This document shows positions 1 to 64,000 of a DNA stretch of 64,000 nucleotides, piece by piece. The notes below the pieces were generated by a model. That model ran no database searches, was not told where the DNA came from, and saw nothing but the letters and a program-made list of their open reading frames with translations. A program made the translations under genes and the position numbers. Numbering within the stretch: position 1 is the stretch's first letter; each line of letters begins with the position of its first letter. The stretch is from contig OU015566.1 in assembly GCA_907165135.1 (NCBI GenBank), positions 10,664,001 to 10,728,000 on the forward strand, written 5' to 3'. This stretch comes from Oikopleura dioica (lineage: Eukaryota; Animalia; Chordata).

Positions 1-2368
1 TGGTGTGCTTCCTTTTTCTCACCTGCGGGTTCACAAATGTTCTTTCACTAAAATTAACCTTGTTTACGAAATATCAGATTTGAGATAGAAAATATTAGAC
101 AGTTTTCTTTAAAAACTAAAAAAGGGCAAACTGGTGTTATGGAAATATTTCCATGCTTCAATCGCAAGACCAAATCATAATCGAACCAAAAAGATACATT
201 TAGGTTTAGATTTTAGCAGCTTTTTGGCGCTATTCTTCACTGCTTTATTTTGGTGCGCGTGGATCGAACTTGTCAAGTTGATATTTATGCAATATTATTG
301 CGCGCGGCAAGAACGAAGCATGTAAGATAAGCAAGCGTTTGTTCACCGACAAACGTGCAATCTTGGCCCCTTGCCATTGCCCGGACATTTTAATGCCTTC
401 TCGACTTCTTATTATAAGTTAAAAACTGGCCGCGAATATATTGTCTCCAGCTTTTTTATATACAGATTTGCATTTTCAAAGGCAGCTCGCGTCAAGCCAG
501 ACATCCTCCCGTCAAGAAACTGTATTTAGAATTCGCATAAATGATGGAATTGCAATAAAAACGTCCAAAAAGAGCAACGGCTTGTTTAGGGAAGGATATC
601 AAAGATTGACCATGTCAAAAAGAGATTAGAAAAGTTTGACAAGGCTTAGCAGTTCTGGGAAATTCGACCTTGATGAGGACTAGAGTCCATGATTTTAGCT
701 CTTTCTCTCTCTCTAAGCAGATTCTAAGCAGCCAAAAGCCGCGTGCGGCTATTACAAAGGCTAAACAGCCTTGAGTATGAAAAAAAGAAGCTGACGGCTT
801 TGAGATCATGACTTTTCTTCTGGCATTCCACCAGATTCAAGATAGTTCATCGTTGAAAACAACTTCTGTTAGTGAAGATAAAGTGAATCCAATACAATCT
901 TGACGACTCCAACTCCTTCCTAAGCTCTTCCCAAAGGTGTTGGTCTTATTTCTAAGTTTGGCGCCATGCCAGGCCTCGCGGTAGCCATACTGCGGCCACG
1001 CCGCGTTGTGGCGCTGCTGCCCGATGTTCGAAGCGCTCGCCAGATAGTCGTAGTAGTAGTAGAGTCGAGTCGCACTCCTGACATTGTGCAAAACGGGGAC
1101 TTTTGTCGTTTTCCCCATGTCAATCGTAGTAGAGTGAGTAATTCGCTATTTCCCTAGAGTAAAGACCGCGCTCCACCCACACCACGAGACGGGGACACAC
1201 AGTGATCCCGTGACGCGCTCGTAGACAGCACACCCCAAGAAGAAATCCACAGAAATAGAGATAGAAAAAGAGAGAGGGACTTGAAATTCACTTACTTTCT
1301 TGGCCGAGAAATTCCATTTCTGGGCAAAGGTAAATGTATGCGTAAGCATAAACTTACCGACATCTTACATGTACCGTTGCTCAGAGACGGTCTCGCGCTA
1401 TTATCGACGATGCTGCTTGTTTTCCGTGGAATCAGTTATGACTTGATGTTGATTCTTGACTTGAGGCATAAATTCCTCTCTTGCGGTTGACGCACCTCAA
1501 GAATGTGAGATTTGGGCCACCAACGATGCTTTATTTCTTCAAATCCCATTCTGTATATTTTCCGTATCTGTCAGAAAAGCATATATAAAGCGGTAGAAAA
1601 TCCGGAGCGTAGCTGGCCCACCGCCAAATCATCTGATGCGCGACGCCGGTGTTGGCGCGCCGCCAAACTTGAGCTTGGCAGCGCTCCAAGTCGCAATAGA
1701 ATTTCTATCTTATTCCAGTTTCCACTCGGGGGCAAATCTCAGGACCAGGATCATCCGGCAGCGAAATTTTTTAAGTGTGTGTGTTGTAAAAGGCCGATTT
1801 ATGATTACGATGACGATTAATTGGAGAAGTTTATTGGTTTTATGGGGAGTTAAACTTGACATTGAAAACTTTTGGAAGAAAAAAATTTAGTAGACTTTGA
1901 AAATGTTAGGTCAACAAAATAAAGTGAGACTGACCGCAAGAAAATTTCACAGACAGGAAGTCATTCTTACGAACTGAAGCGTAACGAATCGGGCAGTTTA
2001 CTAAAGCTCAAGAAGTCGGCGAAGAATGAATATAAATATCGAGAGGCCTGATAAAAATATAAATTCTTATCAAGGACCTTCACAAACAAATCTGAGCAGG
2101 AGGAAGAAAATGAGATTTGACAGCAACTAGTTTAAAAGTGATGCAATAAAAAGGCATGTACAAAAGTGGAAGTGATAACTTGCGGGTGTTAATTTCGAGG
2201 TCAAAACCGGAGCTGACCCTGAACCTAGAGGTGTTGACGGCAAGCTCGCTCCCCATCAATCACAAGCTCACGAGATAATGCTCTGGCTAAGTCAAACAAT
2301 TTTAAAACAGTTTCTTCCGTCAGGTACTACTTACTGCAATAACCATGAGAAAACAAGAGAAATTTAAG

Positions 2369-3018
2369 ATGCGGCGACGATTTTGTCTCCATCGATGGAG
2401 AGGGTGGTCGGAATCGGCAACAGTAAGCGTTGATTTAGCAGACATCTTTTTAGCTGAGTTTAGGCGGCATATTTATTACAGTAACTGTGGTGCTGATTCT
2501 ATGGGTGACAAAGTTTTGGCTGAGAAAGCTACGATTATGGTGTCCGTTTCACAAATCAGGAAAGCATAGATCCCCAGGAGAAATATCGGTAGACGACGAT
2601 CTGGAAGCCGGCCCTGCACGACAATTAGTGGCGCCATACTCTGCATCGCCGTCGAAATATGCAAAAGGAAGACTTCCTCGAATGGCGAAGTCTGGTAAAT
2701 ACGTCCGCGGTGGTGTGATAGGAGGTAACTCTGGCTAATTGAATTCTTAGAAAGACACAAATTTCAGGACTTTCAATGGCCCTCTACGCAAAGGCCGCTG
2801 CTTCCGAGAAACGCTCATCAGTCACAATTCAAGAATTGCCGGAAGATCAGCCGCCAAAAAGAATGCCCAGACGATCGTCGCCGCGCAAGTTGAGCATGCT
2901 GCGCGAAAAAGCAGCACCAGCGCGACCACCGAATCCGCCGAAATCTTGGGTCGATGCCAGTTCTGGACGCGCGCCAGAACAGCAAGATAACTGCAACAGC
3001 GGATCATCATGCATATGA
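2369..3018 (+). CDS. Orphan single-pass membrane protein (3 exons, ~190 aa)
   Basis: ATG at 2369 directly after an AG (aatttaag|ATG). GT-AG introns join MRRRFCLHRWRGWSESAT to LSLGGIFITVTVVLILW (hydrophobic segment) and then in frame to the 2776-3018 ORF. No recognised homologue. Confidence 0.45.
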
Positions 3019-3864
3019 TATCAGGCCCTTATCATTCAGTGTTGTTACAAGCTATTTAAAATAAGCTATTTATCAATTATCATGATACAGAGTTAGTTTG
3101 ATTAGTTTTGTTTATTAAAAACCTGCCTGTACTAAATCTCATTCCGTTATTTGCGACTGTTTACGATTGATTGAAAACTGCTGGAAATAAATTGATTATA
3201 ATCAGACAGAAAGTCAACGAGAAAATAAATTTATTTACTTCATCGGAAGATAAAAGGGTGTACTGCTCATTTTTCATAAAGATTTCAAGGAAAAATCATC
3301 ATCAAACTTGTTATTTGGGATTCAAGAGGACAAAATGGAAGATAAAAATGGTATAACGAGTTGAGATTGCAAAAAATCATATAAGCGTAGTGTAAAGATT
3401 GTCTTCCTTGATTTCACGATGAATTTCCAATAACAGGCTCAAAGAGAATTTCTTCCGAGTTTCAATGAAGCAGGTTTGTCGAGAGGAGAGAGCAGCAAAA
3501 TAGATTTACGGGATACACATTTCTGTTTGTTTTTTTTTTGATCACGTGAAGATTGTGTTTCAATATTGTATAATAATAGTAATAATAAAATAATAAAACT
3601 TGAGTCAGTCTTTGTGTATTTTTTTTTATTTTTGTCGCTAAAATGGTTGCTTGTAGAACTGGGAATTTTAAACTGGATCTGAGAGTGTTGCCGAAATTGT
3701 AGCGTTTCGCAATTTTCGACTGGTGAAATTTGTGGGAACAGGAGAGGAAAGAGAAGAAGAAGAAAAAATAGTTCAAAACAGGAAAATAGGGGCTTTTAGG
3801 TGAAATACGATGATGTTTTTTCTTCTTCATCTTTCGATTGTTTTGCGAAAAATTAGAATAATCT

Positions 3865-4959
3865 TCATTCAGGACACGATGTAGTTGGGAGCTGAGCTTG
3901 AGCTGAGCGGTGCGTTGGATCCTGCCAAGCGTCCGCAGTGCGTTTTTCTGTACAGCTGGATTTCCTCGTCTGAAAATTTATGGTAAGGTTGTTGTCAGTT
4001 CCTTGAAAGACAGGGGATCTTGGTTTGGACTGCCATAATAAGCCCTCTCCTAAAAATTTTCTCACCTGAAAGAAATAAGTCATTATCGCAAATCGTTGTA
4101 TCGTCAATTTCATCCTGAAATTGTCGAATATGCTCATCGGCCCAGGTAGACAGGAGTCGCTTCAGGGAGTCGTCAGTAGTAAGCAGCAGTGTGTGAGTGT
4201 TTTCCTTGTTGTTTTCATGAGGCGGCGAAATTTCGTGGCGCTGCATTTTGCTCGATCGTTTTGTTGAAGAAGAGGAGGAGGATCGGCTGCGCGCGCTAGA
4301 AGAGTGCTGGAGTTGGGAGTTTGGGCAAGAGGCGTCGGAGAAGGAGGGCAGACTTTTCCAGTTGCTGGGAGTTGCCAGGAAGACATCGTCGCAAAGATCA
4401 TCTTGGTGAACAGTTCTTCTATCTAATCGACAGAGACTCAGCAATTCATCTGCAGGGTCGAAACTGTTCACAGAATCTGTATCGTGGCTCGACTGGTCCT
4501 GAATATAAATTTGACGAAAACGAATCGGAAATAGCTTCAGTATCAAGGTAACTTATTGTATTTTAGGACATAATTTGGATGAATAATCCCAAGGCTCCGG
4601 GATCTTATTTCATGATAATTATTCTTATTTTGGGCTCTGAAAATATGACGAGAAAGGACTTTTGTTCATGTTTTCAAGTCATTAAATTTCTTATACGATA
4701 ATCCATCAGCGTAAACGTAACTCGAGGGCGTGAGTTCATTGTTATTGATGAAACTGAATCAGCATCGAGCTCAAGATACGATGGGAGATGAACTTACATG
4801 TATAACAAGCTGATCAGGACGCTTGAGCGATTCGGGATGATGATGCTGGTGCCGCGTTGTCTGTTTGTACTTGACTGTCTTTTGAGCATTCTGGCGGGGG
4901 ACAATTCGAGGCCGAGGGCCACTTCGATTCTGAAAGAAATCAATTTTAACACGGCACAA
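3865..4959 (-). CDS. Possible multi-exon gene of unknown function (Ser/Asp-rich)
   Basis: 183-aa ORF 3995-4546 with protein-like composition, flanked by smaller same-strand ORFs and splice-like signals. Exon structure not resolved. Confidence 0.3.
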
Positions 4960-7900
4960 TAGACACGACGTTTTCCCGGCTCACACAATAAATTCTTTGA
5001 TTTCCTGAACTCACAAAAAACTTGATCCTTGGAATTCGCTTTCAAAGCTGTTTTAGGATTCTCAATGTTCTGTACTAAAGGGCAGTATTTATCCTAAACA
5101 AAAGTAATTGTTCTCGTCGATGTCTCCAAAAATGAAATAACCAGAAAATAGAGCCTCCTTCTCAAAATACACCTTGAGAAAAACCAGTTTCTAACTGTCA
5201 TTAACATTTTTATAAAAGCTATTCAAATAGTATCTCGATCTTGATACTGTCAGCTAGCTCTAGCAATGAAAGGTCGTTCACAGGAAGAAAATATACACTG
5301 TTGATTCAATATTCAGTACTATCTAACTGACTTTTAGCCAAAAATAATGACATTTTTAACTACTCGGCTTATAAGTCGAAGACTAATCGTAATGACAGAT
5401 CAAATAAGCGTCTCGTAAAGCAATAATCTTGAGTCAAGTATTCATAAAATCATTTTACGTCTCCCGCAATGGCTTGAAAACATCAAATCATTGTAATACT
5501 GAATAAATAATAATTCGACAAAACTGAATGTTAATTCGTTAACTCGAAAACAGGAAAGGAAATTATTAGTGTTATCTTATCGCGACATGCTAATTTATTA
5601 CGATTATGAGTCAATTGACCTCCCAAGTAGTCCTGGATAGTAATAAAAATCATCCTGACAGATGATTAAGTCGAGACATTAAAACTAGTGTGACCTTAAA
5701 ATTAAACCAAAGAAGCAATAAATTATGAATCTCTCAAAAATTAACAAATATTCCAGACATTGTCGCGCCTCTGGCAAAATGGAACATTGACTGTATGAAT
5801 AATCAGCGTAATTTATGTTGGATATCTGTATTGGCTTCCACGATTTCGCGGAAAATTCTGATGTACCAAATTCAATATTGCCTAAAGATTTGACGCATAT
5901 CCACTTCAATATATATGAAATACAGTCATTCAAATAAATACAGATTCATACAGTAAACACTGTACGTTATTCTCTCCTTGTGAACGTGCATGCACAATTT
6001 TAAGAGAGGGCTTTGCGTCATCTCGCGAGAAAAGAAGTTACTAATCCATTTGTCAATAATTTATGCGTTCAGTGATTTTGCCATGGCGGTAACTACAGTA
6101 ACAGCCGTCTGCGTGGGGAAATCATTCAGTCATGGCGAGTGAATGAATATGCAAAGGGATTAGTAACAAGTCTCCAAGTCGACAGGGGAAGTTTTATAAA
6201 CCAAATGGATGGGAAAGGGGCGTATTATATTTATGGCAACTTTGAAAGTGTTGGTGGGAAGATGATAGGGGAGTAATGAACTCGTTTTGCCGGATGAGAA
6301 AATTAAATCGGTAGAATATGCCGATACAATAATTGGATTGTAAAACAGTGGGCTGACTACTAATTTTGATACATATTTTGCAATACTACGTTATTCTAAA
6401 ATTTAATGAGTAATTAATTCAGAATGAGCGGAAATGCATCATCATCGTTTAGAATCATGTCTAACCTGGTTCAAATGGCGGCTATCGAAAAAACCGACGA
6501 CAATGACCAAAATCGCCATGGGAGTGAATATCGAGTCGACCAGTGGGCTGACAATGCACAGCCCGACCGCGGTAAGAATTAATATGCGCAATCTTTGCGC
6601 GTCCAAAGGTTCCATGATTTCCGTTTCAGAATCTATCACTTTGAAAAATCTCTTCGTTGATTTCGTTGTTTTTACTCTTTCGCCAGTTTATCGAGTCACA
6701 ATTTCTAAAAAAGAAGAGAGTAACTTTATGACCTTTTCATTTGCTGCCCGGGATCACCGTGACCTCAACTGACCTCGGACATGTAAATTCTAGCTTCTGC
6801 GATAGAATCTCTTTCTATAATTCTCTACAAGTTTTGGACTCTTCGAGGGAAAAAAGGGTGACGATTTTTTCAAGTAACGTTATTTAGTGGAGCGCGATTT
6901 TTTTAGTGAGAGAGCTCGAGCATTCAACTGGGGGCGCCGCCTCACAGAAGAAAAAAAGAGCAGCGCGAGCGGAGCGCTAAGCTGCGGTTCGAAAAACGAA
7001 CTGAGCTTGTGCATTCATCTCAATTAAATGAATCAAAAAGTTCAACTTATGTCTGGAAGAGCAGGTTGTTGTGGGGATATAAGTTGACAGGTTGAGTCAG
7101 AATTGAGTAATTTGAAGGCAACAGATCGTAAATCAATTTTATAGATGCACTATTCTGAATAGTCTATTCACCATCATCTTAAACCATCGAGCATGAGCCC
7201 TTATTTCTGCAAATTTCAATTTACGATTTAACAAATGATGGTACTAGAGCGCTTGAAAACAGTACAGTAAATTTTGACTTGAATTGTTTGAAGAGTGGTT
7301 AATATTGAAATGACTCGTTTTATGATAACTTTTATTATGCAAATTATAGAATAAAAATCAACGAGCCAAAAATCAAAGAATCGAAAATCTTCTTTTACTA
7401 GTCGAGCTTCAGAATCAATCAAAAGTATTATAAAGGGCAACTCGATTGCATCATGTTTGCAAATTTTAAGTTCTCCTAAGCAAGTCATTCCTATTACTAA
7501 GGTACACTCTGCTCAAACAAAATGCTACTCAAGTCATTACAGTTGTCAAATGATACCGTAACAAATTTGGTTGAATAGGAAACAATTTTGACAACCGATC
7601 AAAATGTGGGAATCTTAACAACTAAGCTAAACGACCGAGTTCAGTTTCAATTCGAACAAATCAATTGAAAACGTCAAGTCGAGAAATCGCGGCTTAGCAA
7701 AAAAATGAGAAACACGGTTTGCGCACTCATTTGGAAAGAAACAGACGGATGCCCAAGCGTCCACTTGACACTTGGAAAGCCATAAAATTCAGGTCAAATT
7801 TGGGAAGGGCGCAAATATGTCTGCAGGAATTAGCAGCGTAATTGTTGGGGTTCTCGTTTCTGGAAGAATGAATATTGCCAAAGGATCCGAAGGGGTTAAT

Positions 7901-9734
7901 TCAAACGGAGATAGGGTCATTTTATCTGAAAGTTTTACGTTTCCCATTGAAAATGCTGACCTTGGCAACTTGAAAGTAATCGCCTTCTATTCCTAGATTA
8001 ACGACTTTTTTACGGTCGTTAATACGGACCATATTATAAAAACATAACTTACGTAATTTTAACGCCTATTTCTCTTTGTTATGAAAAAGATGCGAAAAGT
8101 GCCTTGATGAGTTGCTGAAGAGCAAATCAATCGCCAAAAATGGGCGTTGAAACAAACGCACAATGGTGAGCAAGTGGCTCGTTCTCGAAAAGAGAGGAAG
8201 ACGAAGAGGGCTAAAGACCAAAAGAAACCAGTTTTGAGCATCTTTCTGTATTTCCTCAAGGGCGAAAATGTCGAAAGATCTTGGGCGCCCGTTGATTCAG
8301 AAAAAGTTACAGAAAGAATTAATTATAAGACCATTACCAAAGAGTTAATTAAGGGATACTCATCCCTAAATTGAGGACCTTAATGTTACTTCAGAAAAAT
8401 AAACTGAAATAGACCCTTTTCTCTGATAAAGAAGAGCCGCGGAGGTTTAGCATAAAATCTCTATAAAATTCAATGATTAGGATCCTCTGAGCTCTTTATA
8501 CGCCACTCAGTGCGCCGATATTGATTCTTTAACTATAATCATGGAACTAGTCAACCATCCCATGACGAGCATCACATAAATATATATTTTTATCTTTCAT
8601 TTTTATACAGATGCTTTTTTTCTAATGCCCAAAAAAGAGTGCAATTCTTCTTCGACCCTAAAAACAATTAGGGTTGCTAGCAACTGTAATTCACTGTAAC
8701 CACTTTCGAAACAATTTACAGTAGTTTTATCGCTGTATAAATAATAAGAACGGGGACCAATTTTTCTGCCAAAAAATCAAAATCCACCATTTTCTTTCAA
8801 GTATTCATCAAATATTGATGCTTGAAAATCGAGCACACACATTCGGGCCAATACAGATTACCAGATAAAAGATAAATGCGATGTTTAATCGATCAGATCT
8901 TGTTTAAAATTCAATGTACTCTTCCTTGATTTCATGAAAAGCTGCGCCTTTCGTATTTCGAATACAAAAAAGTGGAAAAATTAATCGATAATGCTAAAAA
9001 CACCCTTTCTTACCACCAGAAACGTAACATATCTACCACGGGTTCATTTACATCTCCCGTTCAGTGAGATCCGCAAGGGTTCGCCAGAAAGCTAGAATGA
9101 TAAAGGAGAAAGAAATGTTCAATTTCTATTTGATATGAAAAGTACATGTTTTTAATAATGAGTTATTAATTGAAAGTAACAGTATTTCATAACCAGGTAA
9201 TTTTTAAGGAAATTTGAGCAATATGTTCGACGGTTATAAACTATTCGGTGGCCAATATTTCGCTACATTTTTTTAAATAATGATTAAAAATATATATATT
9301 TCACGAGAATAATATTTTTTTCTCTAATTTCATTTTTCTTCTGATATCTTCTCATTTCTTAAATTCCATTTTCTCTATCCTTGATAACTATTCCGGAAGT
9401 TGTTAAAGAAGTTGCTTCATTTTCTTTCTGCTCGAGTCTTTTTTAAAATTTATCAATTTCGGACGTCATCTGGCTCGTCAGATTTTTGTCGACCACTCCG
9501 CTCGAGACGCGCCATTTTTGAAAGGTCACACAAATTGAGGGAACGAGGGGTCGACAGTTCTTTGCGGGTAGAACATGCGTTTTTCTCTCTAGATACCGGT
9601 AGAGGAAATCTCTAGTTCAAGTTTTGTTCGTGGAAGAGTTCAGGGAGGCCTTACGAAAATTCTAGAAAATAGCGAAAAATAAGACTCGATTCTTAGTCGC
9701 TCAATTTTCACGAAACTGGCGACTTCATAACCGT

Positions 9735-10110
9735 CCAGGGATTTTCGCTACGGAAGATTCGCTTCGCTTTCTTTGTCAAAAATATTAGGCATTCGATTAT
9801 CGAAACTTTCGCTTCGAAAGTCTTTTCGATACAAGCTTTTTATGGCGAAGATTCGCTTCGCTCATCTTTGTCATTTTCTAACGAGCTTGAGAAAGATAAA
9901 GGTGAGCGAAGCGAATCTTCGCCACAAAAAGCCTGTATCGAAAAGATTTTCGAAGCGAAAGTTTTAATTATCGAATACCATTGTATCTTCTTGACGAAAA
10001 ATCGAAGCGAATCTATGTCTTTCTCCAGCTTATTGAATAATGACCAAGATGAGCGAAGCAAATCTTCGCTACGAATCCTTTTTGTCGCGAAAAATCTTCA
10101 TTCCCCTGAA
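9735..10110. repeat. Degenerate nested palindrome / MITE-like foldback
   Basis: Inner inverted arms 9803-9872 and 9895-9964 (aaactttcgcttcgaaag...ctcatctttgtc vs gataaaggtgagcg...cgaagcgaaagttt). Further copies of gaagattcgcttcgct lie outside at ~9753 and, inverted, ~10052. Confidence 0.65.
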
Positions 10111-13100
10111 GATGCCCTTGTTTGACCAATTCTGCTGATTATTTCTCCTGAAGTGAATGCGTGATCTGCTCATTGAATAAATATTCCTGCTCCTGCTGAT
10201 ATAATCTGTGGTGTTGGAAATGAATTCTTGAGAAACTAGCCTCGGTGGAGGAGCTACTGCACAGCGTAGCGATTACACCACGGCGGCGCGAGCTCTAACT
10301 ACTTTCAACGTGGATAATTCAGTTATCGCTGAGTTTGGACGAAACTGCACCAGACCAGAGCGCGCTTCCAGCTCCCGCGCAATACTACTACCACCAATAC
10401 CACCACCATCACTTAGGGTGTCGCCAGTAATTTCATCTTCTCCAGGGCTGTTGATTCCGACTAAAAAATGACTAAAAAAGCCATTTAGGTGTCAATTAAT
10501 CTCACAAAAATATTTTCACCTGTTATAAAGCAGCCCGAGTAATTATTGTAAAGCGTAAACACGCGTTAATACTTGCGGGTTACCCGGAAAAAAGTCGCGA
10601 GTAATTTAAAAGGAGTCGAAATCAACAGCCCTAATCTTCTCGACATAAAGTTCCAAACGCTTGAAAATTCATTATTTTAGCAAAATACTCGGCATTTAAG
10701 ATATCATCATCAAAGCTATTTTCCAGACTTCGGGCTCAATTTTGATTGATTCGAACTGAGCTACTGATGAACACCGTATTATTCGATCTGTATTTTGATC
10801 AGAATTGATCACTCTTTTGTATTCTATCATATCATGGTCAATTATGGTAAAAGATAACAATTATTTCTCCAGGTACATTCTTTTTTCTACATCAACTCGA
10901 TCAAAATCAATCAAATATCAGCTTGGAGACCCTAGTATCCAGGAACCCAGCGGGCAGCGGGGGAGCTGGACCCGCTGATAAGTCGTAAATTCTTATCGCT
11001 TTACCATGTTAGTCGTGGAATCGAGGATTAGGAAATGACAACTTGTTACCAGTCTATTTTTGTAAAACTTATCATAGACCCCCACACTCGGAGACGATCA
11101 AAATTTACAAACAATTATGTCTTCTGGACAAATTCGAGCGTTGCGAATTCTGAAGTCGCAATCTTTTCACGTCGCAATTTTTTAAATATTTTGGCTTGAC
11201 ATAACAAGCTCTTCCTATTAATTTCGAAGTAACACGAAATTTAAAAGGGAGCGATAAGGCCTGAAAAAAGAATAGAAGAGTTTAAATTTTAAACTTTAAA
11301 AGTTTAAGAGGATTGCCTAATCTATCAAAGGAAAAAATCACCGTCAGAAGGGCCGCCCAAAGAGCCGTAAACAAGAGATTATGAATCTTTTTCGTAATAA
11401 ATGCTCATAACCGAATCTGAGTATAGGGAGAGTATTAGCGTTCTTCTGTATTGTCAATAGAGGAAGATTTTAAAGGGGGTTATCCTTCAAGCTAAGCCGA
11501 CGAAATTTCCAAGGGGAAAAGAACTTCCTGAAAGGTGAAGGAAGGTTTATTTTTGGGTGAGTCCAGAATTATGTCAGAGGGTGGACCCGTGAAATTTTCA
11601 GTTCTGCAGTACGGTCTAGTATCGCCTCCCGTTGTCCGGTGTGGTGGTGGAGCTATCTCGGCAGCAGCAGTGGTGTATGGCACCTGCGTTTTCGGGGGAA
11701 TACATCTTCGGAGGACCTCTGACACGGAGCAAAATCCGCCAGAGCATGTCCCTCGAATGATAACACCGTTCTAGAGCTCGCGCGGTCTTTTGTCAAAAGC
11801 TTCGAAGGCCTTAGAATAACGTGTTTGAGCGAGCACTTCCGCCCAAGAAATAAGAAATAATAACCACTTCGCAAGGAAGATGAATACATCAGCGATTCTT
11901 TCTGCGGATTTCTTGATATTCGAGATCAGGAAACGAATAACAAACGATTTCGAAAAAATGAAGAATTGTTGCTCAGAAGGAGAAAACAAGAACACTTGGT
12001 GTTTATTGCATTGAATCCAATATGTTTCGGACCCTCAAAATTCGCGTTTCTGAAAGCACTTTTCCAAGGGAAGAAATGTCAAAACCTCTGCTGAATTCGA
12101 GCAGAGTGGAGACTTTATCTATTTTAGTTGCTTTCAATGCTGAAGCCTTCGTTGATTGAACAGAGCGAGGGAACGTCAAGTGGAGAAGCGGTGAGAAAAG
12201 CGGATGTGTTTCATTGAAATTCTAGTGCTGAAATATACTGGAACAATCGGAACAATTTTGCTTTTTATATCTAAAATATGAAGAAGCGAACTTGGCGCAA
12301 TCCGTCTGCATTCAGCACGATTAGCCGATTCGCCCAAATCAAACAATTTGCAGCCAGCCCCATTGTATCATCAATAAACTAAACGATAATGATTCATTCA
12401 ATTTCTTTTTCTTCGTATTTATTACTCCGATTGGCTCGGTATAAACAGAGAGTAATAAGAACTAGAGCTTTATTTAGGCAAAACATGGTTGCTAATAAAA
12501 ATGTTAGTGAGAGCAAGAACTGGATTTCTATTTGGCGATAAATGAAGTAACCACGAGAAGAGTTATTCAATTTGATTCAAAGTCGCGGGTTAGCAAAGGT
12601 GGAAGATGATCTCAGTCAAGATTATTTTGACCAAAACGAATTCTGTAACCGACCGGCTTGTGCAAATATACATTGGCGGAAGTTGTAAACAATTTAATAC
12701 GCAACCTTTCCCCTAGCTCTTTTTGAAACAAAGTTATAAATAGAAAGTCATTCAAATACTTAAATTAATCACCTAAGACCCTCGTTTTTATCATAAGTGC
12801 TGATCCAGTGTCAAAATTCTAGGGAAATTTAAGCCATGTGTACTTAAAACTTTCAAGTGCTAATTTCCTTCATTTTTTGGAGCGGCAGAATTTTCACGAG
12901 ACTGTAATTTGGTTGGACCTGGACATCGCGGCGCCTTGATTCGCAGACCTTTTCTATCCCGACTTCCAGACTCCTCCTGTCTGATTCGAAGCAGGCGATA
13001 AATCGAAAATGCCGGACGCAATAATTGGCTCCTACTTCGATTCTTGCGAAATAAGGGAATGCGTTTTTTAACTCTTTCCTTCTTTCGAACGATTAACTCT

Positions 13101-13117
13101 CCAAGTTCATGCATAAG

Positions 13118-13733
13118 GATGATTTCAAAAAACTTTTTGTGGGGCCGGAAATCGTAAAAACTGCAAGTGCAGTTTTCTTCAGCTCGTCGAGACAAGTCGA
13201 ATGATGTGTCTAACTCCTGATAATTCGAAGGATTGACCGGTTTACCGGCTGGTTACCGGAAAATACGTTGTCACCGGCCGTTTTTGTTCTAGAAGTGATA
13301 GACAAATGTTTGACACCGGAAATCAGTTCTCCTGCAGGCTAAAAGATGAAGGTTTTATCAATACTCTGAAGAGAGTTATCACTAAAATACTATTTTTGGC
13401 AAAAATGGGACTAGAAATTAGGAACGTGCAGCAACAACAAAATTTTAGTAAAAATTACTTTTTTTAGTGATAACTCTCTTCAGAGTATTGATAAAACCTT
13501 CATCTTTTAGCCTGCAGGAGAACTGATTTCCGGTGTCAAACATTTGTCTATCACTTCTAGAACAAAAACGGCCGGTGACAACGTATTTTCCGGTAACCAG
13601 CCGGTAATTCGGTCAATCCTTCGAATTATCAGGAGTTAGACACATCATTCGACTCGTCTCGACGAGTTTGACAAAACTGCACTAGCACTTTTTTTACGAT
13701 TTCCGGCCCCACAAAAAGTTTTTTGAAATCATC
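13118..13733. mobile_element. Foldback (long-TIR) non-autonomous DNA element, GATG...CATC termini
   Basis: Near-perfect inverted arms 13118-13387 and 13462-13733 (~270 bp) with a ~74-bp spacer. AAG lies directly on both sides (13115-13117, 13734-13736). Confidence 0.85.
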
Positions 13734-14293
13734 AAGATTACCAGAACCATCCCCAGGATTGACGACTAGACATCAACAAAGATAGACAAATAAAATGTCG
13801 TATCTTTGTCCGGAAAGGTCTCATTGTTATCTTCAAGAAAGCTGGAAGAAACGCGAATTCAGCGGAGTCATTTTCAAAGGCGATTAGACGGGCAAAGCCG
13901 GAAAGTGATCATCGGGTGGAGATGAGCCCTGTCATCCGTTGTCTATTTCAACTCCCTCTTCAAGTGAGTGATTAACGTGGAGCAAGAATCTACTATCAAG
14001 TGTTCACTAAAATGAAACCCAAGAACGCTATTGGTATCTATACTTTTTTGGTATCTGAACTCTTCTTTCAAGCTGACGAAGGCAAGAATTGACGAGACGA
14101 AGGGTCATTAACGTGACTGGTAGGAGATAACGCAGCTTGAGCCTTGTTTGAACCCACCCATACTGGGCCTCGGATAATGACGGCTAATTGTGTGCTCCAA
14201 GAGCCTGTACTGATAACATCCGCCTAATCCCTCATTTTCTGAGTCAGCCTAATACTAAGTACGGAAGTTTTTTTTCATAAGCATTTATTTATT

Positions 14294-14873
14294 TTACGCC
14301 AGCATCTGCACAAACTCATCATAGTTGACTTTTCCATCGCCGTCAATATCCACATTTCGGATCATTTCGATGATTTCCTTGTCAGAAACATCATCGCCAA
14401 GCTCTTTGAGGATTTCTCTGAGCTCCTTGGTTGAAATGAAGCCATTTCCGTCTTTGTCGAAAACTCTGAAGATAGTCAATAAAAAGCATTTTTTTCGTCG
14501 AATACCTAAAAACGGCGCGGATAGCTTCTTCTCCTTCTTCGTCACGATTAAAGTTCGCCATCAATTTGATGAACTCGAAGAAGTCAATGATTCCATTTCC
14601 GTCGGCGTCGTATTTTTGCACAGCGTCCTAAAATACTTCATAGAAAAAAGACTTGTCAAGAAAATTTCAACCTCAATTTGCTGATTGGAAAGGTCTTTCT
14701 TGGACTCCTTTAGTACAGTCGCAAGCTCTGCAGTCGTAACAGTCCCATCTTCATTCTTGTCGTATTTTTTAAAGGTTTCCTGGTAGTGCTTGAGTTTTTC
14801 CTCCCCAAGCTAGTGAAAAATGTTATTTGCAAAAAATTCGGCTTTATAAAACCTTTTGAATATCGATGCTCAT
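14294..14873 (-). CDS. Calmodulin-like 4-EF-hand protein (4 exons)
   Basis: Spliced ORF MSIDIQK|[16 protein letters not shown]... with four EF loops: [48 protein letters not shown]. Three ~40-nt GT-AG introns. Too divergent to be canonical calmodulin. Confidence 0.9.
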
Positions 14874-17800
14874 TTTCTCTGCGTAGCGTTGAATATAAAT
14901 CGATTTATTTCCTGAAAAAAACAGCTCAGACTTAGCCTATGAATGACTCAACTTCCGTTTTCAAGTCCCCCTGGTCCCCCTTCACTACTTGAGTCTCTTC
15001 GACTCCTAGGCGACTACTAAAGCGGAATTCCCGAGTTCGTGCGTCCAGTACCCCATTAACATGCCATGAGAACTCAGCCCAGGAAGCTTGTCCACGCTAG
15101 AATTGCTCTTGACTCTATAATTTCGAAATTGAACGTGTGTGCCCTTGCTTTTCGGTTCAATCATGAACCGCTAAAAAGTTGAAGAGTAAATCTAGGGTAA
15201 TCCGTGCTTATTTCTAGTAACTGGGTCAGTTCAGTGGAAGTCTTAGATTTCCGCGCTTTTCTGGGGAGAGTTTTGACTCAAAGAAAAATAGAATTTTCTC
15301 AAGAACAGAACCTTGGAGAGAACCTCTCGCCCTTTTCCAAGCTCCTTATTGACAATAAGTTATTGTTCAACTTTATATAAGTCTGTGTATCCCATATTAT
15401 GACAACCTGGCCCTTGACATTTGCGGTAAAGTTGAAAGGCCTCTACATCTCCTATTTACACTCCGGACATGATTGGAATGCCGCGCCCGCTGACCTTGGC
15501 AGACTTTCAACCTCCCCTTTCTTCTTTCAAAGAAAAATCCGAAAAGTAGAAGTTCTAGCGCGCGCCACTTCCAGCGACCAGCCGCAGGTTGATATCGGCA
15601 GCTCGCCAACTGGGAGGGAAGCCAACGCGTTACGGTTACACTCGCAAGGTGTGCTTTTGACTTTTTGAGAAAGCGGAACCGAGTTATGTCATGATAACGA
15701 GATACCGTGCTTGTCTAACTGCCCGCGAACTTCTCTGCCAAAAAAGATGCAAATGAAATCCATTTTTTCAAATACCTTACAAAACAGCCCCCAAATTTTA
15801 AGTCTTTATTTTTAACAGAAAACCTTTGAAACCTTTGAGTGACTTTCAGGTTTTCTCGCGGTGACAGTTCTGAGGCAATCCGATTAACTCCGAGAGGTGT
15901 GAGGTAAAACATTCCCGATTCCTGAGATAACCAGGAATAATATCAGAAACGGATTACCAAACAATAAAATAAATCCAATATCGTTCATTAAAATTTAAAC
16001 CCTCCCTTTTTATCCGGAAAAACTGCCCGTTTCTGCAAATAAACTTACTCCACGGACCCTTTCCAATAGAAAACCATGGTTCAGATGAACATAGAAAGAC
16101 AGGAGAACATATCTTGGGTCTAGAATTTTATGAAGCGAATTTAAAGCCAATTAAATCTTCATCAATCCTCCCCAGAACCGATCAAACCAGTCCTTTATAA
16201 AAAGAGATTGAAAGCTAAGTGACTTCGATTGATGTAAATTCGCCCAAAAATCGGATATTAATGAATTGAATTTTTCTGCCCCTAAGGAGTCGGTAATGGC
16301 AGTGGGCGAAATTGCAAAATTTGGCGGTTCACGCGTGACGAGCTGCAGACCTGGAAATCGTCACGCAACATTGAGGAGGAAGAGCGCAAGCGGCGGTCAA
16401 TTCCACTTTCGAGGGAAACTTGAATTCTAGCGCTTTGTTATGTTAAATGGCGCGCAACGCCGATCAACTTGCATAAGAGCGCTTCTTACCGGCTTACCGG
16501 GAACTTGGAATTTACCTGCTCCTTACTTTAATCTTTTTGGCTTATTCTCTGAGAATATTGTCAAGACTTGACAAGAGTTCCAGTTAGGCTACTGAGTCGT
16601 AAACGGTCTCCAGAAATTACAAGCGTCGTGAAGCAGAATACGTCGTCTAAAAACACCTTTCTTCTAACCCTTTATTCCTCCTAAACTTTAACAAGCTTTA
16701 CGACTCATTATAAAAATAAGCAAAACACGGTAGCCCTATTTGTCTCTTTTTCGACTGATGTGTTCGTTGGAAATAGTGAAGTGTTCATTTCGTGTGTATA
16801 TTTAATCGCCATGTTATCCCCAAATCTCTATTATGATGAGCATTATCAATTCGTGCGTTTTGTGTATTGTACTTGCTATAAACATTTCGGGCCACTGGAA
16901 AGCGCGAATTAGTGTGAGCTTTCCCTTTGTTTGGAGCCAAATTAAGCCACGCGTGCGTTTCAAGGTTAAATCTCGTTTTAACTCAACAATACTACGTATC
17001 AGGCAATTAGGGATTAGTAGACAATTCGGGGGAACCCATTGATAAGGAATGACACTTGAATAATTAAACGACCGGGGTTATTTTTTATGAGAAAATGGGC
17101 ATACAAACGGCTGGTCATTGTTGATGAGATTGAGTTGACTACCCCGTTTAGGGTTCAAAAGTGCTGAAAAGAGAGAGACAGTTCATGCATACTGTCTACG
17201 ATACTTACTCTCAATTATCGAAATTAATTATGATTAGAGTAAATCCAAATACTTAAACGAGTTCGACTGATTGTGGTCTCTAAACTTATGTTCTTAAATT
17301 AAGACAAATTATTTGTTTCGCACATTTCAAGAATCGACATCTTTAGTGGAATCTAACTTGATGTGTTTGTACAGCAGCCTATTCTCAAGAAATAGTAAGT
17401 GTGTAGACTCATTCAGGTTAGATCCAATCGGTTTGGTAAGTTTACGAAGACTACCCCAGTAGGGGTTACAAAAGTCAGACAGTTCATGCGGCATGCAACT
17501 ATCCGTTCTGGTGATTTGTTATTAAAGGGAGATCATAAAGAAATCATTCTTGCAAGTTAAAGATGCGATTATGGTTGCTATTACTTCCAACGAATTTCAA
17601 GAATTGAAGATTTTAACGATCAGAACGCAGAGATAAATTAAAACTAACAAGAATTCTGTTCAAAAGATGATTTAGAATTCGTAATAGTTTGTTTTTGGCG
17701 GTGGCTTGTTTCTTGGATGGGTTCCTATTTAGGCAACGGAACTGGACCCGCGCTTCAAAATTGAGTTGAACATTGGGCTCGTAATCCAACCCTCAGAGCC

Positions 17801-18934
17801 AGTGTGGTGGTGCGGTGCTGGCTACTCCAAGGCTAGTGCGATTACGCTATTCTACTCCGCCAAGCGCTACGTCAGCGAAAAGAAGATCTAAATTATTTCA
17901 ATCGCTATTTTGGATATAAAACCAGTACAAGCTCTTTGACAAATACTATTGTAAGAAGATAATATCTATTATCAAAATAATTGTTAACAAGTAAATTATA
18001 AAAATGTTTCGAAATAGTTTTTTGTCCGTCAAATATTCAATCAATATTCCCGACACAAATCTGGCCAGCTTTGGTGAACGATTCACCGTAAATCCAGTAC
18101 TAAAAGTTATGAACAAGTAATATGAAGTGCAGTTTATAATGTAATTTTTTCAGGTATATTTCTGGCATTGAGAGGTATCTTTTTCTGATAAAAAAATATG
18201 CCTTCCTTATTATCGTAAGCCAATTTTCATAGAAACAGCTGATTTCAGAAATAACAATTTTCTGCGCTTTATGACTGTAAATATATTTTGATATTAACTG
18301 TATCTTTGTTAAAATAACAAGACACTTAATCTTACTGTCTTAAACCTGTACAAAAATGAGTTAACGGCAAGCATTACTGTCAAGGTTATTTCTAGCGCTC
18401 GGGTGTAGTAGCTAGCGATTACGCTATCGTTCACCTTGCCTGATTCTGGGTGGTGGTGGTGCTGACTGAAACGCGGGGGCGAGAGCGCGCTAGCTAGTAA
18501 AGCGCGGGGTCTAAGTAAGTGCCGATGACTTAGAACAGATTTGAGGAGCTGGAACTCGGAGAAGCGCGCACGCGAGCGCCGACGCCACAGCACCACCACG
18601 ACCGCGGACCTGGCAATGCTCAATTCATAGCGGGTCAGTTATCAAATCAGAAACGCAACGTGAACACACACAACCAAAAGCAATTTCTAAAAACTACTCT
18701 TTTTATACAACCCAAAAATCGAGATTAACGAAAAACCCTGAAAACAGATATTAACCAAAAGAAAAAACGGACGACGAAATTTCCAACGGACAAATTTCTA
18801 CAATCATCAAGCAGAAAACCTCTTTGATTAAACCAATCGGTAGCAATCTCAAATAATTTCTTTTAATTCAACTTGCTTGAATTAAAAGCCCAGGAGCAAT
18901 AATCTAACGAGAACCTTTAGAAGAAAAAATAATC

Positions 18935-19759
18935 ATGACCGAACATATCGAAGAAATCGCCACTAACCACTCAGACTCCGGCTGCGGCGGATCCTCTGGA
19001 GGCGAATCTCCACAACGAGAGAAACTCACCTTTGATGTTCGACTAAAGGCTGAGCCTGAAGAGCATATGCAGGTTTCAATGCCACAACAAGACAACAGCT
19101 CGGAACACAGCGGTGACTCTCGGCGAAAGCGAAACTTCGTCGACGACAAGGATAAGGACGAGTCTTACTGGGTCAAGAGAAAGAAGAACAATGAGGCCGC
19201 TAGACGATCCCGAGAAAAACGACGAATGAATGATCTTCTCCTCGAGCAACGAGTCGTTTCTTTGACTGAAGAAAACAAACAGCTCAAGGGACAGCTCTTG
19301 GCGCTCAAACTTCGATATGGTGAACTTGAAGAGTTCAAGCCCAAGTCCGCCTATGAAAAGCCCGGACAGCTCTTCACTAATCGCAATGGAGATACTTCCG
19401 CTACCGTCCTCGTCAATTCTCCTGAACATCTCGCTCAGCATCTTCAGGCCCGCGCCGCTGCCGCTCATCATCATCACATGGCCATGAACCATCAGGCTCC
19501 TTCCTCGCCACCCAAGAAAAGTGGAGGCTTTTCCATCGATAACCTGCTCGGCAAGAGCTCCTCTGACGAAGAAATGGAGACCAACCGACCTCCATCGACC
19601 GATTCGGGCAATAACTCCGACGATGTCGCTCCTGCCTATCCCGCTGGCTACAGTCACAGTCTGTACAACCCGATGATGTACGCGCACTTGGCGAAATCCT
19701 CTCCTTACCTTCTTAACCCTGCCCTTATGGCACAGCAAAAACTTTACGGTATGAATTGA
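18935..19759 (+). CDS. NFIL3: NFIL3/E4BP4/vrille-type bZIP transcription factor, intronless, 274 aa
   Basis: [57 protein letters not shown] matches the NFIL3 basic-zipper signature (REKRR.ND..LE; L..LKL..G), recalled from the family. Confidence 0.88.
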
Positions 19760-22027
19760 GACACCCATGGGGATCGATGTTTTTATACCTCCAGTAATAA
19801 CATAACCAAGCACAATGTATAATGTACAGTTCTGAAAAAAAGATTGGCGCATCGCTCACACGCCTAAATTTTGCACATATTACCCCACTGCCGAATAGCG
19901 AAAATCGTGTTCCATGTAAATAGAACATATTTAAACATTTTTAACCCATTGCCGACAACGTTGAACCTCGCACGTTGAGCGCGCGCTGGATTTTTCAAGG
20001 TTAAAGAGGTTAAAAACAACTTTATGGGGTAACGTGGCTAGTGTAAGGAACTGGATAAACATTTGGAGCGATTATAAGACATAATTCGGCCCCCATGGGA
20101 ACTCGATTTATTTTCTATATGCGATGTCCACTGTCTAACTTTTACCTACCTATCACTTCTTTAACCTACGACGCATTCATAGGTTAACCCTGATGTGCCT
20201 TAACCATAAAGTGTAACCATTCTATTGGCTGTGCTAGGTCGCGTAACACTGTCCTAATTCTAGGTTTTTCAAGTGCGCCAGTAATACCGCGCGGTCAGCG
20301 TTCTTGGTCTAGTGAAAAAATTCGCCGTCTAAGATGCTAACCGCGCGCTAACAGATCGAAAGGAGTTAGAAATTAACCCCCGCGCTCGGTGTGGTGATAT
20401 ACGCGCCGCGCCGCGGGTGTGGTACCACCTCCTCCTCCGAACGCTTGGTTGAACGGTTCGAAGGAATCGGGCTAGTAATGACCGAACGGTTGGACAAGGA
20501 GCCACTACCACACTGCTCTTCTTCTCACTTCGATCAATAAAGAGCTAACCACCAAAGCTTAGACACATAAAGCAAATTGGTGCTCTGGCTCGTCGGCCGA
20601 CCGAAAAATCCTATCCTTCTGGTAGATGAGACCACATTTGGGACCATTTGAACCGGGGCAGAATCATGTTCGTGAACGACTAAGCCGCCTAAAAACTTTA
20701 ACTTTCAAAAATCATTTTTACATTTCATCACTTCTCATTTTCTGTTTTAAATTATGTTATCTATTTACATTTTCGATCACATATTCTGCTGCAACTTTAC
20801 TTTTGTTCATTTCTTTCCTCGTTATTCTATTTAAATCTGTGAAACAAAAAAAAAACTTGGCAAAAAACTAAATAAAAAGCCCAAAATCATCAAAAAATCA
20901 AGTGTTCTTTCTTAGCACCTGAAATCAAGGAAGAGTAAAGCCATATAATATTTCAATTATAACTAAATCGCAAGTAGCAGGTTCTTGTTGCTAGTCGCTA
21001 GAATAATTCATGAAGCAGAGCAAGAAACGAGCGGTGGTACAAGATTGTAGACTTGCTGACATTTGGGTAATTGAGATTGGGCTTGGTTGTGTTTAAAAAC
21101 AAGCAAGGCGAAAGCTTTGAGACAATAAAAATGGAGCAATTCGATTGAAGTAAGCGAAGGTAAAAATAGAAGTTACGAGTTACTCCGCAAATTTAATTAT
21201 AAATTTGAGTAACGATCAAACATTTAACATTGTGGCCGCTAATTGTCAATTAGTTATTGAAATGAGGAGTGAACCCAACCGACCAGCCAGGGAAAGCACT
21301 CTTTGGGAGAGATGTTTCAGTGGGTATTCACCGTGTGTACAACAAACATGAGCTCGATCAGGCGGCTGCGGGTTAAAATTGGCACCACGGGCATCTGATG
21401 GAACATGCTCGTAGGATTTTCTTTCACACGTTTCGAAATTCAATTAGATTAATCACCAAATTATTGAGAAGGTCTGCCTTGGATGAGGACCGCATAAGAA
21501 AACTTCATCGAAATTTGGGATCTTCGATGCTTGGCAATTTACTCTGTTGAGAGTTAGGCGTTTCGATAGTACTTTCGCGCTAACTTGTATTTTGAACTCT
21601 TCCGAATTCCGGTCCACTTTCCAGAGAATTCGTCCAGCTTTGAAAAGTGACACCGTAGATAAGGAGTTCTTTTCACTTTAGGCCGAATACTTCGAAAGGC
21701 TTAGCTGAAAGCCTTTAGCTTCAGAAAACGTGGAACATTGATATACTGTCGTATTAGATGTCTATCTACAAGCCGTCGTGCTTATTAGGGAAAAACCCGA
21801 ACTTCAGGTCTATCTGCAGAGGGCAGCAGAAGGGATGAAAAGGTCGAAGAAATACATGCCGCGAATTGACCGCGTGGGAGAATCAAGGATCATTCTTTCA
21901 CGTGAATCAAACCTTCAAGCTCTAGCTTTTTCCTAAGTGATCTTTATTCTGGCAAAATACCAAAATCGAAATATTTCTCCGTATTTTCAAGGATCTTTAT
22001 TTTATCAAAATATGAGAATCAGTAGAA

Positions 22028-23342
22028 TTAGAAATCATCGCCAACAGAATTTATTGATACCTAAAAGAACGCAGTCAAAATACTTGTTCAAGCAAGAAAA
22101 CTTACTCTTTTCTTCTCTGGAAGGTCATCTAAGCTTTCTTCTTCTTGGAGATCCGGTAAATGGGCGCTGATCAAGACCAAGTATAGAAATCCCCCCAAAA
22201 AGGATCCTATGATCGGAGCAACAATCGGTATCCAGAAAAAGTATTCAGCTGCAGTGAAAACATAGTCCCCATAAAGCATCGCAGAGAAAAGTCGAGGGCC
22301 GAGATCTCGGGCAGGGTTGATGGCGTATCCACAGTTTGAGCCAAAGCAGAGACCGATGGCCATAACAACCATGCCGACCAAAAGAGGTCTGAACTAATTT
22401 TAGACTCCCAAAGTTCTCAAATGGGGTAGTTCAAACTATTTAAATTTTTACGAAGGATCTTTACGATGATATACAGTCAGTTCGGACACGACTCTGACGT
22501 TATCACTTCGCAAATATTATCTTTAAACCAGAATGTACTTGATTAGCTCTACATTTGAGAAAGATAGAACGGTAAATAGCTATTGGAACTTACACAAAGC
22601 CAGAATGCGGCTTGGAATTTCGACCGTCGGTGATGGATGAGACGATAAACACAAGAAACATTGTTCCGAAAAGTTGGTCAGCAAATAGCGTTCCTGTAGT
22701 GGGTTCTTCCACTACTAGTATGGGTTGTGACGGGTCTGGTTTGACTTGATACGTTGTCGGATAGGTACAATAAACTCCAGCTACTGCAGAAACTCCTGGA
22801 AAAATAATTTGAACGAAGAATACTCGAAACTTTCGAGTCCAAAGGACTTTATACCTTGTTCTTGCTCAACAAGATTCAAGTACTGTCCGTAAACGAAATA
22901 TACGGGAATTCCACTTAAAAAGCCGCCCAAGAACTGGCCGCAAATATACACAAGTGCAGTTCCAACGCTCATGCGCCCGAGAATAACTTCTGTGATCGTC
23001 ACCGCTGGATTAATATGCCCTCCTATTTATAAAAATTAACCACCAATTATGGGCAATAATTATTGTACCGGAGGCAGCAGCGGAAACATAAACACCAAAA
23101 GCGCATGCGAAGCCGTAAGCAAAGTTGATGTCGATAAAATATGCACCATTCATGATATTTTGAGCCACTGATGAGTTGCCTAGTGCGCAAAGGACGAAGA
23201 CTCCCATGCACTCGCCAAGAAACGCGGCTAACAAAGGCTTCTGTTGATCGAATTTTTAAATTATTAATTAAAAAATAACAGCTCAGATGTTTACTCTCTG
23301 AACTCGTTCCTTTTTGATGCAGTTTCTTATCGCTCTCTCCAT
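22028..23342 (-). CDS. Aquaglyceroporin (AQP3/7/9/10-like), multi-exon
   Basis: GGHINPAVT and GYAINPARDLGPRLF motifs; the Asp after the second NPAR marks glycerol channels. Hydrophobic exons are joined by short GT-AG introns. The last exon (VSINSVGDDF*, 22028-22060) is inferred from a gtaagt donor at ~22104. Confidence 0.9.
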
Positions 23343-25605
23343 AATAAAGTGTTTCTCTTTATATTTTCGACGGAAAATTTCAGCCTTGGAATCTTTTTGG
23401 ATCTGTGAAAGTAACAGATAGGGCCAGAAACTCAGTGGGTAGAATAAATACGCTCGAGCGTCAAACTTCTTCTTGCTGATCCTAGACAAACACTAAAATC
23501 GGTACTCGTTCTTTGCCCAGTTTTTGAAGAAATTTTTGGGATTTCCGTGTGTAAATTTTGACGTATCCGAACTCGAAGTCGGATAGAACTAGTTTCCGAT
23601 GGAAGTTTTTAATAAAGAATAGTTTCAAGGGTGACGATAGAATGGGCCCTAATTTATCTTTAAATGTCTACCGGAAATAACGCAGCGAAGTTTTTATACC
23701 TCTGTTTTTACGTTGATTGAATTCTTCTGACCCATTTTCGAACTTATAAAAGTTCCGTGTTTACTAGAGCTTCCTCCGCCAGATTGTCAGTCCTTGTTGA
23801 GTTTTCAAACATCGTCGATTCCAGATGAATAAAAGTCTTCCTTCTTGCTGAGATTTCAATTACGGAAAAATTTCATCAGTAATTTTCTAACACTAGTTGA
23901 TTTGTCGCATTTTACAATTGATTTGTTAGCTGGCATTTCGGAAAGACCCGCAAGTATTTCTTGGGCATTTACTGAAAACTAACCGTAACAAACCTTCCGC
24001 GGGGGTTCAATGGAACATCAATGAGTCAATGATTCAGGCGAAGAAGAAGTTAGAATTTTCGACCTCTTAATTCGACTCCCAGGTAGTAGAACTAAGTAGG
24101 ACTCTCAAGAAACGCACGATGTATTTGGGGCATTTGAGCATTCACGTTCAACCAAACACTGTCGACTTTAAAGTGAACGAGCGGAAATGTCTTCGAGGAC
24201 CCCATCAAGAACTTGTATTCTCAAGACTATTTTAGAACACTTCAGTTTTTAAATTTATTTACTATTGGCTGAAATCTAATAATCTATCGTTTCGATGTCG
24301 TTACTCTAGCAGCATATTTTCTTCACTGGAGATCAGAAAGTTTCAACACTCAATAGAATTTAAAAAAGAATCATTTTATAAACTGACTTTCATATCATAT
24401 GCGAAGCTGCTGCAGTCTTTATACCCTCTTTGTTCACGCTCTAGTTCTTCAAATTTCTAGAGCAAGACACTGCAGAAAATCCGGCCTAGTTTTTAACCTG
24501 CTTAGGGTAATCTCTTTCTCTTGAAAGTTCATCCCTCAGACGCAGCGTATTCTGTCTCATCTTCAGCTCATTTTGATTTTTGAAAGTACTAGACTCGGGA
24601 TGGATCGGAATTCTGGGCGACCTGGGAAAGCTCCAGTCGCCCGCGTAAATTCGACCTCCTCAAGATTACGTGACAGCGCCCGCCACCGTGGAATTCGTAA
24701 TAAAGATATTATTGAAGAATTCTCCGCCTCCACCGAATCAGCAGCCTACGAGTTTGCGCCGCAGCGGGGGCTTATCACTGATCAAGTTATGGAAATCGTG
24801 GAGTTAGATTTCCTTCGAATAACTTATTCGGGGCGACTGTCGACTTGAAGCTGGATTATGCACGTTTAAAAAAGAAGAAGACGGTAGCGACGCTAGAATC
24901 CATCGGGCCGACCTTTTGAGCCTATCTACGTATCGATAAGAGCTAGAGCTTCCCCAAAGAGCTAAATGAAGCTTCTGAAGCTTGCTTAGAGCCAGATAAT
25001 CCATAAAAACTCTCCATTAAGAATTTAAGATAAGTTCTATCTTCACTTCCGGGAAATATAAACGACTGGGAAACGTAAAAAAAAGATAAGAAGAGGTAGA
25101 CCTTCGAAAGAATTTTCAAAATAACGTGATAAAGTGGAGCACGGTATCTGATGAATTCAGAGTTTCGAGCGGATTTTCACAACGGTTAAAAGCAAAACGC
25201 TAGCATTTCTTTTCCCGAGTCAAGATAGGGTATCTTATTTTCCACGTCGGTCAAAATAATTCAAAGCAAGAATAATTAGTTGATTTTTTTTCTTTAGAAT
25301 AATGCTCTAAAAAAAGATGTTCTCTAAGATAATAACCCAGCTCAAAGTAGTAACGAAAAAGGCGTCTTTTAGTTCCCTAGCAACGCGCTTGAGACCCTGT
25401 TTGATTTTTACTCATTTAGAGATTGTTCCTTACCTTTATTTCCCCGCAGCTCTAGAACTCTGAGGGACAAACACAAGCCCCAGGGCGAAACAAAAAATTG
25501 CAACCCGAGAAAGTTGGAAAAAGTAGAGATCGTTTCTAGAACGCGTCCCTAGAAGTTGATTTTTGAAAAAACAATCGTCAGTCGTCTGAAAGAGCCCCCT
25601 TCGAC

Positions 25606-27817
25606 ATGAGCCAGCGACAAGTTTTGCTCGGTAAGTACAATTTTTACAGAAATTCTGGATGATAACTATTTACTCTCTAATGAAAATAGATTAAAATGCA
25701 AAATATCATTAAATTTTCTTCAGTTTTCGAGCAGTATCAGAAAGCGCGGACCGAGTTTGTCCAAACTGTGGCCGAATTATCAACTCGACCACAGAATATT
25801 GAGACGCTCCAGGCCACTGGTGTTATGCAGCTTCTGCGACCACTTCTTCTCGACGTTGTTCCCGTAAGTTTTTATAGCAACCTAACCCAATCTTAGCGTT
25901 CATTCAGACCGTCCAGCAGACAGCTGCTCTCGCCCTTGGCCGACTCGCCAACTACAACGATGACTTGGCCGAGGCCGTCGTCAAATCGGACATTCTCCCG
26001 CAGCTCGTGTACTCGCTCGCCGAGCAGAACCGCTTCTACAAGAAGGCCGCCGCGTTTGTTCTCCGCGCTGTTGCCAAACACTCCCCCCAGCTTGCCCAGA
26101 CTGTAAGTTTTCTTCTCCAAAAGAATGATAGCATCGATTGCTTTTAGGTTGTTGACTGCGGTGCACTTGATGCCCTGGTCATTTGCCTCGAAGAATTCGA
26201 TCCCGGTGTGAAAGAAGCCGCCGCCTGGGCCCTTGGATACATCGCCCGCCACAACGATGAGCTTGCTCAGGTATAAAATTTTTTATGTCGTGTCTTACAT
26301 TTTCATAGGCTGTTGTTGATGCTGGAGCAGTGCCCCTCCTCGTCCTCTGCATCCAAGAGCCAGAATTGAGCTTGAAGCGCATCGCCGCATCTGCTCTCTC
26401 CGACATCTGCAAACACTCCCCCGAGCTCGCTCAGACCGTTGTGGATGCTGGTGCTATTGCTCATCTTGCTCAGGTAATCCTAATCCCGCATTTGCTCAGA
26501 AACACACCCGCCTAGGCGCATTAGCCAGAAATTGAAAGTTTATATTGACTTGATCCGATGCTATAGAAAGGAGCTTTCTGCGTTCAAAAAACTCCACTTG
26601 TGAAAATCTTCTAAATTCACGCTGTAATTGTATCTCTTTTAGATGATCCTCAACCCAGACTCGAAGCTCAAGCGACAGGTTCTCTCCGCTTTCGCGCAGA
26701 TTTCCAAGCACTCTGTTGAGCTCGCCGAGCTCGTCGTCGAGGCGGAGATCTTCCCCGCTGTCCTCACTTGCTTGAAGGTAAATTTAGACTCTTGTGCGGA
26801 TTTAAATTTTGAATTAGGATAGCCACGAAGTTGTGATCAAAAACACCGCCACTTTGATCCGAGAGATCGCCAAGCACACTCCCGAGCTCTGCCAGCTCAT
26901 CATGAACGCTGGTGGTGTTGCCGCTGTCGTTGACTACATTGGCGACACTAAAGGAAACGTCCGACTTCCAGGTGAAGCTTGAAACACCTGAAAACCGGAC
27001 GATTGAATTTTTAGGAATTATGATGCTTGGATACGTCGCCGCTCACTCCGAAACCCTCGCTATGGCAGTCATCGTCTCCAAGGGTGTTAACCAGTTGGCC
27101 ATCATCCTTTCCGATGAGCAAGAAGACCACATCAAGGCCGCCACCGTCTGGGCCTTGGGACAGATTGGCCGACACACGCCCGAGCACGCTAAGGCCATTG
27201 CTGTGTCCAACGTATTACCAAAGTAATTTGGAAAATAATCTTACAATGCTAACGCTATCTTAGATTGCTTCAATCGTACATTTCCCCGGATAGCAGTGAA
27301 GATTTGCAAACAAAGAGCAAAAAGGCATTGAAAAATATTCTACAAAAATGTGTGTACTTGCCCGCCCTCGAACCTCTCCTCCAGGAAGCTCCTCCAAATA
27401 TACTCAAGCACGTTGTTGCCCAGTATAGCAAGGTAAGTTCAACCATTTCAACTTGAGTGCTCATCGATTTAGGTTCTCCCCAACGATCCATCAGCCCGAA
27501 GAATGTTCGTTACTTCTGGTGGCTTGAAAAAGATTCAAGAGATTCGAGCTGAGCCAGGCAGCGCCCTCCAGGAGCATATTCAAGAAATCAACAAGGTGAG
27601 TCAAGAACAAGGTCAAATTAAATCGGCTAGAGCGATGTGGAGATATTCAAAGTGATTAAATCAACAAAGAAAACCTCCAAAATCTTATCAAGATAATAAT
27701 AATTATTTTTAGTGCTTCCCCGAAGAAATCGTGCGTTACTACTCGCCCGGATACTCGGAAGCCCTCCTCCAACGCGTCGAAGGCTTCAAACCATCAACGG
27801 AGATGCAGACAAGCTAA
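25606..27817 (+). CDS. SPAG6: Sperm-associated antigen 6 (PF16), ARM-repeat axonemal central-pair protein
   Basis: MSQRQVL|VFEQYQKARTEFVQTVAELSTRPQNIETLQ ... SLAEQNRFYKKAAAFVLRAVAKHSPQLAQ ... FPEEIVRYYSPGYSEALLQRV: high identity to SPAG6 as recalled. All introns are GT-AG. Confidence 0.97.
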
Positions 27818-28003
27818 CTCACATGCGCATTTATATGACTCATTGCTCTATTTCTATAAAAATATAAATATTTTCCTAACATAATGAAAAAAATCAAATC
27901 TGGCCCAAAGCAAGTCCGAGAGTCACTGGTTGACAAATAGTGACTTGCTTTGTCCATTCGTGTTCTTTGTTGTTGTTTATGATTATTGAGTTATCATTAG
28001 AGA

Positions 28004-30137
28004 ATGTCGGTAGGAATGCTACAGGAAAGTAAATTATCAATGACCCATTTTATTAGATTTCTAATTCAGGAACCAAAAGGATTAGCCGAAGAAATGGCTA
28101 CTTCAGCCTTCGAATACGATCCTCACAATTTCTGGCATGTTTATAAAACCCTCAGAAATATCGAAATTCAAGAGCCGAACGAGGTCATTTTCGACAGATT
28201 TACGAAGGACAGACAAGTCTCATTCTCTTGTAACTTTGAAGAATACTGTTCAGAGGTACAGTTAGTAAAGCTTCTTCTGTAAAACAGCTGTTTAAGTGGA
28301 AGACAAAAACCTCAATCAGCTCCTCTTTTGAAGAGAAAATTTCACCGGGAAAACGTGAAAATTTCTATGTCACAAGTGGACTCGCTCGAAACAGTGCTTT
28401 TTTCAACCCAACTGTTGATGTGAGCACGTTGAGCACAAATGGCCATTACTTATCATCAATGAGCTCGAGGGTCGCACCTGGACGGGTTCAACTTTTGGAA
28501 ACTCCGGAACTAGCTCTAAATAGCAATCAATTAGTCCGGCCTGGATTTCTTATCTTGGGTGAACTCTTGCACATTCTCTGACTCACGTTTTCTGAGCTAG
28601 AATGAAAAGACCATCGATTTGGACTTCCATAGCTCGTACTGCTTTAGTTTCTGGTATTCTCACTTCGGTATCCCTTCAGGCAGTTTCGTAATTCACTTGA
28701 ACCGCGATGGAGTTTCTAAGCCTGTGGAAATCTTTGGAATCGGCGCGTATTACCCAGATAAAGCAGGAAGGGCTGAGAACGCTAATTCACCTCCACTAGA
28801 AATGATCGCGGGATAAGCTCATTTTAAAGACCAGAACCTTGGTTGGAAGACTTACGAGGACAGCTTAATCGCCCGTGATACAGAGGACTGGCGGTATTTT
28901 CAAATTCAATTTGATACAGAACAAAGCGAAGACTGGAAGGGAATGTCGATTTTATTTCAAAATGTGAGAGGAGAGAATTTCCTGTCAAACATAGCGCTAG
29001 ATGACATCCAGCTGAATCCCAAAGACTGTCAAATTCTTCCTGAACCCTTTCCACTTCCACCTGACCTGCCCGCTCCTCCGGCCAAAGTTGATCCGACAAT
29101 CCCAAGCAAAATGTTCTTCGAAGACTGGAAACTCTTTCCGCCTGAAAAACGACTCCAATCTCAACTTGAATACGACGAATCGTTAAAAACTGGCCAAAAA
29201 ATATCCATCCGATTTTCTCAATGCGGAGGTGAGGAGATTTACCAAGAAGGTGGAATCTGCTGCAATGGAAAAATGCATTCAAGGAGATCGGGAAACAACT
29301 GCTGTAGGAAAAAGCCGTTCTTCACGAGGAAGCAAATTTGCTGCGGGAAGGAGGTTGCCGACAAGAGGAAATATGGATGTTGTAATAAAGAGCTGTATTT
29401 ATTAGCGGATAGTTTTTGCTGTGGTTCAGAGATGAGGTTTGTTAAAAATTACCGATATGAAACTGCCGCCATTATATTAGAAATTGAAAGCATTTTACTT
29501 AAATGGAATGCCTCAATAGCATCAGCGCTATTTTCAAGCCAAAAATGACCATAAAATAGATCGTTCCAGATTTTATCCCTTAGCAATCTACCTCATCTCG
29601 TTCTCAGAAATCCTCCCTCGATCTCAGCTGGAGCGCTGCTGCCCCGTTACCCAGATTCGTTACAATCCATCAATCCATTTTTGCTGTGGTGGGCGGCTGG
29701 TAGACAAAGAGCTCAAAGAAAGAGGCTATCAATGCTGTGACAATCAGATCTTCGAGCCAGGAAAGAAATCGGGTGTGCTGAGTGGACAACATTGCTGTGG
29801 ATCTGGAGCTGGTCAAAAGCTTTTGTCAAAGGAGCAAGGTTGCTGCAAAAATAGAGCCGGAGCCAAAGGATACGATCCTACAAACGAGTTCTGTTGTGCG
29901 GGGAAAGTCTATCACTCGAAAGTCCATGAGTGCGTGAAACCCTACAATAAAAAAGAGTTCGCCAAGAGGATCTTTGGTGGTGATCGCGCTCCTGGAACCT
30001 CCCCAGGAGAAGATAGATGGATGACGCTACACGATTTCATCGAAAATGAAGATAAGGTAAAGAAAAGCTATAATTACGAAGAACTCGATGAAGTGATAAG
30101 ACCTGACTGGAGAAGCTTTTATAATTTATATCACTGA
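28004..30137 (+). CDS. Extracellular MAM-domain protein with galaxin/usherin-like di-cysteine repeats
   Basis: MAM hallmarks (SCNFEE, YCFSFWY, IALDDIQL..C) are followed by repeated CC motifs (ICCNG, NCCRK, ICCGK, GCCNK, FCCGS, FCCGG, QCCDN, HCCGS, GCCKN, FCCAG). AATAAA at ~30154. The true 5' end is uncertain. Confidence 0.75.
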
Positions 30138-30318
30138 AAACTTTCTCTTGCAGAATAAAAGTAAAACATTAATTGACGTGAGCATGATTTGAGGGCATAT
30201 CTGAGCAGTTAAAACATTATCTATCTCCGGGCAAATATATTCGAGCTCTTCAGATTATGAGAGTGAGTAATTTTGACAAAATTCAAAGCATAAAAGCCCG
30301 AATTTCATACATACATCC

Positions 30319-30556
30319 GGGCTGGTAGATAGCTCAGTTAGCCTCCACGGGGCGGCTTCTTATATGCTCATGCAGGAGCATGTCGCGCGCTATAAAATAT
30401 GGATCCTGCGTAAGCTGTTCGAAGCCCGTCTTTGACTTCGGATGGGCGCTACCAGTCTGTTCCCCCTGAAGGAGCCGAAAGTAAGGGGAGAACTTATAGG
30501 CTAAAAACTCCTAACTGCAGATAAAGGGGTTCTCTGAAGTGGAGGGCAGAGTTTTT
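30319..30556 (+). ncRNA. Candidate Pol III structured RNA, vault-RNA-like core 30319-30458
   Basis: ATAAAA at about -29; A-box TAGCTCAGTTAG (30330-30341); B-box GTTCGAAGC (30417-30425). 10-bp terminal stem GGGCTGGTAG/CTACCAGTCT, internal hairpins, and first T5 at 30552-30556. Confidence 0.55.
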
Positions 30557-30970
30557 ATAGACTAAATAAGTACCAGAGCGCAACATCAATGCTCACGTCT
30601 TTTTAACTTGATTTTTGCGTATTTTATAGAACTTATCTAAGTTATTTTTAGTATATTTGTATATTGACACCATGAATAGAGACAATACTTTGTAGATACA
30701 GGTAAAGTACTAATATTGCCTAGGGCCACATAATGAGAATGTGTGAAATTGCTATGTGTATGAAATTGAATTGAATTGAAAGTGTATGCTTTTCATGTTT
30801 TCTGTAGTTCCGAGGAGGATGCAAATAGTTGTTGTTGGGGGTTGAGTTGATTATTTACGTAGTGGTTTTCCTAAACCTGCCTAGGTGGAAGAAGAACGGT
30901 TAGGCGAACAGAGGGGAGAGGAAAACGTCTAAGAAGGCGTGGCAGTCACGGGACACAGAAGATTTCAGGT

Positions 30971-32340
<1,370 letters not shown>

Positions 32341-34491
32341 TCAGGACGCAGAAAAACAGCTCGTGACTCAAGCAGAAACGCGTCAGATTCAATACAAAAG
32401 GGGACAACAGTGGTATTTAGCTCAATCTGCGGGTTATTTATGCTATCAATAGACGTTTATACAGTCCCTTGGTCACAAAAAGGTCGAAAAGTAGGCATCT
32501 GATCCGCGTTTGTACGAAAAAAGGCTTATAAACAAGGTTTTTGAGGTATTCTAGAGTTTTTCTATGAAGCAGACCAACACTTATTCATAATTTTAGAAGC
32601 GCTTAAGTTCAAGGATTTAGTGATAAAAATTTTCGGGAGAATAGGAATTCCTGTTATTTAACACTCGATTCCGGCCCCTAGCTTCAGTTAACTCTCTTCC
32701 TCACAGGTACCTTACTGTAAAAGGCTCACACAGTGCTCTTGGATAAATACCTAGGAGTGGAAGAAACATGATATTAGATAAACGATGTCGTAAATGACCC
32801 GATTTATCTTCCGATTTATCTTGCTTGTTACTACGCAAAGACAGCTCTGATTCATTCTCTAGCTTTGAATCTCTCAGCTTTGAATCACGAAAATACAACT
32901 ATCGGCGAGTATGAACGGGCGAAAATTCCCCAGAGAAGGACCATCGGGATCTCGTTAACCCGAGCGACTGGCTCCCTGGGGGTTGAACTTGGCCAATAAA
33001 TCGAAAATTACTCTTGAAAACAGAAAGCCGGATTTTTCGATGCTCGTAAAATACCCGTAGTGAAAACGGATCCATTGCAAAACGCCCTAGAGGGGATTCA
33101 ACATTTTTCAATTGTGAAGACTTCATCGCATTTTCAATTTTACCGTATCAATTCTAGGCCGGCGCCGGTAGCCAGTACAGGGCTGAAAGAAGGCTGATTA
33201 CAGAAATCTTTTGCAGAAGAACTTGAGGAAAAATGAATAAAACGACACAAAACATAAAATTTTTATTCTTTATTTTTCTCAAATTTTATGAAACAGATAA
33301 ATCGGATAAAAAATAACTCAAATACCCGATCAGTAAGCTAAAATTTCAATATTTAATGATTGGTATCGAATGGTAGATAAATGCAGTTAGTGATTTCTTA
33401 CAAAGAGAATCATGAGGAAAAATACTCAAAATCCAAGATCAAGACCGAAAATTTGATGAGTGATTAAACGAACTTAAAATTGTATGCAAGCGAAAATTTT
33501 ATACACTTGATCTCAGTTCTACCGAGATCGATAAAGTTGGTTCCTAAACGGTGCCACCAAAGAGGGGTCGAGTCAATCAATGTCATCAGCAATGCACAGA
33601 AGATCTACAGCTAAAAGTATACGAGGAAGTTTAAAGCAGTTAGTGACAAATCAGATTGACCCATGAAAAATAAGGGTACCTATCGAGAGTGCTTTTGATC
33701 ATCAGAAGGTTATTCAAGACTTCCTGCAGAGTTATGAATGGACAGTCACTTTCTGGGAGATTATTTGTGAAGCTGGGTGTTTTTGGCGCTTATTGATGAC
33801 CTCCGAATCAAGGTCACTAAGATCTTATTTCATGGCCTCTTTCTCACGATTACTAATCATACTAGAACATGAAATTAACTCTTGATGAGCATGATTTGGT
33901 GACCATCAACAAGTGTCAAGACCGCCCAGATTCATAAATAAGGAAATCATCTCCTAAAGTGACTACATTCAGAATCCTACAGGAAATCATGAAGAACCTT
34001 CGGAAGATGATGGAGACATGCTAAATTTCGAGGAAAGAGCGAAGCGTGCGTTTATAGATACAGTTTCAATGATTTACATCTTATCTACTCTACAAAAATT
34101 TACACCTGGAAAGTATACGATATTTTCTTCACAACGAAGTAGTGGGGCAAGTTTCTTGCCCTCAACTTAAAATTTATAGCGCGATTTCGGGCAAAAACTG
34201 AAATTTTAGCCCAAAATCCCGTCTTTGCCCTACGAGCAAGCTCTAAAAGAGTCAGCTTACAGTGAGTGTAGCCAGTGTCAAATTAAATTCATGAACTTTA
34301 TAGTACAGTACTGCCAGTAAAACGCAAGAAAGGATCAGTGCTGAGGTAAGTGAGTGGAGATTTTCAATGAAAATTTGGCCGAAATTAGGGTCTCTTCGTC
34401 AAATCCGGGCTCATCAGAGAGCCGTTATCTTGCTTTACTTGGCTCTTAGTTGGAATTACTCGTTTTCACCGCAAACTTTGACGGTCCTGAC

Positions 34492-34880
34492 CAGAGTTGG
34501 TAAAAAAGTATACTTCACTCGCCCTTCAGAATGAAGTATACTTCATGAAGTATACTTCAGGGCGTTGCAGGGCGTTGAAGGGCGTGAAGTGTACTTCCGC
34601 CCTTCCCTCTACTTCAACCGCCCTTCCGCCCTTCACTCTACTTCAACTTGGTTCTGTCGGCCATCAGAATCCATCCGCCAGAATTTTTTCAAATTTTGCG
34701 CTTATTGGCTCTCAGGCGCCATGATTTAAATCACGCTAATTGTGGCAGATGAACCGATAGCTGAAGTATACTTCAGGGCTTTGAAGGGCGCGTGAAGTAC
34801 ACTTCACCGCCCTTCAAGAATGAAGGGCGCCCTGCAGATTTTTGAAGGGCGAGGGGAAGTATACTTTTTTACCAACTCTG
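34492..34880. mobile_element. hAT-superfamily MITE (389 bp)
   Basis: Perfect 25-bp TIR CAGAGTTGGTAAAAAAGTATACTTC; perfect 8-bp TSD GTCCTGAC (34484-34491, 34881-34888). Subterminal TGAAGTATACTTCA palindromes and GAAGGGC repeats. Confidence 0.93.
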
Positions 34881-35255
34881 GTCCTGACAGCCAATAAACG
34901 AATATAAGTTGTAGAAGGTGAAAATATGAAATTCCAGCTAAGAGCCAAATACGGCCTTCCGAGTAGCCTGGATTTGACGTAGAAACACTTAAAAGAGCAA
35001 TTTCTCAAAGAATCAATAAATAATTGTGAAAAAAACGTGAGGTTTGGCAAAAACGGCGTCTGGTCACTGAAGGCTGATTCAATCTGTATACGTTTCAATG
35101 GGAAAGATAGCTGAAGACATTGTAGGGAAATAAAGCCTGGTAAGTATCACTTCACTTTAACCCGTTTCGGGTACGTTGTTTCCTGAAACAGCTTATGAAA
35201 GAAAAAAAAACTATTGAAAAGATGGTAAAATAAGGAAAGCTTGATAAAAGCGCAG

Positions 35256-37516
35256 CTAGTCGGAGTCGTCGGCAGATGGCTCGGACTTAACTGAGCCCTG
35301 GGTAGACGGGGATGGGGTCTGCGTAAGCGGCTGTGAGGGGATAGACATATCGGGCGTAAGCGCTAGAATTTCGGAACTAGGATCGAACTTGACTGTTTTT
35401 GAGTTCATGATTTTGTCGGAGGAAAATTTGCTCGATTTTCTGATCATTATTTGAGAAAACTAAAGTTAGCATGGGGAAGCAGGATCAGAAAATGAGAGGT
35501 CATGAACTGGTCCTGGAAGAGCCAAGGATGTTATGTGTTGCATCATGGGAATCATGAATCTTTTCACAAGTTCGATAAAGAGTAATTCGATGAGTTCAAG
35601 AATCGCAATCATAATATTTTTGAAACAAACATCAATTGTGTCTTGGTAACTGTCAAAAAACACTTAGATTCTTGAAAGCATGAATTTTACAAGATATCGA
35701 ACTCGGACCTGAACGCGTCCATCGAATTCCGGAAAACAAGTCCCGTCTCTCGCTCAGTGCCAGGCTCATACGCCTCCACTAGCTCAGAGAGCCGACCCAT
35801 CATATCAGATAGTTGCGAGAATGTTTTCTGGAGACCTCTCGTGTCCTGAAAGAATGCGTGTTGCCCGAACATGTGTCAAACCTGTCTCCTTGCCATTTCA
35901 TTCAAATTTCCCACAACAGCTGACCGGGCGATCATTTTTTAGTTTCCTTCTGTACCTAACTGTACAGTTTGTTCATTTATGCACGGTGTCACTCGTCGGT
36001 TCAGGGGAGGTTTCCGACGAGGCTTCACGAGAACATTCATTTCCGGGAATCCGTGTATCTGGTCGAAAAACATGATGACTTTGTTACTTGATGATTTACT
36101 GAGATTATCCAGTTACGGTTTCGTCGATTTTCAACGGTGATTACTTACAGAAGGACTCCAAAAACCTTCAGGGATCATGAATTTGATGCATAAGAATGTT
36201 TTCAAGACGATAGAGTACGTTTTCTCGGCCGAAAAGCGATGAAAACCGGCCATTGATGATGAAAAGATGATTTTGACTGACGAAAAATGAAACGATTCGA
36301 CTGATACTGTGTCTTTACTGTCATCGAAGTCTCAAACCCGGATTATTCTCGATACACCGGCATTCAGGAAACGATTTGGAGCCCTCTTTGTCCGTCTACC
36401 CGACAGAAATCTGTCTGGCAACCCAGGCCAGCTGTGGCAAATCTTCAACAAGGACACTAATTCTAGGGCTCACCTGCACAAAGTGCTCGACACGAGGTCG
36501 TTTCACAGATGGGCCTTCCTCGGCGCTATGCCTCGGCCTTTTCGCGGGATGCGTTCCGGTCTTTGCGGCGCTGATGCACTCGCGAACGTTTCGATGGAAA
36601 ACGCGTGCTGATCGCACTGGGCGGCACGCGTTCGACGGTTCAGTGGACACTTTTCCCCAATCAAGCTTTTTCACGCGATACTCAAACTGGTTCAAGGCTA
36701 ACGCAAGGAAAGCCAAGGCTTCTCTACGATTGAGTAGCGCTTTCCTTGAGCTCAACGACGGGGCCGAGCCTCGAAGAGCTATCGGTCAGGGCGTCGATCG
36801 GAACGAGATCGGCAATAGAATCTAACTCGGAGACTTCTTTTCTCGTCCTGGAGTCAATCAGTGTTACTGATCTACCTGAACAATGGGTCATCAATTGTCC
36901 TAACATTGAAAAAGATAAATGTTCGAATAATATGAGCCCATTTTCCTTCAGAAGCTTGTGTAATTCGATTCTTGAGCGCCTTGACGAGCGTATTTCTGCC
37001 GACTCTGTACATTCGCGGCTTGGCCCCAGTCGGGATGAGCTCAGAGATCCGGACTCGGATTGCTTGAAAGTCATACTTCTGCTTGCTTGCAAGAGACCAT
37101 TCTGCCTTCTCGACCATTCCAGTCATCGTTCTTTCCCTTTCCGAGTTTTGAATAAATGATTCATGCTAGTCAAAAATACCAAAGTCGTAGTACAATCACT
37201 ACGACGAGCCCCGTATTTTCCGGGCCTGTATGATTTACTCTCCTACAGTGAGGCCAAGGCAAACATACTCTTATTCAAAGAATCAAATGCGTGGTAATCA
37301 AATAATCAAAAAAGCCTAGGATAAAAACTACGACTTAGTGAGTTTACTACTGAATAAACTCAGAAGAGCCTTTTCCAGTTGGACTTTTGTCATTTTGAAT
37401 AAGACATTCGACGGATTTAACTTATTTTGACTCAAAAACATGATTACTTCAACAAAATTGGCTGATTTCGGCACTAGAATGATCGTTTTTTCAAAATTTT
37501 TACCAAGCTTCATCAC
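35256..37516 (-). pseudogene. Fragmented minus-strand coding-like region (degenerate gene or TE remnant)
   Basis: Chain of protein-like ORFs (37328-37516, 36872-37126, 36724-37092, 36396-36755, 35687-35872, 35466-35663, 35256-35447) broken by frame changes, one at a G4 run near 36760. No recognisable domain. Confidence 0.3.
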
Positions 37517-38334
37517 AAAGAAAGACTGAATTTAGGTAGTCAGAGCCATAAACACTACGTAGCTGCAATATCAGGAAAACGAACACGCTCGAAAAGGATT
37601 TCTATTGAATAAAACTCATTCCTGTTCAGTAATTCTGGTGCTTATGATCGCCGATTTCTGATTTTTTAAAAGCAAAAATCAGTGATCCGATTTCTTCGCC
37701 ATTCTTCTTACTGTATTTCTCAAAGAATGAAAATAAAAAAAGTTAGATTTTTAGAGATTTTTTTTTTCTGGCTCTCTCTGGCTCAGTATTTTTTTCTAAG
37801 TTAGGGTTTCTTTATAAGCGAGCGAGAGAGAGAGGCAGAGAGAGTTTTTTTTTGAAAACGGCTAGAGCGGCTCGATGGATCGGGATACGAGCCTGTCCAT
37901 AATAGTACAAACGACACTCGCCTCTCGACGAATCAGCGCCCGCCATTCACGTGGCTCCAGCAGAAAGTGTGGTAACCGCACCGCGCCTTTTCTCAACGGG
38001 GCGCTATTTTCAAGAGTCTGGCAGGTCCAAATCAAGCCCGCTCGATCACGAGCAACAAGCTCGAGTTCTGGCACATTCATTCCATTTTTGAGGCGAATTT
38101 TCCAGCGATTGCGTAATTTTTTGAAATATTTCAACCTTTATGCAAACACCACGGCTCAAAAGCGTATTTTCGAAAATGCTACAGGGGGGTCATTCAACAA
38201 CTACCGGGACGATTCCCATCATGAAGCGTTATTCTGTGCTCTGATGGGTCAATCATGCAAATCAGCCCGGTCGTTGTTGAAAGAACCCCTTGTAGAATCT
38301 ACTGGTAAATTGCTCCTGAGTCAGGACTCCTGAC

Positions 38335-38408
38335 CAGAGTTGCAAATTTTCTAAACTGAGCTAGCTGAGCAGCCGCTCAGCAAAAATAAAGCGAAATTTG
38401 CAACTCTG
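38335..38408. mobile_element. 74-bp micro-MITE with CAGAGTTG termini
   Basis: CAGAGTTGCAAATTT...AAATTTGCAACTCTG inverted ends (15 bp); same terminal 8 bp as the 34492 element. No matching right-hand TSD. Confidence 0.55.
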
Positions 38409-39006
38409 TGGGGAAAGAGCATCTGATTATTGAAAAACCTATCCACGACTTCATGCAGATTGTTGAAGAACTATCAGATTGAAGGAACGTTGCATTTTCA
38501 GGATGGAGCTGATTGTGATGGTTTCACATCACTTTTATCAAGCTCAATCCTGAAAAAAGAATAGCCCACTCTGAATAGGAAAGCCACTGTTTTGGAAACA
38601 AATTTAATCCATTTGATGATTAAATATTTTATTATTAGACTTTCATCATTATTTTATTGCTCAGAGTCTGAGTCTCAGAGTCTTAGCTTTAGACGAGGAC
38701 TAATCATAAATTAGAAAATCATCATTTCTCAAGTCGTATTGAAATATCCCATCAGGATGTTGCACTACCGACTTCAATTTGAGCCGATGCTAAAGTTCAA
38801 GATACAAGAATGTCTCAAACCGACCTGACTAGCACATGAGTTCAATGCGAAATCAACAACTTATCCATCCTGATCAGAAAAACGCTGAAGCGTGCTCCCC
38901 GGCGTCCCAGACTCTGAGACAGTGTTGTCTTTTTCTATCGCTCCCACTTTCCTTGGATTCCAAAAATGATGATGATGCTGAATTCTTGGATTGTTTTATT
39001 GAACTG

Positions 39007-40502
39007 TTAATACAGGTAAGAATTCAGTTTGAAGGCTCTGTTCGGTTTCTTCGGACTTGAGCTCATTCCACCAACGCTGATCATTTCCTCAAGCGGTTTG
39101 ATGAACACGTATTGGAAGATCCAGAAGGTCCCACAAAAGCACAAGATGTTCCAACAGTGAAACGCAAAGTAGATCGCCTTGAATGTCAGCTGGTTGTAAT
39201 TCAAGTGCTAAAATGAAGATGACTCGAGCAAATTATGAAAAATAGAATTTGATCGGGCGCGGCTTCATTTTACCTCGTGATTGGTAGAACAGCTATTGAT
39301 CTTGGCCTGGAGTTCGGTATCGTCGGTAATGTACGCGACAACGATGTTGTAGAAATTGATGCTTTTACAGCTGATAGCGTCGATTTCCCTGAAAAATATT
39401 ATTCGATGAATCAACTTTAATCAACCTGTAGTAAAAGTCAAAATCATCGTCGTAGTTGTCAATCACGAGCCTCGCCAGGTACCGGAAGAAGATATCATCG
39501 GCTGCATTTTTCTTAAACTCCTTCAGGACAGTCTTGATATCATCTTTTTTAATGGATAAGTCGTCCTTCAAAGTCTGATCTTTAAAACTATCAGCTTTGT
39601 CTGGATCTGCTGTTGCGATGTGCACAGCTTGATCAGCTTCATCGTTGGATTCTAAGAGGGAACGCGGTTGATTCTTTTTGATGACGTTTGGAATTGATGG
39701 TGCAGCAGTAGTTTTTGAGACAGTCCATGAGTTCTTAGCTCCGCCGATCCCTGAAGATCCGAAGAGATTCGTTTTCTTCGTTGTTGCTGCACCGAAAGAG
39801 TTACCAAAGCCGAACGATTTGCCGCCAAATGTTTTCTATTGCTCGTTTTAAAAAGTTTAGATTGTAGCAAGGCATACTTTGGTCGTTTGCGAGCCAAAAA
39901 TTGAAGGACCTTTAGTCACTCCAAAATTTACGATTGACTTCGTCGTCGTTGCTCCGAAGTTCCCAAACGAGGGCTTTGTTGGTCCAAAACCTATCGTTTT
40001 CGCCGTAGTAGTTTGCGAATTTTTCACCCCAAACATAAACCCGTTTTGTAAGACCGTACTCTTCGTTGTTGTCACTTTCGAATTACGGCTTACCGGCGCT
40101 GTCCACGGCCGAGCTGTAGTAGGTGCGTTTGTTGCTACTGATTTTATTTTTGTGTTGTCCGGTACAACACCTTTTCAAAATAGTTTTAAACAACGAAATC
40201 ATAAGGCTTACTTTTAGCTCCAAGCGAGTCAAGAAAACTTGTCAGTCCGCCACCGGAAGACGCAGGTTTTTCTGTTGATAATTCATTTGAATCCGCTGAT
40301 AATTCGGTTAGGAAAGTAGTGTTAGTACAGTTTTACCTTTAGGTGCATTATTCTCTGTCTTTGTGGATGGTGGCATCCCAAAACCAAATATATTGGTGGC
40401 TTGAGGGTTTATTTGATTGGGTTGAGCATTGGCAACACTTGCCAAAAGCCCTAGAAATGCTGCAAAAAGTATCAAAGATATTGATTCCTTTGAGAAAAAC
40501 AT
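39007..40502 (-). CDS. Orphan type-I membrane protein with signal peptide and FG/Thr-rich ectodomain
   Basis: MFFSKESISLILFAAFLGLLASVANAQ (signal peptide) is spliced through FG- and TTTK-rich exons and an acidic/helical segment to AIYFAFHCWNILCFCGTFWIFQYVFI (TM) and a short tail. GT-AG introns preserve frame at the junctions checked. Confidence 0.65.
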
Positions 40503-40816
40503 ATTTTGTTTTATTCTGGCTCGAGAATTCAACCCTTCTCGCGCTTATATTTGCGATTATACCGTCATAAGAACGTAAGCAGTTGATAAGAACTCAATTC
40601 TATCTTCCCAGCTCTAGCTTTATTCTGCTATCATGGGAATGTTGGGCAAATATTTATGCGAAATAATGAATAAATGATTGACAAGTAAGCTTTTTTATTT
40701 TATTTTTTTAACAGAGTTTGAATTTCTTCTTGTCTCCTTTTGGCCCTAGAATGCTGATTTTCTTAGCTCCTTTCTTTGAAGTCGTGCAGACAAGCTATAA
40801 TTTATTGTGAATAAGT

Positions 40817-41235
40817 TCAATCGTCGTTTCTTACTTTGAGGGAAGCTCCAGTTTTGAGACAGTCGATTTTTAGCTCCAAGCCATTTTCAGTTCTTTCTCG
40901 ACCCTTGGTGCGGATGTAAGTCATGTCTTTGCGTTTGAAATAGCTGTCGAATGCATCGTTTTCGTCGCAGACGTCTCCTGTTTCTTTTGATTCTGCTTGG
41001 GCACCTGAAATACTGAAATTTTGCTCAATCAAGTCATCTTACCGCAAGTAATGAGAGTATTCGCTGGAAAAACGATGCCATTCTTTCTGTTCTTCTTGCC
41101 TTTGTAAAGCTTGCCATCAACGCAATCGAGGATATTCACGTTCGCTGGCTTCCCATCCTTGCATTTGAAGACGATTTTTTCTACTCCCTTGAAATAAGAA
41201 TGCTGCTTCTGCACTCCTGCTGATAGATCCGTCAA
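40817..41235 (-). CDS. Small Cys-containing protein of unknown function (5' end unresolved)
   Basis: Two ORFs linked by a gtaag...cag intron (..LITCG|..AQAESKETGDVC..) with regularly spaced Cys. Confidence 0.4.
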
Positions 41236-41748
41236 TTCGCAAGATTTAGGACCAAACGCTGAAATTCAAAAGTTCTCTAAGGTAAATGATGGAAAAGTGT
41301 TTTTCCAACTCTTGCAACCGAGTGTCAATCAGTTCTTGATTCCTCATTTTTGGCAAAAATGAAAAGATTTGACAAAGACGAAAGAATCTAAAAACGCGTT
41401 GCAATTGGCGGTTATATGACAGGGAGAACATCGGCGACGCAAAGATAAGAAATAAACATGATTTAGAGGATTTAGAAGGGAACAAAAGAAACTATGGCTG
41501 AAGGATTTTTTAAAATTAATATAAATTACATAACTCTAATGTTTGATAGTTACTTGTAAGAACAGGAAAACATTTGTTTCATTCTTTATTACTTATCAAA
41601 GTAAAGTGGGCAGGTGAAACAGGTTTCGTATCATTTTAGTTTTTCCGTAAGGAACTGATTTGATTCATTTTAGAGTCGGCCAACTCGGCCTCTTTATCTC
41701 AAACAGATCGATCCAAAGACGGAACACGCCAAGATATCAAACCATGTA

Positions 41749-42074
41749 CAGTCAGGTCTTGCAATTGCGCGAACTGCAATTGCGCGGTTTTTGGCGAAAA
41801 TCTCGAATTTTTTTGCATTTTCGTAAAGTGCTTCTTTTGATAGTAAAATGCCAAATAAGAACAGTTATTGAATATGCAACCAATTTTTTACTTTTCTAGA
41901 GACAAAGAAATAAAAATAACGTAAGATTTCAGCATGCATCTATATATTACGCAGAAAAGAGGCGAAAAAGATCAATAAATTTGTCCTATTTTCAAAAAAA
42001 TTGACGGCTTGCAATTACGTGGTTTTAGGCGAAAATCCCGAAAAATAAAACCGCGCAATTGCAGGACCTGACTG
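41749..42074. mobile_element. Tc1/mariner-type MITE (326 bp)
   Basis: TIR CAGTCAGGTC(T/C)TGCAATTGCGCG at both ends, flanked by TA (41747-48, 42075-76). Internal repeats of the GCAATTGCGCG/GGCGAAAATC motifs. Confidence 0.88.
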
Positions 42075-43649
42075 TATCTACGGATTTTATAATGCATTTT
42101 TGAAGTCCCGACTTTTATCGAAAAGGGACATTGATTTCAATCAGTAGACGAAAGACATCCTGGGTTAGGAATTTTTCTAAAAACCAACATTGAAACCTCT
42201 TCCAGGGGTTCACATTGCGGTATCTCGGTCGGTATATCACACATGCAGCACCTCTAATATCCGGAAAAGTGATGATGACCTTGAAGTCTGTCAGTGTGGT
42301 GGTGGAGCTGAATCGACGTTACTAATTGATCATCCTAAACAACTCCTCCCGCGGTCGCCAGCTTTTTAAACCAGCGCAGTCTGACGTCTTCGACATTTTT
42401 TATTGCAAATCAGAGAAACAAGAAAAAAGGGGGATGAGAATTAACGCGGTTTGGCAGATGATCGGAATATCGACTGTTATTGGCGAGAATAAACAGGAAC
42501 TAAGTAAACTTACAGGAAAGGGTTGATGATTTTTTAGTAATTTATTGTTTGCTTCTATAATTGAAACATTCGCTACCCTCGAAGATGCGAACTTCTTCTG
42601 CAAAAACTGGCTCGAAGAAGATTTATCTTGCAGGTAAGATTCGTTTTAATGCATATACCTAAACAATCATTGAAGACAGTCGAAAAAGAAACACTTCATC
42701 TACCGAGTATCAAAAATATTCAACGATCTAAGTTGGAGAGTCTCCACTGGTCGATGCGCGAACAGAAGATCCAAAAAGATCCGAAAGAGACGGGAAAGTA
42801 GTTCGGGTAAGGGAAAATATTTTATTAAAGATTACGATCCGATGCAAGCTGTCATTCGATCGGCAGTACTGGATCATGTGACGAGGATCAGACAGATGGC
42901 AAAGGCCAAGGCGACGGCCTATAAGACGGTTTCCAAGAGGAAAACCTGTATCATTTCAGGAATGGCTGGGAAAACTTATCTCTAAAAGAAGCGGCCGTAA
43001 TTGATGAGCTTCATTAATAAGAGTTTGATTTTAATTGACCCTAATGCGGATCCGGTCAATCCAAGTTTTCTAAACAACTTTCGATTTCATGCTACTTATT
43101 TTAGCATATTGGGAGAAGTCTCTAATTGTGGCATCTGAAAAATTCTTAGCCAAGGCATGCAATACATGGTTGGAAAGAGCAGAAAAAACTGAACAAAACT
43201 GCACTTTTAGATTTTTTTTGATAATGGAAAAAAATTATTCTAGAGACGATTTTCTCTAAATTTTCCCAAAATTGGAAAGCGATTTTCGCTAAAATTTTTC
43301 ATTAAGCTCTAAAAACTGACTTCAGAAATGAAATCAGCGTAGTCAAATCTACTGGATTGGAAGTTTTCAGCTGTTCATCTCAATGATAAGCTCTTATCGA
43401 AATCGCGGGAAAAGAAAGAAAAAACTCAAATTCGCCGGTAGGGCGGCGCTCGCGCGCTGCAGCGCCAGCGGAGGACACACAAGGGAAGCATCAAAAAACT
43501 TCTTTCTCTTCGAAGAGCTTGTTCTTTTCTAGTGGCCTTTTAAATTACTTTATGATAACTTTTATATAATATTTATATTCTTTAACTGATTTTTTCTTTA
43601 TGATATCTTTTATTAATAGATATTATTAATAGACTATTAACCCTAGCCG

Positions 43650-44226
43650 GATGAATGAAAATGGCATTCTCGGGACCAAATCATGACCCCCTTCTTTCTA
43701 GTGCTTATCTGAAAGCCCATGATCTTAGGAGTCGAATGGTATGTTACTTAGGGTTAAGTCATAAAAAATGACGTCATTTTGCTCGAAATAAGGCCCTTAT
43801 GGGGAAAACCTATGTAGTGCCATAACTTTTTATTGAACATATAAAAGTATATTGATCTTAGGCTCATTCGAAAGAGCAGCTCGAGATCTAGGTCGGGAGA
43901 GGAAAATCGCGGTCAACCACCCGGTCAACCACGTGGTCAAAATTTTGAAACCGGCCGGTTCAACGCGGTTTATGGCTCCCGACCTAGATCTCAAGTTCCT
44001 CTTACGAATGAGCCCAAAATCAATATACTTTTATATGTTCAATAAAAAGTTATGCCACTACATAGGTTTTCCCCATAAGGCCCTTATTTCGACCAAAATG
44101 ACGTCATTATCTATGACTCAGACCCTAAATAACATATCATTCGACTCCTCAGATCATCGGCTTTCAGATAAGCACTAGAAAGAAGGGGGTCATAATTTGG
44201 TCCCGAGAATGCTATTTTCATTCATC
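43650..44226. mobile_element. GATG...CATC foldback element nested in the 43111 element
   Basis: Inverted arms ~43650-43885 and ~43975-44226. AGCCG lies directly on both sides (43645-43649, 44227-44231). Confidence 0.85.
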
Positions 44227-44466
44227 AGCCGGTCAAAAATCATTTTCTTCGGGTACCGGCCAAGAGGCGCCAAATATGGCGCCGCACCGTTTTTTTTTAA
44301 TAAAAACAATCAATGCTTTTTCTTTAAAACTTTTAACAAATATATTAAAAATCAATTTTATCAATATAAGCATGGATTAAGGACCCCCCCGTCAGCTTTT
44401 TTTGAAAAATCAAATTTCGGAATTATAAAATTTTGACCCCGGAAATGGATTATACAGGTTGATCAG

Positions 44467-44577
44467 TTCGGGCCGTTTCAGCCCCGTTCCTTGATTTTTA
44501 AATTTAAGGGCTTGACGGCCCTTCGGGCCGTTTCAGCCCCGTTCCTTGATTTTTAAATTTAAGGGGCTTGACGGCCC
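44467..44577. repeat. Tandem duplication of a ~55-bp self-complementary unit
   Basis: TTCGGGCCGTTTCAGCCCC...GGGCTTGACGGCCC occurs twice in tandem; each unit can fold as a hairpin. Confidence 0.85.
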
Positions 44578-46024
44578 CAACCCCACCCACACCCATGGTT
44601 ATAAAAATTCATATTATATTTGCTTTTTTCTTTCTTATGGTTTTGATTAACCCGCCAATCTAGAAGTATTTATGCATAATTTTGCGCTTCTTAGCTGTTT
44701 TGAGGATAGGTTCAGCTCACCTCAACTCAGCTCAATTTTTCTGAAGAAGGCTAGCTCAGCTCAGCTTAAAAATTTTCAAATATGCCCCAGCTCAGCTCAA
44801 TTTTTTTGAGAAAGTCTTGCTTAGCTCAGCGCAAATCAGTTTCTTTTTTTAAAAGGATTTCCGCTATAGAAACGCTCCCATAAAAATCAGATTTCTAATT
44901 TTTATCCCCTTCATCAAGCCCTGGAAAAAGTGTCAATCAGATACATGTTCTTCCGGTGCGGGAATGCGAAAAGCGGGCATTAGCTTTGATTTTCGTGTTT
45001 TCGGATTCGTCGAAAATGTCGAAATCTTGAGCTCCGACTGTAAACGTTTTTTTCATAGGCAATATACAACAAATAAATGCATATCTTGATTTTTTTTGCA
45101 AAAGTTTCAAGTCTTCCAGGGGAAATATGTCTTCGATCGCGCGTGCTCCCGAGCGCCCTCTCCTCCGCCCGTAAGCGGCGATTTTCTTCCTTTCCCGCAA
45201 TTTCGATAAGAGCTTATCATTGAGATGAACAGCTGAAAACTTCCAATCCAGTAGATTTGACTACGCTGATTTCATTTCTGAAGTCAGTTTCTAGGGCTTA
45301 ATGAAAAATTTTAGCGAAAATCGCTTTCCAATTTTGGGAAAATTTAGAGAAAATCGTCTCTAGAATAATTTTTTCCATAATCAAAAAATCTAAAAGTGCA
45401 GTTTTGTTCAGTTTTTTCTGCTCTTTCCAACCATGTATTGCATGCCTTGGCTAAGAATTTTTCAGATGCCACAATTAGAGACTTCTCCCATTCCGTTAAT
45501 TAGAAAATTTACTCAACCAAAATTTAAGCCGCATCAGCGCTGGAAGATGAAACCGTTGCTTCCTGCTCCAGATTTCATCATCTGAGGAAATTTTCTTCGA
45601 TTTCAAAAGCTTGAATTACCAAGATCATTTTTCGAAAAAAAAATTAAGACGAAGAGTTGATGGACTTTTCAGAAGAGTCGATTTCCTGCGCCGCAGATGT
45701 GCTTAGACCGGACTTATATAGCGTCAATACTTCAATGCCTCCATTTTATATACAGATGAACTTTGTTAAATAATAGTATAAATAATAAACAGAAAACAAA
45801 AATAATGTGACAGGCGGATCGATCGAAGAGACTTACTATTGCCATTAGAGCGTGAGGCCAAAAAGCCGAAGCCAAGAGATAACAGCTCCCCTCATAATAT
45901 CGCAATAAAAGCGCCTCTCAATTTCGGTTATGCTCCGTAGACCAAGACGAGAGCACAAAAACAAATACGGCATCTTAGTAAAGTAAGAAAATAAACGATA
46001 TCGAAGAAGTAGAGGAGCGATAAA

Positions 46025-46276
46025 ATGGATATTTATGAAGGTAAATCACTTCCAAATAATACTCTCTACCTATTTTTAGAATATTCTTGGTTCCTCCCTG
46101 CTTTGGCTGCATTATGCGCAGCAAGTTTTGTCAGTTTTCTAATTTGCGCATTCTGGCGAGTCATTTCTAATAAAATCTTCTTCCGGAAAGCTCCGACGAT
46201 TCCAATCAAAGATCACAACTACGACATCGTCGAAAACCAAGTCAACATTCAGAAAACTTCTCCATTTATCACCTAA
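46025..46276 (+). CDS. Small single-pass membrane protein (83 aa)
   Basis: Clean ATG-TAA ORF with one long hydrophobic stretch (SWFLPALAALCAASFVSFLICAFW). No recognised homologue. Confidence 0.45.
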   Translation: MDIYEGKSLPNNTLYLFLEYSWFLPALAALCAASFVSFLICAFWRVISNKIFFRKAPTIPIKDHNYDIVENQVNIQKTSPFIT

Positions 46277-46503
46277 TAACTCTTTTTCGAGCTTTTTGTA
46301 CAGTTAAATACATTATTGAACATACTAACCCGTCTGAAATTAGCTTCTTGGAGATTTATAATGGCAGGTTAATTTCAAACATGACCAGAGATCTCTAGTG
46401 AACATGACAACAGTCGTTCTAGATAATATGAGGGCTATGCATTTTTGTTTACTGTCACATTCCTCGGTTTACGCTAGAAATTTATCGAGAAAAATCAAGG
46501 CAA

Positions 46504-47555
46504 ATGAAACCGACTCGAAGATCTGGACGGAAAGAATCTGATGACGAGCAAGAGTCTTTGTCATCAATAAGTCTGTTATTTCGGAGTAAGTTTGCGATAC
46601 TGAGAACGATTCTTAATTTCAATTAGAGCAATTGCATGAGGACGTTTTTTTGGAAGCTGCGAGAACCCAGCTAAAGCGTGAGAAAGCAAAGATGACTGTC
46701 AACATGGATGTTGAGGACGAGCAAGCAGAGTGGGTGAAGATATCAAATATTCCATCGAGCTCGGCGATTGATAACTTACTGTCAAGCTGTTTCAAGGAAC
46801 TCACGGAGAAAGTTGGCGAGGAAGAGTCAAAGAAAGTCATTTTTGATTTTCTCGTCAATCAAGAAACGTATCGTATCAACTCCATGAAGATGGCGAATTT
46901 TAAGCTTGATAATGTTCTCAAACGAGCGAACATCAAGTCAACTAAGAAAAAAGTTACCAAAAGAAGAGCCGAGTCTTCTGTTGGTGGTGACAATAACGTA
47001 GAAATTGCTCAACCGAATGAGCCTTCAACATCAAATCAGGCCAAGAAAAAAGTGAAGAACGTACAGAACACAATGATTCATTCTCTAAAATCCATCGGTA
47101 TCCTTTTCAAAAGTATGTTTTTTCGCTTGAATTCATAATATTATCTTAAAATTTAAGGCCGCGAACTGCAGAACGATTTTTATAAGCGTTCCTCTTCTTT
47201 CTTAAAGGAAAGAGCAGCGAATATCAAAATGGTCGCCGCCCCTCTTGACAAAAACAACCCATGTGACAACTTCTGTCACTTCATCAAAAGAAATGCTGGA
47301 TCATTCGACGAGCGTTCTCTGACGGACAAGGTGAGCTCCCTGATGATATCTTCGTTGATGACAACCGTCTTGGCTGATATGGTCACCAAGGATCCAGAAA
47401 GTTTCCTGGACACTGAGAAGGCAGCAGGAAACACATATGATGTCATGATCATTGGTGTGCGCGGATGTGGCATGAATTCTGCGAGTTATAGAAATCGAAT
47501 ATATGGAAAAAATCCCATTGATGGATTCAACCTCAACGATTACGTGCCAAAGTAA
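46504..47555 (+). CDS. Orphan protein (~300 aa, 3 exons)
   Basis: MKPTRRSGRKESDDEQ.. exon splices (gtaagt..aattag) in frame into ORF 46632-47138, then through a gtatg intron to ORF 47229-47555. Lys-rich NLS-like stretch. Confidence 0.55.
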
Positions 47556-48221
47556 AGCACTGATTCTTTCTGCAACTGCCTTTTTAATCACATTAAATAA
47601 CCTGCTTTCTCATATATTTGAAATACACTAATATTATCAACCTTTGGTTTGTTTCCTTACTTCAAAGATTCTCATAAATGAAATTTATGCAGTAACGCGG
47701 CGATTTTCCGCGGGGGATTCAGACACCGCGAGCAATAAACCGATTATAATCGGACTCGTTTTTTAACAATGAAACTTTCTTGCATACTTCCGGAGTTTGG
47801 CATGCACGCTGACCTGATTGTTTGAACTCGAACCTGCAAGAAAGACAATAGACAACTGGCCATTTCTTTTGCTAAGAAAAGACTGAAAAGTGAGTAAAAA
47901 TATATCTTTTATTTTGTGATCAAAATGGAATGTGAACGAGGGCAGTGAGGGGTACAACAAGTTAGTCAACAAGCATTTTGATCGGGCTATAAACTAATCT
48001 TGTACTGTTACTGAATTTTAAAAACGGGTGAAGTTAAACAGGAATCCTACAGTGTAAACATGGGGAGCGAATATTTGCAACGTGAACTACTAGTAAAAAA
48101 GGGGATGAGGGGAGAACGTACCTAAGGTGATTTACTTTGATAGTGTTACTTTGTGAAAAAAACTGGAATGTGAACTAATAATAATTATATAAAAATGGGA
48201 GGAATGGGGCGAAGTAAGAAG

Positions 48222-52051
<3,830 letters not shown>

Positions 52052-52115
52052 CTCGAATCAACCGATACTCACAAAAAGTCTAAAAAGAAATCTTGTTAAT
52101 ATCCAAAAAAAGTCT

Positions 52116-52904
52116 CTATTTTATCACGTCAATATTTTGAAATGAGTTATTGGCAACAGCATTTTGGTTGGACTCGAGACGCACGAGGCGCTGAAACGGT
52201 TGGACATCAGATTGTGCACCTGGAGCGGGTTGGTGCGAGTGCAAGGAGAGATCGCGCGAGATGTGCGCGTGGCAAGGGTAACAGAATTCTGCGGGACAGT
52301 CCAGGCAAACGTATTTTATATCTGATTTCATCTCTAATTCGCAGACGTTGCACGTGAAGAATGGCGACGAGTCTCCTAAATAGGAAAATACGAAGTTAAA
52401 TATTTGCTTTTGATACTCTAGAAAACTCGTCAAAGACAAGTCAGATCATTACTGATGATTTACGTATGATAACTTCATATGAAGATCTTTACTAGGAAAT
52501 AACGAGCGAAAGAGATTGTTTGATCGTGACTTTCAAATGTTTTTCTTTCAATCCTTACCTAGGGATAAAAGTCTTTCTTTCATCTGCTCAAGTGCTCTGA
52601 TCCGCTCTCTGATGTCATGTTCCCTCTCTGCGGCACTTGTCGCCCGTTTCTTGATAAATTCATCCGGTTTGCGGGCACTCTCGCGCAGTTTCAACTTTTT
52701 CCCGCGCTCCTGTGCGCCGGGGATCTTTCGTTTTCGACTTTTCAACTTTTTGAACATCTTTTGCGCCTTGCTAGCGACTTGAATGTCGGTTTTTGTGCCA
52801 AGATCGTTGGCGATCTTTCGCCAGCGATTCTGTGCGGGCACCTCGGCGGGATGCTTTTCTAACAATTCGAAGAACTTGGCGTTTTCGGCCTCAGTCCAGC
52901 TCAT
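52116..52904 (-). CDS. ZZZ3: Miniature ZZZ3-like protein (SANT/Myb + ZZ zinc finger)
   Basis: WTEAENAKFFELLEKHPAEVPAQNRWRKIANDLGTKTDIQVASKAQK resembles the ZZZ3 SANT domain. CNVC..YVCLDCPAEFCYPC..H..H is a ZZ finger. Confidence 0.8.
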
Positions 52905-53203
52905 CCCAGATTTGTTCTAAAATGAATGGCGATTAAAAACAAAGATATTCTTTTTGAGATTCTTTTACAGAGACCAGTAGACCGAATCTGATTGAGATTT
53001 GAAAATTCTAACACCGGGATAATCACAAAATCAGAGGCACAGAAAGTTATTGTGAGGAAAGATGATTTTAAGCCGTCTCATTTTGGGCAGACTACAAAAG
53101 ATGGTACAGGAGTTGGTATAGTGGTCGACGAGAACGATTTCCGTCGCGAGAGGATGTTCTAGTATACTCATAGCATAAGTAAATTGCGCCTCGAGAAGGA
53201 GAT

Positions 53204-53525
53204 CTAGCATTTGCCTTCGGCGATGCACTGGGCCAAGTCTGCTGGAATTGGCAACTTCGAGTGTTTCGACTCAAAATGCTGCTTGTATGTCTTTGGGTCG
53301 CCCATCTGGGTCTTGCACACCTTCAAAAATACGTAAGTAAGAGACGCCAAATAGAAAGATATACAAGTCATACGAGATATTTTATATAATTGGATTTACG
53401 GCGCAGAGGAATTTGAGAGCTTTCGCAGCAGCAGCCTTTTGGTCACTTCCTTTTTGCTTCTTGAGTTTGGCCTGTCTTTCGGCGTTCTTTTGCTGGGACT
53501 GGATCTTCTGCTGTCCTCGAGCCAT
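53204..53525 (-). CDS. ZNF706: Zinc finger protein 706 (2 exons)
   Basis: MARGQQKIQSQQKNAERQAKLKKQKGSDQKAAAAKALKFLCA|VCKTQMGDPKTYKQHFESKHSK. Confidence 0.95.
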
Positions 53526-53630
53526 TCTGAAGCAGAAAAGGATGAGATTTGTTTTTTTATAAAAAATATATATTATGCATATAAAAATTAAGAGCTTCAA
53601 AGAAAGAGACGTGGGAAACCAGAGGCGTAT

Positions 53631-54421
53631 TTAAGCTTTTCCACGAGTTATGTGATCGTAAAAGACGACTTCTTCATAAAACTTGGACTTAATTCTTAGC
53701 CGCGTTGTGTTATCGCCAGGAGATGAGCTTTTTGGATCCACGTTGATTTGTTTTCGATCGAGCTTTGATTTGAAGAGTAGTCCACCGACGTGTTCGGAGT
53801 CAACCTAAATAAGGAATAATTTTATACCGTTCGTTTGGATGTTTTCTTACGTCGTAGTATGGACTGGCGTTAATTTGACAATGCTGGGTGTCCCAGTTGA
53901 AGAAGCTGAGATCAGTATTTCGCGGAATCATACGCTTTTTGCCTGCAAAGATCTGCTGGAACTCGTCTGTCTACCAAAATATAGCTTTACTTTGGCGAAC
54001 TATCAGATCGACTCACCTTCAAGCGATGAGCATAGTCAATGTATCCGGAGATTTCTTGTCCCCTCGTATTCTTCGTTCTGATAAAAATGATCGATGTCAT
54101 TTTCAAATGTCTGTTTGCTTCTTCTCGATCTGCAAGAGCCTTGAGAAACGGATCGTTCAGTTCGTGCCCATAATGACACATACCGCCAGCATTGTTTCGT
54201 TTAGCTATACGAGCGAGCTCAGCCGCCGCCTTCTTCGCTTCAAAGTCACTTCTTTTCATGACTTCTCCTGCGGAGCCATAGCCCAGCTCGACCAATTGTC
54301 TGGCAACCTCTTCGTCCTCGAGGTAAAACATGTCTTTCTTGGTAACGAGGGAATCGAGGAAATCCTCGTAGGTCTCGTGCGCCATCACGATCTCTAAGTT
54401 TGAGATATCTTCCTCAGCCAT
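53631..54421 (-). CDS. CFAP299: Cilia- and flagella-associated protein 299 (C4orf22)
   Basis: YEDFLDS..YLEDEEVARQLVELGY..GQEISGYIDYAHRLK|..F.GKKR..PRNTDLSFFNW..NVDPK..PGDN..DHITR. Confidence 0.93.
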
Positions 54422-54535
54422 TTTTGTGTCTAAATCAAGAACAATCAAAAGACAGATAAATTTATAGGGCAGTTGACAGAAATTTGATCTAGATCAAGTT
54501 TGTACACAGGGGAAAGGTAAGAAAATTGGAAAAGG

Positions 54536-56342
54536 CTACCAATCTCCAAAATCAGAAAGATTGTTTGAGCTTTTCGGCGCTTTTTTCGAGGATGTCGCTC
54601 CACCAGCTGACGTATCCTCATTTACTCGTTTCAACTTGTTCCTGTTGATATATTTGCCTACGCCGGAAGAGTACGTTTTGAGAGTCTCTTTCGGAACTAC
54701 TTGTTTCTTGCCAGAAAGTGCTTCTTTTTCCGCATCATCCTAGGTTGATGTTAGGTTGTTTTAGAAACACAACTAAACCTTATCACGCGCAGCTTGGAGA
54801 AGTTTCTCTGCTTCTGGGAAAGGATCTTCAAAGACTTCTGTCGATAGAATTTTTATATCCTCAGCTGGGCGATCAGTTTTCTTATCCGTTTTTGCCAATT
54901 CCATTGTTCTCAAAGAATCATTTCCACCAACAAGTCGGCCGAAAACCGTATGCTAGAACCGATTTTTGATTGTCTTGATTCAAAAAGCCGCGGCGAACCA
55001 AGGTCAGAGCGCGAAAAATGCCTACCTTTCCATCCAGATGCGGACATTGTGCATAAGTAATGAAAAACTGGCTCCCGTTCGTGTTTGGACCCGAGTTTGC
55101 CATGGAAACAATACCCCTGAAAAGTGCGTCAGCGGATTATCGAATATTGAACAAACCTCTTGTTGTGCATAAGATGGCCGAGTTTAAACTCGTCTTCGAA
55201 CTTGCCTCCCCATATTGACTCTCCTCCGTCGCCAACACCTGTTGGGTCTCCACCCTTTATTTCAACATGAGATTTCAAAAATCAATACGAAAGTTACCTG
55301 AATGATGAAGCTTCTGATGTTCCGATGGAAAATCGTACCGTTGTAGTAGCCTTTTTGACAGAGCTTGATGAAGTTTTCAGCAGTTTTTGGCACGTGTTTA
55401 GCGTGAATCTCAATGTTTAGATCTCCTAGTGTCGTTTTGATTTGAACGTATGCATTTTTCTTGACAAACTGATATATGACGGCTCGATCGTCTTTTAGCG
55501 CCAGCTCCGTGTCTGTAATTGGCATCATGCAGGTACTAGTCAGTGACATGCCCATCTTGCCAGTGGTGAAGTGTGCAGCGCTGTATTTATCCAATCTTTT
55601 CGACTGATCATTATGCGTTTTTATTTCCTTCGAATCTCGGAGCAATCCAGCTCCTTTCCCTTCGAGGATCTTCGATTCGCGGAGCTCTTTCATGACATCT
55701 TTTGTTTCTTGGTTTGCTTTTCTGACGGTCTTCTTGTCGTCTGTCTCGTTGAGCTTGAGCCCATTTTTCAGATGATGGAAGCTCGTGATGTTAAACTTGT
55801 CTAAATAGACTGGATCTTGAACGGTCACAATGTCAGATCTTTTAAATGGCTTGTCGTTTATCAGATCTTTGAAGTTTTTCGGCTTGAAGCAAAGTTGTTC
55901 AATCGCCTCCATGGAATAGACATTTCCAGTGGCCATGTTTACGACGATGTGAGAGTTGTCGGAGAACTCACGAAAGAGGACAGGGCAGTGGTACTTTTTC
56001 TCCGCGTTTTTGAACCAAGTCATTTTGATCAAGTCGCCAGCCTTCATTTTCTTCCCTGTGACTGGATTGATTCCGTATTGCTTGAGCCAGGGAACAATGT
56101 TGAGCAGCTCGAAGCAGCGCCCTTCAGCGTCACACATTGGGTTATCAAAAGGTGCTAAATGATCCTGTTAACCAGTACTCATCCATAATATCACTACCTA
56201 ATGAGATGCAACAGGAATAGTACGGCAATCGCTTAAACTGCCTCGGATCATGCTTCTTTTTATAACCTCCGAATTCATGCTCCCACTCGGTGGACCGGAT
56301 GTATAGCTTGTCCTTCGAGTGCCGATGTTTTTTGAAACCCAT
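54536..56342 (-). CDS. PPIL2: U-box cyclophilin PPIL2 (CYP60)
   Basis: [20 protein letters not shown]; [18 protein letters not shown]; KYHCPVL; [12 protein letters not shown]; cyclophilin domain [27 protein letters not shown] and [17 protein letters not shown]. Confidence 0.95.
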
Positions 56343-56497
56343 ACTCTAGAAATACGCCAGTATTACCAAGAAAAGCCTTTCTGAGGAGTCAAAATGTATT
56401 TACAAAATTACTGTAGAAGGTTGGCAGTTGTGAATAAGTTGAACTAATTGAATTATGTGGAATAATTGAGAATCTACAGTAAAATGTTTCTTCAACT

Positions 56498-59400
56498 CTA
56501 CTCTTTCGTCCATAGACCTTTCGGATCTGCGCGTGTTTCGTAGAAGTTTGGCGGTAGATTCATGACCACCAAGAGCTCCCGAGGCAGCTTCCTCATGTTG
56601 GCTACCTTCGCATTCTAAGAAAGATATCAACAGACGAATAAGAGGTAAGACATACCAATTGACTCATATCTCGCTCCCATTCTTTTCTTCCGGCTGTTCT
56701 GAACCATTGCCCGATTCGTAAAGCTTTGTTGGCAATGGTGTTGATTATTTTCGTCTTGGCTTCGAGCGACGCAATGATTGAAATAACTGTCTTCGCACGC
56801 GCAATCATTTTGTCGTGCGCTTCGTCCTTGCAGCCCCCGTATGTGTGCAAATATGCGTACAGGTTATGCATTTGGAGGATGAAATCTTAAAATCCAATAA
56901 AGAAATGAATTGAAACAAAACTTGGGTTCACTACTACTCACTTCGCACGTCTTTCACGCCGATTTCCTCTCCTGGACAAGAAGCCTTCCGAGAGAAGGGA
57001 ACGATGAACTGAATGAATCTTGAATAAACCATTCTCTTCGCAAACGGGTAGTTCTTAACGCTCATGAAGAGTCGGAATACGTCTTTTCCAGCATCAAAAT
57101 CCTAACGATAGAGTAAGCCTTGTCAAGTAGTGATTTACCTACTCTTTCCTTCATTTGGAAGGTGGTCTCATTCAAGTCTTCTTCGATCTGAGCCGCTCTC
57201 ATCTTAGTGATTTCTTGCGTCAGGTTTGAACTAGCTTCTTTCATTTCTTTTGTGTCGCTCTTGAGGAATAAATGGCCGAGTCTTTCTTGTTTCTTATCGA
57301 CAGACTGTTTGCTGTTGAAATGAAGTCGGCCAATAAAGACATTGTGCTAAATGATATTTGAGTGCGAATCGTCTTTGGCGGAGGCCGTACCTTTTGGCCA
57401 TACTGCTGAATAGCAGTGTATGGAATTGTATTGAGCAAACGGCAAATGAAGATGTCATCATGCGAGAAGAAGCTGGGGATGCCCTTCGAAACCATCAAAC
57501 AATAAATGTCTAAATAAATTGATTCAAAAAGCATCCTCGTTGATTTCAAAACTTACAGAAAACCATCGCTGAATTCGGACCTGCCTGTTGCTTCTCGGGA
57601 ATCTCAGTCTTGCTGATAAAGTCTCCCAAAAAGAGAGCAAAATTATGAAGCTGTTTTAGATGCCAATGATGTTCCTTTAGACACGAGGAATCTTCGAAGA
57701 CGGAGAAAACCATCGTAACGAACATCAACAACAGACCTTCGATCTTTTGAAAGTCTTCCTTCGGCGCAACCTCATACGGAGGGAAGCTGTCAGTGATTTG
57801 CGTGATCTCCTGCTGGATATTCTGAACAATTCTTCTGAAAACAGCTTCTCCGTTGTCGTTGCAAAGAAATCGTCTAAGTTCTGTCTCGTGAGGAATGAGA
57901 GCTATCCAGTCGGAGAAAGTAACCGTATCGGGTGTGTCGATAACCGTCACTGTTTCCTCCTTGTGTATTTGATGTCGCAAGCAGAGAGACTCCTTTAGCA
58001 AGTTTTTCATCTGTCCAACGAATTTACCAATCTTATATTGTGGACTTTTGACCTTATTTCTTGGCTGCGCCAATCTTTCGGTGATGTATTCAATCTTATT
58101 ATCGGTGGACCAACTCTGATAATTCTCGGGCGGCCAGGCTGTCGACTCGTTCGAGTTTTTTGAAGTATTTGTCGCATTATCAAGTACAATTAGATCCGGA
58201 ACTGGAAGCTTCTCTTGAGAAGACTCACTGGTCCGACCCGAGAGTCTGGTTGAGCGACGCGTTTTGGTGGCAGAACTATAAGTTTTGTTTAGTTTAAATA
58301 AATTTAATTCTTGGAAATTTACCTGGGTGAAGCTTGCTCTTCCACTACTTCCATCTGTACTATCTTTTCTTGGTCGTTAGTTTCAGCCATGGGAACTGGC
58401 TCCGCGCTTGGATCGTCAATAAAGAGCTCCGAACCTGATTGCGAATCATCGTCAATCTTCAACGAGTCTTGCGAGCGATCTGCTTCGGCAATTTCCAACG
58501 GGCCGGACTCATCCTCGGAATCAGAGTCTAAAGCCAGACCGCACTGGTCTATCAAGGCGGCGGACATCCGCCTCTTCTTTTCTTCGTCATTTTCGTTCGC
58601 GACTTCTGCCATTTTCTGATTGATATCAGCCTCTTCTTCTTTGGACAGTTTATTGCCGGAGTCTACTTCCATCTTCTCATCATCCTCGTTGCTTTCGGAG
58701 TTTTTCTGATCATTGAGATTCTTTTCCTCAACTGACGGCGCCGAATCATTCGTTTTTGTACTGATTGAGCTACCAGCATCTGAACTTATGGTCTTTTCTT
58801 CATCAAGTTTCAACTTTGGAGCAGATTCGAGGGGAACAGTCTTCTCGGTCTTCACAGGGCGTTTATGGAGAGGAGTGATATTCATGTCCGGAGCCTGTTC
58901 TACTTGTTTAAAAATCGAACCGATGATATCGTTCTCGTTCACGGCAGTCTTTCCTTGATCTTTTCCATTTTCAGTCGCTTTATTCTCCGCTGGTTTCGTT
59001 AGTTTGTTTTTCGCGTCTTCGTCTTCCGATTCCGAGCTTGAAGATTCTTCAGAACTAGAGGAGTCTGAAGCAGAAAGCCCAAGGTTGGACGTTTCAGAGG
59101 TAGAAACACCAAGCATGCGATCAAGATCAGCAGCTCCTGCTTCGAGATCTGATTCTTCTTCCTTTTCCTCGTCCTCCTTCTTCTTTTCAGCAATGATTTC
59201 TTTCGCACGCCTGATGCAGAGATTCTTCGAGTACTGACATTGCTTAGCCTTTGTGATAAACTCGGAAGGGGGATCTTCTCGAAGTCGTAATCGTACTTGA
59301 CTACAAGCTCTTTGATCTTTTCCGTAACCCACTCATCGCTTCTTCCTTTTCTCACCGTTTTCTTTTTTGGCTCTTCGTCTTTCTTGGCTGTTTCCTTCTT

Positions 59401-60669
59401 TTTCTTAGCAGATTCTTGTTTTTTACTAGCGACCTCTTGCTTGTTTTCCTTTGAAAACATCTCGGAGAAGGCTTTCTTCGGTTCAGGTTTGAAAATGTTC
59501 CCGACTGGCTGGTTGTTCTTAGCGGCAGTGCTTATCACCCGCTTTTTAAGCTTTGCTAGGGGGTTGTTTGCCTCACTTGAAGCCTTTCTCTTGTTGGTGA
59601 TGGAAGATACAACAGCTGAAAGTGATTTTTGGGGCTGCTTTGGAGGAGTCGGCTTTGAATTTTGTCGGGTGATGTTTCTCGCATTTGCGGGCGGATTGAC
59701 TGATTGAGCAGAAGCAGCAGCAAGCAATGATGGTGGAAGGGTAACACCAGTTGTTGGGCGGAAGATTTCTTCAGCAGGAGCAGGGGCTGGTTCAGGAAGC
59801 GTCCCTGAAACCGGCCTCTCTTGCTTAATAGCAATAGTAGGAGCTTGGTGAGCCACTCGAGGTTTGGCATTCGAGGGGTTTACAGGAGCAGAAATAGGCT
59901 TTTGTGGAAGAACAACGCCAGTGGTTGGTCGCAGCGGCTCTTCTACTGGAGGTAGGCTTGGCATAAAGATCTCTTTGTCAGGTTCAGTCTTGAATGGAAG
60001 CGGGGGAGGTGGAATCGGACTTATAATAGGCTTTGAAGAAGTCGTCATTCGCGAAGGATGACCATTGACCGGTTCAACGAGGTCTTGTATCGTCATCGGT
60101 CTCGAAATTATAGACCCAGACGCACTGGACATATTTCCAGCTCGAGATACAGCTACCGAGTTCACAACCGAAGATGATCCATTAATAATCGACTCAGGTA
60201 TCACATTGACCCTTTTTGTTGGCGACATCGGCTTGAGCGAAAGACCCATTTTTGGCGAGGGCATAATCGCTAGAGCCTTACTCGTGGTTGGAAGACGACT
60301 ATCAGGATTCATTCCCATGTATCCCTTTGTCGCTTGATTTCGAAGAAGACTGATTTCCCATTGATCAGATGCTTCTTTTGCTTCGAGCTTACATTTGAGC
60401 ATGTTGACTTCCATCCTAAATGTTTGAATCAAAATCTGTTAATCAAAACAAAGAGTCATTAAACCGCTAAATAGCAATACTAGGGAGGAAACTTACCGCA
60501 GCTGTCTAATTTCCTCATTAGCCCTAGCCAGTTCCTGCTCGTTGTTTCTACTTTGCGCCAGTTCCAGACTCATTTCATAGACTTTGTCTTTGTACTGCTG
60601 GACGTACTGGACTGGATAGTACTCCAGCGGAGGCGAATCCGATCTCTTTTGACCTACCGAGTCACTCAT
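56498..60669 (-). CDS. Large (>1100 aa) unknown protein: coiled coil, Pro/Lys-rich and acidic regions, SANT-like segment, helical C-terminal domain; one frameshift at 59268-59272
   Basis: ORFs 60493-, 58999-, 58319-, 57546-, 57241-, 57062- and 56602- appear to belong to one gene. The 58319 to 57546 junction (SP S|SATKTR..LAQPRNKVK) and the last exon were verified in frame; the remaining junctions were not fully traced. Confidence 0.6.
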
Positions 60670-60737
60670 GGTCACTCTAAATTGAATTCTGTTCAAGTTT
60701 GTTTTTTTCAAAAGAATAATTTAAAATAGATACTAAA

Positions 60738-61316
60738 TCAGGAATCTCCTAACGCTCCAGCAGGAATTGCTATACTGTTGCGATAGTTAAAAAAGATACC
60801 GTAACAAACGAAAACGAAAAAAATGGCGAATGGCAGATTTTTAAAGCTTTTCTTTCGCATTTCGCGTTGCCTTTCCATAGCCTGTTCTAAATAAATGGAC
60901 TGCAGTTCCTCATCCCTTGCCATTTTGGCCTTGAGTGCAGCGATTTTTTCGGCGGCGTTGGTCAGCGGAACAGTGTCTTTGACATACAGTTCGTCGAGTA
61001 TCTGCTGGCCCATGTCGTCAAGCTTCTTTTGTCTCTCGTATTCTTGTTGTTTCTGGGCGTTGAGCTCTTCGGAAATGTCTGTCAAGTGCACATTCGCTAG
61101 GAAAATTTAGTTTTGGAGTCATGGAAGAGTGCGCTTACTTTTTAATCCAGTGAAATCCGCGACTCTTTCTCGTTCACCCTGTTTTCTGACCATGTGTTGG
61201 CGAGTTTCCTTGTCTTCTAGATTCCCGTAAGCTTTGCTGGCGCTGGAATTCGACTCCATTCGGATTTGCCGACTAGCCCTATTTACAATTTGTATTCTTG
61301 CTAAACCGAATCTCAT
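60738..61316 (-). CDS. Unknown protein with N-terminal mitochondrial-type presequence and C-terminal TM (2 exons)
   Basis: MRFGLARIQIVNRASRQIRM (Arg-rich, no acidic residues), spliced aa|gtaag..cctag|cg to a coiled coil and LPFAIFFVFVCYGIFF. Confidence 0.6.
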
Positions 61317-61499
61317 GCTAAATGAATAAATGGATTGGTAAAGGATCGGGGTTTCGTGAAAAGTTATATTTCAAACATGTGTCAAAAAGAAGGAATGTTG
61401 AGACGCATTCGTTGAGATAAATTGTACAAAGTTGAGGTATAAAATATATAATATTTATAAGCTTAGAGTTTAACGATTTCAAGAAGTGGTTTTTTTCTG

Positions 61500-62400
61500 A
61501 AACGATTGTTTTTAACTATCTTTTTGTATAAGGTCTGTGTATCTGCAACTTGAAACAACAGAAAAAAGGCTGGTTAATAAAGGCTTACTCTTTCAGATCT
61601 TTGTCCAAAGAGGCCATCTTCTCGTCGAGTTCCTGGCTGGATTGTTCTTCGGTGATCTTGGAATACATCCGCTGCTGACGGGCCTTGAGTTTCCTCTTTG
61701 TTTTCCGAGTGGTGTGATCTTCGGGAAATTTGATGAAGCGGCAGCGAACGCGAGAAAAGGGCTTCGTCTCGGCTTTCGGATTAGTTTCGTCGATGATCGT
61801 GGGGAGGGCGCGAGCTTTTGGCGGAGAGTAGGGCTTGGTGTGCCACTCTTCTGGGGTTAGGTGGTGTTTTTTCTTGAAGATAGGGCGGGAGGGCTTCGGA
61901 AGACCAAGTTTGGTGATTTGAGGGTAAATGGCCTAAAATATTTACTTTACTTATAAACCAGCAGGGTATTCATACCTTGTTTAATTTTTTTGGTATTTTG
62001 ATTGGCACTTGAACAGAACTTTTCTTTGTAACTTCGCCACTGCTGCCGGATTCTATCTCAGGCGAAAGAGCCTGACTGTTTTCATCTGCTTGAGAAGGCT
62101 CCTGTAATGGCGCATGTGGCGAGAGGGTACTTTTGTCGACTGGCGAGGCAGGGAGATCGACGCGCGAAGGGGGGATGCCGAAATTAGCCGCAGCGTCGCG
62201 CGGCTTTTCTAGGGGGGAGTGCGTGTTCTCCTTCTCTCCCGGGTCGGCGATTTCGACGTCTGAATTGAAGGATAAATTTAGAATTTGACAATAATTGCTC
62301 ATGATAGTCAGACTATATAAAGGATCCCAAAATAATCATTTGATAAGTTACCTTTTGGAAGGACTAATCGACTTCTTCGCGACCTACGACCGCCGCTCAT
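61500..62400 (-). CDS. Unknown Pro/Ser-rich basic protein, first gene of the cluster (3' end approximate)
   Basis: MSGGRRSRRSRLVLPK exon, ORF 61970-62302, and a third exon ending RKTKRKLKARQQRMYSK..LDKDLKE, with GT-AG boundaries. Confidence 0.5.
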
Positions 62401-62553
62401 TGGTCTAAAAATAATCCAACTTTATTCTTCAAAACTTTCTCTTATTGAAAGTGTGAAAAAAGTAACGATTCTAGCCCCAAATTGCCATTATAATCGATGA
62501 GTTCACATGGAGATCTTGAGATTTTACGCTTCGTCTGTGAAAAATGCGCCGCG

Positions 62554-62561
62554 CTGATTGG
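62554..62561 (-). promoter_or_regulatory. CCAAT box (CCAATCAG) upstream of the operon
   Basis: Perfect NF-Y-type CCAATCAG on the minus strand next to a GC-rich gcgccgcgc, ~150 bp upstream of the first ATG. Confidence 0.4.
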
Positions 62562-64000
62562 CCGAGTACCGATCAGAACGAACCAAGAAATGGGAGGGAA
62601 AGAAAAGACTGAAAGCGAACTGATAGCTCTACTCTATCTCTGATACGACATATTTTCGCAGGACAACAGATAACTTCTTCTTGAGAGTTCAAAGCTGTGG
62701 GATAAACTTGAGAAAATGAACATGCTTTGAGGAATTCTAGAAATTTGCCCAAGAATCCTTCGAGTAAGCAAGTTCAGCCCTGTAAATCATCTTCTTGAAT
62801 TCCCATTTCAAAATTCTAGAGAGGTCTATTCGAGTCGAAGGCTTGAGTAGACAGGAGTTTAAAAAAGTTTCTTCATCAGACCTTTTTATGAACTGTCTAA
62901 CGAAGAAACGATTTTAAACTTCTCGCTATCAAAAAATATATTGAAGAATCATTTGATTTCAAATAGGAATAACCAGGAGCCCAAACTTGAATATCTAGAG
63001 AATTATGATGCGGTATTTTACTGTAATAATTCTGGAAATACGAAAGCATGAGGGACCAACTACCGAATCGATTCCGAAACTGTAACTGTCGAACTGACAG
63101 ATTATTCTTCCGCTGCCGGAGATGATCCCTTTAGGGCGTGACTCGGCAGTTTTTGACGTGACTCAGCGACGATCTTTAGAGTGGCGAATCGATTGAACAC
63201 TGTGGAACGTCCCAGTCGAAAACCGAGTAAAAATTAACAGAGAAACCGATTTGAGAATTAAATCATCGCAACTGAGAAAATAAGAAGAGAAACTTAAAGA
63301 AGCTTTTTCTTTTAACTTCCATTGAAACAAAGAGGTAAGATTGATGAAACGATGATGAACGGTAGATAAGGGCCAGCTACTTATAGTACAGTACTTACAG
63401 TACTTTTGATAAGGTAAAGAATAGCATCTGATAGGACCCATAAAATGTTGAAAACAGCTCTTGAAAATAGGGGTGGGGCGAACTTGTAAGGTCACCCTAG
63501 GTTAAAAACGGATTTCACTCTTCCTCCAGGCACAGCGTTTTTATTTTTATTATCCTCATTTTTTCGCTGCAAATTCATCTGAAAAGAAAGAGCTCAGTCG
63601 CTGCAAGAAAGCGTCAGGTATTTCTCCTGTCCGTTTTTCTGTTGACCTTTGTAAAGAATCGCTTCTTTCCCGGGTCTTTAAAAATTTATGTTTCCTCATA
63701 AAAAATTCCCTCTTCAGTTTTTTTTCTTTTCTAGAATTAAGAATCGTAATTATACTTTACGCTATGCGCAGTTTTCAAATATAATTTTTCTCTGAACATC
63801 AACGGTAACTTCTAAGAATTTATTCGTTACAATCACGAGACAGACCTTTCCTGTCCAAACTCCTGACGCTTTTTCTGTCTGAGTCACTGCGCAAATCTAA
63901 AATTTGAAATAGCACCATTTTTCGATCATTCGATTTTTCAAGAGATCTACTAATTGATTTTGACAGAGGGACACCTATTACCAAACGAATCAGAAGAAAA

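What the first reader, a model, noticed from the sequence alone, without database searches (positions are those of the whole stretch)
30319..30556. Vault-RNA-like Pol III gene between the convergent MAM and Rab6 genes
Seen in the sequence: a TATA-like ATAAAA at about -29, start GGGCTGGTAGA, and A-box TAGCTCAGTTAG. Three internal hairpins follow (e.g. ATATGCTC/GAGCATGT, GCCCGTCT/GGATGGGC), with B-box GTTCGAAGC and a 10-bp closing stem ending GGGCGCTACCAGTCT. Established knowledge (from memory): human vtRNA1-1 begins GGCUGGCUUUAGCUCAGCGG and ends GUUCGAGACCCGCGGGCGCUCUCCAGUCCUUUU, so both ends match in order. Unlike known vtRNAs, no T-run follows the stem; the first T5 is ~95 nt further on after two more hairpins. 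Inference: a 3'-extended vault-like RNA.
Basis: partly seen in the sequence, partly recalled or inferred. Interest (0 to 1): 0.75.

Follow-up and report, generated by a model that had tools for sequence, protein, structure and literature searches.

The report
Paired unclassified Pol III RNA genes
The flagged element is real: it is one of two neighbouring, diverged copies of an uncatalogued gene for a folded RNA of about 220-240 bases, built to be read by RNA polymerase III in the tunicate Oikopleura dioica. Its front half looks like a vault RNA, but it fails the vault RNA family test, and a better vault RNA candidate lies elsewhere in the genome.

Summary
A second, diverged copy (unit 2, 31400-31616, same strand, antisense in a Rab6 intron) shows it is not chance.

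- **Shared features:** AAGCATAAA at -33 to -25, a GGG..TAGCTCAGTTrGCC head, a B-box, a hairpin loop AGCCGAmAG, and the motifs UGCAGAU, GGUUCUCUG and CAGAG plus a T-run. Similarity begins at the TATA-like box and ends at the terminator, so the RNAs are about 238 and 216 nt. The 3' extension is real.
- **Copy number:** head and tail patterns and a head model find only these two copies in 64 Mb, so it is not a SINE.
- **Promoter:** the TATA distance matches this genome's U6, MRP and 7SL genes, and T4 terminators are used there.
- **Vault identity not shown:** the Rfam Vault model gives no hit even at E<=10. The length and the missing T-run after the stem are atypical, and unit 2 lacks the human-like end sequences.
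- **Vault context:** the genome encodes MVP and TEP1. Three tandem 131-159-nt genes on another contig fit vault RNA better, though only one scores (25.6 bits).
- **Other lineage:** a related Oikopleura contig lacks unit 1.

Verdict: a new two-gene Pol III RNA family of unknown job.

The parts
30286..30295 (+). Unit 1 TATA-like promoter block AAGCATAAAA (CATAAAA at -30..-24)
   Evidence: Nine of these bases are identical in unit 2 at the same distance. The position matches the TATA of this genome's U6, MRP and 7SL genes.
30319..30556 (+). Unit 1 predicted transcript, 238 nt, from GGGCUGG to the first T-run
   Evidence: Sequence. No TTTT before 30552. GC is 51% against 41% for the window. Homology to unit 2 spans exactly this interval plus the promoter.
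30330..30341 (+). Unit 1 A-box TAGCTCAGTTAG
   Evidence: TAGCTCAGTTrGCC occurs only three times in the genome.
30417..30426 (+). Unit 1 B-box GTTCGAAGCC, the 3' strand of helix P3
   Evidence: P3 is kept in unit 2 through two double changes.
30319..30458 (+). Unit 1 domain I: a vault/tRNA-like panhandle with P1 (30319-30328 / 30449-30458), P2 and P3
   Evidence: MFE -56.5 kcal/mol, z = -3.06. The minus strand gives z = -1.70. The layout was compared with the Rfam Vault consensus printed.
30459..30493 (+). Unit 1 hairpin H2 (GUUCCCCC / GGGGAGAAC) with loop motif AGCCGAAAG
   Evidence: Unit 2 has a hairpin with a different stem (CUGGGCU / AGCCCAG) and loop AGCCGACAG at the same place.
30516..30556 (+). 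Unit 1 conserved tail: UGCAGAU, GGUUCUCUG, terminal stem CUCUG/CAGAG, T5 terminator
   Evidence: The tail pattern matches only the two units plus one likely chance hit in the genome.
31367..31376 (+). Unit 2 TATA-like block AAGCATAAAT (CATAAA at -30..-25)
31400..31616 (+). Unit 2 stretch analysed, 217 nt; the predicted transcript ends in the T4 run at 31612-31615. Antisense inside a Rab6 intron.
   Evidence: Domain I (31400-31492) folds at -44.3 kcal/mol, z = -5.19, against z = -2.84 on the other strand. The A-box is at 31410-31421 and the B-box-like GCTCGAAAC at 31454-31462.
30114..30123 (+). Left copy of the direct repeat AGCTTTTATA; the right copy AGTTTTTATA lies at 30550-30559. The repeat bounds the stretch of about 430 nt that is missing in the related lineage.

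Best explanation
Units 1 and 2 are two paralogous, probably active genes of an uncatalogued small-RNA family read by RNA polymerase III.

Proposed mechanism, inferred from the sequence:
- TBP/TFIIIB binds the CATAAA box at about -30.
- TFIIIC binds the internal A-box (+12) and B-box (+99 in unit 1, +55 in unit 2). This is the layout of this genome's 7SL gene: a TATA box without a U6-type PSE.
- Transcription starts at the G-run and stops at the first T4/T5.
- The products are RNAs of about 238 and 216 nt, each with a U-tail suited to La-type proteins.

Predicted fold:
- A stable 5' panhandle domain (P1-P2-P3) with the architecture of vault RNA or of a tRNA acceptor/D region.
- A hairpin with the conserved loop AGCCGAmAG.
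- A weakly structured 3' part whose conserved motifs (UGCAGAU, GGUUCUCUG, CAGAG) most likely serve as protein- or RNA-binding sites of a ribonucleoprotein.

What is shown: the sequence anatomy, the paralogue conservation, uniqueness in the genome, and strand-specific folding. What is inferred: transcription, the exact RNA ends, and any protein partner.
For: - Shared blocks run from the promoter to the terminator, with no similarity outside them.
- There are only two such loci in 64 Mb.
- The TATA sits at the same distance as in U6, MRP and 7SL, and T4 terminators are used by U6 and 7SL here.
- Neither unit has an internal TTTT; 11-13% of random windows of that length lack one.
- GC is 51-56% against 41% for the window.
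- The plus strand folds better than shuffles and better than the minus strand.
- P1, P2 and P3 form in both units, with 5 double compensatory changes in the anchored alignment.
- U6, 7SL, RNase P and MRP RNAs are all found elsewhere in the genome.
Against: - There are no expression data.
- Only two sequences are available, and I fitted the structural alignment myself, so the covariation evidence is weak.
- The 3' domain of unit 1 folds no better than shuffles (z = +0.33).
- A related Oikopleura lineage lacks unit 1 at this site, so at least this copy is dispensable or recent.
- No U6-type PSE is present.
Confidence: 0.6

Rival explanations
1. The units are the Oikopleura vault RNAs: 3'-extended vtRNA orthologues that TEP1 binds and that are packed into MVP vaults.
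For: - The genome has an intact MVP gene and a TEP1-type gene with TROVE, DUF4062, a STAND NTPase domain and WD40.
- Domain I has the vault layout: P1, A-box/P2, P3/B-box and a 3' closing strand.
- Unit 1 matches many conserved positions of the Rfam Vault consensus at both ends.
- The genes sit in a small cluster, as vertebrate vtRNA genes do.
- Vault RNA had not been found in tunicates by homology search (PMC5006418).
Against: - RF00006 gives no hit at E<=10 for either unit.
- At about 216-238 nt they exceed the published 84-141 nt (PMC8287541).
- No T-run follows the panhandle.
- The consensus motif GGUUACuUCg is absent.
- Unit 2 lacks the GGCUGG..GGGCGCU.CCAGUC ends.
- The three-gene B cluster on contig 1 fits better.
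Confidence: 0.15
2. The units are decaying or neutral tRNA-derived duplicates. They are leftovers of a Pol III element that was copied locally, may be transcribed at a low level or not at all, and have no function of their own.
For: - Unit 1 is absent from a related lineage, and the indel is flanked by a 10-nt direct repeat.
- The units differ by large indels.
- An 18-nt fragment of the head lies at a third site that does not look like a gene.
Against: - Promoter, A-box, B-box, tail and terminator are all kept, while the rest has diverged beyond what BLAST detects.
- Helices are kept through compensatory changes.
- No internal T4 has arisen in either copy.
Confidence: 0.15
3. The units act through their position, not as RNP RNAs. 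Pol III transcription or the antisense RNA from the Rab6 intron and the Rab6 3' flank would modulate Rab6 expression or 3'-end formation.
For: - Both units are antisense to Rab6.
- Unit 2 fills an unusually long intron, and its terminator lies 3 nt from the Rab6 5' splice site.
- Unit 1 ends about 40 nt from the conserved Rab6 3'UTR.
Against: - The related lineage keeps the Rab6 3'UTR at 95% identity without unit 1.
- Nothing in the units is complementary to Rab6 exons.
- The shared architecture points to a trans-acting RNA.
Confidence: 0.06
4. The resemblance is chance: a GC-rich intergenic hairpin that happens to carry A- and B-box-like words.
For: A- and B-box words are short. The full 238-nt fold is only z = -1.52.
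Against: A second copy has the same ordered blocks, and the combined pattern is unique in 64 Mb, with 0 forward and 1 reverse hit to the control pattern.
Confidence: 0.03

Closest known systems
Vault RNA (Rfam RF00006)
   Same: - A Pol III gene with a TATA-like box plus internal A and B boxes.
- A panhandle in which the 5' end pairs with a segment that follows the B-box.
- A variable centre.
- Genes in a small same-strand cluster.
- A genome that encodes MVP and TEP1.
   Different: - No covariance-model hit.
- About twice the usual length.
- The closing stem is followed by a conserved domain of about 100-125 nt, not by the terminator.
- The consensus motif GGUUACuUCg is missing.
- The vertebrate-like end sequences occur in unit 1 only.
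This genome's 7SL (SRP RNA) gene, as a promoter type
   Same: A TATA box at about -30 without the U6/MRP-type PSE, internal control elements, and a T4 terminator.
   Different: There is no sequence or structure match to Metazoa_SRP. The real 7SL gene is on contig 1 and scores 194.5 bits.
tRNA-led Pol III chimeric transcripts, such as plant tRNA-snoRNA dicistrons and the gammaherpesvirus 68 tRNA-miRNA units (from established knowledge, not tested here)
   Same: A tRNA-like 5' module carries the A and B boxes and drives transcription of a downstream RNA module up to a distal T-run.
   Different: The head is not a cloverleaf (ARAGORN and the Rfam tRNA model are negative). No snoRNA boxes or convincing pre-miRNA lie in the 3' part. 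There is no evidence of processing.
Other unassigned 'tRNA-headed' Pol III RNA genes of O. dioica, noted earlier in this scan (s1-319394, s1-387007, s1-371396)
   Same: The same organism, Pol III anatomy, an A-box-bearing head, often intronic and antisense, and absent from RNA catalogues.
   Different: The head model R1 finds no other locus in the genome, so these two units form their own small family. The sizes also differ: about 216-238 nt against 185, 375 and 410 nt.

Membership tests
Vault RNA (RF00006) | Scores at or above the Rfam gathering threshold (34 bits) with the Vault covariance model | tested here: not met
   No hit at the gathering score in the window. No Vault hit at E<=10 in 501-nt, 161-nt and 236-nt searches around units 1 and 2. 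In the whole-genome scan only 49 of 5159 candidates were scored, and the units were not among the hits.
Vault RNA (RF00006) | Length about 84-141 nt, with the Pol III terminator directly after the 3' strand of the closing stem | tested here: not met
   The first T4+ lies 94 nt (unit 1) and about 120 nt (unit 2) after the closing stem. The predicted RNAs are about 238 and 216 nt. The size range is taken from PMC8287541.
Vault RNA (RF00006) | Panhandle architecture: P1, an A-box within P2, and P3 with the B-box just before the 3' closing strands | tested here: met
   Both units form P1, P2 and P3 in this order, compared with the consensus structure printed. Unit 1 has a 15-nt insertion between the B-box and P2'.
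Vault RNA (RF00006) | Conserved sequence GcGGUUACuUCg following the A-box (Rfam consensus) | tested here: not met
   Unit 1 reads GUUAGCCUCC and unit 2 reads GUUGGCCCGG. The B cluster on contig 1 has GUGGUUACUUCG in all three copies.
Vault RNA (RF00006) | The genome encodes the vault proteins MVP and TEP1 | tested here: met
   MVP is a 734-aa frame with Vault repeats and the shoulder domain. TEP1 is represented by a TROVE ORF followed on the same strand by a 1454-aa ORF with DUF4062, a STAND/AAA NTPase domain and WD40.
Vault RNA (RF00006) | The RNA is physically associated with TEP1 or vault particles | not testable with these tools
   This needs immunoprecipitation or vault purification.
tRNA-derived SINE | Many dispersed copies that begin at the RNA start and carry target-site duplications | tested here: not met
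   Each unit is single-copy by BLAST. Patterns and the head model find two loci only. The two copies share the upstream TATA block, which a retrocopy would lack.
tRNA | A cloverleaf recognised by tRNA finders or models | tested here: not met
   ARAGORN finds no gene in the window. There is no Rfam tRNA hit.
Type-3 Pol III genes (U6, MRP, 7SK type) | A proximal sequence element upstream of the TATA box; in this genome it reads rAACCATAAC at about -70..-60 | tested here: not met
   The PSE-like motif is present upstream of the six U6 genes and the MRP gene, and absent upstream of both units. The TATA distance is shared.
Y RNA | A Ro60 partner is present and the RNA matches the Y RNA model | tested here: not met
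   The only TROVE-domain gene is TEP1-like and has no match to solved Ro60 structures. No Y_RNA hit appeared in the Rfam scans.

The most novel reading that the evidence does not exclude
Oikopleura vault particles, or TEP1 alone, carry this 3'-extended RNA. The family would then be the missing tunicate vault RNA, with an added conserved domain (UGCAGAU, GGUUCUCUG). That would show that the vault panhandle can serve as one module of a larger RNA.
Probability: 0.15. Interest if true: 0.7.

Novelty: new variant of a known kind. Interest (0 to 1): 0.5.

Why it matters
Vault, Y, 7SK and telomerase RNAs have escaped homology searches in tunicates (PMC5006418), yet this genome keeps MVP and TEP1. This report supplies two concrete, testable sets of Pol III genes: this pair, and the three-gene cluster on contig 1. 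With them, the question of which RNA, if any, sits in Oikopleura vaults becomes a simple pull-down experiment. Independently of that, the pair adds one more uncatalogued Pol III RNA family to a very compact chordate genome. It is also a clean example of a TATA-plus-internal-box promoter shared by two otherwise diverged paralogues.

Tried and rejected
**Catalogue and copy-number searches**
- Rfam at the gathering score and at E<=10 on short stretches gave only noise hits (snoRNA and miRNA models at 9-19 bits).
- ARAGORN found nothing.
- SINE or repeat: rejected by single-copy BLAST and by pattern and model searches.

**Known RNAs considered**
- 7SL, RNase P, MRP and U6: all found elsewhere with strong scores.
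- 7SK: there is no GAUC...GAUC hairpin in the units. The genome shows only weak 7SK hits elsewhere.
- Telomerase RNA: unit 1 has only a 6-nt CCUAAC, which is expected by chance and is not kept in unit 2.
- C/D or H/ACA snoRNA in the 3' part: there are no conserved boxes.
- Kinship with the B cluster: the B model R2 gives only noise on the units.

**Comparative data**
- The single metagenome scan returned one contig, and it ends before unit 2. No orthologue of unit 2 could therefore be examined.
- Stadler et al. 2009 on vault RNA evolution is not held in the paper library.

Exons were scanned one by one by reference.

Full report
**Observation**

- CATAAAA at -30..-24 relative to the G at 30319.
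- The A-box TAGCTCAGTTAG at 30330-30341.
- The B-box GTTCGAAGCC at 30417-30426.
- A 10-bp closing stem, 30319-30328 with 30449-30458.
- No T-run until TTTTT at 30552-30556.

The 140-nt core folds at -56.5 kcal/mol (z = -3.06, 0 of 200 shuffles as good). The opposite strand folds clearly worse (-43.1, z = -1.70), and several G-U pairs also mark the plus strand as the RNA strand.

**Genome and context**

The window is contig 4 of a 64.28-Mb assembly in 19 contigs. Earlier agents of this scan name it Oikopleura dioica, and the size and gene content fit. I did not take any contig for human.

The upstream gene ends in galaxin-like repeats. The downstream, convergent gene is a Ras-family GTPase whose exon translations read as Rab6. 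I scanned its exons one by one and did not join them.

**A second copy**

A note on this same window (s1-396788) pointed to a second unit, so I read on. Unit 2 lies at 31400-31616 on the same strand, antisense inside a Rab6 intron of about 320 nt. Its terminator is 3 nt from the Rab6 5' splice site.

The alignment shows these blocks, shared in the same order:
- AAGCATAAA at -33..-25.
- GGG.TG..G.TAGCTCAGTTrGCC.
- A TCGAA B-box block.
- AGCCGAmAG.
- UAAGG and GAGAA.
- UGCAGAU.
- GGUUCUCUG.
- CAGAGUUUU.

Similarity starts at the TATA-like block and stops at the T-run.

**Uniqueness**

- Each unit is single-copy by BLAST in its own genome.
- CATAAA-N28-42-TAGCTCAGTT matches only these two places.
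- The tail pattern matches them plus one likely chance site.
- A sequence model of the promoter and head (R1) finds only the two units, at 53 bits. The next hit scores 13 bits with E = 6.7.
- A third TAGCTCAGTTAGCC site shares 18 nt with unit 1 but does not look like a gene.

This rules out a SINE. The shared upstream TATA block also rules out retroposition.

**Pol III anatomy compared with this genome's own genes**

| Gene | Upstream elements | Terminator |
|---|---|---|
| Six U6 genes | TTTATAA at -31..-25; rAACCATAAC at about -70..-60 | T4 or T7 |
| MRP RNA | TATA and PSE as in U6 | T6 |
| 7SL RNA | CTATAAAA at -31..-24; no PSE | T4 |
| Units 1 and 2 | CATAAA at -30..-25; no PSE | T5 and T4 |

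The two units therefore match the 7SL layout, and they have an A-box at +12 and a B-box. Neither has an internal TTTT. That holds for only 11-13% of random windows of the same length, and their GC is 51-56% against 41% for the window.

**Structure**

- In both units the 5' 18-22 nt pair with a segment that follows the B-box (P1 and P2).
- The B-box is the 3' strand of an inner helix (P3).
- In an alignment that I anchored on the shared motifs, 37 consensus pairs form in both units. Five show changes on both sides, including two in P3 and one in P1. Because I fitted the alignment and there are only two sequences, this is supportive and not decisive.
- After P1' each unit has a hairpin with a different stem but a shared loop, AGCCGAmAG.
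- A short terminal stem, CUCUG/CAGAG, precedes the U-tail.
- The 3' domain of unit 1 is not unusually stable (z = +0.33). Its conservation is therefore mainly at the sequence level.

**Is it a vault RNA?**

For:
- The genome has an intact MVP gene.
- It has a TEP1-type gene: a TROVE ORF followed by a DUF4062, STAND NTPase and WD40 ORF. This is the only TROVE gene found, so there is no sign of a Ro60 gene, which makes Y RNA unlikely.
- Domain I has the P1 / A-box-P2 / P3-B-box layout of the Rfam Vault consensus, and unit 1 matches many of its conserved end positions.
- Tunicate vault RNA had not been found by homology search (PMC5006418).

Against:
- RF00006 does not report either unit, even at E<=10 in very short searches.
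- The predicted RNAs are far longer than the 84-141 nt given for vtRNAs (PMC8287541).
- No terminator follows the panhandle.
- The consensus GGUUACuUCg is missing.
- Unit 2 does not keep unit 1's human-like ends.

**A rival vault candidate elsewhere**

The whole-genome Vault scan led to three tandem same-strand genes of 131-159 nt on contig 1, at 16627221-16628823.

- Their ends are invariant (CAAGGCGCTyTGGCCGAGTGGTTACTTCG ... CCGC..TCGCCTTTTG), their centres vary, and a T4 follows the closing stem directly.
- One copy reaches 25.6 bits with the Vault model, with a local E-value of 7.8e-4. This is below the 34-bit threshold. The other two copies get no hit, and the scoring copy carries an internal T4.
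- A model of this cluster does not recognise units 1 and 2, so the two families are separate.

I rate this cluster a better, but still unproven, vault RNA candidate.

**Other identities excluded**

U6, 7SL, RNase P and MRP RNAs lie elsewhere with strong scores. The 7SK hallmarks are absent. No snoRNA boxes or telomerase template are conserved.

**Other lineage**

- The one related contig I could obtain is L008, from a marine metagenome. It shows 81% protein identity in the neighbouring ORF.
- It lacks about 430 nt that include unit 1 and the roughly 195 nt upstream of it.
- The Rab6 3'UTR next to the gap is 95% identical between the two.
- In the window the missing stretch is bounded by the direct repeat AGCTTTTATA (30114-30123) / AGTTTTTATA (30550-30559). 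This fits either insertion by microhomology or deletion between repeats.

**Verdict**

This is a real pair of Pol III-type genes for an uncatalogued RNA of about 216-238 nt with a vault/tRNA-like 5' panhandle. The function is unknown, most likely that of an RNP RNA. The probabilities of the readings are:

| Reading | Probability |
|---|---|
| Functional, uncatalogued Pol III RNA family | 0.6 |
| Vault RNA | 0.15 |
| Neutral decaying duplicates | 0.15 |
| Acts on Rab6 through its position | 0.06 |
| Chance | 0.03 |

Noticed in passing
G000:C1:16627221-16628823 (L044 1501-1635, L045 1501-1659, L046 1501-1633): Three tandem same-strand genes of 131-159 nt. Their 5' and 3' ends are invariant, their centres vary, they form a panhandle fold, and a T4 follows the closing stem directly. 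CAAAAG sits at -31..-25 in B1 and B2 (not checked for B3). The first copy lies directly after a Rab-like exon, inside an intron. One copy scores 25.6 bits with Rfam Vault, below the 34-bit threshold. This is the best vault RNA candidate I saw in this genome.
   Followed up: partly
G000:C4:11899511-11900235 (L040, L034): The RNase P RNA gene (minus strand, 115.7 bits) and the RNase MRP RNA gene (plus strand, 122 bits) sit head to head, about 200 bp apart.
   Followed up: no
window 30590-31015 versus L008 6336-6744: The Rab6 3'UTR is 95% identical to a related Oikopleura lineage, while the neighbouring coding ORF is only 78% identical in DNA (81% in protein). The UTR is under strong constraint.
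   Followed up: partly
window 30114-30123 and 30550-30559: The direct repeat AG(C/T)TTTTATA bounds the roughly 430-nt stretch (unit 1 plus its upstream 195 nt) that is missing in the related lineage. The event also changed the last codons of the upstream gene (...FYNLYH* here, ...FYNIS* there).
   Followed up: partly
L026 1501-1518 (G000:C1:7418856): An 18-nt exact match to the unit 1 head (TAGCTCAGTTAGCCTCCA) with no promoter, G-start or further similarity. It may be a relic fragment.
   Followed up: partly
G000:C2:6024000-6036200 (L021, L022) and G000:C2:9046996-9049197 (L043 2497-4698): A TEP1-type gene (TROVE, DUF4062, STAND NTPase, WD40) and an intact MVP gene. TEP1 is the only TROVE-domain gene found, so Ro60 appears to be absent.
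   Followed up: partly
L014-L019 upstream regions; L034: The six U6 genes and the MRP gene share a PSE-like motif, rAACCATAAC, at about -70..-60 and TTTATAA at -31..-25. This is a usable signature for finding type-3 Pol III genes in this genome.
   Followed up: no
G000:C4:9425167-9425209 (L041) and C4:12926932-12927386 (L042): These are the only hits to the 7SK model, at 26.5 and 22.7 bits, below the 35-bit threshold. They are possible leads to the 7SK RNA that has not been found in O. dioica.
   Followed up: no
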